From: Patescibacteria group bacterium
GTDB lineage: Bacteria; Patescibacteriota; Patescibacteriia; JAXHNJ01
Reading direction: 5' to 3'
DNA length: 64,000 nt
Assembly: GCA_041649715.1 (NCBI GenBank)
Contig: JBAZMP010000001.1
Coordinates: 82,741 to 146,740 of the forward strand
Positions 1 through 64,000 of the stretch are shown here, piece by piece. Under the pieces are notes generated by a model. That model saw only the letters and a program-made list of their open reading frames with translations, was not told where the DNA came from and did not search any database. A program made the position numbers and the translations under genes. Positions within the stretch are counted from its first letter, which is position 1. The number at the start of each line of letters is the position of its first letter.

Positions 1-12
1 GAGGCAGATGGT

Positions 13-89
13 GGGCGCGTAGCTCAGTTGGTTAGAGCGCGTCACTGATAATGACGAGGTCATAGGTTCGATTCCTATCGCGCCCACCA
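13..89 (+). tRNA. tRNA-Ile, anticodon GAT; CCA encoded
   Basis: Cloverleaf folded by eye: acceptor gggcgcg/cgcgccc, anticodon loop ctGATaa, T-arm ggttcgattcc, terminal cca. Confidence 0.88.
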
Positions 90-116
90 TTTGCCTCTTA
101 ATAGCGTCACTGACTC

Positions 117-228
117 GTCCCGCACCAAATGCCTGTGAAAATTTGCCTGGGTAGCTCAGTGGTAGAGCGAAGGACTGAAAATCCTTGCGTCGCCAGTCCG
201 ATTCTGGCCCCAGGCATTTGGTGCGGGA
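117..228. repeat. 18-bp perfect inverted repeat (tcccgcaccaaatgcctg / caggcatttggtgcggga) enclosing tRNA-Phe
   Basis: Direct reading: the left arm at 117-134 is the exact reverse complement of the right arm at 211-228. The right arm overlaps the tRNA 3' end. Confidence 0.8.
145..216 (+). tRNA. tRNA-Phe, anticodon GAA; no encoded CCA
   Basis: Acceptor gcctggg/cccaggc, D-arm agctcagtggtagagc, anticodon loop ctGAAaa, T-arm gccagtccgattctggc. Confidence 0.88.
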
Positions 229-261
229 TAAAATCCGGACTATAAATATTAAAGAAAATCC

Positions 262-297
262 TGGAGCCTGCCCCGCACTTTGAGCAAAGCGAAATAG
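262..297 (+). repeat. hairpin with the ccccgcac/gtgcgggg stem and a 16-nt loop; member of the CCCGCA-stem family
   Basis: Sequence gccccgcac tttgagcaaagcgaaata gtgcggggt. The same stem sequence appears as hairpin 2 of the element at 4670-4724. Confidence 0.6.
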
Positions 298-303
298 TGC
301 GGG

Positions 304-382
304 GTCGCCAGTCCGCCGTGAACTACTAAAGAGTTCACGACGCCATGTACCCTTTAGTGGTACATGGCGATTCTGGCCCCAG
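304..382 (+). pseudogene. tRNA-Phe 3' fragment (25 nt copy of the T-arm and acceptor 3' strand) interrupted in the T-loop by a 54-nt double-hairpin element
   Basis: gtcgccagtccg at 304-315 and attctggccccag at 370-382 are identical to the tRNA-Phe 3' part. The insert at 316-369 is ccgtgaact-actaaag-agttcacg followed by gccatgtacc-ctttagt-ggtacatggc. Confidence 0.75.
316..369 (+). repeat. double-hairpin element, copy A; loops ACTAAAG and CTTTAGT are mutually complementary
   Basis: Two adjacent perfect hairpins. Homologous copies lie at 4670-4724 and 52367-52421, with compensatory stem changes and the loops preserved. Confidence 0.8.
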
Positions 383-407
383 ACATCAACATTTTTAAAA
401 TTTTACT

Positions 408-1220
408 ATGAATAAAAAGCCTCTTATCACTTTTACCAGTGATTTTGGCGTTCAATCACAGGGCGTGGGGATGATGGAGGGAGCCGCTTTTAATATAAAT
501 CCAGAGATAAAGGTGATTCATCTAGCGCATGGCATTCCGGATTTCGATATTATCACTGGGGCGCGGATACTAGAGACAGTTTTTTATTTACCGGTCGGTT
601 TTCATGTTTGCGTGGTGGATCCCGGCGTAGGCGGGAAGAGAAAATGTTTGGCCATAAAGGTAAAAAGAGGCGATTATCTAATTGGTCCGGATAACGGCGT
701 ATTGATTCCCGCCGCCAGAAGATTAGGCGGGGTTGAAAAAGTGGCCGAGTTGCAAAATAAAAAATACATGGCCCCTTGCGTGTCTCCCATTTTTCACGGC
801 CGCGATATTTTTGCGCCGGCCGCCGCCTGGCTTTCGCGGGGAGTAAAATTAGAAGAGTTGGGGCCCATACTGGACCGGCAGGCATTGGCCGCGGCTCCCT
901 ACGAAGAAGCGACGGCCAAAGGCAATATTATTGAGGCAAGGATTATTTCCGTCAATAAATTCGGTTCAATTCATCTTAATATCACCCATCAATTATGGGG
1001 CGAGTGGAAATTGAATTTTCAAGACGTGGTCCAGCTCGAATTTGGCGAATGTAAATTGCGCCTACTGGTCGTTAATGTTTTCGGGGATGTTATGGTCGGC
1101 GAACCATTGATCATGAAAGATGATTATGGCCGAATTCAAGTTTCCATTAACCAGGGTTCATTCGCCGATGAATACCCGATTGAAATAGGGCAAAAAGTAC
1201 TAGTGAAGAAATTAAAATAA
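408..1220 (+). CDS. SAM hydroxide adenosyltransferase-like protein, DUF62 family (fluorinase/chlorinase fold)
   Basis: Motifs TSDFG, VVDPGVG, GPDNG and HGRDIFAP are typical of DUF62. Confidence 0.6.
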   Translation: MNKKPLITFTSDFGVQSQGVGMMEGAAFNINPEIKVIHLAHGIPDFDIITGARILETVFYLPVGFHVCVVDPGVGGKRKCLAIKVKRGDYLIGPDNGVLIPAARRLGGVEKVAELQNKKYMAPCVSPIFHGRDIFAPAAAWLSRGVKLEELGPILDRQALAAAPYEEATAKGNIIEARIISVNKFGSIHLNITHQLWGEWKLNFQDVVQLEFGECKLRLLVVNVFGDVMVGEPLIMKDDYGRIQVSINQGSFADEYPIEIGQKVLVKKLK

Positions 1221-1297
1221 CGGGGCGTAGCGCAGTTGGCTAGCGCGCCTGCTTTGGGAGCAGGAGGTCGCGAGTTCAAATCTCGCCGCCCCGACCA
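1221..1297 (+). tRNA. tRNA-Pro, anticodon TGG; CCA encoded
   Basis: Acceptor cggggcg/cgccccg, anticodon stem cctgc/gcagg with loop ttTGGga, T-arm gcgagttcaaatctcgc, terminal acca. Confidence 0.85.
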
Positions 1298-1306
1298 GTC
1301 ATTCTC

Positions 1307-2149
1307 ATGAAATATATATACATAATTCTCTTATTGGCAGTTTTGGGCGCAAGCCTATTTTTTGGAATAAGAGAATTTACGGCCTCTAATAATAGAAATA
1401 CAAATATTAATCCTAATACAAATATTAATCAAGGTTTCAATCAAAACACCAATCAAGCAGTTAATGCGGGCCCGGAAAATAATAATATCAATATCCCGAC
1501 GGAAGTCATTAATGCCAATATTGCGGTTGAATCGGTCCAGGGAGTTAGGCCGGAAATTACCAGGGGTAATACCGAAAAAAAGCAGGTTATCTTTACTTTT
1601 GACGCCGGATCGGGCATTCAGTCAGCGCAAAAAATATTGGACACCTTGAAAAATCATAATTTAACGGCCACTTTTTTTCTGACCGGCAAATGGATAGAAA
1701 AAAATCCGGATCTGGTGGAAAAAATGAGCGTCGCCGGCCATGAAATTTTCAACCACACTTATGATCATCCGCACCTGACCCAGATTTCCGACGCAGAAAT
1801 TGCGGATGAGCTTAAAAAAATGGATGATCTGATGCTTTATTACACTAATCAAACGACGAAACCATATTTCCGACCGCCTTACGGGGACAGGAATGCCCAT
1901 GTTGTGGAAATTGCCGGCAACCAAGGCTACACATCCGTTTTTTGGACGGTAGACGCTTTGGACTGGGAAGAAAGTACGGGTATGACCGCCGCCAAGGTTA
2001 AAGACAGAATTATTTCAAAGTTAGCGCCGGGCAACATTTACCTGATGCACGTGGGCGACAATATTACCGGCGAGATTTTGGAAGAAATGATCCAAAAAAT
2101 CCAGAATCAGGGTTACAAAATCGTCAGTCTGACCGAAGGGTTAAAATAG
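1307..2149 (+). CDS. polysaccharide deacetylase, NodB homology domain, with an N-terminal membrane anchor and an Asn-rich linker
   Basis: FTFDAG...TFFLTGKW...HEIFNHTYDHPHL deacetylase motifs. Confidence 0.7.
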   Translation: MKYIYIILLLAVLGASLFFGIREFTASNNRNTNINPNTNINQGFNQNTNQAVNAGPENNNINIPTEVINANIAVESVQGVRPEITRGNTEKKQVIFTFDAGSGIQSAQKILDTLKNHNLTATFFLTGKWIEKNPDLVEKMSVAGHEIFNHTYDHPHLTQISDAEIADELKKMDDLMLYYTNQTTKPYFRPPYGDRNAHVVEIAGNQGYTSVFWTVDALDWEESTGMTAAKVKDRIISKLAPGNIYLMHVGDNITGEILEEMIQKIQNQGYKIVSLTEGLK

Positions 2150-2195
2150 ATAAAATTGGCTTGTCATAGAGACAAATTTATGGCATGCTTATGGC

Positions 2196-3083
2196 ATGCC
2201 TGTTTTAGATTTTATCAAAGAAAATTCAAGCAGAGAGCCTGTAGGCGGTATATATAATTTTTTGCCCCCGGATTTGGACAAGATCAAAGCGATTGAAGTT
2301 GACACGTACTCGCAAAGGGCGGAGAAATTTAACGAAGAAAAGATTTTGAAGGGTAGCTTTTCCGAATTAAAACTATTTACTCCGATTTTTAACCAGGGAA
2401 AAGAAGGCAAATTGTTTTTGGAAATCGGAGGCGGTGACGGCCGTTTCGCCCTTCAATTAATGAAGCAGGGCTATAAGGTGGTGGAAACGGATATTGCTCC
2501 GGGTTCTGTTAAAAAAGCCCGCTATTTCGCAAAAAAACTGGGAGTGGCGGAGAATAACTATTTTATGGCGGTAGACGCGGAAAATCTGCCTTTTGATAGC
2601 GAGGTGTTTGACGGGGTATTTATGGTCGCTTCCCTGCACCATTTACCGGATTTCAGAAAGGCTCTAGCCGAAATTTACCGTGTGACGAAAAAAGATTCTC
2701 CGGTTTTGATCCTGCGCGAACCGGCCAGCTGGTTCCATTATGTTTTTTGGCCGATCATTGTCAGTTTCCGCGGGCTTATCAGAAGAAGGAATAAAGGCGA
2801 AGCAAAATCGCTGGCCGATGATGTGACGATGGGTTTTTCCCGCGGCAAATTAAAAAGAATATTTGCGGCCGCCGGTTTTACCGAAATAAAAATAACGCCG
2901 GTCGATTATTTGCGTAAATATAATACTTACTTTTGCTATATTTTTAACCGTCTTTTCAAAACAAATTTTTCTGAAAATACGAAAATCAACTATTTTTTGG
3001 CAAAAATAGATAAAATGATCGGCAAAATTCCCCTGATAAAAGAGTTGGCCTGGGATTGGGATTGCGTGATGTCTAAAAAATAG
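2196..3083 (+). CDS. class I SAM-dependent methyltransferase
   Basis: LEIGGGDGRF glycine-rich motif I, acidic residue after beta-2 (VETDIA), motif post-I/II. Confidence 0.65.
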   Translation: MPVLDFIKENSSREPVGGIYNFLPPDLDKIKAIEVDTYSQRAEKFNEEKILKGSFSELKLFTPIFNQGKEGKLFLEIGGGDGRFALQLMKQGYKVVETDIAPGSVKKARYFAKKLGVAENNYFMAVDAENLPFDSEVFDGVFMVASLHHLPDFRKALAEIYRVTKKDSPVLILREPASWFHYVFWPIIVSFRGLIRRRNKGEAKSLADDVTMGFSRGKLKRIFAAAGFTEIKITPVDYLRKYNTYFCYIFNRLFKTNFSENTKINYFLAKIDKMIGKIPLIKELAWDWDCVMSKK

Positions 3084-3125
3084 GTCTTGAAAAAAAATAT
3101 ATTTCGTGGCATCCTTTAAAATAAT

Positions 3126-3478
3126 GCGGGTATAGTATAATGGCTATTACCTGCCCGACTGCTTTGACAGCAGTCAAGGCGGGCGGGTGTCAGCTTTCTC
3201 CCGCAAAATAAGGAAGCGGAGCGACTATATTTTTCGAGGATCCCGCACGCAAAATAATAGTGTTCATTAAGCGGGCATAGTATAATGGCTATTATGTCAG
3301 CTTTCCAAGCTGAAAATACGGGTTCGATTCCCGTTGCCCGCTTAATGAGTGTTATTTTTCGGGATCCTCGCAACAAGATGGATTCACTTTGTTCATCTCA
3401 TCGTTGCGGGACAAGCTGAAAATACGGGTTCTGCGCCCGAGGCGCATCCGCCTTGGGTGGAGATTCCCGTTACCCGCT
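3126..3478 (+). tRNA. split or interrupted tRNA-Gly(TCC) gene with three insertions; either intron-containing or a pseudogene
   Basis: Exon pieces 3126-3149, 3188-3198, 3412-3431 and 3462-3478 reassemble into a tRNA-Gly that is near-identical to the intact copy. The insertions are 3150-3187 (hairpin), 3199-3411 (between anticodon nt 35 and 36, ends tcccgcaa/ttgcggga) and 3432-3461 (T-loop). Confidence 0.6.
3271..3342 (+). tRNA. tRNA-Gly, anticodon TCC, discriminator U; nested inside the 213-nt insertion of the split tRNA-Gly
   Basis: Acceptor gcgggca/tgcccgc, anticodon stem tcagc/gctga with loop ttTCCaa, 4-nt variable loop, T-arm acgggttcgattcccgt. Confidence 0.85.
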
Positions 3479-3579
3479 CCAATTTTTTTCGCTTTTAATA
3501 AGACTTGTTCTGCCGTTGGCAGGGGCCCTGCCCCAAAATTATTATTTTTAACGCCCATTAAGGCGATTTTTTTGTAAAA

Positions 3580-4275
3580 TTATAACACCGACTGTAATTT
3601 CTTTTTTGCTGAATTATAAAATTTTTCTGCTATTTCATATCCAGAAAAAGATCCCCCATTCTTTAAAACACTAACGCCTAAGTTTGCCGTACCCATAAAT
3701 GGGTCTAATATGTTCATGCCAGTTCTGAAATATTTTTTTATTATAAAATCAATTAATTCTTTGGGTTCAGCACAAGGATGTTCATTTGAATGCTTATAAT
3801 TAAAATAAAGAATTTCTCCAGTTTTATATTCAATTTTTGATTTATTAAAGACCAAGATTTGATGGCAATTAGAATGTGTGTTTGAAGAAGTCAAGTAATT
3901 TTTATCAAAACCATGATTGGGTAATTCAAAGCTATTTTTTGTATTTATAAAATTAATATGCCTTGTTTCCAAAAACATGTTAGCATTAACAACGGCATAT
4001 TTTTGAATCAAGCCAGCTAGTTGAATAAACTTGTTGTTAAAAAAGATGCTATCGGCAATTTCTATAATTAATCGGCCATCTTTTTTAAGTGTTTTTGCGC
4101 ATTCTTTAATTACATTCTTCATGAAGTTGAAATATTTTTCTAATTTTAATTTGTCAGTATAGCTGCCGTAATATGTCCCTATATTGTACGGTGGGCTAAA
4201 AAAGACAATGTCAACTGATTTTGGCTTAATTTCATTCATCGATTCCGATGATTTGTTAAAAATTGTATATTTCAT
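3580..4275 (-). CDS. DNA methyltransferase, beta-class (N6-adenine or N4-cytosine); no adjacent restriction enzyme seen
   Basis: Motif IV SPPY near the N-terminus (DIVFFSPPY) and motif I FxGxG near the C-terminus (DPFMGTANLG), which is the permuted beta-class order. Confidence 0.7.
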   Translation of the reverse strand: MKYTIFNKSSESMNEIKPKSVDIVFFSPPYNIGTYYGSYTDKLKLEKYFNFMKNVIKECAKTLKKDGRLIIEIADSIFFNNKFIQLAGLIQKYAVVNANMFLETRHINFINTKNSFELPNHGFDKNYLTSSNTHSNCHQILVFNKSKIEYKTGEILYFNYKHSNEHPCAEPKELIDFIIKKYFRTGMNILDPFMGTANLGVSVLKNGGSFSGYEIAEKFYNSAKKKLQSVL

Positions 4276-4411
4276 ATTAATATCATAGCTAAAGACAGCT
4301 TATCTGTAAATCTGGCCCATAATAATCAATAGAATCACCCATAAAATATGTCATTGTTTATTCTGCGGCCTAGATAAAGACTTACTTAAAGTATGAGTAT
4401 TAACTTGTTTT

Positions 4412-4440
4412 TTGACAATAAAAGTTATTGTCCTTATAAT
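4412..4440 (+). promoter_or_regulatory. consensus sigma70-type promoter, TTGACA-17-TATAAT
   Basis: ttgaca at 4412-4417, a 17-nt spacer, and tataat at 4435-4440. Confidence 0.65.
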
Positions 4441-4446
4441 ATAAAT

Positions 4447-4576
4447 AGTTCTTAAGAGACGCTTTTTTCCAAAGCCGGGCAAACAGGTATCGTAACAGTC
4501 GCATAATATGAGGTGGTTCCAATCCACCCTGTTAGATAGCCCGGTACCCCTGCATGTCGCATGCGGGGGTTTTCTT
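4447..4576 (+). ncRNA. candidate small RNA of about 130 nt with a T-arm-like hairpin, ending at an intrinsic terminator
   Basis: Starts just downstream of the consensus promoter. Nested helices gccgggc/gcccggt and aacagg/cctgtt surround ggtggttccaatccacc. Terminator cccctgcatg-tcg-catgcggggg plus tttt at 4547-4576. No ORF. Confidence 0.45.
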
Positions 4577-4651
4577 ATGGAGTGAAAAAGGCTAAGTATT
4601 GCCAAAAGAGAATAAAATGCTTATACTTTTGATATATTGATGGGAAAATAG

Positions 4652-4736
4652 GCCGCCGTGGTGAAATTGCCGTGAACCACTAAAGGGTTCACGGCAACCC
4701 CGCACCCTTTAGTGGTGCGGGGTGGTATACACGCAA
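4652..4736 (+). pseudogene. duplicate of tRNA-Leu(TAA) nt 1-30, interrupted in the D-loop by a 55-nt double-hairpin element
   Basis: gccgccgtggtgaaattg at 4652-4669 and gtatacacgcaa at 4725-4736 are identical to positions 1-30 of the tRNA-Leu at 5011. The insert lies at 4670-4724. Confidence 0.8.
4670..4724 (+). repeat. double-hairpin element, copy B (ccgtgaacc-ACTAAAG-ggttcacgg caa ccccgcacc-CTTTAGT-ggtgcgggg)
   Basis: Same architecture and loops as the copies at 316-369 and 52367-52421. Confidence 0.8.
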
Positions 4737-4747
4737 TAATTAATATT

Positions 4748-5005
4748 ATGCATACAGTCTATATCCTTTTACTTTCGAATAAACAATTATACACTGGAAT
4801 CACTACAAATTTAATACGAAGAATAAATGAGCATAAAGAGAGAAAAAGTCCGTTTACAAAGAATCGATTGCCCGTTAAACTGATATTTTACGAAGTGTTT
4901 AACAATAAGGAAGATGCGGAAAAGAGAGAAAGATATTTTAAAACGAGTAAGGGGAAATATTCATTAAAGGCGTTACTACGACATGCATTGAGCAAATATA
5001 ATTGA
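4748..5005 (+). CDS. GIY-YIG nuclease family protein, small UPF0213/YhbQ-like; the ORF track starts at 4712 but ATG 4748 is the likely start
   Basis: VYILLLSNKQLYTGITTNLIRRINEH matches the GIY-x10-YIG...R...E motif. The upstream extension of the tracked ORF overlaps the tRNA fragment and hairpin element. Confidence 0.7.
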   Translation: MHTVYILLLSNKQLYTGITTNLIRRINEHKERKSPFTKNRLPVKLIFYEVFNNKEDAEKRERYFKTSKGKYSLKALLRHALSKYN

Positions 5006-5010
5006 TCCAT

Positions 5011-5097
5011 GCCGCCGTGGTGAAATTGGTATACACGCAAGACTTAAAATCTTGTGGGAGCAATCCCGTGTCGGTCCGAGTCCGACCGGCGGCACCA
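5011..5097 (+). tRNA. tRNA-Leu, anticodon TAA, type II with a long variable arm; CCA encoded
   Basis: Acceptor gccgccg/cggcggc, anticodon stem caaga/tcttg with loop ctTAAaa, variable arm gggagcaatccc, T-arm gtcggtccgagtccgac, terminal acca. Confidence 0.85.
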
Positions 5098-5218
5098 AAA
5101 AATAGGCCACGTAACTGATGGTCTGTTTTTTTGATATGATCCTTGACTTTAGGCGTTAGTAATGCTAAAATATATGAGTAAACAACGAATTTTGATATTA
5201 AAAAAATAAAAATATATT

Positions 5219-5635
5219 ATGACTTACGAAGAAAAAAAACAAATCTTAAACAATCATAAAAAGGAAAAAAATTATTATTACGCGATTTTGGCTCTTATTT
5301 GCCTAAATTTTATTTATGGTCTTATTGTGTCTATTCCAAAGTTTAAGGATATAAGTATGCCTGACAAAACTGATCTTGCCGGTTTTGGTCTCATCCCGGC
5401 CGGCATGGTTATAGTCGCCTTGATTATAGCCATTGGATTACAGGTATTATATTTTTATGGAATTTTACGGCTACAAGGCTGGGTGACGATATTCATGTGG
5501 ATTGGTTTTATCGGCTCAATCTTATCTTTTGACCTGGTAAACATAATCATTACAGCCGTCATATTATTCGGCTATAAAAAAGTGTTAAAAATATTCAAAT
5601 CAACGATTCCTGCTCAGCCAAAGCCACAAAGCTAA
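5219..5635 (+). CDS. hypothetical membrane protein with 3-4 transmembrane helices
   Basis: Hydrophobic segments. Preceded by a TTGACT-17-TAAAAT-like promoter around 5147-5175. Confidence 0.4.
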   Translation: MTYEEKKQILNNHKKEKNYYYAILALICLNFIYGLIVSIPKFKDISMPDKTDLAGFGLIPAGMVIVALIIAIGLQVLYFYGILRLQGWVTIFMWIGFIGSILSFDLVNIIITAVILFGYKKVLKIFKSTIPAQPKPQS

Positions 5636-5672
5636 CCATAGAAACAATTAAAACATATAATGATAAAAATCC

Positions 5673-6386
5673 ATGAAAAATAAAATCTTAATCGGTTTGT
5701 TTATTTTTTGCCTCGCTTTGATTGGCGCCGGTTGTGGAGAAAGTACCGACACTCATAATATCAATAAATCTGCAACTATCGCCAACGTGACGATTCCTTC
5801 TTCCGGAACACTCGGCCGTTTTATGGGAAAATTGGACACCCTGGTCATTGCTTCGGAGGATCTGCCGGTCGCCTACGGTCCCTATAAAGGAACTGATGAT
5901 TATCAAGACTATGGATATTATAAAGCGAGCCATTTAAAGGAAGAAGAAGAAAAAGCCGGCTATAATGAAGGTGATTTAATCCAATTATATATCGCAGATA
6001 AGATTGTCTCAGCCAATGATTATGGGTTATCAAGCGTTGATTTAAGCTTTCATGAATTTAAAGATACGGCTACGGCGGCAAAAAATTACGCTTATAATAA
6101 AGGGTATTATTTAGAGATGGGGATAAAATCATTTTCCAATATAAAAGATGAACATTTCTATTATGGAGATACGTCTAGCGAATCAAGCAATTCCCAGTAC
6201 TCAACAACTCGTTGGGGCATAAGTATTCTGATTGACAACTTGTGGGTTAATATAAATATTGATTTGCCCGCTACGGCGACTGCCACGGAAATAAACAGCA
6301 TCGTTGATAATTGGTATAAAAAAGTGGAAGTATATCAGCCAGGAACAGCCGCCGATGTGACCGCGGAAAATGCCTCCGGCATATAG
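5673..6386 (+). CDS. hypothetical lipoprotein
   Basis: Signal peptide with lipobox LIGAGC. Confidence 0.45.
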   Translation: MKNKILIGLFIFCLALIGAGCGESTDTHNINKSATIANVTIPSSGTLGRFMGKLDTLVIASEDLPVAYGPYKGTDDYQDYGYYKASHLKEEEEKAGYNEGDLIQLYIADKIVSANDYGLSSVDLSFHEFKDTATAAKNYAYNKGYYLEMGIKSFSNIKDEHFYYGDTSSESSNSQYSTTRWGISILIDNLWVNINIDLPATATATEINSIVDNWYKKVEVYQPGTAADVTAENASGI

Positions 6387-6486
6387 GATATACGCTAATA
6401 ATAATTTCCGTATAGTATTAATGTAGATATAATATTTGATATTATAAAAAACAGATCTCGAATCCAGGGTCTGTTTTATTTTATAA

Positions 6487-6918
6487 TTATATTCCTAAGG
6501 CAATAAGGATAATACCGATGGGAAACAAAGCCCAGTAAAAACTCGGGACGCCTGCAAACCAACTTTTATGCCACCAGATATCTTTATTATTTTTATTGAA
6601 TTTAGTCAAGCCGTAATGGGGATTCAGGACAAACCATAAAAAATCTTCCAAAGTCCACATCGAGATAAAGACCCCGAAAAGCAAGGCCTCTTTTTTCCAG
6701 GACCAACTGGCGAAAAACAGGGGAAAATGAAAAATAATCAGAGTGAAGAGAATGATAAAAATATGATAGCCCGTGATCGGTTTCTCCCCCATTTTCTTTT
6801 TTAGCCGGAAAGTGGGCAAGTCAGCCGCCCAGCCATGTTTGCCTTCAATTTGAACTTCCAGGGCGGCCAGCGCTAGACTCGCGGCCAAAGTAAAAAATAT
6901 TAGTGATATTATCTGCAT
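6487..6918 (-). CDS. hypothetical integral membrane protein
   Basis: Multiple hydrophobic helices. No recognisable motif. Confidence 0.4.
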   Translation of the reverse strand: MQIISLIFFTLAASLALAALEVQIEGKHGWAADLPTFRLKKKMGEKPITGYHIFIILFTLIIFHFPLFFASWSWKKEALLFGVFISMWTLEDFLWFVLNPHYGLTKFNKNNKDIWWHKSWFAGVPSFYWALFPIGIILIALGI

Positions 6919-6992
6919 ACACTAATTTTACCACAAACAAAAAAGCGGGGGAACCCGCTTTTTTGCCTTAATATGCTTTACTAATTTATTTT

Positions 6993-7484
6993 TTACAGTA
7001 TCTCCATTTTTATAACTTTAACTCCCCATTGGATCGCATCTGTCTTGGTGGGCATCCAGATATCGGCGATATATCTGCCTTTGTTGGCTGCCATGCGGTC
7101 AGTCACGGTAAAAACTTTGTCTCCGAATTTTTCCGGAAACCTAACTTTAGTGCCGAAGGGCAGATAATTATAGGCAATAATGCCATCCCGGACTTTTTCT
7201 CCCGAAGCGGTGGTAAAGGGGTCGTTGTCGCATTCTTCACGGCTTGAGGAATAAGCGGTTACCGAAAGCTTGATTATCTTCCGCGGCTGACGATTGGCAA
7301 TTTCAGGCAGTCCGGTCAAGGACTTTATTTTTTCAACCTGCCGATAATCATTTTGATTAAGGATTGATATTTCTTTAGCTTGGACTTTTTCCGTTTGCGG
7401 GAAGAACCAGCTTAATAGACTAAAAAGCGCGATGAACGCAATAATTTTTTCCGGATTAAAGACCAATCGGGCCTTCATCTTCAT
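6993..7484 (-). CDS. 3D-domain protein (MltA/YuiC-like cell-wall hydrolase fold) with an N-terminal membrane anchor
   Basis: TAYSSSREECDNDPFTTASGEKV...GTKV...VTDRMAA...DIW matches the 3D-domain conserved Asp pattern. Confidence 0.6.
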   Translation of the reverse strand: MKMKARLVFNPEKIIAFIALFSLLSWFFPQTEKVQAKEISILNQNDYRQVEKIKSLTGLPEIANRQPRKIIKLSVTAYSSSREECDNDPFTTASGEKVRDGIIAYNYLPFGTKVRFPEKFGDKVFTVTDRMAANKGRYIADIWMPTKTDAIQWGVKVIKMEIL

Positions 7485-7752
7485 GGGTAATTTAGTTACT
7501 GGCTTAGACCTTGCTTCGCTCTTTATTCCTAAATTCGCGAGAGCAAAGTATCAAAAAACTGCTAACCTTAGAGAAAAATAGCAGTTTGTTGATATATCAC
7601 CTTAGCACATCCATAAATTTTGTCAAGCCCCGTTGGAAATCCAGAAAAATCAGCGCCATGATCGGCAAATGATAATTTCTAACAGGGTAAGGGGCCTTTT
7701 TGGTAAAGAAAAAACCGTTCCGAGGGGAACGGTTATTGTTCAAAGGTGATAT

Positions 7753-8163
7753 TTACTCGAAATTCCAGTATTTCGGGCCGTTTGGACACTGATTGTTCAT
7801 GTCATCCCAGGTGGTGATCTCCAGCTGTTTTGCGATCAGGGTGTAGCTGATCACACCGGGGCCGCAAAGATACTGGTCGAGAATGATGTTTTTACAACAA
7901 TCATCATACCGCCGGACAAGGACCCGGGTACAGCCGTTCACCGGTTTGATAATCTTGAGTTCATACGGAATGAGATCGAGATTTCGGCGCGAATCATGGC
8001 GGGATTGGTTGTCGGGGTTGTAGATGAAGGTGATGTCCTTCATCTGAAAGACATAGAGTCCGTCGGAATTTGTGTTGATCTCATTGGGGTCAAGGAGGCA
8101 TGAGGAGGTTAAGCCGAAGATTATAAGCAGGGTCATAATAAACATCTTGTTCATTTTGATCAC
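7753..8163 (-). CDS. hypothetical Cys-rich secreted lipoprotein
   Basis: Signal peptide with LTSSC lipobox and 7 Cys in the mature part. Followed by the bidirectional terminator at 7713-7742. Confidence 0.4.
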   Translation of the reverse strand: MIKMNKMFIMTLLIIFGLTSSCLLDPNEINTNSDGLYVFQMKDITFIYNPDNQSRHDSRRNLDLIPYELKIIKPVNGCTRVLVRRYDDCCKNIILDQYLCGPGVISYTLIAKQLEITTWDDMNNQCPNGPKYWNFE

Positions 8164-8609
8164 CTCGTTTTAGGAAAGGACATTTGTTTCACAGCACCTT
8201 TGAAAAATCATCTTAGCGCAAAATTGATATTTTGTCAAGCCTAAAAATTATTTCAAGATTTATGTCTGTTGGGATGATTTGCGGACTAGGCCGATTTTAA
8301 GAAAAAAATTTATAATTTTTTCGCATCTTGATTAAGGAATTTGCCCTTGATAAATATACTTTTTTTTATTCTTGATCAGTGAATATTATCAGCCGCATGG
8401 AATAACTTCGGGAAATTTATTTGGCTAGATAACCGACATTTTTGTTTATTATATTGTTATTATTAAGCGCATACTATCTGAAAAATTTTTCAAGGCCAGC
8501 TCTTTTTCGCCCCTATCTATTGTCTGCCAGGAAGAGTATACTATAATCAGGCTCTCTTTAAAGGAGCGCACCTTGTCCAAGGTGCTAAGTTAACCAAAGA
8601 AAGCATCTT

Positions 8610-9161
8610 ATGACTCCCAATATTTCTCCCTCGCACAGCGAGGACGAACTAACCCGAGTTTCGGACGCCAATTCCGAACAAACAATAAGAAAAAGCACGG
8701 CTTCAGGACCCAGCCAGGTCGCCCAAACGGTTTCCACGTCAACTTCGACGCCGACGAGCGAATCAACTAAGACTGAACGCACGGTTGGCGCCACGCCGGG
8801 CGCGGCCAAAGAATACGCCCAGAAAAAGACGCTTTTTCACGCCTACCAAGTAATTTGGTTCATTTTCGGCTTTATTGAAATTGTCCTTGCCTTCCGTTTC
8901 GTACTCAAAGTAATGGGCGCCAATCCTGACGCCGGATTCACCAAATTTGCCTACGGCTTAAGCTATCCGTTTGCCGCTCCATTCTTAAGTATTTTCCAAC
9001 CGACCGCCAATAAAGGCATTGAAACAACTTCTTTCTTTGAGTGGTCAACTATTGTGGCGGCGATCGTTTATGTCGTTATCACCTGGGGTATTACCAAAAT
9101 CTTTAAATTAGGCAAGCCGACTGATTCGAGAGAGGTCGTCGACACCGTTGACAGACAGTAG
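8610..9161 (+). CDS. hypothetical protein with a Ser/Thr-rich N-terminus and a C-terminal YggT-like membrane domain
   Basis: Low-complexity STS-rich region followed by two transmembrane segments. Confidence 0.4.
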   Translation: MTPNISPSHSEDELTRVSDANSEQTIRKSTASGPSQVAQTVSTSTSTPTSESTKTERTVGATPGAAKEYAQKKTLFHAYQVIWFIFGFIEIVLAFRFVLKVMGANPDAGFTKFAYGLSYPFAAPFLSIFQPTANKGIETTSFFEWSTIVAAIVYVVITWGITKIFKLGKPTDSREVVDTVDRQ

Positions 9162-9197
9162 AGCCAGTAGGAGAATTCTTCATCTTCGTCAAATTAT

Positions 9198-9230
9198 AAA
9201 AAAAAGGCGCTTACGCGCCTCTTTTTTATA
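9198..9230. terminator. bidirectional intrinsic terminator
   Basis: aaaaaaa ggcgc ttac gcgcc tctttttt: a GC hairpin flanked by A and T runs. Confidence 0.6.
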
Positions 9231-9252
9231 ATTTTGTGTGAAATTTGTTCCC

Positions 9253-9447
9253 TATCTAATCAGTGGCTCTGCGCCGCTGAAAAAAATAAATTTATCGTCT
9301 GGAGCCGGTTTTACGAAAAAGTTCGCACCTTTTTCGTCTGACCGGTCGGCGGGCGGCCGGTGCGCGGGGGGGTCGGCCGCCCGCCCTGTCCGCGCTTTTT
9401 CTTAAAAAGCCTTCCTTTTTCGTGCCACGCTTCACGTGGCGCGCCGC
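9253..9447. repeat. inverted repeat copy A of the recombinase-associated repeat; 9297-9423 (127 bp) is 100% identical to the reverse complement of 14483-14609
   Basis: Direct comparison with the reverse complement of 14460-14705. The outer 45 nt are diverged. Contains a 12-bp all-GC hairpin, ggcgggcggccg...cggccgcccgcc, and a terminal hairpin whose stem shows compensatory changes between copies. Confidence 0.85.
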
Positions 9448-9460
9448 AACTATAACAATG

Positions 9461-10045
9461 CTATAAACAATCACTTTTACTTATAGCAAAAAAGAAAGTT
9501 TGAGTTGAGTTTTGCACTTGATAAGAATATTCCATGTTTATATCTTGGTCTAGGAGATTATTCCTTGTTTCTGGTGTTTGGCAAGCATTGGGGGCGATGA
9601 TATTTTTCAGTGACTCATTTGTAAGTTGGCTTGTGTCAATATCATGGAGTGTATAAACATAACGAATTGCATTTGGTTCTGCTAAAATATCAGTCCAAGT
9701 CGTTACCGCATCAACTTGCTGAGGAAGTGTTGATTGGGCTTTTATTTCCTGGACGGATTCCTTGATAATATCCTGTTTAGAGTCGCCCCCTAAAATAGCG
9801 GAAGTACCGTTATATACAACATAACGAGCGACTAAAAATGCCATAATAAAAACTACTATGCCTATAACAGAGCCCACAAGTGATTTAATCTTTTTACTCT
9901 TTTTTCCTGGGGTTTTTTCTGATGTTTTGGGTGTTAATTCAGATTGAACGATTTTACCGCCGCAACTCTTGCAAAATTTTGCATTATCATTATTTTCGTT
10001 ACCACAATTTTTACAATATATTTTTTTCTCTTCGGTATTAGTCAT
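9461..10045 (-). CDS. zinc-ribbon membrane protein: N-terminal CxxC-x-CxxC, one transmembrane helix, extracytoplasmic C-terminal domain
   Basis: CKNCGNENNDNAKFCKSCG followed by a hydrophobic helix. Confidence 0.45.
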   Translation of the reverse strand: MTNTEEKKIYCKNCGNENNDNAKFCKSCGGKIVQSELTPKTSEKTPGKKSKKIKSLVGSVIGIVVFIMAFLVARYVVYNGTSAILGGDSKQDIIKESVQEIKAQSTLPQQVDAVTTWTDILAEPNAIRYVYTLHDIDTSQLTNESLKNIIAPNACQTPETRNNLLDQDINMEYSYQVQNSTQTFFFAISKSDCL

Positions 10046-10226
10046 AAATTAGTAATTAAATATTATTTTATTTATTCTGCACGGCTAGGCTCCAGATAGC
10101 AAGCTTGATTTTATTAGGTAGGTTTTTAAGGGTATAGTATTTTTTGTGTACCGCTCTTGTCCCGTCGGATGACGGGATCACGGGGCGCGCCGCAATGGAT
10201 ATAAAAAATTGGTTAGGGTTTCTATG

Positions 10227-11102
10227 TTAATTCATTATATTATTATTTCGGAAAATATCAAGAAACGAGGGAGTTGCATGACCAAAAGAGTATGAAGCGT
10301 TTAGGGTTTCTATATATGCCTGTTCTTTATATATTTTTAGTAATTTTTTCCCCTCATCAGTAATTGGCACCTCTTTCTCATTGATTTTTATTACCTTATA
10401 GCCACTCACAATTGATACAAGGCGGCCAGTCCTGATATCAAAAATTGGGCCACCACTATTTCCAGGGTTGAAAGCCATTGTAAATTCATATAGGTATTTA
10501 TCTTTAGAAGTTTGATATCTACAGTTAATAACACCCTTGTCGACCCTAAGTAGTATGTTACCAATTAATGGTTTACTTAAATCATTATTGGCAAAATCCA
10601 ATTTGCACAAAGGATATCCCAAAACACCAACTTCCGACCCAATCGGTAAAAAATCTTTTGAGATTCTAACAAAATCATTTCTATCTGCTAATATTTTGTC
10701 GTCAACCTGATAGAATTCCTTATCTAAATTAAATATTGCTAAGTCAATCTCGGGGAAAATAAACAAATCTTTATTTATTTTTGGTTCATAAATTCTATAG
10801 TGCCAACTATTATCATCGTCGTGTTTTAACAAATAATATTTGTCACCATCATGGTGCTGAGACGACTCATCTTTTTGAGTATTACTAACAACATGAGCAG
10901 CGGTTAATAATTTCTCCTGTGCTGCCACAAAACCAGTCCCAAGTGTGGTCCACCTAATTACTTGTTGATCGTTAATTTTTTCACTTCTACCACGTACAAT
11001 TATATAAACTGATTTTTTTAGCCACCTCACACATTCAGAAAATGAATGAAATTTTTCTGGTCTTTTTGGGATTCTGATTTTTTTATCTTTTGACATATTC
11101 AC
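10227..11102 (-). CDS. trypsin-like (S1 family) serine protease
   Basis: Catalytic triad context TAAHVV (His), DLAIF (Asp) and GNSGGPIF (Ser). Confidence 0.7.
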   Translation of the reverse strand: MNMSKDKKIRIPKRPEKFHSFSECVRWLKKSVYIIVRGRSEKINDQQVIRWTTLGTGFVAAQEKLLTAAHVVSNTQKDESSQHHDGDKYYLLKHDDDNSWHYRIYEPKINKDLFIFPEIDLAIFNLDKEFYQVDDKILADRNDFVRISKDFLPIGSEVGVLGYPLCKLDFANNDLSKPLIGNILLRVDKGVINCRYQTSKDKYLYEFTMAFNPGNSGGPIFDIRTGRLVSIVSGYKVIKINEKEVPITDEGKKLLKIYKEQAYIETLNASYSFGHATPSFLDIFRNNNIMN

Positions 11103-11135
11103 AACTTTAAAGGTGGGTTATTAAAAATCAATAAA

Positions 11136-13067
11136 CTACCTTTGGAATTTTTTTTCAACTAAGAATTTATGAATTTTATGCCCATATTGATTAACAAGCC
11201 TATTATGTTGGACGCTCACGGCGGCTGATGCCTCACCTAAAAATGGTTCCCCACTTTCAATTTTTCTTTTAGCAATTTCACGACAAACTGCTTCAACAAC
11301 TAGTTCAGCAAGCATAACTTGGCAGTGTCCTTCTTCTTGATTTTCGCCCTGTGGGCCAAAATACATTTCTACAGACGGTGCTTTTGTCGCAATAATTACT
11401 TGGCCACTAGATTGCTCAAACCTAACCCTTTGACGAGGATCAGCAATAGGACTGAAAGTAATTTCTCTAAATAAACCAGCTTTCTTTTTATCTGTAGGTT
11501 CTGGCGTTTTTCTTTTTGAAATGACTTTTACTAATGCCTCTGCTTGCAAGTTATTTGCAATTGCAGTGATTACTCCTTCTGCACCAACTTGTTTACCAAT
11601 AACATGGATCTGTGTAGTTACAATACCGCTTTCATCAGCACCTTTCTCATTTAGTACTATTTTAGGATTTATGACAATAACATTGTTATTGTCACTATTA
11701 ATTTTTATGGTCGCTCCAGGCGGTAATTTTAGGGGAACGATTACTTTAAGAGTAAGAGTTGCTTGGCAATCGACTACTAATTGACTATAGTCAGGGACAA
11801 AATCAAATCCATTTGGAGGTGGTTCATTAATAGTACCCTCCGACCCACCTGTCCCTTCGCCTTTAGTGTCTTCTAGCTCTAATTTAGCAATTTTATTTAA
11901 TTCAGGAAGGGCTGATTGAAAACGTTTTCTTGTTTTCTCACTCTCTAATTTATTTTCACTTTCTTTAGCCAATTTTTCCTCGTCTTTAACAAATTTTTCA
12001 ACTTCCTTACTAATTATTTGGTCAAGCGCTTTTGAAAAATTATCAGTCCAGTCTATGCCTTGTCGATCTGATCTAATAATTGGCCTTTGTTCTACTCTTA
12101 ATAGATGGTCAATATAATCTACGACTGCCCTTCCGTATAATCTTACGGCGTATATATTACCTTCAAATTTTTTAGTTAGTGTAATATCAAGAACCGCGCC
12201 CTTGGATTTTACTAAAATCCCGCTTTCCCTTAGCGGCCCTTCGTCATCATAGCTACTTAGTGGTTCATCAGACCTATAGAGTTCCAGATCAATTTTTGCC
12301 GCATTATAACCCGGCACAGTAAGTTCAGTATGCTCATATAATTTCCCTTTTGGTAATATATACGATAGTTCCTCTTGCCTTTTAATTTTCTCTCTCCCAT
12401 TCTTTTCGATTAGGACTACTTCTCTCATTTTGCTGCTCATTATGTCTCGCAGACTATAATAATGCTCCAATTGCCTTTTTAAATTATCATATTGCGGAAT
12501 TCTAATTTGAGAATTTAGAGCTTTTAGAGTTATACAGGTTCCGTTACTCTCAATTCCGATATCTTTTCGCATCTGTTTTGTGACTTTACATGGTATATAG
12601 CGTTTATAGTTAAGATGTTCAAGAATGCATTTGTTATACGATTGCTCTATAACTGATTCAACGGTACCATAACCAAAAGCGATCATGGCTTCTTTTAATC
12701 CTCTGCCCCAATACCCTCTTCCAGCTTGTTCTTCCGTAAATTCACTTGTATCGCCACCATATTCAGCGACGCGCTCATCCATCTTAAACTCATTAAAACC
12801 CTCGGCATAATCGATTACTCGCACTACTGATCCTTGACGTTTTCTGATAAGTTCAATTATTATTTTTCCACTATTTTTAATATTTTTATTCTCAAGTCGT
12901 CGATAGGAGTCATCACAATTTGTGATTAACTCAATAAGTGCCAAAACCGCATTATTTTTAATTGTGGCTCTAGCTTGTTGTTCGGCAACACGTTGATGTA
13001 AGTGAATTTGTTTATTGACTGCGATGTCCATAAAATTAATTCTTAATTTTGCGTCTATGCATGCCAC
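11136..13067 (-). CDS. GHKL-superfamily (HATPase_c-like) ATPase domain protein, 643 aa, with a long uncharacterised C-terminal region
   Basis: Bergerat-fold motifs: N-box ELITNCDDS, G1-like IDYAEGF, G2 GRGYWGRGLKEA. Confidence 0.55.
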   Translation of the reverse strand: MACIDAKLRINFMDIAVNKQIHLHQRVAEQQARATIKNNAVLALIELITNCDDSYRRLENKNIKNSGKIIIELIRKRQGSVVRVIDYAEGFNEFKMDERVAEYGGDTSEFTEEQAGRGYWGRGLKEAMIAFGYGTVESVIEQSYNKCILEHLNYKRYIPCKVTKQMRKDIGIESNGTCITLKALNSQIRIPQYDNLKRQLEHYYSLRDIMSSKMREVVLIEKNGREKIKRQEELSYILPKGKLYEHTELTVPGYNAAKIDLELYRSDEPLSSYDDEGPLRESGILVKSKGAVLDITLTKKFEGNIYAVRLYGRAVVDYIDHLLRVEQRPIIRSDRQGIDWTDNFSKALDQIISKEVEKFVKDEEKLAKESENKLESEKTRKRFQSALPELNKIAKLELEDTKGEGTGGSEGTINEPPPNGFDFVPDYSQLVVDCQATLTLKVIVPLKLPPGATIKINSDNNNVIVINPKIVLNEKGADESGIVTTQIHVIGKQVGAEGVITAIANNLQAEALVKVISKRKTPEPTDKKKAGLFREITFSPIADPRQRVRFEQSSGQVIIATKAPSVEMYFGPQGENQEEGHCQVMLAELVVEAVCREIAKRKIESGEPFLGEASAAVSVQHNRLVNQYGHKIHKFLVEKKFQR

Positions 13068-13704
13068 CTACGTATTTTTTATCTAACTCCATAGGTGAGT
13101 TAAGCAGCCTGGAGAATCTCGTTTCGCACATTTTAAGAAATTCTACCAAGTCATTTCTGTTATAATCTTCGACAGCTTCAAATAATTGTTGTAAGTTTTT
13201 TCTCCTCGTTTCCGGAAGGGAATCGAGGGTACAGTATATTAAATCACAAAACTCAAATTCGGATATCTTTATTGTATTTCCAACTCTAAGATACTCTTTA
13301 TATTTACTATTTTCTTCCAGTTGTTTAACTAATCGACCACTTTTTGTCCTTCGGTCGCCTTTAATCGCAAGTAGTTTCTTTGTGTCTATTTCGTGAGCTC
13401 CAAGAACTTTACGAATCTTTTGAACGATATTTAAACCTCGGCCCGTAATTTCGAATCCCTGAGCCTTACTGCCTGTAATTAAGCCTTTGTCTGTTCTACA
13501 TCTTAACCAACATTTTTCAACCTGAGATGAATCAGGATATTTTGAAATATAACCAGGCAATCCGAATCTTTGTGGAAAAAGCTCATAACATTCAACAACA
13601 AGATTCTCAAAGTTTGTTACTTTATTCCTCTGGATTAATGAGTATAAGGCAAATACTAATAAATCATCATAAGGAATTTTATTATAAATTTTTGGGTCAA
13701 ACAT
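13036..13704 (-). CDS. hypothetical protein, 222 aa, in an operon with the GHKL ATPase
   Basis: ORF overlaps the downstream gene by about 30 nt, suggesting translational coupling. No motif recognised. Confidence 0.4.
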   Translation of the reverse strand: MFDPKIYNKIPYDDLLVFALYSLIQRNKVTNFENLVVECYELFPQRFGLPGYISKYPDSSQVEKCWLRCRTDKGLITGSKAQGFEITGRGLNIVQKIRKVLGAHEIDTKKLLAIKGDRRTKSGRLVKQLEENSKYKEYLRVGNTIKISEFEFCDLIYCTLDSLPETRRKNLQQLFEAVEDYNRNDLVEFLKMCETRFSRLLNSPMELDKKYVGGMHRRKIKN

Positions 13705-13712
13705 AATATTAT

Positions 13713-13952
13713 CTATTTAAGCTTAAATCTTTGATCTTTGGTTGTGTGGTGAAATTTTGATTTAACGTCGCGGACCATTTTTTCAATAGAATCAAAAATT
13801 TTTCGGACATCACTTTCCGTATAATCATATGCTTGACGATTCGCACAATTCCCTAAAATCATAAGTTTATTTAAAACTTCATTTGTTCTGTATTCGGCAA
13901 GTCTTTTAAATCTATCTGCTTTTGACTCGTTAATTGGGGGTTTGGGTTTCAT
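13713..13952 (-). CDS. hypothetical small basic protein, 79 aa
   Basis: Tightly spaced within the minus-strand operon. Confidence 0.35.
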   Translation of the reverse strand: MKPKPPINESKADRFKRLAEYRTNEVLNKLMILGNCANRQAYDYTESDVRKIFDSIEKMVRDVKSKFHHTTKDQRFKLK

Positions 13953-14130
13953 TGTATTTTTTTAAATCTTAAATTATTGAATTACTTATGAGTTTACTTA
14001 AAGGTTAAAAAATGGTTATATCATCTAAAAATTAGTCTAATACCATTAGTAATCATTGTCAAGATATAATATTGTGGATAACTAAAAAAGACCGAATTAA
14101 ATCGGCTAATATTAGCGAAAAAATACTATT

Positions 14131-14352
14131 CTAATTAATAAAGTAATAAATCTGCTTTTTATATATTTCGGCAAAGCGCTTTAATTCAATAATATCCACT
14201 CTTTGGTCCCCCGCCTCAACCTTTGATATATAGGATTGAGGCTCTTTAAGTTTATTGGCGACCTGTATTTGGGTTAATCCGGCCTCAATACGAGCTTTTT
14301 TTAGCTTTTGGATCAGTTTTTTATACTCTTCAAAATATATTGTGCTTGACAT
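14131..14352 (-). CDS. XRE-family helix-turn-helix transcriptional regulator
   Basis: LTQIQVANKLKEPQSYISKVEAG is a typical Cro/C1 HTH. Direct repeats ttctaattttgaatat and tcttaatttgaatat lie upstream at about 14360-14395. Confidence 0.7.
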   Translation of the reverse strand: MSSTIYFEEYKKLIQKLKKARIEAGLTQIQVANKLKEPQSYISKVEAGDQRVDIIELKRFAEIYKKQIYYFIN

Positions 14353-14459
14353 GGTTATATGATATATTCAAATTAAGAATATTCAAAATTAGAATATTAC
14401 AAAAGGGGAGTAAAGACGTGCGTATGGGTGGGCGGGGCAAACGTTAAGAGGTTTAAAAG

Positions 14460-14705
14460 CGGCGCATCTCCCGAAGGGAGATACGAAAAAGGAAGGCTTT
14501 TTAAGAAAAAGCGCGGACAGGGCGGGCGGCCGACCCCCCCCGCGCACCGGCCGCCCGCCGACCGGTCAGACGAAAAAGGTGCGAACTTTTTCGTAAAACC
14601 GGCTCCAGTTCGTAAATTGCGATTTTTTTGTGGCGAATAACCACTGATTAGATAATAAAATTAGGGCTTTTTGCCCGAAGACTTGGAAGTTCGACACCCG
14701 CGACG
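14460..14705. repeat. inverted repeat copy B: inverted relative to both copy A (9253-9447) and copy C (16139-16229)
   Basis: Reverse complement of 14483-14609 equals 9297-9423. Reverse complement of 14609-14705 equals 16139-16229 over about 92 bp. Confidence 0.85.
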
Positions 14706-14773
14706 ACGGGGGGCTCCGCCGGAGGCGGAGCAGCCAATTTTTCTAAGTTTAAATAAAAGCGAAAGCGACAACT

Positions 14774-16237
14774 ATGAAATATTTAATTTACGCCAGAAAA
14801 TCAACGGACGAGGACGACCGGCAAGTATTGTCCATAGAATCGCAAATAACAGAATTAAGAGAATTTGCCGTCAAGGAAAATTTAGAAATTATTGATGAAT
14901 ACATAGAAAGCAAGACGGCCAAAGCGCCCGGTCGTCCTCTTTTTAATAAAATGATAGAACGAATTGAAAAAAACGGTCCCATGGGAATTTTGGCGTGGCA
15001 TCCCGACCGATTGGCGAGAAACAGCATTGACGGAGGGAAAATTATTTATTTGGTTGATACCGGCAAAATCGGCGGTTTAAAGTTTCCCACTTTTTGGTTT
15101 GATGCCACGCCGCAGGGAAAATTCATGCTTAATATCGCTTTCGGCCAGAGCAAATACTATATTGATAACTTGTGTGAAAACATCAAGCGCGGCATACGCC
15201 AGAAATTAAGAAGAGGCGAATGGCCAGGGCTCGCGCCATTAGGGTATCTCAACGAATTGCGCCACCATACAATTATTAAAGACCCCGAGCGTTGGCCCAT
15301 AGTCAAAAAACTCTTTGAGGCGTATGCCGCGGGCAATCATACTTTGGAAAGTTTAAAACAGTTGTCGCTTTCGCTGGGCTTGGTGAGCCGAAGGTCCGGA
15401 AAACCGATAGTCATCACGATACTTTCGGATATGCTGACCAATCCGTTTTATTACGGCGTATTCGAGCACAGCGGTGAAATGCACCAGGGGACGCACGAGC
15501 CGATCATTACCAAACGGCTTTTTGACGCCGTTCAAAAAATCCATAATACCAAGCGCAAGACAAGAGTAAGAAAAGAGCTGATTCCTTTCGCTTTCCGAGG
15601 CGTATTTACCTGCGGCGAGTGCGGCCGAATGATTACGGCGGAAAGAAAGAAAAAGCCGTCAGGATTGAAATATATTTATTACCGCTGTACGAAAAAGAAT
15701 GTTGTTTGTTCCCAGAAATTCCTGGAAGAAAGGCGATTGGTCAGCCAGATTAATAAAACTATTGCGAGCGTCGCCCTTCCCGAAGATTGGAAAGACAAGA
15801 TGATAAAAAGGGTTGACGAAGAGATAAAGCAAGCTAAAACCAAACATCAAGGCGAGATTGTAGTGTTAAAAAATGAGCAAGCTAAGTTAGAATCAAAGCT
15901 TTTGCGACTGCTTGACGAACGGCTTGATCAGGCAATTTCCAAGCAGATTTTTTCCCAAGCAAAACAAAAAATCGTCAACCGGCAGGTTGAGATTAAAGAA
16001 TTGTTGGATGGGTTTAAACGGAAGGGCGACGCTCGGCTCGAACTCTTTAAAGAGTGGATTTTAGAGGCTCACCAAGCCCCTTTTATCGCAAAGCAGGAAA
16101 ATTTAGAAGTTAAGAGAAATTATATACAAAAAATTGGCTCGAACTTCCAAGTCTTCGGGCAAAAAGCCCTAATTTTATTATCTAATCAGTGGTTATTCGC
16201 CACAAAAAAATCGCAATTTACGAACTGGAGCGGGTGA
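14774..16237 (+). CDS. large serine recombinase (resolvase/integrase family with recombinase domain, zinc ribbon and coiled coil)
   Basis: N-terminal YARKSTDEDDRQVLSIESQ with the catalytic Ser-containing motif; recombinase domain. C-terminal Cys cluster CGECG...YYRC. The last roughly 30 codons lie inside repeat copy C. Confidence 0.75.
   Translation: MKYLIYARKSTDEDDRQVLSIESQITELREFAVKENLEIIDEYIESKTAKAPGRPLFNKMIERIEKNGPMGILAWHPDRLARNSIDGGKIIYLVDTGKIGGLKFPTFWFDATPQGKFMLNIAFGQSKYYIDNLCENIKRGIRQKLRRGEWPGLAPLGYLNELRHHTIIKDPERWPIVKKLFEAYAAGNHTLESLKQLSLSLGLVSRRSGKPIVITILSDMLTNPFYYGVFEHSGEMHQGTHEPIITKRLFDAVQKIHNTKRKTRVRKELIPFAFRGVFTCGECGRMITAERKKKPSGLKYIYYRCTKKNVVCSQKFLEERRLVSQINKTIASVALPEDWKDKMIKRVDEEIKQAKTKHQGEIVVLKNEQAKLESKLLRLLDERLDQAISKQIFSQAKQKIVNRQVEIKELLDGFKRKGDARLELFKEWILEAHQAPFIAKQENLEVKRNYIQKIGSNFQVFGQKALILLSNQWLFATKKSQFTNWSG
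16139..16229. repeat. inverted repeat copy C: a 92-bp perfect inverted partner of 14609-14705, ending at the CCA end of tRNA-Gly(GCC)
   Basis: Direct comparison. The repeat stops at ctggagc, overlapping the tRNA 3' terminus. Confidence 0.85.
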
Positions 16238-16301
16238 GCGGAGTCGAACCGCCGACCTTCTCCTTGGCAAGGAGACGTTCTAGCCACTGAACTACACCCG
16301 C
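16226..16301 (-). tRNA. tRNA-Gly, anticodon GCC, discriminator U; CCA encoded
   Basis: Reverse complement gives acceptor gcgggtg/cacccgc, anticodon stem tctcc/ggaga with loop ttGCCaa, T-arm ggcggttcgactccgct, terminal tcca. Confidence 0.85.
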
Positions 16302-16312
16302 ATGGTTTTTTA

Positions 16313-16384
16313 AGGTCACGGGCGGATTCGAACCGCCGAATAACGGTTTTGCAGACCGTTGCCTTACCACTTGGCTACGTGACC
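16313..16384 (-). tRNA. tRNA-Cys, anticodon GCA, discriminator U; no CCA
   Basis: Acceptor ggtcacg/cgtgacc, anticodon stem acggt/accgt with loop ctGCAaa, T-arm ggcggttcgaatccgcc. Confidence 0.85.
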
Positions 16385-16419
16385 ATAGTTTATAACTGTG
16401 ATAATTCCTTTTTGAAAAT

Positions 16420-16478
16420 AAAGTTCATTTTCGAAGACCACTTTCCGCCCAAGGCGGACCCGCCTCTGGCGGGGGCTA
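16420..16478 (-). pseudogene. tRNA-Cys-like fragment: ttcgaa, then GC hairpins, then a 12-nt copy of the tRNA-Cys 5' end (ggctacgtgacc)
   Basis: ggctacgtgacc at 16467-16478 duplicates 16373-16384. The preceding ccgcccaaggcgg and cccgcctctggcggg hairpins replace the tRNA body. Confidence 0.45.
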
Positions 16479-16531
16479 CGTGACCGAAACGGTATTTAAT
16501 ATTCTAGCAAATTCCTTAGAATTTACAAGGC

Positions 16532-17029
16532 TCAAAGAGTGATTTCCCGAAATTCATTTTTCATATTTTTGAGATCAAAAACGGCGAAGGAGGGGTATTG
16601 GAACATGCCGCCGGCCGTGCCGGGATTTAGCAGATATGTGTTTTTTATTTTTTCAAAAGTTTTTAAATGAGTATGGCCATAGCAGACCAGATCAAAACGG
16701 CCGGCGGACACGAATTTTTTCGCCTGGTCGGGAAAGTGGGTCAGCGCGATCTTTTTGCCGTCAAGGATAAATTCTCCGGCTTGACCGTAGTGTGTGACCT
16801 TGCTTTTGTTTTCCTCGGCCACTATTTTTTCCCGTTCGCGGTCGGCGACGTTTCCGTAGACGAGATTAATGTGGCCGTCAAAATCTTCGGCCATTTTCGC
16901 AAGCATTATCGGCGAAGCCAAATCACCGCAGTAGATCAAATTTGCTATCTTTTCTTTTTTAATGATTTTACTGATGATTTGCCAATCAGCATAATTATCG
17001 TGCAGATCGGATAAAATGGCGATTTTCAT
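16532..17029 (-). CDS. YfcE-like metallophosphoesterase (MJ0936 family)
   Basis: DLHDN...GDLASP...GNVAD...GHTH phosphoesterase motifs. Confidence 0.7.
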   Translation of the reverse strand: MKIAILSDLHDNYADWQIISKIIKKEKIANLIYCGDLASPIMLAKMAEDFDGHINLVYGNVADREREKIVAEENKSKVTHYGQAGEFILDGKKIALTHFPDQAKKFVSAGRFDLVCYGHTHLKTFEKIKNTYLLNPGTAGGMFQYPSFAVFDLKNMKNEFREITL

Positions 17030-17033
17030 AGAT

Positions 17034-17660
17034 TTAGATATAGCCCTTTATTTTGAATAATATTATGGCGCCGTATTCGCGGATCATTTGTTTGAAATAA
17101 ATTATTTTATCCCAAGGTCCCTGGCGGAAAAGCAGGGATTTATTAACGGGCTGGCAGTAAATTTCAGCCGTAAGTTTTTCAAAAATTGCGCAAGCCCTTT
17201 TCGTATGATACGGCGAGGTGACAACCAGGGCATTTTTGTCGCCCCGATTAGCCATGATTGCCAGCGAATTGACGGCATTTTCGTAAGTATTTTTTGAAGC
17301 GGATTCTTTGAGGATCTTGAGCGGGTCGGCACCGATAGAGAGGGCGTAGCCGGTCATTATATCGCTTTCCGTCCAGAGGCGGTTTTTGGCCTGGCCGCCG
17401 GCCAGAAGCAAATAAGGGGCGTATTCTTCTTGCGACAAGACGACACCCATTTTCACTCTTTCCTGGGTTTGTTTGTTCAGTGTTCCGTCTTTTTTAATCC
17501 CGCCGCCCAGAACGATAATGACATCGCTTTTTTGGCGGCCATCTTTTTTAACAAGCGGCTGCGCTAGTAAGTCATTGAACGGCGTGATCTCGATGGCGAG
17601 GAATAAAATTATCAAGAAACTGCCGAAAAAATAAAGGAATTTTTGCCATTTATTGCCCAT
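17034..17660 (-). CDS. DUF218 / YdcF (ElyC/SanA-like) family protein
   Basis: VIIVLGGGI...LLLAGG...VTSPYHTKRA motif pattern. Confidence 0.6.
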   Translation of the reverse strand: MGNKWQKFLYFFGSFLIILFLAIEITPFNDLLAQPLVKKDGRQKSDVIIVLGGGIKKDGTLNKQTQERVKMGVVLSQEEYAPYLLLAGGQAKNRLWTESDIMTGYALSIGADPLKILKESASKNTYENAVNSLAIMANRGDKNALVVTSPYHTKRACAIFEKLTAEIYCQPVNKSLLFRQGPWDKIIYFKQMIREYGAIILFKIKGYI

Positions 17661-17661
17661 A

Positions 17662-18942
17662 TTAGGCGGCCAGATTTTTTAGAAAATCCATCACCTTTTT
17701 TGAGGCCAAAACATTGGCCAGATACATTTTGTATTCGGCCGATTCCAGCTGTTTGATAATTTCCGGCTGGTTTTTGTAGGTTTCCTTGGTTTTTTTTATC
17801 TCGCTTTCAATTTCTTTCGGTTCGACTTCTATTTTTTCCTCTTTGGCGATATGCCGGATGATGAGAGCGGTCTTGATCCTTTTTTCCGCGGTGGGCTTCA
17901 GCTCATTTTTGAGGTCCTCAACGCTTTTTTTCAAGGCTTTCAGATAGTCCTCAAACTTCATCCCCTGATGCGTTACATCGTGTTCCAGCTCGCTGATCAT
18001 TTTAGAAAGTTCGGAATCAAGCAGGAGCTCGGGTATTTCCCCGAATTTTGATTTGCTCATAATGTCGTCCAGGATCTCTATCTCGAATCTTTGTTCTTCG
18101 CGCTCGTCCTTCCCCTTTTTGATGTTGTCAGAAAATTGTTTTTGCAGGCCGGCGAAATTTTCGAACTTACCGGCCATTTTGGCCAAATTATCATCAAGGG
18201 GAGGCAGCTCAATTTTATAAACGGCCAGCATTTTCACCTTAAATTCGGCCAAGCGGTTGGCCAGGTCTTTTTTGTGGTAGTCTTTGGGAAAACGCACTTT
18301 AAATTCTTTTACCTGTTCTTTGGCCATCCCCACCAGATTTTCTTCAAAACCCGGGATAAAACTTCCCTCCCCGATGATCAGGGGGTGTTTTTTGGAGGAA
18401 CCGCCTTCCAGGGGGACTTTGTCCAGGTAAACGTCAAAATCAATCTCGACTTTGTCGCCTCTGACGGCTTGTCTTTCTACGCTTATTTCTTTGCCGTACA
18501 TTCTCTGCAGATCTTTCAGCGCTTTGTCTATTTCTTTTTGCTCTACCGAAATTTGTTTCTTTCTGGCTCTAGTTTTTTTATAATCGCCCAGCTCGATCTT
18601 CGGCAATAAGCTGACCAGCGCTTTATAGACGACCGGATTGCCGGGGGCGAGTTTTTCCAAAGTGATTTTCGGCTGGCCGACGGCTTCCAAGCCTTGTTCA
18701 ATAACCGCCCGCGGATAAGTTTTTCGGATGATGTCTTCCGCCGCTTCTTGGTAAATAGCGGCTTCGCCCACCCTCTCTTTGACCATATCGTACGGCGCTT
18801 TACCCGGCCTAAACCCGGGAAAATTCATCTCTTTGGACATATTTGCCGCGGTGTTGAGCAAAAAAGGCTGCAGCTCAAAAACCGAAACCTCAATGGTCAG
18901 TTCCGCCAGGCTTTTGGGGAGTTTTTTCACTTCCACTTTCAT
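17662..18942 (-). CDS. tig: trigger factor
   Basis: N-terminal ribosome-binding MKVEVKKL...ELTIEV, central PPIase-like domain, C-terminal arm. 426 aa. Confidence 0.8.
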   Translation of the reverse strand: MKVEVKKLPKSLAELTIEVSVFELQPFLLNTAANMSKEMNFPGFRPGKAPYDMVKERVGEAAIYQEAAEDIIRKTYPRAVIEQGLEAVGQPKITLEKLAPGNPVVYKALVSLLPKIELGDYKKTRARKKQISVEQKEIDKALKDLQRMYGKEISVERQAVRGDKVEIDFDVYLDKVPLEGGSSKKHPLIIGEGSFIPGFEENLVGMAKEQVKEFKVRFPKDYHKKDLANRLAEFKVKMLAVYKIELPPLDDNLAKMAGKFENFAGLQKQFSDNIKKGKDEREEQRFEIEILDDIMSKSKFGEIPELLLDSELSKMISELEHDVTHQGMKFEDYLKALKKSVEDLKNELKPTAEKRIKTALIIRHIAKEEKIEVEPKEIESEIKKTKETYKNQPEIIKQLESAEYKMYLANVLASKKVMDFLKNLAA

Positions 18943-19098
18943 AATGTTATTAACGGATAATTAATAAATAATGCGGTTATTTTACCCTATTTTTTCATCT
19001 TTCGCAAACCCGTTTGACAGAAAAAAAAATTACTGATAAGATGGGCTATCATCTGAATTGTTCTTTTTCACATTATTCCTCAGGGGGGCGGACAACCA

Positions 19099-19283
19099 TG
19101 ACTTGCGAAATCATCGGTTTTGAGGAATTGAAGAAAAGATATAATTTGAGTCCAAGGCAGGAAGATTTTTTTGGGCGGTTAGCCAGACGCGGCTATTATT
19201 TCATGACGGCGCCAGACGGGAGGTTTTGGTCAGTATTAATAGACAAGGGTGAATCGTCGGGGGTTCAGGAAAAAACGGCCTGA
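19099..19283 (+). CDS. hypothetical small protein; the ORF track starts at 19014 but ATG 19099 has a purine-rich SD-like sequence upstream
   Basis: ORF. No motif recognised. Confidence 0.3.
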
Positions 19284-19295
19284 AAAAAAGGAGGA

Positions 19296-19523
19296 GTGGA
19301 CATGAGTATAAGCGTCAAGATGGCAACGGAGGCGTTGGGCGGACCCGCCGCGAGAAGCAAAAAAGTCAAGGCATATTTGACGGCCCTGAAAAGAGGTGGT
19401 CTGGAATTGCGTCTCGCGGATCATCCCTATTCTCTTGATATTCATTTCAAGAAGGAACGTTTGGGAAATATGCACATCGATCCCGACGGCAAGCTTTGCT
19501 TTGAGAGCCATTTAGTAGTTTAG
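19296..19523 (+). CDS. hypothetical small protein, 75 aa
   Basis: Strong SD aaaggagg at 19280-19290. Followed by the intrinsic terminator at 19540-19571. Confidence 0.45.
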   Translation: MDMSISVKMATEALGGPAARSKKVKAYLTALKRGGLELRLADHPYSLDIHFKKERLGNMHIDPDGKLCFESHLVV

Positions 19524-19539
19524 GCAAAAAAATCGCCAA

Positions 19540-19571
19540 GGGAAGCGTTTACGCGCTTCCCTGTTTTTTTA
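19540..19571 (+). terminator. intrinsic terminator
   Basis: gggaagcg ttta cgcgcttccc followed by tgttttttt. Confidence 0.65.
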
Positions 19572-19701
19572 ATGCGAATGGGGCGGATTCAGGATCCGTC
19601 CTTCTCGTAATAAAACTAAAACTTTATCTGAAAGCTGATGTGGTTTTAGATTAAAGAGCGAGCCTGGGGGCTCGCTCTTCTCAATATATAATACGGATAA
19701 G

Positions 19702-21165
19702 TTAATCTTTCGGCCGGATGTCGATAATCCTTTTTTCCTTAAGTTCGGTGTCCATGCCGACGCGGTGTAGTATTTTGGCGACCGGCTCTTTCTCTATGAT
19801 CGGGGTCACGCCGACTTCATAGTTAAATTGGGACTTAAGTTTTTTCTCAAAGACCGGCCAATCGGTCTCTTTTTTCGGCGCGACATACAATACCATTTCA
19901 TCCACTTCAAAGGGGTCATTGTCTTTTTTCCGGATTTCTACCTGCCACTCATCAATTTCTCTCAGTCCGGAAAGAAGGGGATAAATATTATTAAGATTAA
20001 TCAGTTCGCCTTTCACTTTGGTCAAGTGAAACTCTTTCATATCAGAGGAACGTTGGATGTCAGGGAAGATCTGCGGTACCGTCAAACCGCAATGCGGGCA
20101 GGGATCATAGTTAATACCCTTGATCATGTCGCCGGTGCGGTAACGGACCACCATTGAGCCGCGCCAGCCAAGCAGGGTGATAGCCAATTCTCCGGACTCA
20201 CCTTCTTTGACCCGATTGCCCTCCTTATCCACGATTTCAAGAAATTCCAAGTCAGGATAAGTGTGGTAACCGGTGGTTTCTGAGCATTGGATCCAGGCGC
20301 TTTTGCTTTCGGTCATGGCGTAGGTGGCGTAAATTTGCGGCATTTTCGCCCCCATCTGTTCCAATATCTCCCGGGTTTTGTCCCGCAGGCCCTGGCCGAT
20401 CCTTTCTCCGCCGGTGATGATGTATTTAACATGAGATAAATTTCTTTTTTGTTCGGCTGCTTGCCTCAGCATATGATAGCCGTAGCCCGGGATATAGACG
20501 ACCAAAGAAGCTTTCATTTTTTCAATGGCGTCGATGATCTTCTGGGTACCCATCACTTTGCCGCCGCCAGTGTGCAGGCAGGTCATGCCGAGTTTGGTTA
20601 AAGCATAGTAAGCCAGCCAGAAAGCCAAGTGGGGTGAAAAGGGGAAAGCGTTGATCGCCACCTCGTCTCGCGAGACTTTTATAACACTTAACATTCTTTC
20701 CCCGGTTTCTTTCATCACTTCCAGGTCGCGGGCGGAATAGCCGAAGGGCGTCGGGGCGGCCGAGCGGCCGGTGGTAAAGTGGAGATGGATTGGTTTATAC
20801 TGCCACTCCAGTTCTCTTTTGAAATCCTGGCCTTTTATTTTTTTGGTCATGATTTTTAGAAGTTCCATCTTGCTCGCATATTTTTTTATCAGATGCTCGT
20901 CGGGTTGCAGGATAAAGGTTTTTGGCCGGCCGGGGTTATCGGCCGTGGGGGCAAGGTCCGCTTTGGAGGAAAGGGGGATTTTCCGCAGGTCATCCGTGGA
21001 TTTAATATCGGAAAACTTCAGATTGTTTTTGGCAAAAAGATCCCGGTAATAGGGCGAAAAGGGAAGTTGGTGCTGGATAAAATAAGCGGTTTTTTTGTCT
21101 TGCATTTTTTTGATCTCACCTTTTGGCAGGCGGGAGATTTTTTTCCAGCTTTCGTAAAGTTTCAT
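19702..21165 (-). CDS. phenylacetate-CoA ligase (PaaK) / F390-synthetase-like adenylate-forming enzyme
   Basis: Adenylation-superfamily fold features; family-level similarity to PaaK-like enzymes (TTGRSAAP P-loop-like, YRTGDM motif). Confidence 0.55.
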   Translation of the reverse strand: MKLYESWKKISRLPKGEIKKMQDKKTAYFIQHQLPFSPYYRDLFAKNNLKFSDIKSTDDLRKIPLSSKADLAPTADNPGRPKTFILQPDEHLIKKYASKMELLKIMTKKIKGQDFKRELEWQYKPIHLHFTTGRSAAPTPFGYSARDLEVMKETGERMLSVIKVSRDEVAINAFPFSPHLAFWLAYYALTKLGMTCLHTGGGKVMGTQKIIDAIEKMKASLVVYIPGYGYHMLRQAAEQKRNLSHVKYIITGGERIGQGLRDKTREILEQMGAKMPQIYATYAMTESKSAWIQCSETTGYHTYPDLEFLEIVDKEGNRVKEGESGELAITLLGWRGSMVVRYRTGDMIKGINYDPCPHCGLTVPQIFPDIQRSSDMKEFHLTKVKGELINLNNIYPLLSGLREIDEWQVEIRKKDNDPFEVDEMVLYVAPKKETDWPVFEKKLKSQFNYEVGVTPIIEKEPVAKILHRVGMDTELKEKRIIDIRPKD

Positions 21166-21188
21166 AAGATTTTATTATTAATGATTTT

Positions 21189-21800
21189 TTAATAAGGATA
21201 GGTTTTGCCGCAAAGAGGGACGATCTGCCGCATGATTTGGCCTGTTAATTCTGACAGCAATTCTCTTGATATTTCCCGGCTGTAATACCTTTCAAAGGCT
21301 AGGGGTTTTCCGATATTTATTATGACCCTATGGCCGCCTGAAAGCAAATCGAAGACCGCTTGACAGTAGTTCTTGTGAATCTTGCTGATAATGCCTATCG
21401 GGATGACGGGCACTTGGGCGGCCAGGGCCATGCGCACAGTTCCAGTTTTGCCTTCCTGAAGGTTGTTTTCGTGGTTGCGTTGACCCTCAATAAAGTTGCA
21501 GATTATTTTTCCGCTTTTTAAATAATCAATAGCCTGTTTTAGGCTTTTTGTCTTATCGTTGGGGTCGATCGGCAGGGTGGCGGCTGACCACCAGTAATTA
21601 TTGGTCTTGGAAAGAAAATAGACGTCTTGTTTTTTTGTCTTCTCAAAGGCGAGAGAAACAAAAAAACCGTCCAGATAATCAACATGGTTGATGGCGATCA
21701 AATAAGGCCTTTTTAACGGCAGATTTTCCAGCCCGTTGATCTCTTTGTATTTATTTCTGAAAAAGGGAAGCAGGATTTTTTTGGCGGCGGAATATCGCAT
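21189..21800 (-). CDS. 1-acyl-sn-glycerol-3-phosphate acyltransferase (PlsC) family, paralogue 1
   Basis: NHxxxxD motif (INHVDYLD) and FIEGQRN. Confidence 0.65.
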   Translation of the reverse strand: MRYSAAKKILLPFFRNKYKEINGLENLPLKRPYLIAINHVDYLDGFFVSLAFEKTKKQDVYFLSKTNNYWWSAATLPIDPNDKTKSLKQAIDYLKSGKIICNFIEGQRNHENNLQEGKTGTVRMALAAQVPVIPIGIISKIHKNYCQAVFDLLSGGHRVIINIGKPLAFERYYSREISRELLSELTGQIMRQIVPLCGKTYPY

Positions 21801-21802
21801 AT

Positions 21803-22438
21803 TTAGAAGGGATAATTTTTTTGGCAGAGCTGGCCGATTGAAAGCATGATTTCCCGGGTGATGTTTTCCAGCGTTTCTTTTGTGATTTCTGAAGGGTAAT
21901 ATTTTTCAAGATTTAAGGGCCGGCCGATAATTATTCTTGCCTTATTTTTGGGAAAAAGGGCGTTTTTTAAGGCCTCAAAAACTCCTTTACCGGGGGGGCT
22001 TACTATGCCGAGGGGAATCACGGGCACTTTGGCCATTAGGGCTAATCTTGCCGCTCCTGTTTTTCCTTTTAAGAGGTTCTTTCGGTCGTAGTTTCTTGTG
22101 CCTTCTGGGAAAATACAGACGATCTCGCCCCTTTTTAAATATTCTAAAGCGGTATCCAAACATTTTGCCTTATCTTTCAAGTCAATATAGATCATGCCCA
22201 GATAATTGGTCCCGAATTTCCCGAATTTCCAACTCAGTTCTTGTTTGGCCAGGGAATAAATAATCCTTTTGATGTAAGGAACAATTCCCGCCCATAAGAA
22301 AATCGGGTCAAGATAGCTTTGATGATTGGGAGTAAGGATATAATTGCCTTTGGGAGGCAGATTTTCCAGCCCTTCGATTGGTTCGAGGTTGCGTTTTAAA
22401 ACCGCCAGGGCTAATTTAATGAACCAGGGGTATTTCAT
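21803..22438 (-). CDS. PlsC-family acyltransferase, paralogue 2; start trimmed from 22474 to the Met at 22438 to avoid overlap
   Basis: PNHQSYLD and FPEGTRN. Confidence 0.65.
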   Translation of the reverse strand: MKYPWFIKLALAVLKRNLEPIEGLENLPPKGNYILTPNHQSYLDPIFLWAGIVPYIKRIIYSLAKQELSWKFGKFGTNYLGMIYIDLKDKAKCLDTALEYLKRGEIVCIFPEGTRNYDRKNLLKGKTGAARLALMAKVPVIPLGIVSPPGKGVFEALKNALFPKNKARIIIGRPLNLEKYYPSEITKETLENITREIMLSIGQLCQKNYPF

Positions 22439-23058
22439 AGGGAAACATCCTCCGGCGGCATTTTTTTGCCGCAAAGCTGGGAAATTTCGGCCATGATTAG
22501 CCGGGATACTTTATGCAAAAGGTATTCGTCTTCCCTTTGCCCGTAAAATTCCGGAAAAGTCATCGGCCGGCCGACTTTAATCGTCGGTCTGGCGGGAGTC
22601 AAAAAAAAGCGCAAAATTCCTGGAATAAAAGTTCTTCCTTTTGTTCCTTTGATGCCTATCGGAATGACGGGCCGCCCGGATCGCAAGGCGAGTCGGGCGA
22701 CGCCGGTTTTCGGTTCGCGTAAAGTTCTTTCCGAATTGGAATTCCCTTCTGGAAAAATCGCGACTATTTTGCCTTTTTTTATTAAATCTACGAATATATC
22801 GACCGTTTTCGCCTTATTTTTAGGATCAATAGGAATGGCCCCCATCCATTTGAATTTTTTCGTGGCCGCCACGGCGTATATTTTTTTGTTAATTACTTTC
22901 GTTAAGGCCGCCCAAATGAAAGGCGAGTCAATCCAGGCGTTATGATTCGCGGCGATGATAAAATTACTCTGTTGCGGGATATTTTCCAGACCCTCGATCC
23001 CCTTTATTTTCAAGCGGAGCAAAGGGATAACATTGAACTTAAAAAAAGTATAAGCCAA
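22435..23058 (-). CDS. PlsC-family acyltransferase, paralogue 3
   Basis: ANHNAWID and FPEGNSN. Confidence 0.65.
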   Translation of the reverse strand: MAYTFFKFNVIPLLRLKIKGIEGLENIPQQSNFIIAANHNAWIDSPFIWAALTKVINKKIYAVAATKKFKWMGAIPIDPKNKAKTVDIFVDLIKKGKIVAIFPEGNSNSERTLREPKTGVARLALRSGRPVIPIGIKGTKGRTFIPGILRFFLTPARPTIKVGRPMTFPEFYGQREDEYLLHKVSRLIMAEISQLCGKKMPPEDVSL

Positions 23059-23081
23059 TATTTTATGATTAAGATATTAGT

Positions 23082-25055
23082 TTACATGAAGATAGGCGCC
23101 AGCACCAAGGATACCATGGCCATTAATTTTATAAGGATATTCATAGCCGGGCCGGATGTGTCCTTAAAAGGATCGCCCAGGGTGTCGCCGACAATCGCCG
23201 CTTTGTGCGCTTCCGAGCCCTTGCCGCCGAAATTGCCTTTTTCAATGTATTTTTTCGCGTTGTCCCAGGCGCCGCCGCCATTGCCCATCATCAAGGCTAA
23301 GAAAACGCCGACCAGAGTCGCGCCGGCAAGCAAGCCCCCCAAGGCTTCCTTGCCTAAAATCAAGCCGACCGCAATCGGGGCAACAATCGCGAGCAAACCC
23401 GGAATGATCATTTCTTTCAGGGCTCCCTGGACAGCGATAGAAATACATTTATTGGGGTCTGACTTGGCTTTGCCCTCCATCAGGCCGACAATTTCTTTGA
23501 ATTGCCGCCTGATTTCATTGACCATTTTGTAAGCCGTGCGGCCGACCGCCGTCATGGTGAGGGAGGCGATTAAAAAGGGAATGATGCCGCCGATAAAAAG
23601 GCCGGTCACGACGGAGGCTTTGGTCAGGTCAATGCTGGTCAGCTTTACAGCCGTGGTGTAGGCGGCAAATAAAGCCAAAGCGGTTAAAGCGGCCGAGCCG
23701 ATGGCAAAACCCTTGCCAATGGCGGCGGTGGTATTGCCGAGCGAATCTAGCCGGTCGGTAATTTCCCGGGTTTTTTCGCCCAGGCCGGACATTTCGGTGA
23801 TGCCGCCGGCGTTGTCAGCGATCGGACCGTAGGCGTCCACCGACATGGTCACTCCGATGGTGGCCAGCATCCCGACGGCCGAGATAGCGATGCCGTAAAG
23901 GCCGGCCAGCTGGTAAGAAAAGTAGACGGCCACCGCGATAATCAAGACCGGTAAAGCAGTGCTTTCCATGGCGACCGCCAGGCCGGTGATGACATTGGTG
24001 GCGGCGCCGGTTTCCGAAGCCTTGGCGATTTTTATGATCGGTTTTGAGGAAGTGTAATACTCGGTCAGCAGGCCGATTAGGATGCCCGTTAAAGTGCCAA
24101 GCGATACGGTCCAGAAAATTTTTGTGGGCAAGCCTAGTCTTTGGACAATAAAATAAGTGGCGATTAAAAGCAGGAGCGCCGCGACATAGGTCACATATCT
24201 TAATATTGTTTGGGGGTTTAATTTGGAGAATATCTTTACGGAAAATACGCCGATAACAGAAGCCAGTAAGCCGGCGATGACGATCCAGAGAGGGAGAGCC
24301 ATCCGAGCTAGTTTTTCACTGGCAAAAGCGATGCTGGTGGCGGCCAGAGCGACGGTGGCGATTACCGAGCCGACATACGATTCAAAAAGGTCAGCGCCTA
24401 AACCCGCCACGTCACCGACATTGTCGCCGACGTTGTCAGCGATCACGCCGGGATTGCGGGGATCATCTTCGGGGATGCCCGCTTCCAGTTTGCCGACCAG
24501 GTCCGCCCCGACATCAGCTGACTTGGTATAGATACCGCCGCCGACCCGGGCAAAAAGAGCGATCGAGGAAGCGCCCATAGCGAAGCCGGAAAGGACGGCC
24601 GGATCTATCTCATGAAAAAAATAGTAGTAAATACCCATACCGATTAAACCCAAAGAGGCGACAGACAAGCCCATAATGGCGCCGCCTAAGAAAGAAATAT
24701 TCAGAGCCTTTGATTGCCCCGCGGTATGAGCGGCGTTGGCCGTCCGGACATTCGCCTGGGTGGCGCCGGACATGCCAAAAAAACCGGCGAGCATGGAGCA
24801 GAGGCCACCGGAAACATAGGCTATTCCCGACCAAATCCCGATTTTCCAGGAAAGCAGGCCAAAAATCACGACCACAAAAATGGCGATTATCGTGTATTCT
24901 TTCTTCAAAAATACCATGGCACCGTGATGAATTTTATCGGAAATTTCTTTCATCAAATCTGTTCCGGCCGGATTTTTTTTGACACTAAAATAAAGAGCAA
25001 GGGTAATCAAAAGGCCAAAAAAGCCGAAGATAAGGGAGTAAATGCCGACATTCAT
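23082..25055 (-). CDS. hppA: membrane-bound H+- or Na+-translocating pyrophosphatase
   Basis: [18 protein letters not shown] and many transmembrane helices. 657 aa. Confidence 0.85.
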
Positions 25056-25134
25056 AATTTTTGTTTTTTAGTTGATTAATTATTATCGGGGTTTCGCCCG
25101 CATTGTTTATTGGGAGATTTATCTCGCTTAATTT

Positions 25135-26508
25135 TTACTTTTGTTCTTCTTTTTTGGCCTCTTTGGTTTTTGGTTCTTCGGATTCAACCTCTTTTGTTGC
25201 TGATTTTTGCTCGGTTTTCTTTTTTTTCTCTTTTTTAGGCTTGGTTTCTTCTTTCTCTTTCTCTTTTTCCTCTTTTTTACTTTCTACCGCTTTCTTTTCT
25301 TTTTCCGTCTTTTCCTCTTTTCCCCCTTTTTCATCTTCTTTTTTCTCGACTTCTACCTTTTCTTCGGTTTTAACTTCAATCTTTTCACCTTTTTTTTCAC
25401 TGGAGACGATATCTATCTTCCAGCCGGTTAATTTGGCGGCTAATCTCACATTTTGCCCGCCCTTGCCGATCGCCAGGGACAGTTGATCTTCTTTCACTTC
25501 CGCCGTAGCGGTTTTTTCTTCCTTGTTAAGCTTGATGCTTATGATTTTGGCGGGCGACAAGGCATTGGTGATGAATTCGACGGGATCTTCGGAGTATTGG
25601 ATGATGTCGATTTTTTCTCCGCCGATTTCCGAGATGATCGTTTGAACCCGTGAGCCGCGTTGGCCGACGCAGGAGCCGACCGGATCAATATTTTTTTGGT
25701 TGGATTTTACGGCAATCTTTGTCCGGGAGCCGGCTTCCCTGGCCACTGACTTTATTTCAACCGTGCCGGCGCTGATTTCAGGCACTTCCAGCGTAAAGAG
25801 CCTCTTGACCATATCGGGGTGGGCGCGTGAGACGATAATCTCCGGACCTTTTGTGGTTTGGTTGACGGAGACGACAAAGACTTTTAGGCGTTCTCCTGGT
25901 CGGTATCTTTCGCTCATGATCTGCTCGTTAGGCGTCATGAGACCAGTGGTCTGGCCTAAGTCAACGAGAACAAATCTTCTTTCCTGTCTTTGGACAATGC
26001 CGCTGATGATTTCGCCTTCTTTGCCCTTGAAGTCTTTGAACAGATTCTCTCTTTCCGCTTCGCGCAGGCGCTGAATGATTACTTGTTTGGCTGTTTGCGC
26101 TGCCATGCGGCCGTAAGCGGTCGGCGGAAAAAGTTCGGTAATTATTTCATCGCCTAATTTGGCGTCTTTTTTGATTTTTTTCGCTTCCGTCAGAGTCAGA
26201 TTTTTTCTGACGTCAAATTTTTCAAATTCTTCTTCTTCGGGTTTTACTTCTTCGCCTTTTTCTTTTCTTTCCTTTATTTTCATGGTCTGGTCGTAGATTT
26301 CGTCGGTGACCACCGTTTTCACGTCAAAAACCCGTGAAGTGGAATCTTCCAAGTTGAATTCGACCTTAATGTTCTGGTTTTTTTCGCCGAAATCCTTGCG
26401 GTAGGCCACGGCCAGGGCCGCTTCAATGGTTTCGATCACGGATTCGAAAGAGATATTCTTTTCCTCGCAGATTTGCTTAATTGCCTGGTTTATTTCATTT
26501 TGAGCCAT
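25135..26508 (-). CDS. nusA: transcription termination/antitermination factor NusA with a Lys/Glu-rich C-terminal tail
   Basis: N-terminal domain, S1 and two KH domains recognisable. The low-complexity EK tail causes spurious antisense ORFs. Confidence 0.8.
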   Translation of the reverse strand: MAQNEINQAIKQICEEKNISFESVIETIEAALAVAYRKDFGEKNQNIKVEFNLEDSTSRVFDVKTVVTDEIYDQTMKIKERKEKGEEVKPEEEEFEKFDVRKNLTLTEAKKIKKDAKLGDEIITELFPPTAYGRMAAQTAKQVIIQRLREAERENLFKDFKGKEGEIISGIVQRQERRFVLVDLGQTTGLMTPNEQIMSERYRPGERLKVFVVSVNQTTKGPEIIVSRAHPDMVKRLFTLEVPEISAGTVEIKSVAREAGSRTKIAVKSNQKNIDPVGSCVGQRGSRVQTIISEIGGEKIDIIQYSEDPVEFITNALSPAKIISIKLNKEEKTATAEVKEDQLSLAIGKGGQNVRLAAKLTGWKIDIVSSEKKGEKIEVKTEEKVEVEKKEDEKGGKEEKTEKEKKAVESKKEEKEKEKEETKPKKEKKKKTEQKSATKEVESEEPKTKEAKKEEQK

Positions 26509-26672
26509 ATTATATGATATGTTTATTGATTAGTCTTTTTTCAAAAAAATAGACTAGTTTAAATACTAGTCTTATGTTGACATTATATAACAAGGGTCAA
26601 AATATGGCAAATAAGTCTTTAGGGGGATAGATTTTTTCAAAAATACGCGCCATATTTTGCCATTTACCGGGG

Positions 26673-27032
26673 TTACAAAATTTTTAAGTGCCGGATGATT
26701 ATTTTTTTAACCGGACGGCAAAAAGTGAGGGAAATAATTTCAAACCGCCAGGCGGCTTTTTCTATTTGGTTTTTTTCCAGGTATTTTTCGATGACCGCGG
26801 CATATTTTTGCCTTTTCTTGAAGTCAACCGCTTGTTCCGGCGGGCCGAAAAGCCATGAGGTGCGGGTTTTTACCTCGACAAAAACCAGCTCGTCTCTGAA
26901 TTCAGCGATAAGGTCGATTTCCCCTTCGCGGACGCGAAAATTTTTCTGTCTGATCCGGTAGCCTTTGTGCAACAGATATTTTTCGGCGATTTTTTCTCCG
27001 ATAAAACCCAGTTTTTGGCGATAATTTTTCAT
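26673..27032 (-). CDS. YraN-family (UPF0102) endonuclease
   Basis: GEKIAEKYLLHKGYRIRQKNFR...GEIDLIA...VFVEVKTR. Confidence 0.7.
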   Translation of the reverse strand: MKNYRQKLGFIGEKIAEKYLLHKGYRIRQKNFRVREGEIDLIAEFRDELVFVEVKTRTSWLFGPPEQAVDFKKRQKYAAVIEKYLEKNQIEKAAWRFEIISLTFCRPVKKIIIRHLKIL

Positions 27033-27080
27033 ATAAAAAACAGTTGCTTTGTTTTTCAGCCACCGTTTTATTTTTACTAA

Positions 27081-27644
27081 TTAAGAAATTTTGGTAAAGA
27101 TAAGTCCGTAATGAAATTGGCCGGCCTTGAAATCGTCCATCAAAGCGAGATCGCAGGCAGCAGCCAATTGTTTGACTCTTTCGCGGGCGACGATATTTTT
27201 TTCCTGGGGCCCAAAAACAATCCCCGCGGTGATCCAGTCAATGACCAGGAGACGCCCTTCCTTTTTCAGCGTCCGGCCGCATTCTTTTAAGATCTCTTTT
27301 TGTTTTTTTGACTGATTGAGAACATTGACTAAAAGACCGCGGTCCAGGCTTTCATTTTTTATTCTTTTGGCGGCGCCGTAGATTTCCAGATCTGACCAGA
27401 CGCAGCGGATCGTTTGGTCTAACCCCCGGAATTTGGCGATGGCCCACAAGGCGGAAAGATTGGGTTTAAAAATATCGACGGCAAAAACCCGGCCTTTCGG
27501 TCCGACCATTTCGGCCGCCTGCAAGGTAAAATAACCGGAACCGCCGGAGCCAAAAACGCCGACGCGCATCGCGAGGCTTATTTCCAGACGCTCCAGGAGC
27601 ACGGCTGGCTCCAGATAGGTTTTGCCGGAGGGAAGTCTGACCAT
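27081..27644 (-). CDS. SAM-dependent methyltransferase
   Basis: VFGSGGSGYF glycine-rich motif I and VDIF acidic motif. Confidence 0.5.
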   Translation of the reverse strand: MVRLPSGKTYLEPAVLLERLEISLAMRVGVFGSGGSGYFTLQAAEMVGPKGRVFAVDIFKPNLSALWAIAKFRGLDQTIRCVWSDLEIYGAAKRIKNESLDRGLLVNVLNQSKKQKEILKECGRTLKKEGRLLVIDWITAGIVFGPQEKNIVARERVKQLAAACDLALMDDFKAGQFHYGLIFTKIS

Positions 27645-27664
27645 GAATTTATTATAGCAAATTT

Positions 27665-28267
27665 TTAGGTTTTTTGTAAGGGCTTGAACGAGAATCGGTG
27701 CAAAAAGCAGGGGCCGTGTTTCCGAAGGGCGGCCAGATGATGGCCGGTGCCATAGCCTTTATTGACTTCAAATTGATAGTGGGGATATTGACGGCTTTTT
27801 TTGACCATATACCGGTCGCGGGAAACTTTAGCGAGGATGGAGGCGGCGGCAATGGAAAAGACCTTTTCATCGCCTTTAACGATTGAGGCGGAAGGCGGGC
27901 GTGTTTTTAGGCGGTGAGCGTCGATTAAGAGGAAGTCGGGTTTTACTTTTAATTTATTGACGGCCATTTCCATGACCTTAAAATTTGCCGCTTGGATGCC
28001 GATTTTATCGATTTGTTTCTGATTTATGGAAGCAACCGCCCAAGCCAAGGCTTGCGTCGTGATTTTTTGGTAGAGGTATGATCTCTGTTCCGGATCGAGC
28101 TTTTTTGAATCGTTTACGCCGGTAATTTTAACCCCTTTTTTAAAAATCACCGCGCCGGCGTAGATCGGTCCGGCGATCGGTCCTCGGCCGGCTTCATCAA
28201 CGCCGGCGATATATTTATAACCCTTTTTCCAGAGTTTTTTTTCTTCTTCCTGGGTCGGAAATTTCAT
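27665..28267 (-). CDS. rnhB: ribonuclease HII
   Basis: GVDEAGRGPIAGP...DSKKL...KGDEKV...SIAAASILAKVSRD. Confidence 0.85.
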   Translation of the reverse strand: MKFPTQEEEKKLWKKGYKYIAGVDEAGRGPIAGPIYAGAVIFKKGVKITGVNDSKKLDPEQRSYLYQKITTQALAWAVASINQKQIDKIGIQAANFKVMEMAVNKLKVKPDFLLIDAHRLKTRPPSASIVKGDEKVFSIAAASILAKVSRDRYMVKKSRQYPHYQFEVNKGYGTGHHLAALRKHGPCFLHRFSFKPLQKT

Positions 28268-28295
28268 GACCTAAGTATAAGGGTTTTTTAAAATA

Positions 28296-28520
28296 AAAAA
28301 AATGGGGCTCACTTGGCTTGAATAAGCTCAAGATATTGCCCCCGTTTCGTGGCCTAGGGCTAAGAAGCCCGCTCAATTCGTGAAGTTAATCACGCGATTG
28401 GGATTATCCCTAGGCTTGGCCGCTAATGCGGCGTGCCACTTATTGCCCTTGCGGGCGTCTTCAATGATAGGATCGGTTCTGTCCGATCCTCCGTTCCGGG
28501 CCCCTCAACCTGTGAGGAGA
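28296..28520 (-). ncRNA. candidate structured non-coding RNA of about 225 nt with its own consensus promoter
   Basis: Minus-strand TTGACA at 28551-28556, a 17-nt spacer and TAAAAT at 28528-28533. GC-rich structured body with no ORF. A T8 run with a weak hairpin near 28296-28330. Confidence 0.4.
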
Positions 28521-28564
28521 CATATATATTTTAGTCTCATCTCTTATGGCTGTCAATAATATAT

Positions 28565-28592
28565 TAAATATTTAAGATAAAAAAAATTTGGG
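28565..28592 (-). terminator. intrinsic terminator on the minus strand
   Basis: Minus strand reads gggccgag-tctgaaataag-ctcggccc followed by aaatttttttt. Confidence 0.7.
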
Positions 28593-28860
28593 CCGAGCTT
28601 ATTTCAGACTCGGCCCCGACGATATTCTATGTTGCGAAGCAATGGTTGTCCCTTACTACGGTACCTTCTGAGGTCTCCTCACGGAATCCTCCCTCGGTTT
28701 GGTATTGAAGGGGTACGCCCATTTGCGCGGGGCATCAGCCCCGACCACGCGTCCTCATTAGAGCCAAGACATCTTTTTTCCGGCGCTAATAGGGACGAAA
28801 AACAACGATATTTCCAAGTTATCATAAAAACAGAGGCTTGTCAAGAGTATAGCCTCTCTC
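28593..28860 (-). ncRNA. structured RNA of about 270 nt between trxB and the terminator: either a long 3' UTR or an independent ncRNA
   Basis: GC-rich and hairpin-rich (ggtcggggctgatgccccgcgc...). No ORF. No convincing separate promoter was found. Confidence 0.3.
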
Positions 28861-28892
28861 AAAAGTGTTAATTAGCTGTTTGTATCTCTTGA

Positions 28893-29831
28893 TTATTTTC
28901 CCCAATCAACAAAGATGTTTTTTGTTTTTCCCTGGGCTTGCAGATATTGATGGCAGGCAAGGGCAGCCTTGGCCCCTTCCCCCGCGGAGATCACAAGCTG
29001 TTTATAGGGGGTATCCGTCACATCGCCGGCGGCAAAAACACCGGGCAATGAGGTGCGGCCCTGATGGTCGACGATGATCTGATTTTTTTCGTCTTGCTTC
29101 ACGAGACCGGCCAGAAAATCCGCTCTAACCTCATACCCGATTTCTACAAAAACTCCCTCAACGTTTAGCGTAACATTTTTTCCTTTCTGTTCAACGATTA
29201 TTTGATTGACCTTATTTTCACCCTTAATTTCTTTGACGGCGCTATCATAGAGAATTTCTATGGCTTTATTCTTTAAAACTTGGTTGATCAGTATTTCTTC
29301 ACCCCTGAATATTTCACGGCGATGGATGAGATATACTTTTGGCGAGTTTTGGGCTAGCATCAAAGCGGCATCCAGGGCGGAGTTGCCCCCGCCGACGACG
29401 GCCACGGTTTTATTTTTATATAGCGGCGCGTCGCAATTGGCGCAGTAAGCCACGCCCCTGCCGACAAATTTTTCCTCGCCCGGCACCCCCAGATGCCGGT
29501 GGGAAAGACCCGAGCTTAAGACAAGGGCAGAACTTAAATATTCTCCGTTATTGGTTTTAACCAAGAATTCATTTCCTTTTTTAGTAAGACCAATGGCTTC
29601 CTCGCCTTTGAACTCAGCGCCGAATCTCTGGGCCTGTTTTAAGAAGTTCATCATCAAGGTGGCGCCATCGGCTGCTTCAACGCCGGGATAATTTTCAATC
29701 AGGCCGGCGTTGGTCGCTTGTCCGCCGATATCTTCGGAAATCAATAGGGTTTTGAGATTCCGTCGGCTGGCAAAGATAGCGGCCGAGAGTCCGGCTGAAC
29801 CGGCGCCGATTATAATAACATCATATTTCAT
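28893..29831 (-). CDS. trxB: thioredoxin reductase
   Basis: FAD motif IIGAGSAG, redox CxxC CANC, NADPH GGGNSA. Confidence 0.85.
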   Translation of the reverse strand: MKYDVIIIGAGSAGLSAAIFASRRNLKTLLISEDIGGQATNAGLIENYPGVEAADGATLMMNFLKQAQRFGAEFKGEEAIGLTKKGNEFLVKTNNGEYLSSALVLSSGLSHRHLGVPGEEKFVGRGVAYCANCDAPLYKNKTVAVVGGGNSALDAALMLAQNSPKVYLIHRREIFRGEEILINQVLKNKAIEILYDSAVKEIKGENKVNQIIVEQKGKNVTLNVEGVFVEIGYEVRADFLAGLVKQDEKNQIIVDHQGRTSLPGVFAAGDVTDTPYKQLVISAGEGAKAALACHQYLQAQGKTKNIFVDWGK

Positions 29832-29838
29832 GTTTATA

Positions 29839-30162
29839 TTATATATATTTATTAAGTTCCGCGATCAGCTTGTCTTTGGTCTGCAGACCCACGGCTTGCC
29901 AGATCACTTCGCCGCCCTTAAAAATCATTATAGTGGGGATACTTTGGACCTGATATTTTTCCGCCATTTGTGAATTCTGATCTACTTCTAGTTTTCCGAC
30001 CTTGGCTTTCCCGGCCATTTCGGCTGCGACGGCTTCTATAATCGGCCCCTGCATTTTGCAGGGTCCGCACCAAGTCGCCCAAAAATCAACTAGGACGGGT
30101 AATTTTTGTTCTTTTAAAACTTCGACTTCGAAGTTTTGATCAGTGAAAATAATTTCAGACAT
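29839..30162 (-). CDS. trxA: thioredoxin
   Basis: WCGPC active site. Confidence 0.85.
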   Translation of the reverse strand: MSEIIFTDQNFEVEVLKEQKLPVLVDFWATWCGPCKMQGPIIEAVAAEMAGKAKVGKLEVDQNSQMAEKYQVQSIPTIMIFKGGEVIWQAVGLQTKDKLIAELNKYI

Positions 30163-30169
30163 AATATTT

Positions 30170-30424
30170 TTAATTAATTTTAAATAAATTGTTAGTTATA
30201 TATTCAAGCTGCTTTATTTTATCATGTTTTACCCCTTTTTCACAAAAACAGCGCGAGCTTTCGTCCTGTAATATAGCCGAACATATTTTTTCCAAGGAAG
30301 CCCGGCTGGCCAGCAATTGCTGGATAATTTCCTTGCAATCGCGTTTTTCTTCCAGCATTTTTTCAATACCGGCGATCTGGCCGCTTAGACGATGGAGATG
30401 CGATTTTATAGCTGATTGTTCCAT
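30170..30424 (-). CDS. CsoR/RcnR/FrmR-family metal-sensing transcriptional repressor (DUF156)
   Basis: Four-helix-bundle size, conserved Cys and His positions, RLSGQIAGIEKM. Confidence 0.55.
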   Translation of the reverse strand: MEQSAIKSHLHRLSGQIAGIEKMLEEKRDCKEIIQQLLASRASLEKICSAILQDESSRCFCEKGVKHDKIKQLEYITNNLFKIN

Positions 30425-30619
30425 ATTTTGGCGAATTTAAGCCTCAGACGGTAAAAGGAGGTATACTGGGGGGGAGTATATTTATAATATGGTTATATCA
30501 ATATAAAGTCAAGTTATAAAAATATTTAGATTAGAGGGGTGCGGAAAATGCAAATTAAAAACACCTTAGCGGAAAGGTGTATTTTTCTGACCTATTCGTT
30601 AATCAGATCAGCTTTACTT

Positions 30620-31198
30620 TTATAAGGTCGGCGCAGGCTGTCCAGCTAGCCAGAGGTTCCAACAGAAAATGAAGTCGTCAGACTCAAGGTAAGTACTGAT
30701 TTCTGCGTAATCTCCAAGACAACTCAGAAATTTCTGTTGGTAGTAGACGTGATCACTTGAATCCCCAGCAGGGCCTTCCGGGCCTGTTGGACCTTGCGCT
30801 CCAGTAGCTCCTGTTGGCCCCTGTGGTCCTGTCGGACCGGCTGGACCCGCAGGCCCTCGTAATGCAGTGCTCGCAAGATCCACGGTTAAGTTACCTTTTA
30901 TTTCTACATCGTCATCAATAATGAGTGGTTTGTCGTCTCCGGGGCCTTGTATAGCCCCGCGATAGAGGCGACCATCAATACGTATGTTGTCGCCGAAGGT
31001 AACGGGGTTGTCCGCTCCGTCAGTCGTTGTCGCATTGATGATCGTTCCGTTGAAATATGTCACTCCGCCGAGGCCCTGCTGTCCGACCTTTAGGGAATTG
31101 ACCTGCAGGGTGTCGTTAATGACCTGGGTGGCCTGGGCGGTTTGTGCGATGATAAAAACCGCAATAGCGACCCCCAGAAAGATTGGTAGTTTTCGCAT
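30620..31198 (-). CDS. secreted collagen-like (Gly-X-Y) triple-helix repeat protein
   Basis: Signal peptide. [32 protein letters not shown] Gly-X-Y run. Confidence 0.6.
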
Positions 31199-31345
31199 AA
31201 TGTTTCATTCTTTAATAATAAATGTAGACATTTTTATTATAGTCTCGTCCAAAAAAAACAAGCATAAAAGAACATATTGTTGATATATTAACAAGATTAA
31301 GTTGATAATAATCAAAAAACAGCTATTTTATTAATAACTGTTCTT

Positions 31346-31421
31346 TGGTGGACCTCAGGGGGCTCGAACCCCTCACCTCTTCCATGCCATGGAAGCGCTC
31401 TACCAAATGAGCTAGAGGCCC
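31346..31421 (-). tRNA. tRNA-Ala, anticodon GGC, with G3:U70; CCA encoded
   Basis: Acceptor gggcctc/gaggtcc, anticodon stem cttcc/ggaag with loop atGGCat, T-arm aggggttcgagcccct. Confidence 0.85.
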
Positions 31422-31473
31422 CGTTAGAAATCTATGAAAATTATTTTCGTTTATGGATACGCAATATACATTT

Positions 31474-31956
31474 CTAACGGGGCAAGCCCAGATTATTATG
31501 CCATAGAATTAGTTCTATTTTCCTTCCCAATTTACCGTTTTTTTTACCAAATGTCCAATGATGGATAACCGGTGATCGTTTACGAGAACTATTGCTAATC
31601 GCTTTTTTATTTCCGATATAAAATCCGATATGTTTGTGAAATTTGCCATTTTTCGATTTTACTGGCTCCCAGATCAAAACGCTTCCAATTTTAGGTTTAT
31701 TCACGGATTTCCACCCTCGACGTATCATATCCCCTTTAGTACCCTCGACAGTCGCATGTGTGGTTGCTATTAGATTAAATATAGCTAGAATTGAAGAAAC
31801 GTAGAATGCGCAGGAATAAACTCCGTTAGTAATGTCAGTCTTTTTTCCTTTAACTTTCACATACAAATGTTGAAAAAGGCGGGTACCCACACTTGTCTTA
31901 ATGACTGTCAGATAAGTGGGTAGAAGCATTAACTTAACCTTACTTTTTTCAACCAT
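31474..31956 (-). CDS. putative NlpC/P60- or CHAP-like cysteine hydrolase; the ORF track's N-terminal extension to 32106 overlaps two tRNAs and is rejected
   Basis: Candidate Cys (YSCAFY) and His (HKHIGFY, VIHH) positions. Start moved to ATG 31954-31956, just downstream of tRNA-Ala(CGC). Confidence 0.35.
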   Translation of the reverse strand: MVEKSKVKLMLLPTYLTVIKTSVGTRLFQHLYVKVKGKKTDITNGVYSCAFYVSSILAIFNLIATTHATVEGTKGDMIRRGWKSVNKPKIGSVLIWEPVKSKNGKFHKHIGFYIGNKKAISNSSRKRSPVIHHWTFGKKNGKLGRKIELILWHNNLGLPR

Positions 31957-31962
31957 ATTATT

Positions 31963-32036
31963 TGGTGGAGATACCGGGAGTCGAACCCGGGTCTCGGCAA
32001 TGCGAATGCCGCGTATTGCCACTATACTATATCCCC
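31963..32036 (-). tRNA. tRNA-Ala, anticodon CGC, with G3:U70; CCA encoded
   Basis: Acceptor ggggata/tatctcc, anticodon stem cggca/tgccg with loop ttCGCat, T-arm cccgggttcgactcccgg. Confidence 0.8.
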
Positions 32037-32097
32037 AAGAATTATTGTATTTGTGGTACTCCCCTGCTTGTTTTTCCTGATTATAGGGCAGGGGATA

Positions 32098-32170
32098 TGC
32101 CCCCACCAGGAATCGAACCTGGATTTATCCCTTAGGACGGGACCGTTCTAGTCCATTGAACTACAGGGGC
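32098..32170 (-). tRNA. tRNA-Arg, anticodon CCT; no CCA
   Basis: Acceptor gcccctg/tgggggc, D-stem gttc/gaac, anticodon stem gtccc/gggat with loop gtCCTaa, T-arm ccaggttcgattcctgg. Confidence 0.75.
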
Positions 32171-32489
32171 TAGTATTTAAATTGTCCATTGTCTCCCTTC
32201 GGGAGATCTGCGTAGGCAGAAACTACAGTGTGTATTTTTTGGTTTATTGTCACTCAGCGAGTGATTCCTGTCCCTACGAGATATCTTTCGTTCGGATGGC
32301 GAAAAAAGGGGAAAGACAGGTGAGGGATTAGGTTTTAAAAATGTTCCACGTGGAACATTTTGTTATTTTGAGGCTAATATTAGGTATATTTTCATTAAAA
32401 ATCAAGAAAAAAAAGTAAAATATATGAAAATAATTTGAAAAAAATATATTATTTAGCTATATATAGCTAATAATAAGTGTCGCAAAATG

Positions 32490-32738
32490 CTATTTGATAA
32501 TATATGATGAAATATGTTCAGCAAAATGAGTGACTTTGCTTGTTTTCAGATCAAAGACATACAATCCGATAAATATAACAATTATCGTAAAAGTTAAAAC
32601 AAATACCTTAGTTAGATTATGTTTCAAAATTTGATGGTATGTCTGCTCGTTAGTATGCGATATATTTGCTACCGGCTTGATAGCTGGTTGATTTTGGGTA
32701 AAAAATGCCTGAAATTTCCTTTTTTTATCCTTGCTCAT
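32490..32738 (-). CDS. hypothetical small membrane protein
   Basis: Single transmembrane helix. Confidence 0.3.
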   Translation of the reverse strand: MSKDKKRKFQAFFTQNQPAIKPVANISHTNEQTYHQILKHNLTKVFVLTFTIIVIFIGLYVFDLKTSKVTHFAEHISSYIIK

Positions 32739-32781
32739 ATAAAAATAATACGATATTTAATAAATTTTATCAAGTAAAAAC

Positions 32782-32810
32782 TTGACAAATGGCTAATTTT
32801 AGCGTATAAT
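32782..32810 (+). promoter_or_regulatory. consensus promoter TTGACA-17-TATAAT upstream of the giant surface-protein gene
   Basis: ttgaca at 32782-32787 and tataat at 32805-32810. Confidence 0.6.
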
Positions 32811-32879
32811 AAGGCTATAGGAATATTCTAAGACATTTTTTGCATATTCTTGGCATATTAACTAGCCGTATTATTATTA

Positions 32880-35800
32880 ATGAAAAATGCGATAATTAAA
32901 GCATATAGTGCCCATCAAAGAAGGTTAAATTGCATTAAAGAAGCGCCAGGCTTTTTTAAGCGTATTTCTATTTGCGTTCCGACTATAACTCGGGAAATAT
33001 TTTATAGTTTGCTTTATCTGCCGCATTTTTTAATTAACCTGCCGTATGATAATTTTCTCAAGGTAGCACCGCGGGATGAAAAAGGAAAGTGGATAATTTC
33101 TTATTCTCGATATTTAACCTACAAAAAATACGCCTTAAGCTTTCTTACGGTGTTTTTGTCAATATTTGGGTTAGTTTCATCTTTTATTATTTTTAATTTT
33201 AACGTATCGCCGGCGCAAGCGGCGGTTGTTTGTTCAGAACCTTTAACGGTTACCGTATTAGCACCAGCCTCAAATCAAACGATCTGTGTCGGCGAATCTT
33301 TTACATTTTCCGGATTTTTCAGAGATAGCGCAACGGGGACAACTTGTACCTCTTTAATTGAGTATACGGGAGTAGTAAATAGCAGCATTATTTCGACTTC
33401 GACCCCTATCAAGGTTTTATCAGGCTCGTATTTGGGGTCGGTTAACAATGAGACGACTACCTGGAGCAAAACTGTGTATGGTAACACAGCCGGTACTCAT
33501 ACTATTAAATTTAACGTTATAGCTCCCTCGGATATCGTTTATAGTTCTTCGACAAAAACCATTACCGTTAACTCTTTGGTCGATTGGGGGGTCGGGGAAC
33601 TTTCCCATTCCGCCAATACAACTTCTTCTATCACTTGGTCTTGGTCTGACATTGCCAGTGAAACTGCCTACCGGATAATGGATACTGGAGACGTCAATAA
33701 ATCAGGCGATTTGGCCGCCAATACCACTTCGTGGCAGGAGACAGGTTTATCCGCCAACACCCAATACACTCGTTATGCGCAGGCGGTTAATTCCTGCAAT
33801 AGCGTTAATACGGAAGATTCAAGTGTTTATACTTCTATTGAGTCTCCGACCGGAATCAGCTTTGATAACGTTGAAAAAAATTCCATTACGGTTTCCGGCA
33901 GCGGCTCTATTTCCAATCTCGCTTCCGGCAGTTCAGGCATCTATTTCGCCGAGAGCGTGACCGCCACCAACTCCGGCTGGCTGCAAACTAATTCCTGGGA
34001 GAAAACGGGTTTGACCGCCAATACCCAATATTCTTTCACCGGCCAGACAAGAAATAGCGACGGTGATACCACCACGGCCACGGCTGCGGAAACAAAATAC
34101 ACTTTAGCGGCGGATGCGGCGGCGACCGCCGACAAGATTGAAAATACCTGGTATAACACGGCCGACATTGTCTTTACCAACACGCCCGGATTCGGCGGGG
34201 GCGGCGTGGAATATTACCGTTATATTTGGGACCAAAATGACACTTATGTTTTTAATGATACAGAAACACAGTGGGATGCCGGGACCTTGACCAAAACCGC
34301 GACAAGCGAAGGAGAATGGTATTTACATATTAAGGCTTATAATGCGGAGGATGTGGCGGCCGCCAGTGGCGCCACTTTGGACTTAGGGCCATATGGTTAT
34401 GACGCCACTGGGCCAACGATCACTAATAATCAGTCTGGCGACGACACCTGGCGGAACGGAGCCGGCACGACCTATAACGTGGATTTTTCCAGCGGTGGTA
34501 ATTCCGATCTGGACTATGCCCAATACGCGGTGGGTTCCAGTCAGGGTGATACGGACATTATCGGCTGGACGAATATTTTTACGGATGATGTCGCCTCTTA
34601 CGAAACTAACTGGTCAGTCGATTTTAATAATCTAGAGGAAGGGGTAAATTATGTTTCTTTCCGGGTTTATGATTTGGCGGGCAATCTGACCACGGAGACC
34701 GATCCGGGATTTTATATCAAGGTTGATATCACCGAGCCAGTAATTACTAATAACGTTTCCGGTGATAATTCCTGGCGCAACGCGGCCGGAACAAGTTATG
34801 ACGTGGATTTTCTCTCCGGCGGCGGCTCGCTTTTGGATTACGCCCAGTACGCCGCGGGCACCTCTGAGGGAGCCAGCGATCTAATCGGCTGGACCAATAT
34901 TTTTGCCGATAATACCGCCAATTACACCGCGGCCTGGACCGTTGATTTTGCCGCTCTGCGGGAAGGTACCAATTATATTTCTTTCCGAGTTTATGATCAG
35001 GCGGGCAACGTGACAACCGTAACCAGCCAGGGTTTTTATATCAATAAAGATACCGTGCCGGCCAATACGGCCAGCGTTGAGACAGAGGCCACGACTGCCA
35101 GCGCCGTCATTACCTGGACGACGGACGAAGCCACGACCACCCAGGTGGCCTGGGGCACGACTGACAGTTACGGCAACCTTACGGCTGAAGATACGGACAT
35201 GGAAACCAGCCACAGCGTGACCATTAATGGTTTGAACGATGACACGATTTATCATTTTATACCCCTGGGGGACGACCGGGCGGGAAATCTGACCGCGGCC
35301 GCCGACTACGTTTTTACTACTGATCAGGTCGTGGCAACCGTCATCACTGATGTCCAGGTGACGGAAATTAATACTACTTCCGTTAAGGTTACCTGGACAA
35401 CCAATCACGCCGCTGATTCCAAAGTCCGATACGGTCTGACCACCGCCTACGGCGACGAAGTTTATGAGAGTGATTTGGCTACCAGTCACTCGATCACTAT
35501 AACCGGCTTGACACCCGATACCACTTATCATTATGAAGTCATAAGCACGGGTAATACCACCACTTACGACGCGGATGCAACTTTCACGACCGAAGAAGAA
35601 GAACCCGAGCCTGAACCAGAACCCGAGCCTGAACCAGAACCCGAGCCTGAACCAGAGCCGGGAACAGATACATATTTAGCTTCGCCGACCATCGTCTATC
35701 CCGAGGATAACTCGACCATAGATCTGGCGCGGCCGACGATCACCGGTCTTTCCCGTTCAAATAACACCATCTTTATTTTTATCGACGGTGATCTGGAAAA

Positions 35801-36464
35801 TACGGTCTTAAGCACCAACCATCCTTCCGGCACGGGTTCCTTTTTCTATAAAATGAGGCGTGACTTGAACGAGGGTGTGCACACTTTATATACGATAGCC
35901 AGAAATAGCGAAGGCGTTTATTCGGCGCGTTCGCCCAAAATATATTTTACCGTGGACTTACCATATATCACTCCGACGCTGCTGGAGCCGGTTTTCACGG
36001 ATGGCGCCAATCCGACCGTGATCATCCGCGGTGTGGCTTATAATGATTCATTAATCAAGGTTTATGTGGACGGCGTTTATGTCGGCGAGTTCAACGTTAC
36101 CAATAGCGTTAATAATAATACCGCTTCCTTTACTTATATCTTGCCGCTTTCCGATTTGTCCGTCGGCCAACATGGTATAACCACCAAAGCTTTTGATCTT
36201 TCCGGTCAAGCTTCCAACTTTTCCAACGCTGTCAGTTTCACTAAAACAGAAGCTTCCACTACGACAAATCAGCCGAGCTATGAGTTTACCGCCGGCCTGA
36301 CTTATCGCGTGGTCAGCGGTGATTCGCTTTGGAAGATCGCGGAGAGGTTTTACGGACACGGCCAAGATTACTCAAGGATTGTTTATGCTAATATTAATAT
36401 ATATCCTTCTTTGGCGACAAATCCCAGTTTAATCCAACCAGGCTGGCAACTTATCATTCCTTAA
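32880..36464 (+). CDS. giant cell-surface protein, 1194 aa: N-terminal membrane anchor, multiple fibronectin-III / Ig-like beta domains, an (EP)n linker, and a C-terminal LysM domain
   Basis: Repeated WS...T..YT.. FN3-like modules. A perfect 18-nt x3 tandem DNA repeat encodes EPEPEPEPEP at about 35594-35654. The C-terminus YRVVSGDSLWKIAERFYG...IQPGWQLIIP is a LysM domain. Confidence 0.7.
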   Translation: MKNAIIKAYSAHQRRLNCIKEAPGFFKRISICVPTITREIFYSLLYLPHFLINLPYDNFLKVAPRDEKGKWIISYSRYLTYKKYALSFLTVFLSIFGLVSSFIIFNFNVSPAQAAVVCSEPLTVTVLAPASNQTICVGESFTFSGFFRDSATGTTCTSLIEYTGVVNSSIISTSTPIKVLSGSYLGSVNNETTTWSKTVYGNTAGTHTIKFNVIAPSDIVYSSSTKTITVNSLVDWGVGELSHSANTTSSITWSWSDIASETAYRIMDTGDVNKSGDLAANTTSWQETGLSANTQYTRYAQAVNSCNSVNTEDSSVYTSIESPTGISFDNVEKNSITVSGSGSISNLASGSSGIYFAESVTATNSGWLQTNSWEKTGLTANTQYSFTGQTRNSDGDTTTATAAETKYTLAADAAATADKIENTWYNTADIVFTNTPGFGGGGVEYYRYIWDQNDTYVFNDTETQWDAGTLTKTATSEGEWYLHIKAYNAEDVAAASGATLDLGPYGYDATGPTITNNQSGDDTWRNGAGTTYNVDFSSGGNSDLDYAQYAVGSSQGDTDIIGWTNIFTDDVASYETNWSVDFNNLEEGVNYVSFRVYDLAGNLTTETDPGFYIKVDITEPVITNNVSGDNSWRNAAGTSYDVDFLSGGGSLLDYAQYAAGTSEGASDLIGWTNIFADNTANYTAAWTVDFAALREGTNYISFRVYDQAGNVTTVTSQGFYINKDTVPANTASVETEATTASAVITWTTDEATTTQVAWGTTDSYGNLTAEDTDMETSHSVTINGLNDDTIYHFIPLGDDRAGNLTAAADYVFTTDQVVATVITDVQVTEINTTSVKVTWTTNHAADSKVRYGLTTAYGDEVYESDLATSHSITITGLTPDTTYHYEVISTGNTTTYDADATFTTEEEEPEPEPEPEPEPEPEPEPEPGTDTYLASPTIVYPEDNSTIDLARPTITGLSRSNNTIFIFIDGDLENTVLSTNHPSGTGSFFYKMRRDLNEGVHTLYTIARNSEGVYSARSPKIYFTVDLPYITPTLLEPVFTDGANPTVIIRGVAYNDSLIKVYVDGVYVGEFNVTNSVNNNTASFTYILPLSDLSVGQHGITTKAFDLSGQASNFSNAVSFTKTEASTTTNQPSYEFTAGLTYRVVSGDSLWKIAERFYGHGQDYSRIVYANINIYPSLATNPSLIQPGWQLIIP

Positions 36465-36549
36465 AATATTACCGTAACAGTCAAAAACAAAAAAAAGAAA
36501 GCGGGAAGCTCATATAGGCGTCCCGCTTTTGAATGTTTGAACTACCGGA

Positions 36550-37149
36550 TTACCGGTAGCCCCCCTTGATTTCTCCCCAGCTGGTCCGGTCGGTACCGAT
36601 TGGGATCACCGGTACCGGTATGATTTTCCAGGCATACAGCGCGTGGCCGGTGATAGCGATGACCAGGCGGACATCGTAGGTTTGGCCGGGAGAAAATCCG
36701 AAGTCGCAGAGATCAATGAGCAGGGGCGAGGACCATTCGCAGTAGGATTTAGTGTCTGTCAGGTCCAGGACTTCGACTCCGGATTCGCCGGGGCTTTGGC
36801 AGACATAGACCTTGAAGCTGCCGATGAGGCCCGCGGCTTGAATGAATTGGAAATCGACTTTCCCGGAGGCCGGCACCGTCAGAGGTCCCCAGGTCAAATC
36901 AAAATCTTTGAAACCGCTGATGGGAGCCGGGTAATACCGTGAGTCAGAAATTTGGCAGGCGCCGGTGCTGAAAGTGCTGGGGGACCGGCCGGTCAGAGGA
37001 AGAACGGTCCAATACGGCCAGGCCGCCGCCGGATCCTTTTCCGCTCGGACTTCGAGGACTTCGGCGGCGATAACCGGAACGGCGACTGCGAGGATGAAAT
37101 AAAAGGAAAGGGCGATGGCGAAAATAATCATCAGGAGCGACGTTTTCAT
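36550..37149 (-). CDS. hypothetical secreted protein
   Basis: N-terminal signal peptide. Confidence 0.4.
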   Translation of the reverse strand: MKTSLLMIIFAIALSFYFILAVAVPVIAAEVLEVRAEKDPAAAWPYWTVLPLTGRSPSTFSTGACQISDSRYYPAPISGFKDFDLTWGPLTVPASGKVDFQFIQAAGLIGSFKVYVCQSPGESGVEVLDLTDTKSYCEWSSPLLIDLCDFGFSPGQTYDVRLVIAITGHALYAWKIIPVPVIPIGTDRTSWGEIKGGYR

Positions 37150-37308
37150 GAGTACCTCCTTTTGGGTGGTAAAAAGCCTTCTGCTTTCTATGTACCAAAT
37201 TTGTGTTCATATTATAACTGGATATTTTTTAACTGTCAAAAATCACCTTTGACAATTAAGCGATGTTATCTTACAATAATTAGGCGTTATTATTAAATTT
37301 AAAAATCT

Positions 37309-37722
37309 ATGTTCAAGTCAGACCAAGAAACCTACAAAGAAGCCGAGACGGTGATCGGCCCCTCTGTGAAAGTGGAAGGGAATTTCGCCAGTGACGGCGA
37401 CGTGGTGATTGAGGGGCAGTTAACCGGTACCCTGAAGACTTCTAAAAATGTAAAAATCGGGGCCTCGGCCAGGATAAAGGCCGATGTGGAAGCGACCAAT
37501 ATCTTCCAGGCCGGAGAAATAAGGGGCAATGTTAAAGTCTCGGAAAAATTGCAGCTAAAATCCACCGCCAAAATCTTCGGCAATGTGGAAGCCAATATTC
37601 TATCGGTCGATGAAGGCGGCATCTTGAATGGTAAATGCCAGATGATGAAGAAAGAGAACCCGGCCGGAGAACAAAATCCCGACTTATTCGCGAGCGAAGA
37701 CAAAAAAAAGAACAAAAAATAA
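37309..37722 (+). CDS. bactofilin-family cytoskeletal protein
   Basis: Repetitive beta-helix segments (VKIGASARIKADVEATNIFQAGEIRGNV) typical of the DUF583 bactofilin domain. Confidence 0.65.
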   Translation: MFKSDQETYKEAETVIGPSVKVEGNFASDGDVVIEGQLTGTLKTSKNVKIGASARIKADVEATNIFQAGEIRGNVKVSEKLQLKSTAKIFGNVEANILSVDEGGILNGKCQMMKKENPAGEQNPDLFASEDKKKNKK

Positions 37723-37743
37723 TTTCTGGATATTTTTTAACTC

Positions 37744-38496
37744 ATGTATCACTACATTTACGATTCTTTCTTATCGGACAAAAGATACGAGAACGATCTC
37801 TCGCTGATTGAAGCGAGAATTTTAGCGCTTGGGATAAACGGCCGAATGGATAAACTGACTATCCTGAAAAATTTGAAAGAAATCGTGGAAGATAGCGTAA
37901 AAAGAGGGGCGGAAACACTGGTGGTGATCGGCGACGATATGACTCTGGGCAAGGTGATAAGTTACGTCGCTCCCTTTCGCAAAGTGATCTTGGGTTATAT
38001 CCCCTTGGGCCCCAAACAGTCGATTGCCCGTCTTTTAGGCATTCCTGGCGGGTTAGCCGCCTGCGACATACTATCGAAAAGAATGGTCAAAAAATTCGAT
38101 TTGGGCAAGGTTAATGAGAAATATTTCCTTTTTTCCCTGAACGTGACGAAAAACAACGTCGTCATTGAATGTGACGGCAATTATAATTTTAAGACCGTCG
38201 TGCCGTCCTCGCTTCTCCGGATCTGTAATTTGGGACTGCCGGAGGAAGGCGTTTTTTTCAACCCCGGCGACGGACTGCTGGAAGCGGTGGTGGTCAACCG
38301 GAGCACCGGCTGGAATTTTTTTAAAAAAAGCTATAAAAAAGACAGCATTTTTCCTTTCAAAAAAGCGAAAATAAAATGTGAGACCGAGTGCGTGCCCCTT
38401 TTGCTGGATGGGCAGACGGTCGTTAAAACTCCGGCGGCGGTGGAGATTGCGCCGGGGCGCTTGAATATCATTGTCGGCAAAGACAGAAAGATTTAA
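37744..38496 (+). CDS. YegS/BmrU-family lipid kinase (diacylglycerol kinase catalytic domain)
   Basis: LVVIGDDMTLGKV resembles the GGDGT motif. About 250 aa. Confidence 0.5.
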   Translation: MYHYIYDSFLSDKRYENDLSLIEARILALGINGRMDKLTILKNLKEIVEDSVKRGAETLVVIGDDMTLGKVISYVAPFRKVILGYIPLGPKQSIARLLGIPGGLAACDILSKRMVKKFDLGKVNEKYFLFSLNVTKNNVVIECDGNYNFKTVVPSSLLRICNLGLPEEGVFFNPGDGLLEAVVVNRSTGWNFFKKSYKKDSIFPFKKAKIKCETECVPLLLDGQTVVKTPAAVEIAPGRLNIIVGKDRKI

Positions 38497-38506
38497 GATC
38501 ATAATT

Positions 38507-39130
38507 ATGCTTGAAAAAATTAAATGGCTGGGTCAGTCGGGCTTTAAGATAATTACGGCCGCGGGCAAAACCATTTATCTGGATCCATACAAAGTACCGG
38601 CGGAAAGTCCTCTGGCCGATTTTATCTTTATTACCCATGGCCATTTCGACCATTTTTCCCCGGAGGTTATCGCCAAAATTCGGGGCGAAAAAACGCAAAT
38701 TTATTGCTCGGCGGAATTAGCGTCTAAGATCGGCGGCCAGCTTAAAACGGTCAAGCCCGGCGATAAATTTGCCGCCGATGGATTCGGTGTCCAGGTAGTA
38801 CCGGCCTACAATATCAACAAAGATTTTCATCCCAAGGAAAATAATTGGGTGGGCTTCATTTTGGAGATCGACGGCCAAAGGATTTATCACGCCGGAGATA
38901 CGGATTTGATTCCGGAAATGAAGGATTTAAAAAATATTGATATCGCCTTATTGCCGGTCGGCGGCACCTACACAATGAATTGGCAGGAAGCGGCCGAAGC
39001 GGTCAAGGCTTTCGCCCCAAAAATGGTTATCCCGATGCATTACGGCGAAGCGGCCGGGTCAGACGACGATGCGATAAATTTTAAACAAGCGGTTGGGGAA
39101 AAAGTGGTGATTTTGGAAAAGGAGGGTTAG
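38507..39130 (+). CDS. MBL-fold metallo-hydrolase
   Basis: HGHFDH metal-binding motif and AGDTD. Confidence 0.65.
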   Translation: MLEKIKWLGQSGFKIITAAGKTIYLDPYKVPAESPLADFIFITHGHFDHFSPEVIAKIRGEKTQIYCSAELASKIGGQLKTVKPGDKFAADGFGVQVVPAYNINKDFHPKENNWVGFILEIDGQRIYHAGDTDLIPEMKDLKNIDIALLPVGGTYTMNWQEAAEAVKAFAPKMVIPMHYGEAAGSDDDAINFKQAVGEKVVILEKEG

Positions 39131-39523
39131 AGCGTTCTAACCATTCTAATCGTTTTATCCGTTCTATCGTCCTTCGGACTCGTCTTTAGCGAATAGAACG
39201 AGCGTGAGCGATATAACGTCTAGGGCGTCTCAAGCGGGAACGATCGAAACCTCTTGACAAGTAGATAAAAATAAGCTAAGATAGCTGCAAAGCTAAGATA
39301 TGGCTTTGTTAATTAACAATTCATGGGTTAGTAAACCTTTGTGAGACGCTAAGTACTCCTGGCCTTTTGGTCGCTATAGGGCCAGCGGGGAAGACCTTTT
39401 TTAGGCGCGTCATTAGAGCGAAACCGGCACAAAGAGAGGTGATGTTTGATTTGGGTAAAATTTTATTAAGGTCTCACAAAGCGTGAGGCTTTTTTTGTTC
39501 TTTACATTAAGGAGCAATGAAAC

Positions 39524-39907
39524 ATGGCGACCATTCTAGTGATCGAAGATGACGGCGAAAGACAGCACATTTTACAAGCCGTGCTTTTATGCCAGGGGCA
39601 TGAAATTATCGTGTCCGCTGACCCCGGCACCGCCTGGGTGAAGATGATGGCAGCGTCGGGGCGGCCGGACCTGATCATCTGTTCCAGCCCCCAGAGGGGA
39701 TTAGCCGCTTTTCTGCAGAGAAAACACGGGGAAAAAGGATACGGCCGGATACCCGTCATTTTCCTACTGAAAAACGAGAAGTTCAATCAAGAGGAAACCG
39801 AGAGAGAGCCTAAACATAACTATTGGTTTTATCTGGCTATTCCCTTTAATGTCCAACATCTTATCTGCCAAGTGGATGAGATATTGGCCAAAGCCGCTTG
39901 CCGATAA
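39524..39907 (+). CDS. stand-alone response-regulator receiver-domain (CheY-like) protein
   Basis: ILVIEDD...DLIICS receiver architecture. Confidence 0.5.
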   Translation: MATILVIEDDGERQHILQAVLLCQGHEIIVSADPGTAWVKMMAASGRPDLIICSSPQRGLAAFLQRKHGEKGYGRIPVIFLLKNEKFNQEETEREPKHNYWFYLAIPFNVQHLICQVDEILAKAACR

Positions 39908-40137
39908 TTAAGAGTAAGTCCGCCTGGAGCACCCGGCGGACTTTTTTTATCCCATTAGGAATTTTTTTCTGACGGGGTTTTCTTGACCCAGCCGTTCGCG
40001 AACGCTGGGTTGACAAAAACATTGATATTATTTAAAGTAATAATTCAACGGGTTGTCGGATTGATCTTTGTTAATTGGTTTTAAACTGAGAATGAGGGGT
40101 CAGTTTTTAGTCAGTTTTTCAACGGAAAGGAGTAGAG

Positions 40138-41769
40138 ATGCGAGACGTACAGCTGATCACGGGTCCAGACATTTCCTGCGCCAACTGGCAGATCGAAGCG
40201 GCTTTGCGCATGCTTCACAACAACATTGTCCAGGGCGCCAAGCCGGCCGAGCTCATAATCTACGGCGGGGGGAAAGCGGCGCGCAGCTGGGAGTGTTTCG
40301 ACGCCATCGTCAAAACTCTAAGGGAGCTTAAACCCGATGAGACACTGCTTATTCAGAGCGGCAAACCCGTGGGTGTTCTTAAGACCTTTGAACATTCGCC
40401 GCGGGTACTGATCGTCAATTCCATGTTGGTTCCCCAGTGGTGTTACGAAAAGATCTTTTGGCCTCTGGAAGAAAAAGGAATGACCATGTACGGCCAGATG
40501 ACCGCCGGTTCCTGGGCTTATATCGGCCAGCAGGGGATTATGCAGGGAACTTTCGAGACTTTCGGCGCGGCCGGGGCAAAACCGGGCAAACTTATTTTCA
40601 GCGCCGGTCTCGGCAACATGGGCGGCGCCCAAGCGCCAGCCGGCAAAATGAACGGAGCCACCACTTTGATCGTCGAGATCGATCCTGGACGTATCAGCCG
40701 CTGTCAGAAGGAAGGCTGGATCGATGAGGTATTTGTCGAGATCGAACCGGCGATAAAAAGAGCCTTGGCTGCCCGGGAAAGAAAGGAGTCTGTGGCGATC
40801 GCTTTGCAGGCCAATGTTGTTGATGTTTTGGATTATCTGGTTTCTCACGGTATCGTGCCGGATATCGTGACTGATCAGACCGCAGCTCATCATCCGAAAA
40901 TCGGATATTTTCCCCAACGGCTTTCTTTTGAGGAATCTCTGGAGATGAGAAAAAAAGATCCAGACTATTATCTTGAATTATGTCTGGAATCCATATTCAG
41001 GCACGTAGCGCGATTAGTTAATCTTCAGAACAGCGGGGCGACGGTTTTCGACTACGGCAATGGCATCCGCCGGCACGCCTTTGAGAGAGGTCTTGAGAGT
41101 GCTTTCAATATCAAGGGCTTTGTCCCGCTCTATGTCCGGCCGCTTTTCTGCGAAGGCCGCGGGCCTTTCCGGGTAGCTGCTCTTTCCGGCGATCCGGCGG
41201 ACATTGCAGTCATCGACAAGATCATCCTGGACTTTTTCCCGGACAACGCGATGCTTGTTAATTGGATACACAAGGTGCAGAAAGCGATTGATTTTTCCAA
41301 ACAGCCCGGTCTGCCGGCGCGCGTCTGCTGGTTAGGTCAGGGCGAGCGGAAAGCGATCGTCGAGGCGATCTGGTGGGCCCTGAGAAAAGGGGAGCTGAAA
41401 GCTCCGATCTGGGTCGGCCGCGATCATCTTGATTGCGGTTCCGTGGCTTCACCTGACCGCGAGACGGAAAGCATGATTGATGGTTCGGACTTCATCGCTG
41501 ACTGGCCGATTCTTAACGCCTTGGTCGCCTGCTCGAGCGGAGCCACCTGGGTGAGCGTGCACGACGGCGGCGGGGTCGGTATTGGCAAAGCCATTCACGC
41601 CGGTCAGTGCTTTGTCATCACGCCCGACGCGAGTTGTCTTTCGCGGGCGACGCGCGTTTTCACCAACGATCCGGCCACCGGGATTATCCGGCACGCCGAC
41701 GCCGGCTACCCGGAAGCGATCAAGGCCGCGAAAAAGCACGGCATCATAATTCCGATGCCCAAAGAATAG
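40138..41769 (+). CDS. hutU: urocanate hydratase
   Basis: Near full-length urocanase-like sequence (GQMTAGSWAYIGQQGI..., NAD-binding GGGKAAR). GC content is clearly above the window average. Confidence 0.75.
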   Translation: MRDVQLITGPDISCANWQIEAALRMLHNNIVQGAKPAELIIYGGGKAARSWECFDAIVKTLRELKPDETLLIQSGKPVGVLKTFEHSPRVLIVNSMLVPQWCYEKIFWPLEEKGMTMYGQMTAGSWAYIGQQGIMQGTFETFGAAGAKPGKLIFSAGLGNMGGAQAPAGKMNGATTLIVEIDPGRISRCQKEGWIDEVFVEIEPAIKRALAARERKESVAIALQANVVDVLDYLVSHGIVPDIVTDQTAAHHPKIGYFPQRLSFEESLEMRKKDPDYYLELCLESIFRHVARLVNLQNSGATVFDYGNGIRRHAFERGLESAFNIKGFVPLYVRPLFCEGRGPFRVAALSGDPADIAVIDKIILDFFPDNAMLVNWIHKVQKAIDFSKQPGLPARVCWLGQGERKAIVEAIWWALRKGELKAPIWVGRDHLDCGSVASPDRETESMIDGSDFIADWPILNALVACSSGATWVSVHDGGGVGIGKAIHAGQCFVITPDASCLSRATRVFTNDPATGIIRHADAGYPEAIKAAKKHGIIIPMPKE

Positions 41770-41949
41770 GAAGAGTTTCTTTCATCAAAACCCGCCAGCA
41801 CCTACGCGTGCTGGCTTTTTTATCCCGTTAGAAAAGTGATTTTTAAAGAGAGTAATTTGACTTTTTTGACAAATGTTACTAAGATTATTTATTCATTGAT
41901 AATTGAGTATTTTTTTTCCGACGAACTTTCAAAATTAAGGAGGAATATT

Positions 41950-42459
41950 ATGTTAGCAGTAGGGGGCGGAGGCTATCCATTGATGAATGTTTTGTATCGC
42001 ACCTACAGTCAATTGATAGATGCATTATTTTCTTGGTCGGATAATCCAGTCACTGACAAAACATTCGGTTGTTTGATTGTGCTAACTCCTCAAGGTACAT
42101 TTGTCCAAGACCGTGTCGGTCCGCTTAGGCCGGAAGAATTTAGGCCGGATAAATACGATCAGCTAGAAATTTTGTCTCTGGAAAAAGCTAAGCGTCTTCG
42201 TCGCCACCCGAAGCATTTTTCCAGTTTTCAAAGCCGAAATCCGGAAAAGAATCAGCTGGGCGGGGCGGTCAGAATCGAAAATAACAATTTCATTCTCTCC
42301 CTCACCTATGTTAATGAAGAGTTGGATGAGGCAATTGTGACAGCGACTGCTTGGCACATGGGAATAATGTCTATGGATGAGACTAGGCGGATAGCTGAAG
42401 CGAGTGGCAATCAGTTTATTTCTCGTTTGATGGAGATTGAGATTGAGAGCCCTTTTTAA
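41950..42459 (+). CDS. hypothetical protein; start moved to the ATG that follows aaggagg
   Basis: SD aaggagg at 41936-41942. Confidence 0.35.
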   Translation: MLAVGGGGYPLMNVLYRTYSQLIDALFSWSDNPVTDKTFGCLIVLTPQGTFVQDRVGPLRPEEFRPDKYDQLEILSLEKAKRLRRHPKHFSSFQSRNPEKNQLGGAVRIENNNFILSLTYVNEELDEAIVTATAWHMGIMSMDETRRIAEASGNQFISRLMEIEIESPF

Positions 42460-42574
42460 GGGGTAGACTAAACAGTCCAAAAATCGAACAAAGCGAGTGC
42501 CTAGACACTCGCTTTTTTATTTGACTTATAGCCAAATTTTTACTAGAATTAAGTATCTCAAATTATTTTATATT

Positions 42575-44380
42575 ATGGTTGAGGAAGCGAAAAAAATCAT
42601 CGAGATACCCGCGAAAATCATGGTCAAGGAACTGGCCGGGCTTTTGAAATTGCCGGTTACCGACATTATCGCCCAATTGATGAAAAACGGCGTGCTGGCC
42701 AGCCAGAATGAAAACGTCGATTTTGACACGGCGGCGGTGATCGCCGATGATCTGGGTTTTGAGGCGAAACTGAGGGAAGAGGCAGAAAGCGAAGGCGGCC
42801 AGGGTATAAAAGAAATTATCGGCCTTGAAGAAAAGAAAAATTTAAAGCCGCGGCCGCCGATTGTCGTTGTTTTGGGCCACGTCGATCATGGCAAGACCAT
42901 GCTGCTCGATGCCATCCGTCAGACGAAAGTGGTGGACAGCGAATACGGCGGCATCACCCAGCATATCGGCGCATACCAGGTACGGCATAAAAAACAATCC
43001 ATTACTTTTATCGATACTCCTGGCCACGAAGCTTTCACGGCCATGCGTTCGCGCGGAGCCAAAGTCGCCGACATCGCCGTCCTGGTGGTGGCGGCGGACG
43101 ACGGGATAAAACCCCAGACCAAGGAAGCTTTGAATATCATCAAAGCGGCCGGATTGCCTTTTATCGTGGCGATAAATAAGATAGATAAACCCGAGGCCGA
43201 TGTCCAGCGGATTTTAAAAGCCCTGGCGGATCTTGATCTGCTGCCGGAGGAATGGGGCGGCAAGACCATCTGTGTCAAAGTTTCCGCCAAGGAAAAGAAA
43301 GGCATCGATGATCTTTTGGAGATGATCTTGCTCGTTTATGAAATGGAAAAACAAAAGATCGTGGCCTCGCCTTCCGGCAAGCTGGTCGCTTCAGTGGTCG
43401 AGTCGCGCGTTGATCCCCAGGAGGGCCCGGTGGCCACCATTTTGATCCACGCCGGCACTTTGAAGATCGGCGACACGGTCAGTATCGGCAGCATTTACGG
43501 CAAGATAAAAGCCATGAAGAATTTTTTAGGCGAACCGATCGGCCAAGCTTTGCCTTCCACGCCGGCCAGAATCTTGGGCTTGAAAGGCTCGCCGGTCGTA
43601 GGCGACATTCTGACCCTGGCCGAAAATTTGCACTCCTTGAAAAAAATGGCCAAACAGTATCGCGTCGATAAACATTTGTTAAAGCCCAACGAAATGCGGG
43701 TTGAAACAAAAAGGGGCAAGGAAGAAAAAGACAAGGAAGGCAAAAATGAAAAAAGGGTAAAAGAGCTTAAACTGATATTAAAGGCGGATAATCTCGGCTC
43801 GTTGGAAGCGATCACTGAAAGTCTGAAGAAGTTTCAGCATCCCGAGGTCAAGCTTGAGATCGTCTACAGCGGTCTCGGCAATATCATGGACAGCGATGTG
43901 CTGAAAGCGGAGGCGACGGAGGCGCTTTTGCGGGGATTCAATGTTTCTCTCCAGCCTTCGGCCCAAGACCTCGCCCGCGAAAAAAACATCGTTTTCAAAA
44001 GCTACCGGATCATCTACGAATTATTTGACGAGATAAAAAGTAAATTAGAGGGGATGCTTAGTCCCGACATTTTTGAAGAAAAAACCGGACGGATGAAAGT
44101 CATGGCTATTTTCCGCACCGAAAAAAGATCAATGATCGTGGGAGGCAAGGTCACCGAAGGAAAATTCCGGCCGAAAATAAAAGTTAAAGTTTTAAGGAAT
44201 AAAGAAGAAATTTCCCGCGGTACGATCTCGGCGACCCAGCAGGACAAGAAAGCCGTCCCCGAAGTGGGCAAGGGCCAGGAATGCGGCCTGAAATATGAAG
44301 GCGACCCCGTTATCCAGGTGAATGACGTGATCGAAGCCTACGAAGAGCAGAAAATCTTCAAAAAAATTCAAATAAAATAA
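42575..44380 (+). CDS. infB: translation initiation factor IF-2
   Basis: G-domain GHVDHGKT, DTPGHEAF, NKID. Downstream beta-barrel domains. Followed by rbfA. Confidence 0.85.
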   Translation: MVEEAKKIIEIPAKIMVKELAGLLKLPVTDIIAQLMKNGVLASQNENVDFDTAAVIADDLGFEAKLREEAESEGGQGIKEIIGLEEKKNLKPRPPIVVVLGHVDHGKTMLLDAIRQTKVVDSEYGGITQHIGAYQVRHKKQSITFIDTPGHEAFTAMRSRGAKVADIAVLVVAADDGIKPQTKEALNIIKAAGLPFIVAINKIDKPEADVQRILKALADLDLLPEEWGGKTICVKVSAKEKKGIDDLLEMILLVYEMEKQKIVASPSGKLVASVVESRVDPQEGPVATILIHAGTLKIGDTVSIGSIYGKIKAMKNFLGEPIGQALPSTPARILGLKGSPVVGDILTLAENLHSLKKMAKQYRVDKHLLKPNEMRVETKRGKEEKDKEGKNEKRVKELKLILKADNLGSLEAITESLKKFQHPEVKLEIVYSGLGNIMDSDVLKAEATEALLRGFNVSLQPSAQDLAREKNIVFKSYRIIYELFDEIKSKLEGMLSPDIFEEKTGRMKVMAIFRTEKRSMIVGGKVTEGKFRPKIKVKVLRNKEEISRGTISATQQDKKAVPEVGKGQECGLKYEGDPVIQVNDVIEAYEEQKIFKKIQIK

Positions 44381-44724
44381 TGTCGGAAAAACGCTTAAAT
44401 CAGGTTAATCAGCTTATCCAGCGGGAAATCGCCGATATCATCCTGAAAGAGATAGATTTCCCCCCGGGGTGTCTGGTGACCGTGACCAGGGTAAAGACCT
44501 CGGTGGACATTGCCTTCGCCAGGGTCTGTCTTTCTGTTTTGCCCGTCTCTTTTGCCGGCCGGGTGCTGAAAATTTTGGAAAAGAACATCTATCATCTCCA
44601 GCAGGTGCTAAATAAGCGGCTCGTCATGCGCACGGTGCCGAAAATCATGTTCCGGCTTGATCTAGCGGAGCAGGAGGTGGAAAGAGTGAATAAGCTGCTT
44701 GACAAGATAAAGAATCAAGGTTAA
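44380..44724 (+). CDS. rbfA: ribosome-binding factor A
   Basis: Conserved infB-rbfA synteny. KH-like sequence of about 114 aa. Confidence 0.75.
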   Translation: MSEKRLNQVNQLIQREIADIILKEIDFPPGCLVTVTRVKTSVDIAFARVCLSVLPVSFAGRVLKILEKNIYHLQQVLNKRLVMRTVPKIMFRLDLAEQEVERVNKLLDKIKNQG

Positions 44725-44746
44725 ACTGCCCGGTTAAACCCTTTTA

Positions 44747-45736
44747 ATGCCGGTTATGAAAGAATTTAATCAACCTTTCGCCAAGTTAAACGAATACATT
44801 CTTGCCAGCCAGAATATCCTTTTGACGACCCATGAAAAGCCGGACGGGGACGCCATCGGCGCCCTGCTTGCCCTGGCTTATTATTTTTCTGACTTAGGCA
44901 AAAAATATCATTGTTTTTCAGAAACCAGGGTCATTGACCCTTTTTATTTTTTACCGGGGATCGAAAAAGTCAGCCAGAGCATCCCTGATCTTAAAGGTTT
45001 TGACCTGATCATTTTTTTGGACGCCGGAGACGTCAAAAGAACCGGGATCAAGGATTATCTGCCTCAAATCGAGAGGGAAAAAACAAAGATTGTCAATATT
45101 GACCATCATTTGACCACAAGCCTTAAGGCCGGTCACTTTTTTGATTTGAATATCGTTGATCTGGAGGTTTCCTCAACCGCGGAAATAATCTATAATTTTT
45201 TTGATTTTTTGAACATTCCGATCAACAAGGAAAAGGCCACTAATTTATTGACCGGGCTTCTTACCGATACGGGCTGTTTTTCCAATTTGGGGACGACGGT
45301 TTCTTCTTTTGCCATCGCTGCCAAACTACTGAATAAAGGGGCCAACATAAAAAAGATCTGCGACCATACCTTAAAAAATAAAAACATCGTTTCTTTAAAA
45401 CTTTGGGGCCGGGTTTTGGCGGGTTTGGAAAAAAACGAAAAAACGGGAGTGGTTACTTCCGTCATTACGCTGAAAGACGTGGAGGAATGCGGCGCCGACG
45501 AGGAATCAACTGAAGGGATCAGCAATTTTTTGAATTTTCTTTCCGAGGCCAGGTTCACTCTTTTGCTTAAGGAGGAAAAAAACGGCCAGGTCAGGGGCAG
45601 CTTAAGGACGACGCGCGAGGACGTAGATGTTTCACGGATCGCGGCCCGTTTCGGCGGCGGCGGCCATAAAAAAGCCGCCGGTTTTTCCGTTAAAGGCAGG
45701 CTTAGGAAAACCAAAGACGGCTGGCGGATAGAGTGA
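44747..45736 (+). CDS. DHH-family phosphoesterase (NrnA-like oligoribonuclease / pAp phosphatase)
   Basis: DHH motif (NIDHH), DAIGA, GGGH near the C-terminus. Confidence 0.65.
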   Translation: MPVMKEFNQPFAKLNEYILASQNILLTTHEKPDGDAIGALLALAYYFSDLGKKYHCFSETRVIDPFYFLPGIEKVSQSIPDLKGFDLIIFLDAGDVKRTGIKDYLPQIEREKTKIVNIDHHLTTSLKAGHFFDLNIVDLEVSSTAEIIYNFFDFLNIPINKEKATNLLTGLLTDTGCFSNLGTTVSSFAIAAKLLNKGANIKKICDHTLKNKNIVSLKLWGRVLAGLEKNEKTGVVTSVITLKDVEECGADEESTEGISNFLNFLSEARFTLLLKEEKNGQVRGSLRTTREDVDVSRIAARFGGGGHKKAAGFSVKGRLRKTKDGWRIE

Positions 45737-45798
45737 TTGAAAGATTTTCGAGCCTGGTCTATAATAATATAGCCTAATTATTAAGCGCTTATAATAAT

Positions 45799-46401
45799 AT
45801 GTCAGAAATCAAAGATCAGGTCCTCGTGCCCATGGTGGTGGAAAAAACTTCTTTGGGTGAACGGGCCTACGACATCTATTCCCGTCTCCTAAGGGAAAGA
45901 ATTGTTTTCCTGGGCGATGTGATCAGCGATGCCTTGGCCAACACGATAATTGCCCAGCTGCTTTTTTTAGCCAGCGAGGACAAGAACAAGGAAATCAAAT
46001 TGTATATAAATACGCCGGGCGGCTCGGTGACCGCCGGCATGGCGATTTACGATACCATGCAGTATGTCAAGCCGCAAGTGGCCACTATCTGTGTCGGGAT
46101 GGCCGCTTCCATGGGGGCGGTCCTGCTTTCGGCCGGGGCGCCGGGAAAAAGATTTGCCCTGCCTAATTCAGAGATTCTCCTCCACCAGGTGATGGGCGAA
46201 GCGGGCGGCCAGGCGGTGGATATCAAGATCCGGGCTGAACATATCCTGAAGATCCGTGACAAAATAAATAAAATCTTGTCCAAGCACTCCGGTCAGCCTT
46301 TGGCAAAAATTGAAAAAGACACTGACCGCGACTTTTTTATGTCCGCTGAAGAGGCGAAAAGATACGGCTTGGTCGATAAGATTATCGTTAACGGATTATA
46401 G
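45799..46401 (+). CDS. clpP: ATP-dependent Clp protease proteolytic subunit
   Basis: [14 protein letters not shown]...GMAASMG...H catalytic triad context. Confidence 0.85.
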
Positions 46402-46585
46402 GTTTAGAATAAGGGGGATGGCGGCTCCTTGCCCTTTTCTTTTGTTTATGTTAATATGACAAAAGTTATCTTATTAATAATCAATATGATAATCCATAAA
46501 ATAATTAATAGAAAAAGGAGAAAAGAGCCAAATATATCGTTTTTGGCGCTTGTTTCGCTGTTTTATGGATTAGGAAATCAATCTT

Positions 46586-48112
46586 ATGAACACATCAATT
46601 TGGATTATACTCCTGGCGGTGGGTTTGCCGGCCGGGATTTTAGCCGGTTATTTTGCCCGCAAATTTTGGGCCGTACGGGAGTCCGCTTCGGCTGAAGCAA
46701 GAGCGAAAAATTTAATCGATCAGGCCAAAGAGAAACAGAAAGAAATCCTTATCCAGGCCAAGGATAAGGCGCTTTCGGTTATCGACGAGGCAAAGAAAGA
46801 AGTCGAAGAGCGACGCCATGAATTTTCTCATTTGCAGAACAGATTGGAAAAAAGAGAAGCGCTTTTTGACCAGAAAATCCTGGATTTTGAGGAAAGGCAG
46901 CAAGGCCTTTTAGACAAGATCCAGCGTATTGAAAAAATGAAAGAAGAAATCGTGGCGGTCAAGGAGGAACAGATGGCAAAACTGGTGAAAATCGCCGAAC
47001 TGACCCAGGAAGAGGCAAAAAAAGTCCTTCTGGAAAATACGGAGACAAAAATGAAAGAAGAACTTTTGGCCCGTATCCGCAAACTCCAGAATATAGGCCA
47101 GGAGGAATTGGAACGTGAGGCGAAAAATCTGCTTTCAGTTGTTATTCAGAGGATCGCTTCTTCGCATGCGACCGAAACCACCACCACGGTAGTAAATCTG
47201 CCTTCAGATGAAATGAAGGGTCGGATCATCGGCCGCGAAGGCCGCAATATCAAGACCATCGAGCAGCTAACCGGAGTGGAAATCATCGTGGATGACACGC
47301 CGGAAGCGATCGTCATCTCCGGTTTCAATCCCATTCGGAGGCATCTGGCCAAAAGGGCGCTTGATAAATTGATCGCCGACGGCCGCATTCATCCCGCCCG
47401 CATCGAAGAAACGATCGAAAAGGCGAAAAAAGAACTGGCTTTGGATATTAAAAAGGCCGGTGAGGAAGCGGCTTACAAGGTCGGTGTCGCCGGGTTAGAC
47501 CCGAAATTGATCCAGATTTTAGGCCGTTTGAAATACCGGACTTCTTACGGCCAGAATGTTTTGCAGCATTCCATCGAAGTTTCGGAGCTTTCCGCTTTGC
47601 TGGCCGAAGAGCTAGGGGCGAATGTCACGGCCTGTAAAAAGGGCGGGTTGCTGCACGATATCGGCAAGGCGGTTGATCACGAAGTCCAGGGCGGCCATCC
47701 GGAGATCGGCTACGATATCATGAAGAAATTCGGTCTGCCCGAGGAAATCGCCTACGTCGCCCGGGCTCATCATGAAGACGCCCCCAAGACCTTGGAGGGT
47801 ATCATCGTGAAAGTGGCGGATGCCATTTCCGGTGCCCGACCGGGAGCGCGGAAGGATTCTTACGAAAATTATATTCAGAGGCTCGAGGAACTGGAAGCGG
47901 TGGCCAAGCAATTTCCTGGCGTGGAAAAAACCTATGCCGTGCAGGCCGGCCGCGAAATCCGCGTCTTCGTCATACCGGAAAAAATTGACGACCTGGCGGC
48001 GGTAAAAATGGCCGCGGCTATCGCCAAAAAAATCGAAGAGGAACTGCGCTATCCGGGCGAGATTAAAGTTAATGTCATTCGTGAAACAAGGGTGGTGGAA
48101 TACGCCCGTTAG
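46586..48112 (+). CDS. rny: ribonuclease Y
   Basis: N-terminal transmembrane helix, coiled coil, KH domain (GREGRNIK), HD domain (HDIGKA...H). Confidence 0.85.
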   Translation: MNTSIWIILLAVGLPAGILAGYFARKFWAVRESASAEARAKNLIDQAKEKQKEILIQAKDKALSVIDEAKKEVEERRHEFSHLQNRLEKREALFDQKILDFEERQQGLLDKIQRIEKMKEEIVAVKEEQMAKLVKIAELTQEEAKKVLLENTETKMKEELLARIRKLQNIGQEELEREAKNLLSVVIQRIASSHATETTTTVVNLPSDEMKGRIIGREGRNIKTIEQLTGVEIIVDDTPEAIVISGFNPIRRHLAKRALDKLIADGRIHPARIEETIEKAKKELALDIKKAGEEAAYKVGVAGLDPKLIQILGRLKYRTSYGQNVLQHSIEVSELSALLAEELGANVTACKKGGLLHDIGKAVDHEVQGGHPEIGYDIMKKFGLPEEIAYVARAHHEDAPKTLEGIIVKVADAISGARPGARKDSYENYIQRLEELEAVAKQFPGVEKTYAVQAGREIRVFVIPEKIDDLAAVKMAAAIAKKIEEELRYPGEIKVNVIRETRVVEYAR

Positions 48113-48264
48113 TTTTATTTGTTTTAACCGCTCTAACCGCAGTAACCGTTTTATCGCCTTTGGCTCGCTAACGTTTAGAACGTTTCAAACGAGCGAAGCG
48201 ATAAAACGATTAAAACATACGAATCTATCAGTTAACTATTCAACTAACTAACTAAAACACACCC

Positions 48265-49062
48265 TTGATTCTAAAAGTATTATTCTTCGGCGACATTGTC
48301 GGCAAAATCGGCCGTCAAGCGGTCAAAAAAATCCTGCCGAAATTAAAAAAGGAATATAAGCCTGATTTGATTTTGGCCAATGCGGAAAACCTGGCTCACG
48401 GCATCGGCATGACGGAAAAAACCATCGATGAAATGCAGGAAGCGGGAGTGGACTTTTTCACTTCCGGCAACCATTTTCTGAAAAAAGAGGAAATTCGCGA
48501 CCGGCTTTCTTCGCCGGAAACCAATATTTTGCGGCCGGCCAACTATCCGCCAGGCGTGCCCGGCCGAGGGGAAAAATTGCTTGAGATTGGCTTAAAAAGG
48601 GTGGTTGTGGTAAACTTAGTAGGCAGGGTATTTATGGGCGAGGATTTTGATTGCCCTTTCCGGAAATTTGATGAGATTTTTGAAAAGTACAAAAACGATA
48701 AAGTACCCATCATTGTTGATTTTCACGCCGAAGCCACCTCGGAAAAAGTGGCCTTGGGTTATTATCTTGACGGTCGGGCGGCCGCGATAGTCGGGACCCA
48801 TACCCACGTGGCGACGGCTGACCAGCGTGTTTTGCCGGGCGGCTCGGCTTTTGTCAGCGATATCGGCATGGTGGCGACTCTTGATTCCGTCATCGGGGTG
48901 GAGAAAAAAGAGGTGATCAAGATGTTCTTGACTCAGCTGCCTCTGCGCCACGAGTTGCCGGAAGAAGGCGAAGTCTTGGTCAATGCGGTTTATTTTGAGA
49001 TTGATCTGGAAAAGAATAAGGCAAAAAGCATCGAAAGAGTGGACCGCGTGATCAAAATCTAA
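48265..49062 (+). CDS. ymdB: YmdB-family metallophosphoesterase (2',3'-cyclic-nucleotide phosphodiesterase); TTG start
   Basis: GDIVG...NAENLAHG...GNH motifs. Conserved position downstream of rny. Confidence 0.7.
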   Translation: MILKVLFFGDIVGKIGRQAVKKILPKLKKEYKPDLILANAENLAHGIGMTEKTIDEMQEAGVDFFTSGNHFLKKEEIRDRLSSPETNILRPANYPPGVPGRGEKLLEIGLKRVVVVNLVGRVFMGEDFDCPFRKFDEIFEKYKNDKVPIIVDFHAEATSEKVALGYYLDGRAAAIVGTHTHVATADQRVLPGGSAFVSDIGMVATLDSVIGVEKKEVIKMFLTQLPLRHELPEEGEVLVNAVYFEIDLEKNKAKSIERVDRVIKI

Positions 49063-49123
49063 AAACAATAAATCAAAGCAGGCTAAAGGTCGAAAAGATA
49101 AATAAAACAGGAGAAATATTAAA

Positions 49124-49402
49124 ATGAACAAAGCGGAACTTTGCGACAAAATCGCGGAAAAAGTCGGTTTAAACAAAAAACAATGCGAAGACGTAATGGA
49201 TGCTTTTGAAGCCATTACGATTGAACAGCTGAAGGCCAACGGCGAAGTGACTCTGACGGGTTTCGGCACTTTTCTGGCCAAAAAAAGAGAAGCGAGAATG
49301 GGCGTCAATCCCCAGCATCCGGAACAAAAAATCCAGATTCCGGCCGTCACCGTGCCCAAATTCAAAGCTGGCAAGAAGTTAAAGGATTCCTTAAAAGTCT
49401 AA
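49124..49402 (+). CDS. hup: HU-family DNA-binding protein
   Basis: MNKAEL...GFGTF...R.G.NP.T HU signature. Confidence 0.85.
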   Translation: MNKAELCDKIAEKVGLNKKQCEDVMDAFEAITIEQLKANGEVTLTGFGTFLAKKREARMGVNPQHPEQKIQIPAVTVPKFKAGKKLKDSLKV

Positions 49403-49495
49403 ATTTAAGAAATTTATCAGTTTTTTAAATAAAACGAAGTCCTCTTTTTTATAGAAAGGGGATTTTGTTTTAGAAAAATATATCTACCCTTTTAA

Positions 49496-52234
49496 TTATT
49501 TTTTGACGCTTGTGTTTAGAGCAGCTTGGGCGGAGGCCAATAAGGCGATGGGGACGCGGAAAGGCGAGCAGCTGACGTAGGTAAGGCCGGCTTCGTGGCA
49601 AAAGCGGATGGTCCGGGGGTCGCCGCCGTGTTCGCCGCAGAGGCCGACTTCCAGATTCTGGCGGGTTTTCCGGCCCCTCTCCAGAGCGATTTTGATCAGT
49701 TCACCCACGCCTTTTTGGTCAAGGGTTTGGAAGGGATCATCGGCTAAAATCCCCTTTTTTAGATAAACCGGCAAAAAACTTCCTATATCGTCTCGGGAAA
49801 AACCAAAGGTCGTTTGCGTCAGATCGTTCGTGCCAAAAGAAAAAAACTCGGCCGGGATGGCCAGCTCACCGGCCAGCAAGGCCGCGCGCGGGATTTCAAT
49901 CATGGTGCCAAAAGCGTAGGTTATTTTTTTCAAGCCGAATTTTTTCAAAACATCGTGATAGATTACTTCCGTCATTGTGCGCTGATCGTCCAATTCTTTG
50001 CGGTCAGAAACCACGGGTATCATTATTTCCGGAAAAGGTTTTTTGCCTTCATTTATTAATTCCGCGGCCGCCTCAAAAATCGCCTGAATTTGCATGCGGC
50101 TTATTTCCGGGTAAGTCACGCCGAGGCGGACGCCGCGGTGACCCATCATCGGATTGGATTCGTGCAGTTTTCTGGCCCTTTTTGCCAATTCTTCTTGAGA
50201 GATTCCAAGCTCTTTTGCCAGGGCTTGCCGTTTTGCTTCTTGGCGCGGAATAAATTCGTGTAAAGGCGGATCAAGCAGGCGGATGATGACCGGATAACCG
50301 GACATGGCCAAAAGGGCGGCCTTAAAATCTTTTTTTATGAAAGGAAAAAGCTTGTTTGCCGCTTTTTCTCTTTCTTCTTCAGTACTGGCCATGATCATCT
50401 GGCGCAAAATAAAGAGCGGTTCATCTGCGCCATGCCCGTAAAACATGTGTTCGGTCCGGAAAAGACCGACTCCTTCGGCGCCAAATCCTTTGGCTTTGAC
50501 GATATCATCGGCGGTATCCGCGTTGGCGCGTATCTCTAGTTTTTTCACCCGGCCGCAAATTTTCAGGAATTCATTGAGGGTTTTGTTTTCTTCGCCCGCG
50601 TCCATCATGGCCAATTGGCCCCAATATATATTTCCCTTGGTGCCGTTTAGGGTCAGCCAATCGCCTTCTTTTAAAATTTTTCCGGCTATCCGGAGTTCGT
50701 CAGAGGCATGATCGATATGCAGGGCGGCGCAGCCGACGATGCAGCATTTTCCCCAGCCGCGGGCGACCAAGGCGGCGTGGGAGGTCATGCCGCCTCTGGC
50801 GGTCAAAATCGCTTCGGCGGCGCGCATGCCGTCCACATCCTCCGGATTGGTTTCCTCCCGCACTAAGATCAATTTCTTACCTTGTTTTTTCCCTTCCATG
50901 GCCGCCGCCGCGCTAAAAACGATCTGGCCGGCCGCGGCGCCGGGCCCGGCCGGTAAGCCGGCCGCCAACGGCTTGTTTTCCGCTTCCGCCTCCGGATCGA
51001 TTATGGGATGCAGCAATTCTTCCAATTGGCTGGGGGTGACCCGGTTTACGGCTTCTTTTATGGTAATAAGTTTTTCTTTAAGCATGTCAACGGCCATCCG
51101 GACAGCGGCCGGACCGTTTCTTTTGCCGGTGCGGCATTGCAGCATATAAAGCCGGCCCTTTTCAATGGTAAATTCGATATCCTGCATTTCATGGAAATGC
51201 TTTTCCAGGCGGTTACGATAGCCTACCAATTCTTTATAAAGTTGCGGCATGGCCTTTTCCAGAGTAAGCAGGTTTTTGTTGTGTTCCGACTTGGAATATT
51301 CGTTTAAGGGAGCGGGCGTTCGGATGCCGGCCACCACATCCTCCCCTTGAGCGTTGATCAGATATTCGCCGTAAAAACTATTTTCGCCGTTGCCGGGATT
51401 GCGGGAAAAAGCGACGCCGGTGGCGGAATCCTTACCCATATTGCCGAAAACCATGGCCTGGATGTTGACCGCTGTGCCCCATTCATCGGGAATATTTTCA
51501 ATGCGGCGGTAGGAAATCGCCCGTTTTCCCCGCCAGGAAGAAAAAACGGCTCCTAAAGCGCCCCAAAGCTGTTTTTCCGGGTCGTCGGGAAATTCTTTTT
51601 TTAATACTTCCCTGATTTTTTCCTTGTATAGAGATATCATTTTTTCCAGATCATCGGCGGTTAGATCCGTATCACTCTTGTATCCCTTTTCTTTTTTCAA
51701 GGAAGTCATTATTTTTTCCAGCTGCTTGCGGATACCCCCTTCTTCTCTTGGCTCGAGGCCAGCCGCTTTTTCCATGACGACGTCGGCATACATCGTGATC
51801 AAACGGCGATAAGCATCATAGACAAAACGCCGGTCGCCGCCCGCCTGTTTGACCAAGCCAGGGATGGTTTTTGCGGTTAATCCGATGTTTAAGACTGTCT
51901 CCATCATGCCGGGCATGGATTTGCGGGCGCCGGAACGGACCGAGACAAGCAGGGGGTTGGCCGGATTTCCGAATTTTTTGCCCACCAGTTTTTCCACTTT
52001 AGCTAAGGCTTTGTTTACTTCAGCTTTTAGGCCTTGAGGGTAGCGGCCTTTGTTTTTATAAAAATAAGTGCAGACTTCGGTGGTTACGGTGAAGCCCGGC
52101 GGGACAGGCAATCTCAAGTTTTTATGTCCGGCCATCTCTGCCAGATTCGCTCCCTTGCCGCCCAGAAGATTTTTCAGGCCTTCATGGCCGTCGGTTTTTT
52201 TACCGCCGAAAAAATAAACGTATTTTTTTGCCAT
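49496..52234 (-). CDS. ppdK: pyruvate, phosphate dikinase
   Basis: ATP-grasp N-terminus, phospho-His domain GGMTSHAALVARG, PEP-utilising C-terminus. 912 aa. Confidence 0.85.
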   Translation of the reverse strand: MAKKYVYFFGGKKTDGHEGLKNLLGGKGANLAEMAGHKNLRLPVPPGFTVTTEVCTYFYKNKGRYPQGLKAEVNKALAKVEKLVGKKFGNPANPLLVSVRSGARKSMPGMMETVLNIGLTAKTIPGLVKQAGGDRRFVYDAYRRLITMYADVVMEKAAGLEPREEGGIRKQLEKIMTSLKKEKGYKSDTDLTADDLEKMISLYKEKIREVLKKEFPDDPEKQLWGALGAVFSSWRGKRAISYRRIENIPDEWGTAVNIQAMVFGNMGKDSATGVAFSRNPGNGENSFYGEYLINAQGEDVVAGIRTPAPLNEYSKSEHNKNLLTLEKAMPQLYKELVGYRNRLEKHFHEMQDIEFTIEKGRLYMLQCRTGKRNGPAAVRMAVDMLKEKLITIKEAVNRVTPSQLEELLHPIIDPEAEAENKPLAAGLPAGPGAAAGQIVFSAAAAMEGKKQGKKLILVREETNPEDVDGMRAAEAILTARGGMTSHAALVARGWGKCCIVGCAALHIDHASDELRIAGKILKEGDWLTLNGTKGNIYWGQLAMMDAGEENKTLNEFLKICGRVKKLEIRANADTADDIVKAKGFGAEGVGLFRTEHMFYGHGADEPLFILRQMIMASTEEEREKAANKLFPFIKKDFKAALLAMSGYPVIIRLLDPPLHEFIPRQEAKRQALAKELGISQEELAKRARKLHESNPMMGHRGVRLGVTYPEISRMQIQAIFEAAAELINEGKKPFPEIMIPVVSDRKELDDQRTMTEVIYHDVLKKFGLKKITYAFGTMIEIPRAALLAGELAIPAEFFSFGTNDLTQTTFGFSRDDIGSFLPVYLKKGILADDPFQTLDQKGVGELIKIALERGRKTRQNLEVGLCGEHGGDPRTIRFCHEAGLTYVSCSPFRVPIALLASAQAALNTSVKK

Positions 52235-52347
52235 ATTATTATTTGCACCCTTCCTTTTGATTAATTAATTGATAATTACACTTGAAAATAATTTTAAAAA
52301 AAATGCCTGGTAGGCGGGAATAATATTTAATTTTTAATAAAATTATG

Positions 52348-52424
52348 GTGAGCGTAGAGGGATTCGCCTTGAACTACTGAAGAGTTCACGGCTGCCCCGA
52401 ACCCTTTAGTGGTTTGGGGCGAAC
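52348..52424 (-). pseudogene. tRNA-Lys 3' fragment (copy of the acceptor 3' strand and T-arm) interrupted in the T-loop by a 55-nt double-hairpin element
   Basis: gtgagcgtagagggattcg at 52348-52366 plus aac at 52422-52424 match gtgagcgcagagggattcgaac of the intact gene at 52466-52487. The insert lies at 52367-52421. Confidence 0.75.
52367..52421 (+). repeat. double-hairpin element, copy C (ccttgaact-ACTGAAG-agttcacgg ct gccccgaacc-CTTTAGT-ggtttggggc)
   Basis: The loop 1 A-to-G change still pairs with loop 2 through G:U. The stem 2 changes are compensatory. Confidence 0.8.
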
Positions 52425-52464
52425 TTTTCAATTCCACGTATATTTTAATATGTAATTTTTAAAG

Positions 52465-52538
52465 TGAGCGCAGAGGGATTCGAACCCCCGACACCCTGCT
52501 TAAGAGGCAGGTGCTCTAACCAGCTGAGCTATGCGCCC
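52465..52538 (-). tRNA. tRNA-Lys, anticodon CTT; no CCA
   Basis: Acceptor gggcgca/tgcgctc, anticodon stem cctgc/gcagg with loop ctCTTaa, T-arm gggggttcgaatccctc. Confidence 0.85.
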
Positions 52539-52554
52539 GTGAAATCTTTTTTAA

Positions 52555-52630
52555 TGGTGCGCCCGGAGGGATTCGAACCCCCAATCTTGTGGTCCGAAGC
52601 CACACATTCTATCCATTGAACTACGGGCGC
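52555..52630 (-). tRNA. tRNA-Arg, anticodon TCG; CCA encoded
   Basis: Acceptor gcgcccg/cgggcgc, anticodon stem tgtgg/ccaca with loop ctTCGga, T-arm gggggttcgaatccctc, terminal acca. Confidence 0.85.
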
Positions 52631-52836
52631 AAGATGCTAATAATATGATCCTAATAAACAATTGTGATATCTCCCGCCAGGCAAGGCGGGATCCTCGTCA
52701 ATTATCAAAATCGGAGATTTTGTAATTGACGGGACAATTTCACTACGAGGGCGAGATTGTTCGTGTTAAAAATAATATCATTTTCCAACAAAAAAATCAA
52801 GGTTCTGGCTTGATGTATTCTTCGGGATAAATATTA

Positions 52837-53790
52837 TTAAGGCTTGATGCGGCCGCGGTTCGCTTCCGCGCCCAGTTCTTTATCCTCGGATTTTTCGGCG
52901 AATTGAATGGCCAGGGCTATTTGGCGGGAAATTATGTTCAGAAGGATTTGATTGTTGAAATTAAAGTCCTCTTCTTTTTTGTCGACTAAGACGATCGCCC
53001 CGATGATCTTTTGTCCGGCCTGGATTTTTACGCCAAGAGCGTTTTGTCCCAGATAGGGAAGAGAAAACTTCTTGTTGGTTTTTGATTCGGCCGCCGTCAA
53101 AAAGATATCTTCGCCGGTTTCGTGGATTTTTCCCAAGAAGGGATCGTTTTTCAATCCCAGGTTCAGATTCTTTACGGCCTGGTTGTCGCCAAAACCTATC
53201 GCTTCCTGGATGATGATTTTGTTTTCAAAAGTTTTAAAAAGGGCGAAGAAAGCTTTCTTGGCCTTGATCACGGTAAGGATGGTTTCCAGAAGTAGGGGGA
53301 GAAGGTTATAAATATTGGCGTAGGTTGAGGCGATTTTACCGGTAGAATATACAGTGACCAGCTTATTATTGGCATGATGAAGGCGTTCCGTCAGGTTGGC
53401 CACGATATTGCCGTAAATACGGTTGGCCAGGCGGGGTTCTTTGGCCGCCAAGCTCAGAAATTCTTTGCCTTCGATGGTGATTATCTCTCCCTCTTTAATG
53501 ACTTCTCCTGAATGGGTGTGCTTGAGCTTGGGATCGACCAGGGCGCTTTCCACGGCGAAATCATCCCGGTCCATATAGGCGAGTACTTCCTCTTCGTCTT
53601 TGAGATATCGGCAGATCTTTATTTTGCCGCTTAAGATGATATAAAAAGTTTTTCGGGCTTCGCCGGATTGAAAAAGCTTTTCGCCGATTTTGGTTTTTTT
53701 TATCCGACAAATAGGGATCAGGGAATCAATTTCCTGGTTTTCAAGTTTAGCAAAGACGGGTATGTTTTTTATCAATTTTGACTCCACCAT
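52837..53790 (-). CDS. cyclic-nucleotide-binding domain plus GAF domain protein; putative signalling protein or regulator
   Basis: N-terminal cNMP-binding beta-roll (FYIILSGKIKI), C-terminal GAF-like region. Confidence 0.5.
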   Translation of the reverse strand: MVESKLIKNIPVFAKLENQEIDSLIPICRIKKTKIGEKLFQSGEARKTFYIILSGKIKICRYLKDEEEVLAYMDRDDFAVESALVDPKLKHTHSGEVIKEGEIITIEGKEFLSLAAKEPRLANRIYGNIVANLTERLHHANNKLVTVYSTGKIASTYANIYNLLPLLLETILTVIKAKKAFFALFKTFENKIIIQEAIGFGDNQAVKNLNLGLKNDPFLGKIHETGEDIFLTAAESKTNKKFSLPYLGQNALGVKIQAGQKIIGAIVLVDKKEEDFNFNNQILLNIISRQIALAIQFAEKSEDKELGAEANRGRIKP

Positions 53791-53794
53791 AAAA

Positions 53795-54925
53795 TTATTT
53801 TAACATTTCCGGATTTACCATGTGGGTTAAGGCGGTCGTTTCATTAATCTGCCTTTTTTCAAAAATATTTTTGATGTCTTGGTCCATGGTGAACATGCCT
53901 TCTTCGGCGCTCGTCTGGATGGCGGTTTTGATCTGGGCGATTTTATTTTCCCGGATAAGATTGGAGATAGCCGGCGTATTGATCAGTATTTCGCGGGCGG
54001 CCACCCGGCCGCCGCTCACTCGGGGCAGCAATTGCTGGGAAATAATGCCTTTTAAGAACAAGGAAAGCTGCAGACGGACTTGGGGTTGCTGGTAAGGAGG
54101 GAAGACATCAATGATACGGTCGATACTTTGAGCCGCATTCAGAGTATGCAGAGTGGCTAAAACTAAGTGGCCGGTTTCGGCCAAAGTGATGGTGGAACTG
54201 ATCGTTTCCAGGTCGCGCATCTCACCGACCATAATCACGTTCGGGTCCTGGCGGAGCACATGTTTTAAACCTTCCGCAAAGGAGAGCATATCGGAGCCGA
54301 GCTGTCTTTGTCGGATGATGCATTTGATCGGGGTAAAAATGTATTCGATCGGATCTTCAAGAGTGACGATATGGGAAGTTCTCTCGTTGTTAATGAGGTC
54401 GATCATGGCGGCTAAAGAGGTGGATTTTCCGCAGCCGGTCGGGCCGGTGATGAGGAGTAAGCCTTGTTTTAAGCGCAGTAATTCATAAACAATGCGCGGC
54501 ATCTCCAGGCTTTCCATGCTCGGGATTTTCGTGGAGATGACGCGGGCGACCATGCCGACGTAGTTTTTTTCCCAATGAAGATTGACTCTGAAACGGGACA
54601 GGTCTTTGATTTCATAAGAAACATCAAGCTCTCTTTGATTGATGAGGGTTTCCTGGAGTTTGGGCGAGATGATGCTGAAACAAAGTTCTTCTGTGTCTTT
54701 GGGTTTAAGCACTGGATATTCATTGAGTTTTTTTAATTCTCCGTCAATGCGCAGGATGGGGGGCATATTAGCCATAATATGAAGGTCGGAAGCGCCCTTT
54801 TTTACCGCTTCTCGGAATAAATCGTCAATTTTGAGCATATTTTTTCCCTTATAGAACGTCTGGTTCTTATACCGTCGATCCAGGCGTTTTTTTATATTAA
54901 TAATGCGTTTTGTTTCTGCCTTCAT
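53795..54925 (-). CDS. pilT: type IV pilus retraction ATPase PilT
   Basis: Walker A GPTGCGKST, Asp box, Walker B, His box. 376 aa. Confidence 0.8.
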   Translation of the reverse strand: MKAETKRIINIKKRLDRRYKNQTFYKGKNMLKIDDLFREAVKKGASDLHIMANMPPILRIDGELKKLNEYPVLKPKDTEELCFSIISPKLQETLINQRELDVSYEIKDLSRFRVNLHWEKNYVGMVARVISTKIPSMESLEMPRIVYELLRLKQGLLLITGPTGCGKSTSLAAMIDLINNERTSHIVTLEDPIEYIFTPIKCIIRQRQLGSDMLSFAEGLKHVLRQDPNVIMVGEMRDLETISSTITLAETGHLVLATLHTLNAAQSIDRIIDVFPPYQQPQVRLQLSLFLKGIISQQLLPRVSGGRVAAREILINTPAISNLIRENKIAQIKTAIQTSAEEGMFTMDQDIKNIFEKRQINETTALTHMVNPEMLK

Positions 54926-55020
54926 TTTAGAATTTTATCTGCTCCGTGTCAAACTCGCAAAAAAACAAAAAACTCAAGGTCAAAAAATCCTGAGCATTTC
55001 CGGTAATTTTCCGATAAATT

Positions 55021-56694
55021 TTAGTAAATTTCTTCCTTTTTCTCCTTATAAAAATTCATCCAGTCGTCTAGCACCTCTACCAATGTTTTGAACGGAGCCT
55101 CTATGATGAAATCGAGGAAGAAAGTGAAAATATTTATGCGCGGAGTGTTTAGGGATATCCAGCGGCCGAGCCGGATGATAGGGAGGGAGAAAAAATCAAT
55201 CAGGGAGCCGATAAAACCTCTTTTTTTGTCGATGATGATCAGCTCGCGCATCGTTTCCCGGTTTCGGATGCCGAAGAAACTGACCAAGCTCAAGAAAAGC
55301 AGGAACAAAAAGATACTGACGGCGTTGAAATGCAGATATCTTAAGAGATAGATAATGGCGCCGAATGAGATTATAAAAACAATGAAATAGAGGAAGTTAT
55401 AGATAATGTTCCAGGTTTTCCGGCGCCGGATCGGTTTTTGGAAAACCACGAAGACGAATTCTTTTTCGTCGGCGTAGATCAGCCCCCTGACCGCTTCAAT
55501 GACTTTTTCCGTATTTTGCCGGGCGGGGATGAAAATATTGGCCGCGATGAAGATAAGCAGCAGAGGATGAAAGATTATGTTGATCACCAGGGCGGAATAA
55601 TGGACGATCCCGTAAGAAAGGATATCAAAGGGTATTTCAAAAATAAAAGCCAGAATAGTCTTGGTGCAAAGGACGTAAATTACCGTGCGGGTGGTGCTTC
55701 GCATCAGCTTGGCTCTTGCTTTTTTATAGCGCTGATCGCAAGCGGCGACGATCTTCTCCCTCAAGAGCATGGGGTCGCTTAAAATCTGGTCGGCCTTGTA
55801 GGGATTCTCTCGAATGAGATCTTTGATGGTTTTTAATATAATGATGTATTTTTTGACCTGCCGGCCGAGGACACTGCCCAGCGGATGCTTGATCTGTCCG
55901 TCAATCGTCAGTTTCAAGGCGGGCAGATGGGAAGCTATTTCATCGATCAAATTTCCGTCCGCTTTATCCCAGCCCGGATAGTAAAGCTTAAAAAGACCAT
56001 AGCTGATGATAGCGTTGTCGCTTTTGGACACCGCCCGCTGGATGGCGATATAGAGTTGGGTATTCTTGGTTCTTTCGTCAGTTTCCGTTTCGTCCACGAC
56101 TACTTTATCGGAAAGAATGGAATAGGCGTATTCAGTTAAGGCCTGGTTCTCGTAGCTGGGGAAAAAATGATTTTCAATCTCCACGGAAGCAAGCTTTAAG
56201 ATCCATTCGTTCAGGATAAGGCGTTCTTCCCCCCCCTTGATATAAGCGGCCTTTTTCCTCAAGAGCAGAAATTTTTCCAGGATTTGCCGTACTTCAAAGA
56301 CCACGCTTTCCGGGACGGTGTCGTTCTTCAGATAGCCGGCCCGGACGAGCTCTACCAGCAAAGTCCGGACGTCAAAAGTCTCGATTTTGCCCTCTAAAAG
56401 CCAGCGTTTTAATATTCTTTCAATGGCGTTTTTTCGCAAGAGATGCTCGTCTGTATAGTCGATGGCCATCCGGATTTTTTCGTAAACATAGGCCATCCGC
56501 GAAACAGTGGTGGAAACGTGGATTTTCGGGATTTTAGGATCCTGCCAGTCAGAAATAAGTTTTTTCCGGAAGCCGACGATCAGCTGTTTGACATTATTCC
56601 TTAGGGGTTTCTCGCCCTCATATTTTTTCTGGTCACGGCCAAAACTAGGCTGTTTCTTTGGTTTTAGATAAAGATTATCTTTTGTTTCGCTCAT
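55021..56694 (-). CDS. hypothetical membrane protein: soluble N-terminal domain and C-terminal multi-transmembrane region
   Basis: Hydrophobic C-terminal helices. No known motif recognised. Confidence 0.4.
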   Translation of the reverse strand: MSETKDNLYLKPKKQPSFGRDQKKYEGEKPLRNNVKQLIVGFRKKLISDWQDPKIPKIHVSTTVSRMAYVYEKIRMAIDYTDEHLLRKNAIERILKRWLLEGKIETFDVRTLLVELVRAGYLKNDTVPESVVFEVRQILEKFLLLRKKAAYIKGGEERLILNEWILKLASVEIENHFFPSYENQALTEYAYSILSDKVVVDETETDERTKNTQLYIAIQRAVSKSDNAIISYGLFKLYYPGWDKADGNLIDEIASHLPALKLTIDGQIKHPLGSVLGRQVKKYIIILKTIKDLIRENPYKADQILSDPMLLREKIVAACDQRYKKARAKLMRSTTRTVIYVLCTKTILAFIFEIPFDILSYGIVHYSALVINIIFHPLLLIFIAANIFIPARQNTEKVIEAVRGLIYADEKEFVFVVFQKPIRRRKTWNIIYNFLYFIVFIISFGAIIYLLRYLHFNAVSIFLFLLFLSLVSFFGIRNRETMRELIIIDKKRGFIGSLIDFFSLPIIRLGRWISLNTPRINIFTFFLDFIIEAPFKTLVEVLDDWMNFYKEKKEEIY

Positions 56695-56848
56695 TCTATG
56701 GGTTTATTTGGGAATTTAGTCCTTCTATTTAAGATTATAACGCAATCTAGTAGTTTAATCATATAACGGGTTTTTGTCAACCCCTAAAGGATTTCTTTGA
56801 GAAAAATATCTTTTCAGATGAAATTATCTTTATGGGGGCAAAGCGGAT

Positions 56849-57982
56849 TTAGCCGAACATCAGCCATTCGGGTTTTATGACCAGGAGTATGCCGATCATA
56901 AAAATCAATAAGCCTCCGATCAGCTCGGAAAATTTGCTGTATCTGGTTGAAAGGCCGGTCGCTTTGGCGGTCAGCATGGCGGCCGTAAAAATAATCATGT
57001 CGTCAATCATGAAAATAACGACATAGAAAAAAAGATAAAGATAATATTGCCATTTGGGCAACTGGTTTAAGGTCAAGATTTGGGTGTAAATCGCGGGCAA
57101 GCCGATGGAACAGGCCAGTTCAATAAGATTGACGACAAAGGCCAGGGCGATAATGCCGAAAAGGGCATAGATTATTTTTTTTGATTCCACGATCTGGTTG
57201 ATGCGGTCGATGATTTTTCTTCTTTTTTCCCCCTTTACCACCTTGCACTCTTCGGCCGTTTGTCCTCTTTTCTGCCAGTATTCTCTCAAGTAATAGGCGC
57301 CGACAAACAGGGCCAGGGCGCCGATGATTAGCTGGATTATTCGGATATAGCCGATGAAAAGGAATAAATTAAGCCAGGCGGCCATGAAGAGATAGTAAAC
57401 GGCCGCGGAGGCGCCGATAAAAGTCAGGCCGATGGCCCACATGTTTTTCCGGTTTTCTAGCCCCAAAAGCGCCCCGATTAAAAATACCAGCACCCACATG
57501 GCGCAGGGATTGAAACCGTCAATGGCCCCGACAACCAGTGTCAGGACAGGCAGAGAATATTTCATCAGGTCCACCTTACCGATCAATGGCAGTTGATAGA
57601 TCTTGCTCGTATTCGCGTTGGTATTTTGATTTGTGTTGTTGTTTTTTATCTCCGATATTTTATCTCCCAAAAAACTGATGATGGGCGCGTCGCCGACGAT
57701 ATACTGATCGCCGAGTATCAAAACCGGCACTCCTCTTTGATTATAGGGGATATTGTGTTCATCGGAGATCTGGTTGAAAAGCTTGTTATTGTTGCTGTTT
57801 GAAACTTCCCTTTTTTCGATCTGGATGTATTTATTTACGTCGTTGTCTTTGATATATTCTTCCACGTTTTTGCAGTGAGGGCAGGTGTAACTATAGAAAA
57901 AAGTCGCCTTTTCCTTGGCCTGGGAGACAAAAGGGATAAGGAGAAAAATGAATGAGCTTATAATAAAAAGCTTCTTAAACAT
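56849..57982 (-). CDS. thioredoxin/glutaredoxin-like domain fused to a CcdA/DsbD-like transmembrane disulfide-transport domain
   Basis: N-terminal CPHC redox motif. The membrane domain has paired Cys. Confidence 0.6.
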   Translation of the reverse strand: MFKKLFIISSFIFLLIPFVSQAKEKATFFYSYTCPHCKNVEEYIKDNDVNKYIQIEKREVSNSNNNKLFNQISDEHNIPYNQRGVPVLILGDQYIVGDAPIISFLGDKISEIKNNNTNQNTNANTSKIYQLPLIGKVDLMKYSLPVLTLVVGAIDGFNPCAMWVLVFLIGALLGLENRKNMWAIGLTFIGASAAVYYLFMAAWLNLFLFIGYIRIIQLIIGALALFVGAYYLREYWQKRGQTAEECKVVKGEKRRKIIDRINQIVESKKIIYALFGIIALAFVVNLIELACSIGLPAIYTQILTLNQLPKWQYYLYLFFYVVIFMIDDMIIFTAAMLTAKATGLSTRYSKFSELIGGLLIFMIGILLVIKPEWLMFG

Positions 57983-58084
57983 ATCAAAAATAATTATTTA
58001 TTAACTTTCTTATCTTAATCGATTATTCGATTTTTGGCAAGGCGGAGGTATTATTCAATTCCAAACAAAATAGATAAAAAACAG

Positions 58085-58112
58085 GGGAATCCCGAAGGAT
58101 TCCCCTTGAAGG
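58085..58112 (-). terminator. intrinsic terminator on the minus strand
   Basis: Minus strand reads ggggaatcc-ttcg-ggattcccc followed by tgtttttt. Confidence 0.6.
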
Positions 58113-58654
58113 TCAGCAGTTACCCTGCTAGCCATCTGCCGGACCTTGTCGTAGTCCTAGGTGGCGATGACCTCCGCTGCGAAACAGAACATCTTCATAT
58201 CGGCATCATTCCTTTCAAAAACCCACGTTTTGATGATGCCTCCGTAAGAGAACTTCTGCCTACGGCTGATTCGTTTTTTTAGCGGGAGCCGGGCATTGCT
58301 TTTATTTTAAGGGAAATTTGGGAGGTTGGCAAGGCGGGTTTGGTCTAAAGTTTTTAAGGTGTGGCAACTGGTGGGGTTATAAGGTATGTTTTAGGTCAAT
58401 CGTTTTAAACCCAAACTATACCCTCAGACTTTACTAGCCGCTATAACCAAACCAAAATCACAACAGAGAATATAGTTTGACCACTTCATTGTTCCTTTGT
58501 TATAATACGAGCATAAATTCTTTTTCGTTCTTTATTTCACCCAAGTCTAGACTTGGCCCTCTGGGTCGGGAGGAAACACGCGTGAAATTCAGCAGCTCGT
58601 GCCAAAACACCTCCAAACCTTTCGCCTTGGTAGGAGACGAAAGGAGAGTCTTTT

Positions 58655-59128
58655 ATGAGACTCAGAATTCCCCTAATCCTGTTTGTCTTTATTGTCACAA
58701 CGGCCCTCATGTCATCGTGCTCGTACGCCAACGCCGGCGTGCGGCCGAATCCGGTCGACATGATCACCGTCAACGGCATCGACGAGTATATGCCCACCAC
58801 GGCTGATATGCCGATCAATCTCATTACACGCGCGGAGAAATTCACTGCTATCAGGACGTCGTCCTCCGTCTTCTCACCGAAGAATGAGAAGTACAACGCC
58901 GTCATGAATGCGGTCGGGAGCCTGTCGGGTATCAACCCCGTGATTATCGGAAATGACGTCGCCGTTTCGAACGTCAATTCCACCAACACGCCGGCAATCT
59001 ACGCCAGGAACCAGATTCGCGACGGAATGCGAAGCGGTTCGAGCACGGACACGGGAGAAGCAAATCTGCCTTGGGGGATTTCCCCTGTGGTCAAAGCGGT
59101 GATCGTGCACGACACGATCATGGTCTAA
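58655..59128 (+). CDS. hypothetical secreted protein, GC-rich
   Basis: Signal peptide MRLRIPLILFVFIVTTALMSSCS. Intrinsic terminator at 59176-59212 (cccccggtttccgtacagccggggg plus t-run). Confidence 0.45.
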   Translation: MRLRIPLILFVFIVTTALMSSCSYANAGVRPNPVDMITVNGIDEYMPTTADMPINLITRAEKFTAIRTSSSVFSPKNEKYNAVMNAVGSLSGINPVIIGNDVAVSNVNSTNTPAIYARNQIRDGMRSGSSTDTGEANLPWGISPVVKAVIVHDTIMV

Positions 59129-59471
59129 GGGTGATGTGCCTAAGACCTAATTGTGTCGATCGACATTTTTAATTCAGACCCCCGGTTTCCGTACAGCCGG
59201 GGGATTTTTTTAAAATATAAAATTTGTCTTGGACCTGCAAGAACTGGAACTTTTTTAGTGTAAATCGGCTAGTTTACATTTTCCTTTTCCTGGCCGTTAT
59301 TATTGTTTATTTCCGTACTTTGAAAACGGACCGTGGCCAAAAAACCCAAGATGCCCAAAACGATGATGATGATAAGTAGAATTATCGATTTTTTGTTCAT
59401 ATTATTATTATACAATAATATTATAAATAAAAAACTCCCCGAATCGGCTAGATTTCGGGGAGGGACGGGGC

Positions 59472-59846
59472 TTAAAGAGCGCGGGCCGCCTGAAAAGCTT
59501 CTTCAATGGCGGCATTGGTAGAGGAGAGAGGGATGATTCCGTCGGGTCGGAAGCCAAGAGCGTGGGTTTTTTCCCGGGTAAGTCCGGGTTTCCGGCTGGT
59601 AAAAAAAAGAAGAGATTCCTTCAGGGCACCTAGTATTTCTTTTAGGCGATTGGTCGTTTCGACAGGGATGTTTTCGTCCGGTTCAAGGTGGAGGATAACT
59701 ACGTCGGGCGCTTGAAAATTCATCGCGCCGAGGCCATCTTGTCGGCTGTCGCATTCGACAACCAGGTAGCGGTGTTTGATCAGGATCCGGGCCAGCCTTT
59801 CCCTTTCTTCTTGATCTTTCTCGCAGATCATGGCGATTTTGCACAT
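59472..59846 (-). CDS. stand-alone response-regulator receiver-domain protein
   Basis: CheY-like fold features (DVVILHL). Confidence 0.45.
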   Translation of the reverse strand: MCKIAMICEKDQEERERLARILIKHRYLVVECDSRQDGLGAMNFQAPDVVILHLEPDENIPVETTNRLKEILGALKESLLFFTSRKPGLTREKTHALGFRPDGIIPLSSTNAAIEEAFQAARAL

Positions 59847-59917
59847 CGTTACCCCCTAGTGAAATGAGCCGATGATATTTTTGCCGAATAATTAAAAAGT
59901 AATCTCTTTTTGACCTT

Positions 59918-60121
59918 TTGTCAATTCGACTTTTGAGCTATAATAGAAGCATGAAAGAAATAAAAGAAGAAAAACAAGGCGGTAAAGCCAAGAAATTCTT
60001 TATCCTGGCCTTTTTGACGGCGATCGCCACGGCCGTGGCCGCTCTTTTCGTCAAAAAGAAACAAGAAGACGAGAACGAAATCTTGGGTTTTAAAGAAGAA
60101 AAATCGAAAAAGAAGAAATAA
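59918..60121 (+). CDS. hypothetical small membrane protein with a Lys/Glu-rich tail
   Basis: One transmembrane helix. Confidence 0.3.
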   Translation: MSIRLLSYNRSMKEIKEEKQGGKAKKFFILAFLTAIATAVAALFVKKKQEDENEILGFKEEKSKKKK

Positions 60122-60328
60122 CTTCCGGTAAATAAAAAGCCGTCACTTTTCAAGTAAACGGCTTTTGTTGTGTTCAAAAAAATTGTGGGCATAGCAGAAA
60201 AGGCCGCCTCTGAATAAGGGGCGGAGAAATGGGGTTGACAAATTTTCTATTTATTGCTATTCTTATTTGTTCTTTGTCAATAAATTCGGACTAGTTTAGT
60301 AAGGAGCGGAAAGAAAGGAAGGGCGCAT

Positions 60329-61687
60329 ATGGTGATGAATGCGGTTTTTGACTTCTTTAAATTGTTTGGCGCTTTGGTGGGTTTCATGCTTGCCTGGCTT
60401 GCCAGCGGTTTTCTGGTGGCTTGGATGGCTCTGATCGTCAAATCTTTTTTCAAGCCGTCCGGGCAGCGCCTGACTTTCCTTAAAGAAGCCTGGGCGCTTA
60501 AGACCTGGTTTTGCGATTTTGCGAAACTTGGCCCGGCCAGCCTGATCGTGGCGCCCGTCTCGATTTTTCTGCCGTATAATCCGCGGGCAGACGCCGAGCG
60601 TTTGGCTTGCGATGAATTTCTCAAGAGCACTCAGCTGGGTCCGGAGCACTGGTGGCATTATGGTCACCGCGAAATGTATTTGGATAGCGCTCAACGGTCG
60701 ATCGAAAACCTCGACCATAATTTGGCTTCCGTCGGCGCCGCTATCGAAACCGTGCCCGCTCAAACCAAGCGCTGGGCCTGGGTGACGGCGACTTGCGCTT
60801 TTCTGATGACCTCGATGCGAACGGGTCTGGTTTTTGCCGCGGATTTTTTAAGCAGCCTTTCAGCCAAAGCCACGACGGTGGAAACCGTAAGCCAAAAGGA
60901 AAAACCCTTGTCATCCGCTTCCGGTTTTCTGTTCGCTTCGGCGATCGAAGATGAGGCGGGCGAGCGGATCCGCTTGGAAAAACTGAATTTGCGCGGCGAC
61001 TACCGGCGGGGAAGAATTTTTCTGACTGGTCAATACGACTTCGCGGCCAAGGACCTGAAATTGGCCAAGATCGGTTTTGACTACCCCGAACTGAAAGTTC
61101 TTCTGGAAGCCGGCCGTATGGCCACTCCCTTCGGTCTCATGCATCTGTCGCCGGCCAAGAGCCCGTTTATCCGGATACCCTTGGACCAGCTGGGGCCACC
61201 CATGTTTGATAACGGGTGTCTGGTCTCTTTTTCCGGCCGCCACTTCGAAACAAGAGCCGGATTTCTTAACGGCAGCGGCGGTCTGGATGACGACAACGCG
61301 GAGATGGATGGCGTCGGCCAGGTATTTCTGAAATCCCGCTTCGGCAGTTTCGGCGCTGTGTTCGAACGCGGCCGCCAGGCCAAGGCAATGCGCGAGGTCC
61401 TCGGCCTGAACGCGGAAACAAGAATCGGTCGTTTGCGCGGCCGCTGCCTGTTCGTCTCGCGTCCCGATCTTAAGGCCGACGGTTTCATGGCCAATGCTGT
61501 TTTGTCCGCCGGGCCGGTTGAAGCCGTTGGGCAATACGAGAAAACCCGCGGCCTGGCGACTGACAGCGAAATACTGGAAGTGGGCGTCAACCGTAAGATC
61601 GACGAGGGCGGAACGCTTCTGGGCCACGCGATCCTGGCTCGAAACGCGCCGCCGGTGTTTCAACTGCAACTTAAGTATTTGTTCTAG
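60329..61687 (+). CDS. hypothetical protein with N-terminal transmembrane helices and a C-terminal region ending in Phe with alternating hydrophobic residues (outer-membrane-barrel-like signature); GC-rich
   Basis: Ends ...FQLQLKYLF. GC content is far above the window average. Confidence 0.35.
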   Translation: MVMNAVFDFFKLFGALVGFMLAWLASGFLVAWMALIVKSFFKPSGQRLTFLKEAWALKTWFCDFAKLGPASLIVAPVSIFLPYNPRADAERLACDEFLKSTQLGPEHWWHYGHREMYLDSAQRSIENLDHNLASVGAAIETVPAQTKRWAWVTATCAFLMTSMRTGLVFAADFLSSLSAKATTVETVSQKEKPLSSASGFLFASAIEDEAGERIRLEKLNLRGDYRRGRIFLTGQYDFAAKDLKLAKIGFDYPELKVLLEAGRMATPFGLMHLSPAKSPFIRIPLDQLGPPMFDNGCLVSFSGRHFETRAGFLNGSGGLDDDNAEMDGVGQVFLKSRFGSFGAVFERGRQAKAMREVLGLNAETRIGRLRGRCLFVSRPDLKADGFMANAVLSAGPVEAVGQYEKTRGLATDSEILEVGVNRKIDEGGTLLGHAILARNAPPVFQLQLKYLF

Positions 61688-61848
61688 CACCTTGGAAATT
61701 AACTTCGGGGTTCCTGCCGTCAGGAACCCCTTTTTTTATCCAAGCTCTTGACACTTTTTAAATCTTATGATAAGTTCAGCTGTCTGAAACCAGGGGGTAG
61801 AAAGCAAGTTTTTCCGTAAACAGGTCTAGGCAAAAAGGAGGTCAGCTC

Positions 61849-62292
61849 GTGAAAAATTGGTTTTTGTTCATTGTCCTTTTCACCTTTGCTTTTTCTTTGT
61901 CCAGCCCGTCTCTTTGGGCCGGCAAGAAGGAAGCGTTAGATTATCCCTGGATCGTACCTGTTTCTAAAGATAACATCCGTCTGGCCGACGGCCAGTTCTC
62001 TTACGCGGTCGGCGACCTGATCGCCCGCAGCAACAAATCAGGGGTATACGGTAGTGAAGTAAAACTGTATTTTGCCGCCATTCTGCCTGACAACAGTGTG
62101 ATGGTCGAGCGTGTCTGTGTTTCATTCAGCCAGGCTTTTGCCAGCACTGTTTCTTTTCGCTTGTCATTAACTGAAACGGCGACCATCGGCTATACGCCGT
62201 ACGACAGTAAAGACACAATATCTCCGCTCATGGTCACCTTGCTTCACGCAAATGGTCGAATGGCCACATTTAAACTAACAACTTTGCCCTGA
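61849..62292 (+). CDS. hypothetical secreted protein
   Basis: Signal peptide. Confidence 0.4.
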   Translation: MKNWFLFIVLFTFAFSLSSPSLWAGKKEALDYPWIVPVSKDNIRLADGQFSYAVGDLIARSNKSGVYGSEVKLYFAAILPDNSVMVERVCVSFSQAFASTVSFRLSLTETATIGYTPYDSKDTISPLMVTLLHANGRMATFKLTTLP

Positions 62293-62474
62293 TCGGTCGA
62301 ACATTATTCCGCGCCGCGACTCTTAACCAAGAGCCGCGGCCTTTTTTACCCCCAAGGTTTGGGCTTGACAGGATCTGTGGATATGCTACACTTCAAGCAT
62401 TAATCAGTAAGGTATTTCTGTCAGTGCCGGTCCCCAAAGGATCAAGGCGGGCAGAATACAAAAAGGTCAATTAA

Positions 62475-62660
62475 ATGCAGGATCCACAAGGCTTTGGTCA
62501 GAGAAAAATGTACCAAGGCAATTGGACATGTGCAGGCTGCGGCGCCGCGATTACCGAACTTCCGTTCGAACCGGATGGCACTCGCCCCGTATACTGCCGT
62601 GATTGCCATCGCCAAAGACGGGACAACCGTGGCGGCGGTGGAAGACGCAGAGATTTCTAA
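62475..62660 (+). CDS. small zinc-ribbon protein (CxxC...CxxC) with an Arg/Gly-rich tail
   Basis: CAGCGAAITELPFEPDGTRPVYCRDC. Confidence 0.4.
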   Translation: MQDPQGFGQRKMYQGNWTCAGCGAAITELPFEPDGTRPVYCRDCHRQRRDNRGGGGRRRDF

Positions 62661-62751
62661 AAGATTTTATCTTTTTGAAAGATACGTCGTAAAACAGTCC
62701 AAATAAAACAAAAACTCCCAGGTAAAACCCAGGAGTTTTTGTTATTATAAT

Positions 62752-64000
62752 TTATTTATTATTGTTTTCCTTGACGAACCGGTAATAGAGCAGCTTGCCG
62801 CTTTCCGTGAAAATGAAGTAAGTGATAGCCACCAAAGAGATGGTTAAAAGCTGGGTGTATGTGGGAGCAGTGAATTTAAACAGGTCGCGACCGATGAAGG
62901 TGAATGGCAATAAGATTGTTATACCAATGGCGGCCACCGACAGCCAGAGCAGAGTCGGCGAAAGTTTTTTGCCTTTTAAAAAGAAATACCGGGTGCGGAT
63001 GGAGAAGATAAGAAGTAATTCCGTGATGACGCTGCCGATAAACCAGTTGGTCTGCAGGGTGGCAGGGGAAATGCGGTAAAAAAGGCCGAAGAAGATAAAG
63101 TCAAAAACCGTGCTGATAACGCCTAAAGTGATCGCCATCAAAGCGACATCTTTAATTTTATAATGCCGGGGTTTTTTAAGCTCGGCCAGATCCACATTAT
63201 CGGTGGCAATGGCTATCATTGGAAAGTCGGAAAGAAGGTTCAAGAGCAGGATCTGCAGGGGGAGCATTGGCAGGTAATCGATCAGAAGCGAGGCGATGGC
63301 CACGGCGAAAAAATTGCCGAAATTAGAAGTGAGCGTCGCTTTGATGTATTTTAAGGTATTGGCGAAAACCCGGCGGCCTTCTTCTACTCCGTCGATGATC
63401 ACTTTTAAGCTTTTGTTCAACAGAACGATGTCGGCGGTTTCCCGGGCGATGTCAGAGGCGCTTTCTACCACGAGCCCGACATTGGAGATCTTTAAGGCCG
63501 GGGCGTCATTGATGCCTTCGCCTAAAAAGCCGACCTCGTATTTTTCCTGCAAGATATGGATAATGTTGAATTTTTGCTCAGGGGTGACGCGGGCGAAGAC
63601 CGCATATTTTTCCGTCGCTTTATGCTGTTCCTCATGGCTTAGTTTTTGAAAATTTTCGCCGGTGATTACCGCCGTTATATCATCGGTCAGAGCGATTTGT
63701 TGGGCGACGGCACCGGCCACTTCCGGGCTGTCGCCGGTCAGGATTTTTATTTTTACGCCTAGACTTTCCGCCTTATTAACCGCATCCTTGGTCGATTTCT
63801 TTACTGGATCAATAAACGAGATTAAGCCGGCAAAATCCAGGTTATTTTCACCCGCCAAGATATCCTTGTTTTTAGCGGTTAGTTTTCGGCTGGCCACGGC
63901 GATCACCCGCCGGCCGGCTCGGCCGGCGGAAACGTGCCAGGCCGTCAATTTTTCCTTTTCCGCCGGGCTTATTTTGGGGCATAGTTTAATAATTTCCTCG
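62752..64000 (-). CDS. P-type cation-transporting ATPase, C-terminal part; the gene continues beyond the window end
   Basis: GDGINDAPALK hinge motif (LGEGINDAPALK), C-terminal transmembrane helices. The N-terminal Met given by the ORF track is internal. Confidence 0.7.
   Translation of the reverse strand, partial: EEIIKLCPKISPAEKEKLTAWHVSAGRAGRRVIAVASRKLTAKNKDILAGENNLDFAGLISFIDPVKKSTKDAVNKAESLGVKIKILTGDSPEVAGAVAQQIALTDDITAVITGENFQKLSHEEQHKATEKYAVFARVTPEQKFNIIHILQEKYEVGFLGEGINDAPALKISNVGLVVESASDIARETADIVLLNKSLKVIIDGVEEGRRVFANTLKYIKATLTSNFGNFFAVAIASLLIDYLPMLPLQILLLNLLSDFPMIAIATDNVDLAELKKPRHYKIKDVALMAITLGVISTVFDFIFFGLFYRISPATLQTNWFIGSVITELLLIFSIRTRYFFLKGKKLSPTLLWLSVAAIGITILLPFTFIGRDLFKFTAPTYTQLLTISLVAITYFIFTESGKLLYYRFVKENNNK

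Follow-up and report, generated by a model that had tools for sequence, protein, structure and literature searches.

The 64,000-nt stretch of Patescibacteria DNA analyzed here (the window) probably carries a small integrated island of non-phage character that a large serine recombinase (LSR) inserted at the 3' end of a tRNA-Gly(GCC) gene. Of the three repeat copies that delimit and subdivide this island, copy A would be its attL, copy C its attR, and copy B an attP in inverted orientation. This attP-doubled layout recurs in most related loci of Patescibacteria and appears to be undescribed. The original prediction had noticed the repeats and proposed either a recombinase-controlled inversion switch or an integrative element; the observation is confirmed and its interpretation partly supported.

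Repeat copies, integrase gene, and target tRNA

A repeat search of the window recovered copies A, B, and C where they had been placed, as pairs of inverted arms of 120 nt with 88% identity (9253-9372/14535-14654), 82 nt with 89% identity (9366-9447/14459-14540), and 97 nt with 99% identity (14598-14694/16139-16235). A 28-nt probe from the shared part matched the window twice with 0 matches expected, and the three copies are far beyond chance. In a three-way comparison, the only block common to all of them is a TGGAGC core, around which copy A is organized as D_old-core-M, copy B as M'-core-D' (inverted), and copy C as D-core-tRNA-Gly (Table 1). The core takes in the CCA end of the tRNA, whose final GCTCCA consists of two acceptor-stem bases, the discriminator, and CCA.

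Table 1. Features of the island and its target site (positions in the window).
Feature	Position	Strand	Basis or remark
D_old, outer (B-side) arm of putative attL	9253..9299	+	relic, last ~17 codons of earlier L001-like integrase gene
Core TGGAGC of copy A (putative attL crossover region)	9300..9305	+	three-way comparison
M_A, putative P'-type arm and structured extension	9306..9447	+	same as M_B over 9299-9421 save one G indel
Cargo operon, six genes	9461..14352	-	ORF calls
Cargo gene, Zn-ribbon membrane protein	9461-10045	-	Pfam Zn_Ribbon_1
Cargo gene, trypsin-like protease	10227-11102	-	Pfam Trypsin_2
Cargo genes, proteins of 79 aa, 222 aa, and 643 aa	within 9461..14352	-	ORFs
Cargo gene, HTH	14131-14352	-	Pfam HTH_3
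M_B, inverted M copy	14459..14601	-	B-type terminal hairpin ATCTCCC..GGGAGAT
Core TGGAGC of copy B (putative internal attP)	14602..14607	-	
D', inverted duplicate of last 29 integrase codons; putative P arm of internal attP	14608..14694	-	97-nt, 99% repeat
GC-rich double-hairpin insert, 37 nt	14695..14731	.	splits B's copy of GGCT^CGAAC motif
LSR, 487 aa	14774..16237	+	Pfam Resolvase, Recombinase, Zn_ribbon_recom
D, last 29 integrase codons; putative P arm of attR	16140..16225	+	
Core TGGAGC of copy C	16226..16231	+	reverse complement of GCTCCA, last six bases of tRNA-Gly
tRNA-Gly(GCC), target gene	16226..16301	-	ARAGORN, Rfam
tRNA-Cys(GCA), upstream partner of tRNA-Gly	16313..16384	-	kept in L001, L002, L105, L106

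Several borders differ from those originally drawn. The central 127 bp of A and B, described as fully identical, are two identical blocks (9299-9366 and 9367-9421) separated by a one-base length difference in a run of G (7 versus 8), and the B/C pair is perfect as stated but 93 nt rather than 92 bp long (16139-16231), with a single mismatch at 16232. Instead of ending exactly at the CCA, copy C overlaps the last 6-10 nt of tRNA-Gly (16226-16235), and beyond bracketing the recombinase gene it is the last 29 codons of the gene itself. Positions 9253-9299, the outermost 47 nt of copy A, had been counted into the A/B repeat but are the relic of a different integrase 3' end, more like the D of related locus L001 (85% identical; translation SNQWLCAAEKNKFIVWS versus NQWLCAAEKFKFSDWS in L001) than the present D of the window (74%). 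The terminal hairpins of A and B do differ as reported, and the same distinction between A-type and B-type hairpins is kept in two other genomes, L001 and L002.

In M_A, TTCGCAC at +17 from the core is accompanied by the palindrome GACCGGTC and a 12-bp GC hairpin, and the A-type terminal hairpin (GCCACG..CGTGGC) is followed by GCGCCGC. At the other end of B, homology to the integrase 3' end resumes beyond the insert in AGCCAATTTT (14732-14741), ~30 nt upstream of the integrase ATG. At the inner edge of D lies a conserved GGC TCG AAC motif (16136-16144), the TCG codon of which is invariant in 28 of 28 loci while TCG accounts for 15% of the Ser codons in the rest of these genes. R8, S10, DRLARN, and four Cys of the integrase are invariant, and its AF2 model, with a predicted helical hairpin at 337-418, best matches SPbeta-type, Bxb1, PhiC31, and A118 integrases in the PDB; the tail encoded by D (residues 457-487) is modelled with pLDDT < 50. 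The TGA stop codon (16235-16237) lies inside the acceptor stem of tRNA-Gly.

As predicted, A and B flank an operon of six ORFs in inverted orientation. PADLOC matches in this cargo comprise an HTH controller, RT-Protease_XI, and a PDC-M35A protease. The genome had been called AT-rich, but the window has ~45% GC and only the cargo is low (32-37%). A second assembly of the window population (L091) has the same gene order with both M arms at corresponding positions.

Attachment-site geometry and a proposed route of integration

Among 37 relatives, a TTCGAAC-like heptamer starts at +12 in the tRNA arm (30/37) and at +17 in the M arm (26/37), and in 33 of the 37 the M-arm heptamer is exactly 5 bp farther from the core than its counterpart; at the remaining four loci the script's best match differs, and by eye their M arms have TCAGAAC at +17. 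This shift matches the published geometry of serine integrases, where the zinc-domain motif occupies attP positions 16-24 and is moved 5 bp toward the centre in attB (Rutherford et al. 2013, PMC3783163). In the window, the T-loop DNA of tRNA-Gly (GTCGAAC, + strand) sits at +12 like a B'-type arm, and the D arm of the candidate attP has TTGCGAT at offset 16, so that this site is pseudo-palindromic. A three-way comparison of 15 loci placed the point where A/B identity begins and B/C identity stops within a core of 3-10 nt, mostly 3-6 nt. Based on arm geometry and common core, we read copy A as attL, copy C as attR, and copy B as a whole second attP between cargo and integrase. An integrative element at the tRNA-Gly 3' end, as originally suggested, thus finds support in this geometry, in the direct-repeat junctions at A and C with their common 6-bp core, in an integrase gene that abuts the tRNA, in a cargo that varies from relative to relative and is lower in GC, and in the unoccupied tRNA-Gly of a syntenic relative (L106). 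The outer (X) arms of attL have no motif in common across the loci compared, which is unusual for an attB half-site. Farther out, the M arm has a conserved palindrome at ~+38-50, and its GC hairpin keeps 96-100% identity between clades. An attP needs ~50 bp, far less than the 100-370 bp over which identity is perfect.

We propose that the zinc-ribbon domain of the integrase would read the TTCGAAC-like heptamer, with the T-loop of the tRNA offering it 12 bp from the core (attB-type) and the M arm mimicking it 5 bp farther out (attP-type). Strand exchange would then take place within the 3-6-bp core at tRNA positions ~71-73, leaving a tRNA gene that stays whole and gains an element-encoded CCA and trailer. 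The free circle would hold one long repeat unit (D-M) twice, in inverted orientation; one copy would be used for integration and thereby split into A and C while the other stays intact as B, giving the "nested" repeats. Were either attP of such a circle usable, about half of the insertions would be expected to be flipped, but four of the 80 loci are, so either the copy at the gene 3' end is preferred or the flipped state is selected against. Gene conversion or homologous exchange may keep the copies identical, and homologous exchange may now and then invert the integrase or cargo module, producing states that are seen in relatives. Copy B could be a live attP able to attack a second tRNA gene; its competence is supported by L042, where tRNA-Ser flanks the integrase module on both sides. 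Being within the upstream region of the integrase gene, copy B could also let bound integrase regulate its own expression. The cargo would be an exchangeable defence-type operon.

Layout, occupancy, and ancestry among relatives

At least 586 relatives were confirmed from the 600 pattern matches listed among GTDB species genomes. Near-perfect inner repeats surround the integrase in 68 of 80 related loci (median arm length 127 nt; 47 loci with at least 98% and 34 with 100% identity) and end at the 3' end of tRNA-Gly, Gln, Asn, Ser, Ala, Arg, or Asp, while an outer repeat of 114-370 nt is present in 15 of the 28 loci with enough flank. Integrase proteins are only ~50% identical family-wide, and 34/68 loci with perfectly identical arms make the ongoing homogenization of copies that had been postulated a reasonable inference. 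Relatives in IMG/VR number only two and phage and plasmid collections gave no match above 30% identity; judged by these collections, the island is not phage-borne. Its cargo looks variable and defence-like across the family (1.3-8.5 kb, low GC); compared with L001, the HTH and 79-aa proteins of the window are 69% and 76% identical and the rest differs.

An empty site in a relative, the check proposed alongside the original prediction, was found in syntenic L106 (tRNA-Cys/tRNA-Gly(gcc)); the tRNA-Gly site is occupied in L105, L002, and L003. Neither an excised circle nor an empty site in the same population was seen, and an exact-match metagenome search had no matches. No recombination directionality factor was identified. 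Compared with the window, L002 has 72% identity for integrase and 67% for trigger factor, and L105 has 91% (over the C-terminal 150 aa only) and 82%; since integrase identity tracks host identity, long residence fits as well as mobility.

The repeat unit, integrase body, and cargo of the window are shown to have separate histories. The ratio of informative sites at which the window agrees with L001 to those at which it agrees with L002 is 232:111 for the integrase body, 5:15 for D, and 3:36 for M (Fisher 5e-15), and M is 93% identical to L002 and 76% to L001 with the reverse seen in the integrase body, indicating that the repeat unit and the integrase body differ in ancestry.

Alternative readings of the repeats

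A programmed inversion switch, in which the integrase acts as invertase on its own gene (between B and C), on the cargo (between A and B), or on both, is unlikely in our view. Expression would be toggled, e.g., between an integrase convergent with the tRNA operon (off) and one downstream of it (on), and the recombinase would lie within its own repeat-bounded segment as in the Salmonella Hin system. Two adjacent inverted-repeat pairs with near-perfect arms in most relatives fit such a switch, and the inner arms are identical, so that inversion would regenerate the same sites and could be reversible without a directionality factor. By arm type, however, they are attP, attR, and attL, and characterized serine integrases do not recombine such pairings (PMC3783163). 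Because the candidate promoters of the cargo are within its own segment, they would not be switched by its inversion. All data are metagenome assemblies in which repeat-flanked segments may be wrongly oriented, and within them the two assemblies of the window population and 10 contigs of another species (P0027) have the canonical orientation only. The tRNA 3' end is at the distal arm, its canonical position, in 43/80 loci and at the integrase 5' end in 4/80 (L015, L028, L045, L053), while L016 has inverted cargo beside a canonical integrase. These flipped states leave some room for inversion, yet the flipped contigs all stop at the far repeat arm and could equally be double-tRNA arrangements like L042. 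Altogether, the data do not support switching as the primary function.

We also think it improbable that the integrase and its sites form a resident platform, fixed at the tRNA for long times while M-cargo-M' cassettes or D-M units are swapped, a natural analogue of recombinase-mediated cassette exchange or an integron. Cargo between inverted sites is indeed the layout of engineered cassette exchange, and the same locus is occupied in the window, L105, L002, and L003 by integrases that track host proteins next to wholly different cargo. The L002-like M of the window would fit as well, as would distal M modules that are 87-93% identical between elements with 53-62% identical integrases and different target tRNAs. 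Against this, the site is empty in L106, the D_old relic at A indicates replacement of an entire earlier element or of its integrase, and the L001-like HTH and 79-aa genes of the window beside L002-like M arms imply that the repeat moved and not a cassette; exchange would also depend on either attP x attP-type reactions or ordinary homologous recombination. That M is (also) a structured RNA gene or leader is very unlikely; A and B would then be two ~150-nt RNA genes that have a tRNA-like 3' end in a common tRNA-Gly downstream region, or M would be a 5' leader that controls the integrase. Both strands of copy B fold better than shuffled sequence (z -3.7 and -3.0), the terminal and GC hairpins keep their structure by compensatory changes between genomes, and M_B has a promoter-like site (14367-14395) on one side and the integrase ATG on the other; yet Rfam has no family match, promoter-like sites are no commoner than in shuffled sequence, the "shared downstream region" belongs to the integrase gene as its coding 3' end, and the first ~25 nt of M are probably accounted for by an integrase-binding arm. 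The GC hairpin moreover is found in both orientations with respect to the core, which argues against a strand-specific RNA. Scarcely credible, finally, is B as something that an earlier insertion, inverted or tandem, left behind without function. Such relics exist, with D_old in copy A of the window and a complete D copy at A in L016, and arms are decaying in some relatives (82-92% identical), but the arrangement spans clades targeting seven tRNA types, half of its loci have fully identical arms, and 21 of 32 relatives carry the two-hairpin insert at the same position of B, with a length of ~36-42 nt (~63 nt in L007/L008).

Repeat copies and attachment-site geometry

The best-supported reading of this locus is an integrated serine-integrase island whose attP region is present in two inverted copies. 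A repeat search and base-by-base reading located all three repeat copies where the original prediction had placed them, i.e., A at the outer end of the cargo operon, B inverted between this operon and the integrase gene, and C at tRNA-Gly(GCC) (see table). The pairing of A with B was likewise correct in that they form one repeat, though a single-base indel in a G-run splits its arms into 9253-9372/14535-14654 and 9366-9447/14459-14540. The inverted arms shared by B and C (14598-14694/16139-16235) span 97 nt with one mismatch, and a 28-nt probe from the shared part of the repeat gave two matches versus zero expected. Read base by base, the copies combine four kinds of arms around a single core, TGGAGC: the integrase 3'-end arm D, the structured arm M (142 bp at full length), the tRNA, and the outer 47 nt of copy A left from an earlier integrase (D_old). 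Read on the opposite strand, the core gives the six 3'-terminal bases of tRNA-Gly, CCA included, and the tRNA itself is intact (70 bits in Rfam). Copies A and C lie in direct orientation with CTGGAGC common to both, as expected for the ends of an integrated element, and B is inverted relative to both. Where it can be compared, the outer arm of A often lacks TGG beside the core, which means that the D arm of the element gives the tRNA gene its encoded CCA. Gene order and the positions of both M arms are matched by a second, independent assembly of this population (L091).

Features of the repeat copies, integrase, and cargo in the window and in related loci
Locus	Feature	Coordinates	Description
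Window	Copy A	D_old 9253-9299; core 9300-9305; M 9306-9447	read base by base
Window	Copy B	M 14601-14459; core 14607-14602; D 14694-14608	opposite strand; read base by base
Window	Copy C	D 16140-16225; core 16226-16231; then tRNA-Gly(GCC)	read base by base
Window	A-type hairpin		GCCACGCTTCACGTGGC, next to the core in M_A
Window	B-type hairpin		ATCTCCCTTCGGGAGAT, next to the core in M_B
Window	Inner edge of repeat	16136-16144 and 14692-14735	codons GGC TCG AAC
Window	Insert in copy B	14695-14731	37 nt
Window	Integrase gene	14774-16237	ORF of 487 aa
Window	Cargo, from A to B		six genes on the strand opposite the integrase: HTH, 79 aa, 222 aa, 643 aa, trypsin-like protease, zinc-ribbon membrane protein
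Window	M-arm palindrome	9338-9345	GACCGGTC
L001	M-arm palindrome		TGAATTCA
L014	M-arm palindrome		ATCCGGAT
L010	M-arm palindrome		AAATCCGC..GCGGATTT
L001	Repeat around cargo		146 nt, around 4.9 kb with HTH, HATPase_c_3, and pP_pnuc_1 genes
L001	Repeat around integrase		92 nt, perfect, ends at tRNA-Gly(gcc)
L002	Repeats and cargo		layout as L001; cargo has a type IIG restriction-modification gene

In 15 loci with all three junctions, the points where A/B identity begins and B/C identity ends fall in a shared core of 3-10 nt, in most cases 3-6 nt (CTG, GCTG, GCGG, GTGG, TGGAGC, and others), which occupies the discriminator base and the last acceptor pairs of the tRNA. On the tRNA arm, the T-loop DNA sequence TTCGAAC or a one-off variant of it starts at +12 in 30 of 37 loci and at +10 or +11 in the rest. 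The same heptamer starts at +17 of the M arm in 26 of these loci and at +15 or +16 in seven more; in the window, TTCGCAC lies at +17 of M. The shift between both arms is exactly 5 bp in 33/37 loci; for the other four the script chose a different match, and by eye their M arms carry TCAGAAC at +17. Rutherford et al. placed the zinc-domain motif at 16-24 of the attP half-site and 5 bp nearer to the centre in attB (PMC3783163). The 5-bp shift matches this geometry and thus marks M as a P'-type arm and the tRNA as a B'-type arm. The arm types thus identify C (D|tRNA) as attR, A (outer arm|M) as attL, and B (D|M) as a complete attP. In the clade of the window, D carries TTGCGAT at offset 16, which makes D|M a pseudo-palindromic attP. 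Across the whole family no motif is position-specific in the left arms (D and X); TT[CG]CG.T is found at offset 16-17 in some clades only, including that of the window. We also considered that M might be a tRNA-like or tmRNA-like gene, given its 3' end ACCGGCTCCA and a T-arm-like hairpin, and rejected this idea when neither ARAGORN nor Rfam returned a match; the tRNA-like look of M is attributed to the predicted integrase-binding motif.

In the circle that we infer for the island, two attP copies would separate an integrase module from a cargo module. Integration via one copy would split it into A and C and leave B intact, which would account for the nested repeats. The empty site would then read ...AAATTTATCGTC-TGGAGC-GGGTGAGCGGAGTCG, and the circle junction would read from the integrase 3' end through TGGAGCCGGT into M with the A-type hairpin.

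The integrase and the modules of its repeat unit

The D arm is not a spacer but consists of the last 29 codons of the integrase gene, with the stop codon inside the tRNA acceptor stem. The D-encoded tail is genuine coding sequence, as homologues of 484-493 aa can be aligned with it up to their last residues (...KIGSNF...WSG). Pfam identifies the three domains of large serine recombinases, i.e., Resolvase (E 1e-18), Recombinase, and Zn_ribbon_recom. Residues R8 and S10 and the DRLARN motif are invariant among 28 homologues, consistent with a resolvase-type catalytic domain with serine nucleophile, and the zinc-ribbon cysteines C280, C283, C305, and C312 are invariant, too. At the sequence level, the enzyme matches the C-terminal domain of A118 integrase in the PDB (4kis). 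An AlphaFold2 model (mean pLDDT 69) predicts that the zinc-ribbon strands are followed by long helices in antiparallel arrangement (337-384 and 390-418), and this predicted hairpin (337-418) corresponds to the coiled-coil motif within the zinc-ribbon domain; the D-encoded tail (457-487) is predicted with low confidence. The best fold matches of the model in the PDB are full-length integrases of the SPbeta type, Bxb1, and PhiC31 (E 2e-15 to 5e-9). The enzyme thus belongs among the large serine recombinases and shows all of their sequence and site features that were tested.

How its reading frame ends depends on integration, with ...NWSG* beside the tRNA and ...NWSRFYEKVRTFFV* beside M. The tail read through D|M is RFYEKVRTFFV in the window and the related locus L002 and CFYRKVRTFFL in L001. 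A conserved alternative C-terminus was nevertheless rejected, as L007 from another clade reads the same DNA motif in a different frame, and it is therefore the DNA and not the peptide that is conserved. No directionality factor was identified for the element; a candidate for this role or that of a regulator is the small HTH gene beside B (73-aa protein).

The repeat unit contains several further conserved modules. Its inner edge corresponds to the codons GGC TCG AAC (G-S-N) in most loci, and the use of TCG in 28 out of 28 cases compared to 15% of serine codons elsewhere in these genes indicates a constraint on the DNA. Copy B has this motif interrupted, at GGCT^CGAAC, by ca. 36-42 nt (ca. 63 nt in L007 and L008) of inserted sequence; the insert was located in 21 of 32 loci and consists of two short hairpins, a form that is kept while the sequence varies by clade. 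The insert sets B apart from the real 3'-end copy of the gene, and this difference might explain the prevailing single orientation. Elements with different tRNA targets and 53-62% identity between their integrases share 87-93% identity in the distal 105-125 nt of M (M arms of L029, L039, L050, and L016). Within distant elements, a GC hairpin of 31-45 nt with G6/C6 loops (G6-N3-G6 or C6) is 96-100% identical and appears in either orientation, e.g., at L001 4681-4720 compared to L044 95-134 and 1801-1840; searches of IMG/VR with both hairpin patterns gave no exact match. Many M arms additionally carry a palindrome of 8-20 nt and variable sequence ca. 31-50 nt from the core, which could be a binding site of the variable HTH protein encoded beside copy B. 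Elsewhere in the window, a 42-nt GC-rich hairpin-forming sequence is present in two inverted copies of 79% identity (4675-4716 and 52373-52414), ca. 300 nt upstream of tRNA-Leu(taa) and ca. 50 nt past the 3' end of tRNA-Lys, respectively. The tRNA spacers of the related loci L105 and L106 are also rich in such hairpins, so the GC hairpin of the repeat is not the only one of its kind in these genomes. When the surroundings of A, B, and C were scanned for promoters and terminators, matches were no more common than in shuffled sequence.

The ancestry of this repeat unit differs from that of the gene next to it. M of the window is 93% identical to M of L002 and 76% to that of L001, whereas the integrase gene is closer to L001 (82.3%) than to L002 (76.7%). 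At informative sites, i.e., positions where L001 and L002 differ, the window agrees with L001 over L002 by 232 to 111 in the integrase body, compared to 5 to 15 in D and 3 to 36 in M (body versus D and M, Fisher 5e-15). L002-like bases also prevail at the first dozen informative sites, which extend from the 5' untranslated region to the first codons, and the HTH and 79-aa cargo genes of the window are L001-like. The ratios of body, D, and M together with the L001-like cargo indicate that the repeat unit D|M, in all of its copies, has an ancestry apart from the integrase body and the cargo. Gene conversion or homologous exchange is the simplest explanation for why the copies are identical, and modules would rarely be inverted as a side effect.

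Relatives, insertion history, and cargo

The window derives from a Patescibacteria MAG, and the contexts of three close homologues have the same nested repeats around differing cargo: L001, L002 (see table), and a third contig with a reverse transcriptase and bAvd. A scan of one genome per species (GTDB species genomes) showed that the integrase family is widespread, with at least 586 relatives confirmed among the 600 pattern matches listed, and 80 loci were kept for scripted self-comparison and tRNA detection. Counting repeats of at least 45 nt, an inner inverted repeat surrounds the integrase in 68 of the 80 loci (median 127 nt, range 49-178), with at least 98% identity in 47 of them and 100% in 34. 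In 43/80 loci, its distal arm runs up to the 3' end of a convergent tRNA, with tRNA-Ala (12), Ser (11), Gln (10), Asn (5), Gly (2), Arg (2), and Asp (1) as targets. Where more than 3 kb of upstream sequence is available (28 loci), the cargo is enclosed in 15 cases by a second repeat (114-370 nt) directly adjoining the first; contigs frequently break at the repeats. Judging from these sequences, the integrases appear to recognize tRNA genes by their near-universal T-loop sequence, with related clades retargeted to seven tRNA types. These clades form a natural series for studying how serine-integrase specificity is reprogrammed and provide candidate enzymes for insertion into tRNA genes that are of practical interest for genome engineering. 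Two tRNA regions deserve separate mention. In the closed genome CP174360.1 (L027), the target tRNA gene (11466-11800) is interrupted by a group I intron (Rfam RF00028, 71.6 bits), which is why ARAGORN missed it. In L107, GC-rich hairpin inserts and a GIY-YIG ORF break up the tRNA-Cys region (11900-12231), and a second tRNA-Cys begins where the contig ends; a homing endonuclease or mini-insert may have invaded a tRNA gene here.

That an element had inserted at the 3' end of tRNA-Gly, one of the two readings in the original prediction, is supported by the direct junctions A and C, the variable low-GC cargo, and an empty site in a relative, L106 (GCA_034520665.1), where no integrase follows tRNA-Gly(gcc). 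This locus was reached through homologues of the flanking phosphoesterase and has the same flanks as the window (trigger factor, phosphoesterase, inositol phosphatase, tRNA-Cys, and tRNA-Gly(gcc)) in a distantly related genome (trigger factor 65% identical). An empty site in the same species was not found, with no match for the 3' half of tRNA-Gly in exact searches of metagenome contigs for such a site or for alternative junctions in the same population, and a trigger-factor search gave no useful syntenic contig. At the same tRNA, L105 carries an integrase that is 91% identical over the 150 residues present. The site also seems to have had an earlier occupant: D_old encodes SNQWLCAAEKNKFIVWS and is 85% identical to D of L001 and 74% to the window's own D, which marks it as a relic of a different integrase tail. 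Such a relic is what would be left by a new element entering the attR of an older one that is subsequently lost, and L016 has a similar but longer relic at A. We considered and rejected an inversion of the left flank as a by-product of the island, since this flank shows no synteny between the window, L001, and L002 within the available sequence; its comparison suggests that the chromosomes were rearranged with a breakpoint close to the island. In the window, a 163-aa gene (6993-7484) lies to the left of the island and its homologue in L001 (12070-12597) to the right of tRNA-Cys, and tRNA-Leu(taa) lies on opposite strands in the window (5011-5097) and L002 (3492-3578).

The cargo of the window has 32-37% GC compared to ca. 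45% for the window as a whole. In PADLOC, its HTH protein matches controllers of defense systems, and its protease matches PDC-M35A as well as the protease portion of RT-Protease_XI. Among relatives, the cargo spans 1.3-8.5 kb with 29-49% GC, lies mainly on the strand opposite the integrase, and differs between the window, L001, L002, L108, and the contig encoding the related protein P0003. The latter (JGI 3300075153) has an integrase of 84% identity next to genes for an HTH protein, a reverse transcriptase, and bAvd, which is the signature of a diversity-generating retroelement. HTH genes of 65-85 aa belong to one family in 11 of 23 loci and usually adjoin B, with those of the window and L001 forming a further related pair; few other cargo genes are common to several loci, including relatives of the L002 methyltransferase. 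Genes for phage structure, replication, or transfer were absent from the Pfam families matched in the window cargo and recorded in the gene tables of five relatives. To our knowledge, almost nothing is known about gene movement in Patescibacteria, in which few plasmids or prophages have been recognized, and our data point to tRNA 3' ends as hotspots of defense genes in these organisms.

A phage or plasmid origin of the family was rejected. IMG/VR contains two relatives among 2.9 million contigs and lacks the hairpin motifs, and the best matches in collections of phages and plasmids are at most 30% identical. In one of these two IMG/VR contigs, of 21.6 kb (L085, IMGVR_UViG_3300025323_000028), the integrase 3' end runs directly into an M-type GC hairpin without a tRNA (1-1800), which could be a free or flipped form.

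Orientation, the second attP, and known systems

The repeats had initially suggested a recombinase-controlled inversion switch, which is probably not the primary function. Arguing against frequent flipping, both assemblies of the window population as well as ten contigs of the species encoding P0027 show the canonical state only. The flipped arrangement, with the tRNA at the integrase 5' end and co-directional, is found in 4/80 genome loci (L015, L028, L045, and L053). At L028, the sequence beside the tRNA corresponds, in reverse complement, to D of the canonical relative L014, and L016 has inverted cargo next to a canonical integrase. In L042, the integrase module lies between two convergent tRNA-Ser genes (gct and gga; 53-142 and 1955-2044), an arrangement that apparently arose when the internal attP recombined with another tRNA gene. 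An obligatory second attP that is identical to the split copy departs from the picture of serine integrases with one attP and one attB, and it raises questions of directionality, autoregulation, and module exchange. Its presence fits a live attP in the integrated state, as L042 would illustrate, but also an operator before the integrase gene or a partner in reactions outside the classical attP x attB rule. If either attP copy could be used freely, such a strong excess of the canonical orientation would not be expected, and the length of M with its extra conserved modules argues for more than a minimal attP.

A more radical explanation would be a new operating mode of serine integrases in which one arm (M or tRNA) is recognized, no directionality factor is needed, M provides accessory modules, and the whole forms a natural platform for cassette exchange. 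D would be identical in both partners, and every reaction between an M-site and a tRNA-site would regenerate the same two site types. Inversion of the enzyme's own gene (B x C) as well as excision (A x C) and re-insertion of the island could thereby proceed without a directionality factor, and res-like accessory sites would be provided by the GC hairpin, the second motif copy or palindrome, and the inner-edge sequence GGCTCGAAC of the repeat. If true, this platform would circulate defense genes among Patescibacteria, though we regard it as improbable and favor the integrated island with its attP region in two inverted copies.

In comparison with known systems, this island resembles a tRNA-associated integrative island in the way it works, while its likeness to Hin, the 2-micron plasmid, or Mx8 and SSV1 concerns single features. 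Tycheposons of Prochlorococcus, integrative mobilizable elements, and tRNA-associated genomic or defense islands also insert at tRNA 3' ends and leave the tRNA intact, carry small variable cargo of lower GC content, are polymorphic for presence or absence, and show signs of serial insertion at the same tRNA. However, these elements mostly use tyrosine integrases with att identity blocks spanning tens of tRNA bases, compared to a serine integrase, a core of 3-6 bp, and long flanking repeats in inverted rather than direct orientation here. The enzyme itself resembles the integrases of A118/LI, Bxb1, PhiC31, and SPbeta (SprA), sharing the three-domain organization with coiled-coil insertion and the short crossover core. 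As in phage-type serine integrases generally, one motif is found in both partners and lies 5 bp further out in attP, and the integrase gene adjoins one end of the integrated element. Unlike those systems, the island targets tRNA 3' ends via the T-loop sequence (with seven tRNA types by clade), uses the integrase's own coding 3' end as the P arm of attP, retains a second full attP in inverted orientation, has repeat units of 200-500 bp rather than ca. 50 bp, and comes without phage genes or an identified directionality factor, at no more than 30% identity to the phage and plasmid integrases searched. Full-text literature searches, with subscription journals outside their coverage, found neither a serine integrase family targeting tRNA 3' ends via the T-loop nor an integrated element keeping an inverted second attP.

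Salmonella Hin and the phage invertases Gin, Cin, and Pin likewise have a serine recombinase gene within an inverted-repeat segment, and both orientations exist among relatives. Yet these enzymes of ca. 190 aa have a C-terminal HTH and act at identical 26-bp sites with a Fis-bound enhancer, in contrast to a 487-aa integrase, differing outer arms (M versus tRNA), and one strongly dominant orientation in our case. The circle inferred for the island would resemble the yeast 2-micron plasmid, where FLP/FRT lies in two 599-bp inverted repeats, in having two long identical inverted repeats that each hold the site of the recombinase and separate two unique segments, one of them encoding this enzyme. 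FLP is, however, a tyrosine recombinase on an autonomous replicon, whereas no replication gene was found on the island. In myxophage Mx8 (intP/attP) and fusellovirus SSV1, the crossover is also at or inside the coding 3' end of the integrase and changes how the frame ends, but these are tyrosine integrases, and the alternative tail of the island is not kept as a peptide between clades while the DNA motif is. Finally, engineered PhiC31 cassette exchange and integrons share with the island exchangeable cassettes between inverted recombination sites beside a dedicated recombinase gene. The former pairs attP-flanked targets with attB-flanked donors, whereas the island cassette has P'-type arms at both ends; integrons use the tyrosine integrase IntI with attI and folded single-stranded attC sites, compared to a serine recombinase and inverted repeat ends of 140-370 bp in the island.

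What the first reader, a model, noticed from the sequence alone, without database searches (positions are those of the whole stretch)
9461..14352. Six-gene operon inside the inverted repeats: XRE HTH, two unknowns, GHKL ATPase, trypsin-like protease, Zn-ribbon membrane protein. Candidate novel defence-like system
The genes are co-oriented and tightly packed, with one 32-nt overlap between the 222-aa and 643-aa ORFs. The first gene is an XRE regulator with direct repeats in its upstream region. The 643-aa protein has GHKL (Bergerat) ATPase motifs at its N-terminus and about 450 residues of unassigned sequence. Downstream are an S1 serine protease with an intact His/Asp/Ser triad and a membrane protein with an N-terminal zinc ribbon. 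An ATPase plus protease under an HTH switch, carried on a recombinase-associated repeat-flanked segment beside a tRNA, is the typical context of phage-defence or abortive-infection modules. I do not recognise this particular combination as a named system.
Basis: inference. Interest (0 to 1): 0.85.

Follow-up and report, generated by a model that had tools for sequence, protein, structure and literature searches.

The report
Mobile cassette carrying a MORC-like ATPase module
The six genes are real, but they are a mosaic on a recombinase-driven mobile cassette in a Patescibacteria genome. An uncharacterised three-gene module (small protein, winged-helix protein, MORC-like ATPase) sits in the slot that related cassettes fill with restriction-modification systems, so it is a reasonable but untested candidate for a new DNA-directed defence module.

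Summary
All six minus-strand ORFs exist and the domain calls hold: XRE HTH, GHKL ATPase, S1 protease with an intact triad, and a Zn-ribbon membrane protein. They are not one conserved system.

Among 75 loci from other genomes that encode the ATPase, the 222-aa protein (g3) lies directly beside it in 58. The 79-aa protein (g2) is present in about 13. The protease, the Zn-ribbon protein and the XRE are never there. Among 84 loci that encode the protease, the ATPase is never there. In those loci the protease closes type I and type II restriction-modification operons, some of them headed by close homologues of the XRE.

A defence role is inferred from context only. Interest is moderate.

The parts
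14131..14352 (-). g1: XRE/HTH_3 regulator (73 aa). It resembles an R-M controller (C) protein and is the head gene of the cassette.
   Evidence: Pfam HTH_3 8.8e-12. PADLOC HTH_VI, capH and Control_protein hits. Homologues at 52-60% identity head protease-terminated R-M cassettes in L109, L114, L116, L124, L130 and L097.
14353..14400 (-). Promoter-like site (TTGAAT-16-TATCAT) overlapped by about 2.5 tandem repeats of AATATTCT(T)AATTT. This is the likely operator for g1.
   Evidence: Function is inferred.
13713..13952 (-). g2: conserved 79-aa protein of unknown fold, an optional first gene of the ATPase module.
   Evidence: Present just upstream of g3 in about 13 of 75 loci, including archaea. 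No Pfam, PADLOC or PDB match. It also lies next to an unrelated 787-aa protein in L139.
13036..13704 (-). g3: 222-aa protein with an N-terminal winged helix and a helical C-terminal domain. It is the obligate partner of the ATPase.
11136..13031 (-). g4: 631-aa GHKL plus S5-fold ATPase (MORC-like), followed by a coiled coil, an Ig-like domain and an unknown C-terminal domain. The true start is the ATG at 13031.
10227..11102 (-). g5: cytoplasmic S1 (Trypsin_2) serine protease. This is a cassette backbone gene, not a partner of the ATPase.
   Evidence: Pfam 2e-13. Triad H70/D120/S216 invariant. It is the terminal gene of R-M operons elsewhere.
9461..10045 (-). g6: Zn-ribbon protein with a single transmembrane segment. 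It is specific to this window and probably has its own promoter.
   Evidence: Zn_Ribbon_1 1e-6. No homologue in 159 related loci. Promoter-like site at 10261-10234.
9253..9447 (.). Site A (attL-like). It holds the GC-rich three-hairpin arm Z (9310-9447) plus a 74%-identical remnant of the recombinase 3' end (9253-9309).
14459..14694 (.). Site B, an internal inverted hybrid site. Its Z arm is 88% identical to site A. Its X arm (14598-14694) is 99% identical to site C. It has the form of an inverted attP-like junction.
14774..16237 (+). Large serine recombinase (487 aa), flanked by the 97-nt X inverted repeat.
   Evidence: Resolvase, Recombinase and Zn_ribbon_recom domains. phrog_95 integrase 1.6e-69.
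16139..16235 (.). Site C (attR-like). The X arm covers the recombinase 3' end and abuts the 3' tip of tRNA-Gly.
16226..16301 (-). tRNA-Gly(GCC), the integration target. Homology between the sites breaks at CTGGAGC|(G/C)GGT, which is its 3' tip.

Best explanation
The region is a mosaic carried by a small integrative element at the 3' end of tRNA-Gly. The element is driven by a large serine recombinase.

The element family has a backbone. It consists of the recombinase, an XRE/C-protein-like regulator at the head of the cassette, an S1 serine protease at its tail, and GC-rich hairpin-forming inverted repeats around the cassette. Between head and tail is a variable cargo slot. In related elements the slot holds type I or type II restriction-modification genes. 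Here it holds a self-contained three-gene module, g2-g3-g4.

Proposed working of that module (inferred):
- g3 binds DNA through its winged helix and recruits or loads g4.
- g4 is a dimerising GHKL plus S5 ATPase of the MORC type. It uses ATP-driven closure of its N-terminal gate, together with its coiled coil, to clamp or compact DNA.
- Because neither protein has a recognisable nuclease, the most likely outcome is ATP-dependent recognition and trapping or silencing of incoming DNA. A weaker alternative is signalling to variable neighbouring genes.
- g1 probably represses the operon from the tandem repeats over its promoter, as C proteins do for restriction enzymes.
- The protease and the Zn-ribbon membrane protein are separate add-ons.

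What is shown: gene linkage, folds, catalytic motifs, element architecture and slot replacement. What is inferred: the defence role, DNA clamping, and every regulatory step.
For: Linkage of the module:
- g3 lies directly beside g4 in 58 of 75 loci drawn from more than 15 bacterial and archaeal phyla. The gene order is reversed in two archaeal loci.
- The three closest relatives examined keep g2-g3-g4 but have unrelated flanks.
- 342 species-representative genomes encode a relative of g4.
- g3 has 859 clusters at 50% identity and no Pfam family.

Fold of g4:
- All four ATP-binding motifs are invariant.
- g3 has a winged helix.

The pair stands alone:
- 25 of 69 loci have an opposite-strand gene next downstream.
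- Only 32 of 69 have a same-strand gene within 150 nt.

Conflict-type context:
- Immediate neighbours include PIN toxins (9 of 120), DNA methyltransferases (about 9), HNH, Fic, LAGLIDADG and a transposase.
- An AbrB+PIN pair sits directly upstream of g3 in about 10 loci.
- Distribution is sporadic, and cassette GC is 32-37% against 41-45% outside.
- The module is absent from 50,697 phage records and nearly absent from IMG/VR, so it is a cellular rather than a viral gene set.

Slot replacement:
- In protease loci the genes between XRE and protease are type II restriction enzymes (PADLOC REase_II 1.8e-35 and 6.3e-93), methyltransferases, HsdR/M/S, a DUF6602 PD-DExK/NucC-like nuclease, or an Mrr-helicase.
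- 17 of 30 distinct loci carry a methyltransferase upstream of the protease.

Element architecture:
- A recombinase flanked by one inverted repeat lies next to a cassette flanked by a second inverted repeat. This recurs in L109 and L114 with unrelated repeat sequences.
- L114 sits at tRNA-Asn.
Against: - No experiment exists and no member of the family has been characterised.
- No nuclease or other effector domain was found in g2-g4, so 'defence' has no identified killing or blocking step.
- Many g3-g4 loci have ordinary housekeeping neighbours. I ran no statistical null for defence-island enrichment.
- The C-terminal 110 residues of g4 and the helical domain of g3 could hide an activity I could not probe.
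- Slot replacement is shown for this one element only. g3-g4 loci elsewhere are generally not inside such cassettes.
Confidence: 0.5

Rival explanations
1. All six genes form one defence or abortive-infection system. The GHKL ATPase senses infection, the S1 protease and/or the Zn-ribbon membrane protein execute the response, and the XRE is the switch.
For: In this genome g4 and g5 are 33 nt apart and co-oriented inside one repeat-bounded cassette. The protease resembles proteases of defence-associated families: PADLOC RT-Protease_XI 2.1e-10 and PDC-M35A 2.5e-10.
Against: 0 of 75 ATPase loci have a g5, g6 or g1 homologue. 0 of 84 protease loci have g3 or g4. The protease is highly conserved (mean column identity 73%) while its upstream partners change. 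g6 has its own promoter-like site and no homologue in any related locus.
Confidence: 0.08
2. g3-g4 is a regulatory pair rather than an effector. A DNA-binding winged-helix protein would be controlled by an ATPase that switches adjacent genes on under stress, in the manner of the CapK/CapS, CapH/CapP or CapW controllers of adjacent immune operons.
For: g3 is a winged-helix protein next to a GHKL protein. Genes downstream of g4 vary, and 32 of 69 loci have a same-strand gene within 150 nt. CapK/CapS shows that a GHKL protein with a wHTH substrate can control neighbouring immune operons (PMC13373217).
Against: 25 of 69 loci have no co-directional downstream gene. g4 has a GHKL plus S5 ATPase fold with a coiled coil and an Ig-like domain, not a SpoIIAB-type kinase. 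Neither protein has a STAS domain. A 631-aa multidomain ATPase is large for a pure regulator.
Confidence: 0.15
3. g2-g3-g4 serves the mobile DNA that carries it. It would act in stabilisation, addiction, or compaction and partition of the element, and not in host defence.
Against: No relative was found in 72,556 plasmids or 50,697 phage records. Most loci show no recombinase or repeats around the pair. Many copies sit among chromosomal housekeeping genes.
Confidence: 0.15
4. XRE plus protease act as a repressor and anti-repressor switch for the element, analogous to ImmR/ImmA of ICEBs1 or CapH/CapP. The protease would cleave the XRE to induce cargo expression or excision. On this reading the protease is regulatory and not an effector. 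This rival concerns g1 and g5 only and is compatible with the best explanation.
For: Close g1 homologues (52-60% identity) head cassettes that end with the protease in at least 6 distinct loci, next to a serine recombinase in L109 and L114. g1 hits the PADLOC capH model at 6.5e-7. The protease is strongly conserved, as expected for a fixed substrate.
Against: Only 9 of 30 distinct protease loci with at least 3 kb of upstream sequence have the XRE. The protease also follows an Mrr-helicase or a DUF6602 nuclease with no XRE present. Known anti-repressor proteases are metallopeptidases or S24 enzymes, not S1 (my own knowledge).
Confidence: 0.2

Closest known systems
Prokaryotic MORC / paraMORC GHKL ATPases of restriction-modification-like systems (Iyer, Abhiman & Aravind 2008, PMC2292703)
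   Different: The associations that define those families are not conserved here: superfamily II helicases, restriction-fold or HNH nucleases, methylases, or fused nuclease or TIR domains. Instead the fixed partner is a winged-helix protein with no Pfam family. The ATPase carries a coiled coil, an Ig-like domain and a novel C-terminal domain.
VcSduA / paraMORC3-type Shedu (GHKL ATPase fused to a DUF4263 PD-(D/E)xK nuclease; PMC12137116)
   Same: A GHKL ATPase with motifs I-IV used in phage defence, predicted to work as a dimer with a clamp-like middle domain.
   Different: g4 shows no DUF4263 or nuclease domain by Pfam, PADLOC or fold. This is a two- or three-gene module, not a single gene.
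CapK/CapS controllers of adjacent immune operons (PMC13373217)
   Same: A GHKL-family protein encoded beside a wHTH DNA-binding protein and next to variable, often immune, genes. VapC-type PIN toxins also recur nearby.
   Different: CapK is an anti-sigma-type kinase with HTH and STAS domains, and CapS is STAS-wHTH. g4 is a GHKL plus S5 ATPase and g3 has no STAS domain. The gene order and protein sizes differ.
C-protein-controlled restriction-modification cassettes
   Same: A small XRE/HTH gene heads the operon, with repeated operator-like sequences over its own promoter. Homologous XREs head true R-M operons in sister cassettes.
   Different: The cargo here has neither a methyltransferase nor a restriction enzyme.
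Large-serine-recombinase integrative elements at tRNA genes, and serine-invertase systems (Hin/Gin) or the yeast 2-micron circle as formal analogues
   Same: Resolvase-Recombinase-Zn-ribbon integrase. attL- and attR-like hybrid sites lie at a tRNA 3' end. Inverted repeats flank the recombinase gene, as for hin, and flank an adjacent segment, as for the Mu G segment.
   Different: A third, internal, inverted attP-like site with 100-200-nt arms gives two adjacent repeat-bounded segments. I know of no described large-serine-recombinase element with this layout (my own knowledge, not a search result).

Membership tests
GHKL (Bergerat-fold) ATPase superfamily | Motifs I (ExxxNxxD), II (DxGxG-like), III (GxxGxG) and IV (GT), and the Bergerat fold. 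| tested here: met
MORC family, strict sense | GHKL domain followed by an S5-fold transducer domain. | tested here: met
MORC family, strict sense | The MORC-specific sequence signature that separates MORCs from paraMORCs (Iyer 2008). | not tested
   The signature is not given in the text I read. The Foldseek ranking does not favour MORC over Hsp90 or Topo VI-B.
Prokaryotic MORC/paraMORC R-M-type operons | Conserved neighbourhood with a superfamily II helicase and/or a restriction-fold or HNH nuclease and/or a DNA methylase. | tested here: not met
   Neighbour clustering finds no conserved helicase or nuclease. Methylases and HNH occur only in a minority, about 9 and about 2-3 of 120 immediate neighbours.
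Shedu type I-D / paraMORC3 | C-terminal DUF4263 PD-(D/E)xK nuclease domain. | tested here: not met
   No Pfam or PADLOC hit for g4 at E<=0.1. The C-terminal half folds as coiled coil, Ig-like domain and a small alpha/beta domain.
CapK/CapS | STAS domains in both proteins and a SpoIIAB-type kinase GHKL domain. | tested here: not met
   No STAS hit. g4 is the GHKL plus S5 type. g3 is a winged helix plus helical domain.
Topoisomerase VI-like (B subunit plus Spo11/A subunit) | The partner protein carries a CAP/winged-helix domain AND a Toprim domain. | tested here: not met
   g4 aligns with Topo VI-B in Foldseek. g3 is all-helical after the winged helix, with no Toprim-type sheet, and has no Pfam hit.
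Any defence system in PADLOC-DB v2.0.0 (includes ietAS, Tiamat, PDC candidates) | An HMM match of the core proteins. | tested here: not met
   No hit for g2, g4 or g6. g3 gives only Cas11b at 1.5e-3. g5 hits only generic protease models. Newer DefenseFinder or PADLOC releases could not be run.
S1 / Trypsin_2 serine proteases | His-Asp-Ser triad in the chymotrypsin fold. | tested here: met
   PF13365 2e-13. H70, D120 and S216 (GNSGGP) are invariant.
Large serine recombinases | Resolvase catalytic domain with an N-terminal Ser, a Recombinase domain and a Zn-ribbon domain. | tested here: met
   PF00239 9.7e-19, PF07508 1.1e-11, PF13408 5e-7. The YARKST motif is present at the N-terminus.
R-M controller (C) proteins | A small HTH protein that heads an operon and autoregulates from repeated operators. 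| tested here: inconclusive
   HTH_3 match and PADLOC Control_protein 1.9e-4. Repeats lie over the promoter. Homologues head true R-M operons. Binding was not tested.

The most novel reading that the evidence does not exclude
g2-g3-g4 is a new, nuclease-free immune or silencing system of the MORC type. A sequence- or structure-reading winged-helix protein loads an ATP-gated clamp that compacts or traps foreign DNA. It would be a prokaryotic counterpart of eukaryotic MORC/SMCHD1 silencing.

It rides on a previously undescribed class of large-serine-recombinase 'cassette carriers' in Patescibacteria. Their circular form would carry two inverted attP copies, a 2-micron-like flip-flop layout. Their XRE and S1-protease backbone would control interchangeable defence cargo.
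Probability: 0.15. Interest if true: 0.8.

Novelty: new variant of a known kind. Interest (0 to 1): 0.55.

Why it matters
If g2-g3-g4 restricts foreign DNA, it would add a widespread module (342 species genomes, bacteria and archaea) that current defence catalogues miss. The catalogues miss it because it lives almost entirely in uncultivated lineages.

It would also give a simple two-protein model for how a MORC-type ATPase is targeted to DNA. That question bears on the origin of eukaryotic MORC and SMCHD1 silencing.

Separately, the cassette family bracketed by an XRE and an S1 protease points to two further things worth following. One is how ultra-small Patescibacteria genomes exchange R-M and other defence cargo. 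The other is an unexplored role for a cytoplasmic S1 protease attached to R-M operons.

Tried and rejected
- Rfam scan of 8000-17500 at E<=1: only the two tRNAs. Nothing for the GC-rich repeat arms.
- Sequence search of g4 against PDB: nothing meaningful. Pfam on g4 itself: no GHKL hit. The assignment needed homologues and a model.
- Protease-ATPase linkage: searched in both directions and not found.
- BLASTN of the window's repeat arms against all 170+ fetched loci: no nucleotide match. The arms in other loci are related only by layout and by short motifs, such as TTGCCGCC just after the last gene and a long GC hairpin. The multiple alignment was too poor to build a covariance model.
- Plasmid and phage collections: no relatives of g4 or g5. 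IMG/VR: 8 distant hits, mostly to the GHKL region only.
- Looked for an empty attB or an alternative orientation via identical flanking proteins. This found only an identical assembly and a contig that breaks in tRNA-Cys.
- Topo VI-like reading: rejected because g3 has no Toprim domain. CapK/CapS reading: rejected on domains. Shedu/paraMORC3 reading: rejected because there is no nuclease.
- The 787-aa protein beside a g2 homologue in L139 is unrelated to g3 and g4.
- Literature searches (GHKL + anti-phage, MORC, HATPase_c_3, DUF6602, trypsin-like + R-M) found no description of this gene set.
- The afdb50 fold library was unavailable.

Full report
**Observation.**
The six minus-strand ORFs exist as described. 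I call them g1 to g6.
- g1 (14352-14131) is an XRE/HTH_3 protein (E 8.8e-12).
- g5 (11102-10227) is a Trypsin_2/S1 protease (2e-13).
- g6 (10045-9461) has an N-terminal zinc ribbon (1e-6) and one hydrophobic helix.
- g2 (79 aa), g3 (222 aa) and g4 have no Pfam, NCBIfam or PADLOC family.

The GHKL call for g4 is correct but cannot be obtained from g4 alone. About half of its 259 detected homologues carry PF13589, HATPase_c_3. The four Bergerat motifs are invariant in alignments of 19 and 81 sequences.

Two details need correcting. First, the 32-nt overlap disappears. Every homologue, and the gene call in an independent assembly, starts at the ATG at 13031. Second, only g2-g5 are tightly packed. 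g1/g2 and g5/g6 are separated by about 180 nt, and these spacers hold terminator- and promoter-like signals. About 2.5 tandem repeats of AATATTCT(T)AATTT overlap the promoter-like site in front of g1.

The cassette is AT-rich (32-37% GC) compared with its surroundings. The source is a Patescibacteria MAG: one search returned a protein 100% identical to g3, named by NCBI as a hypothetical protein of a Patescibacteria group bacterium, on a 608-kb contig. A second assembly is identical over 10 kb.

**What is conserved with what.**
A scan of one genome per GTDB species found 342 loci that encode a relative of g4. I kept 80 of them with 10-kb flanks. They span:
- Bacteria: Patescibacteria, Chloroflexota, Acidobacteriota, Nitrospirota, Ignavibacteria, Planctomycetota, Proteobacteria, Firmicutes, Actinomycetota.
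- Archaea: Nitrososphaerota, Bathyarchaeia and DPANN lineages.

In 58 of the 75 loci with a full g4 ORF, a g3 homologue lies directly beside it. It is almost always immediately upstream, and it is downstream in two Nitrososphaerota loci. g2 homologues precede g3 in about 13 loci. In about 10 others an AbrB+PIN (VapBC-like) pair takes that position. No locus contains a homologue of g5, g6 or g1. The closest relatives (about 60% identity) keep g2-g3-g4 with unrelated flanks.

The converse search started from the protease. It has more than 240 homologues at 55-70% identity, mostly in Patescibacteria. I took 84 metagenomic or genomic protease loci, and none has g3 or g4. The ATPase-protease pairing is therefore peculiar to this genome.

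**The ATPase module.**
The AF2 model of g4 (pLDDT 88) shows:
- a GHKL domain plus an S5-type transducer (residues 1-320);
- two long helices (331-386);
- a disordered linker;
- an Ig-like sandwich (409-504);
- a small alpha/beta domain (523-631).

g3 (pLDDT 79) is a winged helix followed by a helical domain. A conserved GGM motif and a basic tail lie at its C-terminus. Its family has 859 clusters at 50% identity. Many members carry a 100-350-residue insertion between the two domains. g2 is a well-conserved small protein with no detectable relatives of known structure. It also occurs next to an unrelated 787-aa protein.

The pair often stands alone. In 25 of 69 loci the next downstream gene is on the other strand. 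Immediate neighbours are mixed. There are PIN toxins, DNA methyltransferases, HNH, Fic, LAGLIDADG and a transposase, but also many housekeeping genes. The family is absent from 72,556 plasmids and 50,697 phage records and nearly absent from IMG/VR.

**The frame around it.**
The protease is typically the last gene of restriction-modification operons. The arrangements seen are:
- XRE, ApaLI-type REase, N6/N4 methyltransferase, DUF6602 (a PD-DExK/NucC-like nuclease), protease;
- HsdR, HsdM, HsdS, protease, HARE-HTH nuclease-like protein;
- Mrr-helicase, protease.

Of 30 distinct loci with at least 3 kb of upstream sequence, 17 have a methyltransferase there and 9 have a g1-type XRE. Six of these XREs are 52-60% identical to g1 over their full length. 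So g1 and g5 are backbone genes of a cassette family whose middle slot is variable. In the window that slot holds g2-g3-g4. This slot replacement is my main argument that the module does a job comparable to an R-M system. It is an inference.

**The mobile element.**
Three related sites exist:
- Site A (9253-9447).
- Site B (14459-14694), which is inverted.
- Site C (16139-16235).

Read in one orientation, C is X-core-tRNA, B is X-core-Z and A is (diverged X)-core-Z. The core is CTGGAGC, at the 3' tip of tRNA-Gly. A and C therefore look like attL and attR of an element integrated into tRNA-Gly. B is an internal, inverted copy of the attP-type junction.

As a result, the recombinase gene is flanked by a 97-nt repeat at 99% identity, and the cassette is flanked by a repeat of about 195 nt at 88% identity.

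The same double layout occurs with unrelated sequences in two other loci:
- L109, with repeats of 163 and 190 nt.
- L114, with repeats of 169 and 212 nt and the core GGAGCCAAG at the 3' end of tRNA-Asn.

Simpler repeat-bounded protease cassettes occur in L103, L115 and L144. L116 carries the L114 cassette at tRNA-Asn without the recombinase and with only one repeat copy.

The Z arms are GC-rich and hairpin-forming (fold z-scores -3.8 and -3.9). In one hairpin, copies A and B differ in stem sequence yet both still fold into a hairpin. There is no Rfam match. I found no evidence for or against actual inversion or excision. Formally, the excised circle would carry two inverted attP copies, like the yeast 2-micron plasmid. 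I leave this unexplained.

**Mechanism and comparison with known systems.**
The best-supported reading is a mosaic with these parts:
- a large-serine-recombinase element whose backbone is an XRE and an S1 protease;
- a cargo consisting of a winged-helix protein plus a MORC-like ATPase, with an optional small third protein;
- one window-specific membrane protein.

For the module I propose DNA targeting by g3 and ATP-gated clamping or compaction by a g4 dimer. This is the way GHKL plus S5 ATPases work, as established for MutL, topoisomerases and MORC and summarised in PMC2292703. The outcome would be trapping or silencing of incoming DNA rather than cleavage.

The module differs from the families it most resembles:
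- MORC/paraMORC R-M-type operons: the fold is shared, but the helicase, nuclease and methylase partners are missing.
- paraMORC3/Shedu such as VcSduA (PMC12137116): there is no nuclease here.
- CapK/CapS (PMC13373217): there are no STAS domains, and g4 is an ATPase rather than a kinase.
- Topo VI: g3 has no Toprim domain.

**Verdict.**
The 'one six-gene system' interpretation is not. The residue is an uncharacterised, widespread two- to three-gene module in a defence-type slot, carried on an unusual element. I rate it a new variant of a known kind (prokaryotic MORC-like conflict ATPases). Interest is moderate at 0.55. Context evidence is good, but there is no functional evidence and no identified effector step.

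Noticed in passing
window 9253-9447, 14459-14694, 16139-16235; L109 1579-1741/2996-3158 and 3153-3342/6868-7057; L114 806-974/2256-2424 and 2416-2627/6089-6300: Three-site layout: attL-like, inverted internal attP-like, and attR-like. It gives two adjacent segments bounded by inverted repeats, one holding the recombinase gene and one holding the cassette, with a shared 6-9-nt core at a tRNA 3' end. It recurs in independent contigs with unrelated repeat sequences. The excised circle would carry two inverted attP copies.
   Followed up: partly
window 9310-9447 and 14459-14597: The GC-rich Z arms fold into three hairpins (z about -3.8). In hairpin 1, copy A reads GCCACG-UGAAG-CGUGGC and copy B reads AUCUCCC-GAA-GGGAGAU, so the stem is kept with a different sequence. 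Related arms in other loci begin with TTGCCGCC right after the last gene and contain a long GC stem with a G- or C-rich loop. There is no Rfam family, and it is unclear whether DNA or RNA is the relevant form.
   Followed up: partly
window 9253-9309: A 74%-identical remnant of the recombinase 3' end. It would encode LSNQWLCAAEKNKFIVWS, compared with LSNQWLFATKKSQFTNWSG in the recombinase. It lies at the far (attL) side of the island and suggests an earlier or tandem integration at the same tRNA-Gly site.
   Followed up: no
L085-L088, L096, L101, L102, L104 (for example L085 3101-4566): A DUF6602 protein (PADLOC PD_DExK 3.4e-26, NucC-like 5e-10) lies directly upstream of the S1 protease in 9 loci, usually after a type II R-M pair. 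This may be a separate nuclease-plus-protease two-gene unit attached to R-M systems.
   Followed up: partly
L005, L009, L012, L017, L031, L059, L065, L072, L077, L018: An AbrB/SpoVT-type antitoxin plus PIN toxin pair sits immediately upstream of g3-g4 in about 10 loci from different phyla. It occupies the position that g2 takes elsewhere.
   Followed up: no
L116 1297-5221 versus L114 737-6300: The same XRE-REase-MTase-protease cassette (92.7% identity) lies at tRNA-Asn in a second genome. That copy lacks the recombinase and has only one copy of the Z repeat. It is either an immobilised derivative or a product of recombinase loss.
   Followed up: partly
representatives P0305-P0391: Many g3-family proteins are 280-590 aa long. 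They carry a 100-350-residue insertion between the winged helix and the C-terminal helical domain. The content of the insertion was not examined.
   Followed up: no
L139 3769-6353: A g2 homologue is followed by a 787-aa protein with no Pfam match and no similarity to g3 or g4. g2 may be a generic small partner or regulator used by more than one system.
   Followed up: partly
window 14034-14106 and 10234-10261: A terminator-like hairpin after g1 is followed by a 10/12 promoter-like site before g2. The best promoter-like site of the region (11/12) lies inside the 3' end of g5, ahead of g6. This suggests up to three transcription units.
   Followed up: no

What the first reader, a model, noticed from the sequence alone, without database searches (positions are those of the whole stretch)
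14774..16237. Large serine recombinase whose C-terminus is encoded by the inverted repeat
The last roughly 30 codons of the recombinase lie within repeat copy C, so the repeat and gene are physically coupled. This is reminiscent of IS/transposon ends overlapping transposase genes. The N-terminal catalytic Ser motif (YARKSTDED...SIESQ) is intact.
Basis: partly seen in the sequence, partly recalled or inferred. Interest (0 to 1): 0.6.

Follow-up and report, generated by a model that had tools for sequence, protein, structure and literature searches.

The report
Integrase gene bracketed by its own attachment site
The gene is the integrase of a small mobile island inserted at the end of a glycine tRNA gene, and the repeat covering its last 32 codons is the island's attachment site, kept as a spare inverted copy upstream so that flipping the gene swaps the enzyme's tail.

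Summary
ORF 14774-16237 is an intact large serine recombinase, and its last 32 codons lie in a 97-nt repeat (16139-16235) that recurs inverted at 14598-14694 (99%).

It is not an IS end. The ORF stops inside the 3' end of a convergent tRNA-Gly. Copy C is attR. Copy B (14459-14694) is a complete, inverted attP. Copy A (9253-9447) is attL of a 7-kb low-GC island.

Across 162 related loci:
- 93 of 100 testable loci keep the same inverted copy at about 100% identity, although the proteins are only 44-83% identical to the window's.
- The ORF runs into a tRNA or tmRNA in 96 loci.
- The tRNA-like TCGAAC motif sits 5 bp further out in the element arm. This is the known attP/attB signature.

Reading the gene through B yields a family-conserved 13-21 aa tail (…EKVRTFF…) with a coding signature, and integration replaces that tail with tRNA-derived residues. 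Both orientations occur in nature, for example L181 and L165 versus the majority.

My best reading is a tRNA-targeting integrative defence island whose integrase sits on an invertible segment that toggles its C-terminus. The role of the spare attP is inferred, not shown. I rate it a new variant of a known kind, interest about 0.68.

The parts
14774..16237 (+). Large serine recombinase (integrase) ORF, 487 aa, in its integrated-state form ending ...FTNWSG*
16139..16235 (+). Repeat copy C. It comprises the S arm (last 32 codons of int, which is the P arm of attP), the crossover region TGGAGC (16226-16231) and the first bases of the tRNA. Functionally this is attR.
16226..16301 (-). tRNA-Gly(GCC), the integration target (B' arm of attB). 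Its 3' end overlaps the int stop codon.
16313..16384 (-). tRNA-Cys(GCA), upstream neighbour in the same tRNA cluster (host flank)
14695..14773 (+). Segment u, the unique 79-nt region between the inverted repeat and the int start codon. It carries the tandem motif AAAGCGA-AAGCGACA. It is the presumed int promoter/operator and lies inside the invertible segment.
   Evidence: clade-conserved motifs in u; promoter function inferred
14459..14694 (-). Repeat copy B, a complete attP in inverted orientation. S' is 14608-14694, the crossover region GCTCCA is 14602-14607, and the G arm (P' arm plus hairpins) is 14459-14601.
14566..14607 (-). Spare 3' end of int. In frame with S' it encodes the conserved tail WSRFYEKVRTFFV followed by a stop.
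9253..9447 (+). Repeat copy A (attL). 9253-9299 is a relic of the 3' end of another, P0002-like int (LSNQWLCAAEKNKFIV). 9300-9305 is the crossover region TGGAGC. 9306-9447 is the G arm.
9461..14352 (-). Island cargo, all on the strand opposite to int. It comprises an HTH_3 regulator (14131-14352), a 79-aa protein, a 222-aa protein, a 643-aa protein, a trypsin-like protease (10227-11102) and a Zn-ribbon membrane protein (9461-10045). GC is 29-38% against 42-48% in the flanks.

Best explanation
Shown. The ORF is the integrase of a ~7-kb integrative island (9253-16235) inserted at the 3' end of tRNA-Gly(GCC). The island belongs to a very large Patescibacteria family of tRNA/tmRNA-targeting large-serine-recombinase elements that carry mostly restriction-modification and defence cargo. 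The attP crossover lies inside the int ORF, 13-21 codons before its natural stop. The sequence left of the crossover (S, the last ~30-55 codons) is the P arm. The sequence right of it (G) is the P' arm, and G also encodes a conserved helical tail (...Y-E-K-V-R-T-F-F...), the stop codon and hairpins. Integration at tRNA positions 71-74 therefore replaces the tail with tRNA-derived codons (here WSG*). It leaves S|tRNA as attR (copy C) and X|G as attL (copy A). Every family member also keeps a second, complete attP (copy B = S|core|G) inverted 50-250 nt upstream of int. The int gene with its own upstream region is thus bracketed by S'/S, and the cargo by G/G'. The two copies of each arm co-evolve (concerted evolution). 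Both orientations of the int segment occur in nature.

Inferred. Inversion between B and C leaves the int body intact and switches its C-terminus between the truncated integrated form and the full-length tailed form. Inversion could occur by RecA-type recombination across the 75-180-nt perfect repeat, or by the integrase acting on attP x attR. The prevalent orientation is a locked state with a tail-less integrase. The spare attP is the means of regaining the full-length enzyme, and it gives the excised circle two inverted attP sites. Confidence is about 0.85 for the shown part and about 0.3 for the inferred role of copy B.
For: Domain architecture and invariant catalytic motifs. The int stop lies inside the tRNA-Gly 3' end.

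Family-wide pattern:
- The ORF runs into a convergent tRNA/tmRNA in 96 loci.
- An S inverted repeat is present in 140 of 162 loci and in 93 of 100 with enough flank. Median length is 121 nt, and 56% of copies are 100% identical, while Int is only 44-83% identical to the window's.
- A G inverted repeat (101-370 nt, median identity 99.7%) flanks 0.6-9 kb of cargo in 37 loci.

Three-way alignments give A = X|core|G, B = S|core|G and C = S|core|tRNA, with a 3-13 nt common core. The TCGAAC motif lies at +12 in the tRNA arm and +17 in the G arm in 47 of 49 loci. This matches the 5-bp shift of the zinc-ribbon-domain motif between attB and attP described in PMC3783163.

The tail is conserved: R in 88/88, T in 83/88, F in 80/88, N in 68/86. 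At most tail codons entropy is highest at the third codon position and lowest at the second. AlphaFold2 of the tailed homologue P0043 predicts a terminal helix at residues 481-495, pLDDT about 80.

Concerted evolution: WIN and L081 S arms differ at about 20 sites, yet the two copies within each genome are identical or nearly so.

Flipped isomers. L181 is a 79.6-kb contig assembled at k=141, longer than its 93-nt 100% repeat. Its order is host genes, tRNA-Gln(+), S', u, int with tail WLAFYNEVRTYFKGSGS*. L165 has tRNA-Gly(+), a diverged S', and int with tail IYEKVRTFFERNY*. Single 90%-identity clusters contain both tail-less and tailed forms. Contigs L166 and L167 carry attP on both sides of int.

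Cargo GC is 29-38% against 42-48% in the flanks. Family cargo is dominated by R-M and defence families.
Against: - Inversion is not at equilibrium. There are 96 standard loci against 2 robust and 3 ambiguous flipped ones. Cargo genes lie on the strand opposite to int in 110 of 122 ORFs. Flipping is therefore rare, or one state is strongly favoured.
- Flipped loci could arise from integration through the second attP rather than by inversion in situ.
- Canonical large serine integrases do not recombine attP with attR or attL (PMC3783163).
- No excised circle was cleanly recovered. L034 looks circular but is gapped and scrambled.
- No empty attB was found in relatives.
- The function of the tail is unknown, and the tail-less enzyme might be fully active.
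- Seven of 100 eligible loci lack the repeat. Three of these (L002, L109, L140) have an interrupted int ORF; the other four (L006, L020, L042, L111) have an intact one.
Confidence: 0.6

Rival explanations
1. The spare attP (copy B) has no role in rearrangement. It is an old duplication of the int 3' region kept as an integrase-binding operator, decoy or insulator between the divergent HTH/cargo and int promoters. Its long perfect identity is a neutral by-product of gene conversion between nearby inverted repeats. The rare flipped loci are accidents of homologous recombination.
For: B sits in the 420-nt divergent region between the HTH gene and int. G contains terminator-like hairpins. Orientation is strongly biased at 96:5. 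Repeat boundaries vary among lineages, with S 32-178 nt and G 101-370 nt, as expected for drifting conversion tracts.
Against: An operator needs about 50 bp, not 200-550 bp. The repeat is retained in 93 of 100 loci across proteins that have diverged to about 45% identity and across ten target types. In L081 the tail codons of A and B differ only by R/Q, a synonymous Leu change and a stop-to-stop change, which suggests coding constraint on both copies. Tailed and tail-less forms coexist within 90%-identity clusters.
Confidence: 0.22
2. Dual-attP circle. The mobile form is a circle with two inverted attP sites, analogous to the 2-micron plasmid with its recombinase target inside long inverted repeats. 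B exists so that the circle can integrate through either site, or flip by intramolecular attP x attP recombination. Integration through the site at the int 3' end gives the common, stable form. Integration through the other site gives the flipped form.
For: The half-site count in the integrated island is one attB plus two attPs. Contigs L166 and L167 have attP on both sides of int. Intramolecular attP x attP recombination is reported for A118-family integrases (PMC3783163), and the A118 integrase is the only serine integrase among the four solved structures matched. This model explains why A-B and B-C identities are both high.
Against: No clean circular contig was found. The cargo carries no replication genes. 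Two identical sites should give about 50:50 orientations, not 96:5, unless selection is invoked. L163 shows HTH and cargo directly after the int 3' end on the same strand, which fits inversion of the int segment alone rather than integration via the second site. That contig, however, starts inside the repeat.
Confidence: 0.25
3. IS-like element. B and C are terminal inverted repeats of a 1.6-1.8 kb minimal transposon consisting of the recombinase alone.
For: Many family members assemble as isolated 1.5-2 kb contigs bounded by the repeat, for example L010 (1771 bp) with the repeat at both ends.
Against: Short contigs are the expected de Bruijn graph outcome of an inverted repeat. The sequence outside B is the element's own P' arm and cargo, not target DNA. 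Targets are always tRNA/tmRNA position 71-74. There is one copy in the window. Serine recombinases excise between directly oriented sites, and A and C are the direct pair.
Confidence: 0.03
4. Phase-variation switch for the cargo, comparable to the Hin/Gin type. The integrase inverts the cargo (A-B) or its own segment (B-C) to turn the defence genes on and off.
For: The cargo is mostly R-M and defence genes. Such genes are often phase-variable (my own knowledge). Two nested inverted-repeat pairs are present.
Against: A promoter-like site for the cargo (14386-14359, minus strand) lies inside the A-B segment, next to the HTH gene. Inverting that segment would therefore not uncouple it. Cargo orientation is essentially fixed, with 110 of 122 ORFs on the minus strand. 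Terminator-like hairpins in G separate segment u from the cargo.
Confidence: 0.07

Closest known systems
Large serine integrases of the A118/LI, phiC31, Bxb1 and SPbeta type
   Same: Resolvase, recombinase-domain and zinc-ribbon architecture with a long helical insertion. Quasi-palindromic attP. [quoted passage not shown] Integration yields hybrid attL and attR.
   Different: - The target is the 3' end of tRNA/tmRNA genes.
- attP lies inside the int ORF, so integration removes a conserved C-terminal helix.
- A second complete attP is kept inverted upstream of int.
- The elements are small non-phage islands; only 2 of 2.9 million IMG/VR contigs carry a member.
- Tandem junctions imply attP x attR or attP x attL events.
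SSV1-type (fusellovirus) integrases, whose attP lies within the int gene (own knowledge; archaeal tyrosine recombinases are reviewed in PMC8371274, listed but not read here)
   Same: The attachment site is inside the integrase ORF, so integration alters the gene.
   Different: Those enzymes are tyrosine recombinases and the gene is split into two large parts. Here only the last 13-21 codons are exchanged, and a spare copy of the 3' end is retained.
Hin invertible H segment of Salmonella (own knowledge)
   Same: A serine recombinase gene located inside the DNA segment that inverts, bounded by inverted repeats that contain the crossover sites.
   Different: Hin is a small invertase with 26-bp hix sites and a Fis-dependent enhancer, and inversion switches an outward promoter. 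Here the enzyme is a large integrase, the repeats are 75-180 nt and include its own coding 3' end, and inversion changes the enzyme's C-terminus.
Yeast 2-micron plasmid FLP/FRT (own knowledge)
   Same: The predicted excised circle would have two long inverted repeats, each holding the recombinase target. These divide it into two unique segments, one of which carries the recombinase gene.
   Different: FLP is a tyrosine recombinase on a replicating plasmid, and flipping serves copy-number amplification. No replication functions are seen here, and the circle itself was not observed.
Tycheposons and other tRNA-targeting genomic islands (bioRxiv 10.1101/2020.12.28.424599)
   Same: Small cargo-carrying islands integrated site-specifically at tRNA genes. 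A minority use a large serine recombinase. Cargo is defence or adaptive genes.
   Different: The word searches of that preprint turned up no inverted internal attachment site and no integrase tail exchange. The hosts are cyanobacteria, not Patescibacteria.

Membership tests
Large serine recombinase / serine integrase | N-terminal resolvase catalytic domain with the serine nucleophile and conserved Arg/Asp residues | tested here: met
   PF00239 at 9.7e-19. S10 is invariant and R8 nearly invariant; D78, R79 and R82 are invariant across homologues. Aligns with resolvase NTD structures 3guv and 3g13.
Large serine recombinase / serine integrase | Recombinase domain plus zinc-ribbon domain with a coiled-coil insertion | tested here: met
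   PF07508 and PF13408. Four invariant Cys residues. Matches the A118 integrase CTD, 4kis, at 2.4e-05. The AF2 model of P0043 has long helices at 336-436 after the ribbon strands.
Large serine recombinase / serine integrase | attP and attB half-sites share a distal motif that is 5 bp closer to the crossover in attB | tested here: met
   TCGAAC-like motif at +17 in the element arm and +12 in the tRNA arm in 47 of 49 loci. The rule is taken from PMC3783163.
Large serine recombinase / serine integrase | Exchange at a 2-bp central dinucleotide | tested here: inconclusive
   Three-way identity of A, B and C is 3-13 nt, with a minimum of 3-4 nt covering tRNA positions 71-74. This is compatible with a 2-bp crossover but does not resolve it.
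Large serine recombinase / serine integrase | Unidirectional attP x attB reaction, reversed only with a directionality factor | not testable with these tools
   No biochemical data. Tandem S|G2 junctions (L008, L013, L090, L093, L132, L146, L155, L162) hint at non-canonical site pairings.
IS / transposon with terminal inverted repeats | The inverted repeats are the element termini, abutting target DNA, with several copies per genome at varied sites | tested here: not met
   The sequence outside B is the element's own arm and cargo. There is a single copy in the window. The target is always a tRNA/tmRNA 3' end.
Hin/Gin-type DNA invertase switch | Small serine recombinase with a C-terminal HTH, short crossover sites, and both orientations common in a population | tested here: not met
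   The protein is a 487-aa large serine recombinase. The repeats are 32-178 nt. Orientation ratio is 96 standard to 2 robust plus 3 ambiguous flipped.
tRNA-targeting integrative genomic island | Integrase gene adjacent to a tRNA 3' end, att repeats at both ends, cargo of foreign composition, variable presence and cargo among relatives | tested here: met
   The empty site itself was not recovered.
2-micron-like flip-flop circle | Circular replicon with two long inverted repeats carrying the recombinase target, observed as isomers | tested here: inconclusive
   The architecture follows if A x C excision occurs, and L166 and L167 show attP on both sides of int. No clean circle was found and no replication genes.

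The most novel reading that the evidence does not exclude
A self-editing integrase switch. In this family the attachment site sits inside the integrase ORF, so integration removes a conserved C-terminal helix and locks the island in place. A spare inverted attP lets the int segment invert, which restores the full-length enzyme and re-arms excision. On this reading, directionality control is written into DNA topology rather than supplied by a separate directionality factor, and it is used by a very abundant class of defence islands in Patescibacteria.
Probability: 0.25. Interest if true: 0.85.

Novelty: new variant of a known kind. Interest (0 to 1): 0.68.

Why it matters
Large serine integrases are major genome-engineering tools, and how they control direction is an active structural question. 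This family shows three features together:
- an attP inside the ORF;
- exchange of a conserved C-terminal helix on integration;
- a conserved spare inverted attP that makes the integrase gene invertible.

If these features are functional, they would amount to a factor-independent, DNA-encoded directionality or commitment switch, with a testable role for a short C-terminal helix.

The family is also very abundant. 7,910 of the 8,000 candidates scored passed E <= 1e-10. It targets at least ten tRNA/tmRNA types and carries mainly R-M and defence cargo. It is therefore probably a principal vehicle of gene flux in Patescibacteria. It is also a frequent cause of contig breaks next to tRNA genes in their metagenome-assembled genomes.

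Tried and rejected
- Empty-site search. I searched homologues of the left-flank YggT gene and read five contexts. Synteny is not conserved, so no unoccupied attB was obtained.
- Circular form. L034 (4636 bp, 51-nt terminal direct repeat) looked like an excised circle, but it contains N gaps and non-collinear repeat fragments. I did not use it as proof.
- Viral origin. Only 2 family members were found among 2.9 million IMG/VR contigs, and cargo lacks capsid and replication genes. A prophage reading is rejected.
- Structured RNA in the GC-rich G region. Rfam at gathering thresholds returned only tRNAs. I did not pursue this further.
- Known defence system in the window's cargo. PADLOC gave only weak HTH and protease matches.
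- Literature. Five full-text searches and a look into the tycheposon preprint found no description of this family or of an internal inverted attP.
- ssDNA folded-attP model (CTX-phage analogy). Rejected because double-strand cleavage of a hairpin attP by a serine recombinase would give hairpin-capped chromosome ends, not the observed B junction (reasoning only).
- Tandem integration of two circles, each with a palindromic attP. Rejected because the core in B is inverted relative to A and C.
- Assembly artefact. Rejected because the architecture recurs in 140 independent loci, including a complete genome (L024), and imperfect repeats (85-97%) also occur.
Full report
**Observation.**
- ORF 14774-16237 (+) encodes 487 aa. 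It has Resolvase, Recombinase and Zn_ribbon_recom domains.
- The catalytic N-terminus (YARKST…SIESQ) and the DRLARN motif lie in columns that are invariant or nearly invariant among 38-81 homologues.
- Among solved structures it matches resolvase catalytic domains and the C-terminal domains of the A118 serine integrase.
- The inverted repeat is real. Arms 14598-14694 and 16139-16235 are 97 nt long and 99% complementary.
- Base 16139 is the first base of codon 456, so the last 32 codons lie in the repeat.
- A third copy lies at 9253-9447. No further copies exist in the 64-kb window.

**Anatomy in the window.** The int stop codon (16235-16237) lies inside the acceptor 3' end of tRNA-Gly(GCC), which is convergent at 16226-16301. 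tRNA-Cys follows it. Aligning the three copies gives:
- C = S (int 3' end) | TGGAGC | tRNA.
- B, read on the minus strand, = S | TGGAGC | G. G is a ~140-nt GC-rich hairpin region.
- A = a 47-nt S-like relic | TGGAGC | G.

A and C are in direct orientation and B is inverted. Between A and B lie six genes, all on the minus strand. They are an HTH_3 regulator, three proteins of 79, 222 and 643 aa with no Pfam match, a trypsin-like protease and a Zn-ribbon membrane protein. Their GC content is 29-38% against 42-48% in the flanks. PADLOC recognises no known defence system among them.

**Family comparison.** The protein belongs to a very large Patescibacteria family. 7,910 of the 8,000 scored candidates passed E <= 1e-10. 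I collected 80 loci from species-representative genomes and 80 from metagenomes, plus individual contigs. Int in these loci is 44-83% identical to the window's.
- **Target.** The int ORF runs into a convergent tRNA or tmRNA gene in 96 loci. The targets are Ser 25, Gln 22, Ala 19, Gly 11, Asn 8, Val 3, and Arg, Asp, Trp and tmRNA 2 each.
- **S repeat.** The last 32-178 nt of int (median 121) recur inverted 50-250 nt upstream of the start codon in 140 of 162 loci. Among loci with enough flank the figure is 93 of 100. Mean identity is 98.6% and 56% of pairs are perfect.
- **G repeat.** The sequence just outside the upstream copy recurs inverted 0.6-9 kb further upstream in 37 loci. It is 101-370 nt long with median identity 99.7%.
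- **Contig breaks.** Many contigs start about 48-49 nt before the upstream copy. That is what k=55 assemblers produce on entering this second repeat.
- **Core.** The two repeats overlap by 3-13 nt. Positional arithmetic from the T-loop places the end of B/C identity at tRNA position 71. The shared core therefore covers positions 71-74, around the discriminator base.

**Which site is which.** The G arm carries a family-conserved motif (GAAAAATCCGAACTTTTTT) that mimics the reverse complement of the tRNA T arm. The S arm carries its mirror image, so S|core|G is quasi-palindromic. In 47 of 49 measurable loci the TCGAAC element lies 17 nt from the end of B/C identity in the G arm and 12 nt from it in the tRNA arm. 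This 5-bp inward shift of the distal (zinc-ribbon) motif in attB relative to attP is the geometry established for serine integrases (PMC3783163). Copy B is therefore a complete attP. Copy C is attR (P arm plus tRNA B' arm). Copy A is attL.

**The attachment site is inside the gene.** Reading int through copy B instead of copy C gives …FTNWSRFYEKVRTFFV* in the window. In other loci the tails are clearly homologous:
- WLRTLNEIRTFFKENPQADLD*
- WRCFLDEVRTFFEENPEN*
- WWCLLEKVRTHFEQNPD*

Across 88 distinct sequences the Arg is invariant. Thr occurs in 83/88, Phe in 80/88 and Asn in 68/86. At most tail codons entropy is lowest at the second codon position and highest at the third, including codons beyond a 25-bp half-site. 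This is a coding signature. AlphaFold2 of a tailed homologue (P0043) models the tail as a terminal helix at residues 481-495 with pLDDT about 80.

In the integrated state the ORF ends instead in arbitrary tRNA-derived residues such as WSG* or WLGRRDSNP*. Integration therefore replaces the last 13-21 residues of the integrase.

**Concerted evolution.** The window and L081 (Int 83% identical, also at tRNA-Gly(GCC)) differ at about 20 positions in S. Within each genome the two S copies are identical or nearly so. In L081 the A and B tail copies differ only by R/Q, a synonymous Leu change and TGA/TAA. The left arm of the window's copy A translates in frame as LSNQWLCAAEKNKFIVWS|RFYEKVRTFFV*. This matches the C-terminus of the L081 integrase, P0002 (…LSNQWLCAAEKFKFSDWSG), better than the window's own. 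It is the relic of an earlier, related element at the same tRNA.

Tandem junctions of the type S|G2 occur in L008, L013, L090, L093, L132, L146, L155 and L162. New copies therefore do recombine with the hybrid site of a resident one.

**Both orientations exist.**
- L181 is a 79.6-kb contig assembled at k=141, longer than its 93-nt perfect repeat. Its order is host genes, tRNA-Gln(+), S', u, and int ending in the full tail WLAFYNEVRTYFKGSGS*.
- A member of the same 90% cluster, P0331 (on up to a 572-kb contig), reads into the tRNA instead.
- L165 has tRNA-Gly(+), a diverged S', and a tailed int.
- L025, L050 and L105 also place the tRNA upstream of int, but these contigs end within the repeat, so the assembler may have chosen the orientation.
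- L166 and L167 have attP on both sides of int.
- Eight of ten 90%-identity clusters examined contain both tailed and tail-less members.
- L039 has tRNA-Ser genes on both sides.

The common orientation still dominates. There are 96 standard loci against 2 robust and 3 ambiguous flipped ones. Cargo genes are on the strand opposite to int in 110 of 122 ORFs.

**Interpretation.** Firmly supported:
- This is the integrase of a tRNA-targeting integrative island.
- The family's attP lies within the int ORF.
- A second inverted attP upstream of int is a conserved, homogenised feature.
- The int segment occurs in both orientations.

Inferred: the S'/S repeat makes the int segment invertible without damaging the gene, and inversion toggles the enzyme between a tail-less form and the full-length form. 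The int upstream region u lies inside the segment and carries clade-conserved motifs. The prevalence of the tail-less orientation suggests it is the stable, locked state. The spare attP would then be the route back to a full-length enzyme, and in an excised circle it would be a second usable site.

The mechanism of inversion is open. The repeat length (75-180 nt, far more than a ~50-bp site) and its perfection fit homologous recombination and gene conversion. The tandem arrays, together with reported intramolecular attP x attP activity of A118-type enzymes (PMC3783163), leave room for integrase-catalysed flipping.

**Rivals and known systems.** The rival readings are a neutral operator or insulator duplicate, a dual-attP circle without in-situ inversion, a cargo phase switch, and an IS-like unit. 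They are weighed in the rival section. The IS reading is rejected.

The enzyme and its site geometry are those of known large serine integrases. The attP-in-ORF feature resembles SSV-type integrases. A recombinase gene inside its own invertible segment resembles Hin. The predicted circle resembles the 2-micron plasmid. I found no description of this combination or of this family in the searchable literature.

Family cargo is dominated by HTH regulators, type I/II/III R-M components, AAA_15/21 ATPases and Schlafen-like proteins. One close relative, the P0003 contig, carries a retroelement module (RT plus bAvd).

**Verdict.** I rate the finding a new variant of a known kind, with an unexplained conserved feature that is experimentally tractable.

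Noticed in passing
window 4669-4722 and 52366-52419: A 54-nt double-hairpin sequence occurs twice (83% identity, direct). Each copy is close to a tRNA gene (tRNA-Leu 5011-5097 and tRNA-Lys 52464-52538). Possibly a terminator family or another att relic.
   Followed up: no
window 9253-9299: The left arm of copy A is an in-frame relic of the last ~16 codons of a different, P0002/L081-like integrase gene (LSNQWLCAAEKNKFIV). This indicates an earlier occupant of the same tRNA-Gly site.
   Followed up: yes
window 9461-14352: The low-GC cargo operon comprises HTH_3, a 79-aa, a 222-aa and a 643-aa protein, a trypsin-like protease and a Zn-ribbon membrane protein. The corresponding large cargo protein in L081 carries HATPase_c_3, although tblastn did not link it to the window's 643-aa protein. 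The operon matches no PADLOC system and may be an undescribed defence module.
   Followed up: partly
window 9420-9447 vs 14459-14486; same positions in L081: The distal hairpin of the G arm differs between copies A and B by compensatory changes (GCCACG…CGTGGC versus ATCTCCC…GGGAGAT). The A-type and B-type stems are each conserved between the window and L081.
   Followed up: no
L039:53-2044: The int cassette is flanked by two convergent tRNA-Ser genes (GCT upstream, GGA downstream). It looks as if the spare attP had recombined with a second tRNA, which would invert a chromosomal segment.
   Followed up: partly
L019, L024, L095 (downstream of int): The target looks like a tRNA 3' half (acceptor plus T arm) followed by an insertion. 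ARAGORN does not call it. It may be an intron-containing or otherwise unusual tRNA.
   Followed up: no
P0098 cluster (817-aa proteins, contigs up to 64 kb): One lineage has an integrase about 330 aa longer than the ~487-aa family norm and is found mostly in the full-length-tail state on long contigs. Its context was not examined.
   Followed up: no
window 14695-14773 and the equivalent region in relatives: The region between the upstream repeat and the int start carries clade-specific repeated motifs. AAAGCGAyA occurs twice, often around a hairpin, and another clade has AAATTGTCGGTGTAA. These are candidate operator or promoter elements.
   Followed up: partly
JGI contig of P0003 (Int 84% identical to the window's): A close relative of the window's integrase carries a diversity-generating retroelement module (RVT_1 plus bAvd) next to the HTH gene. 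No DNA was available for this contig.
   Followed up: no
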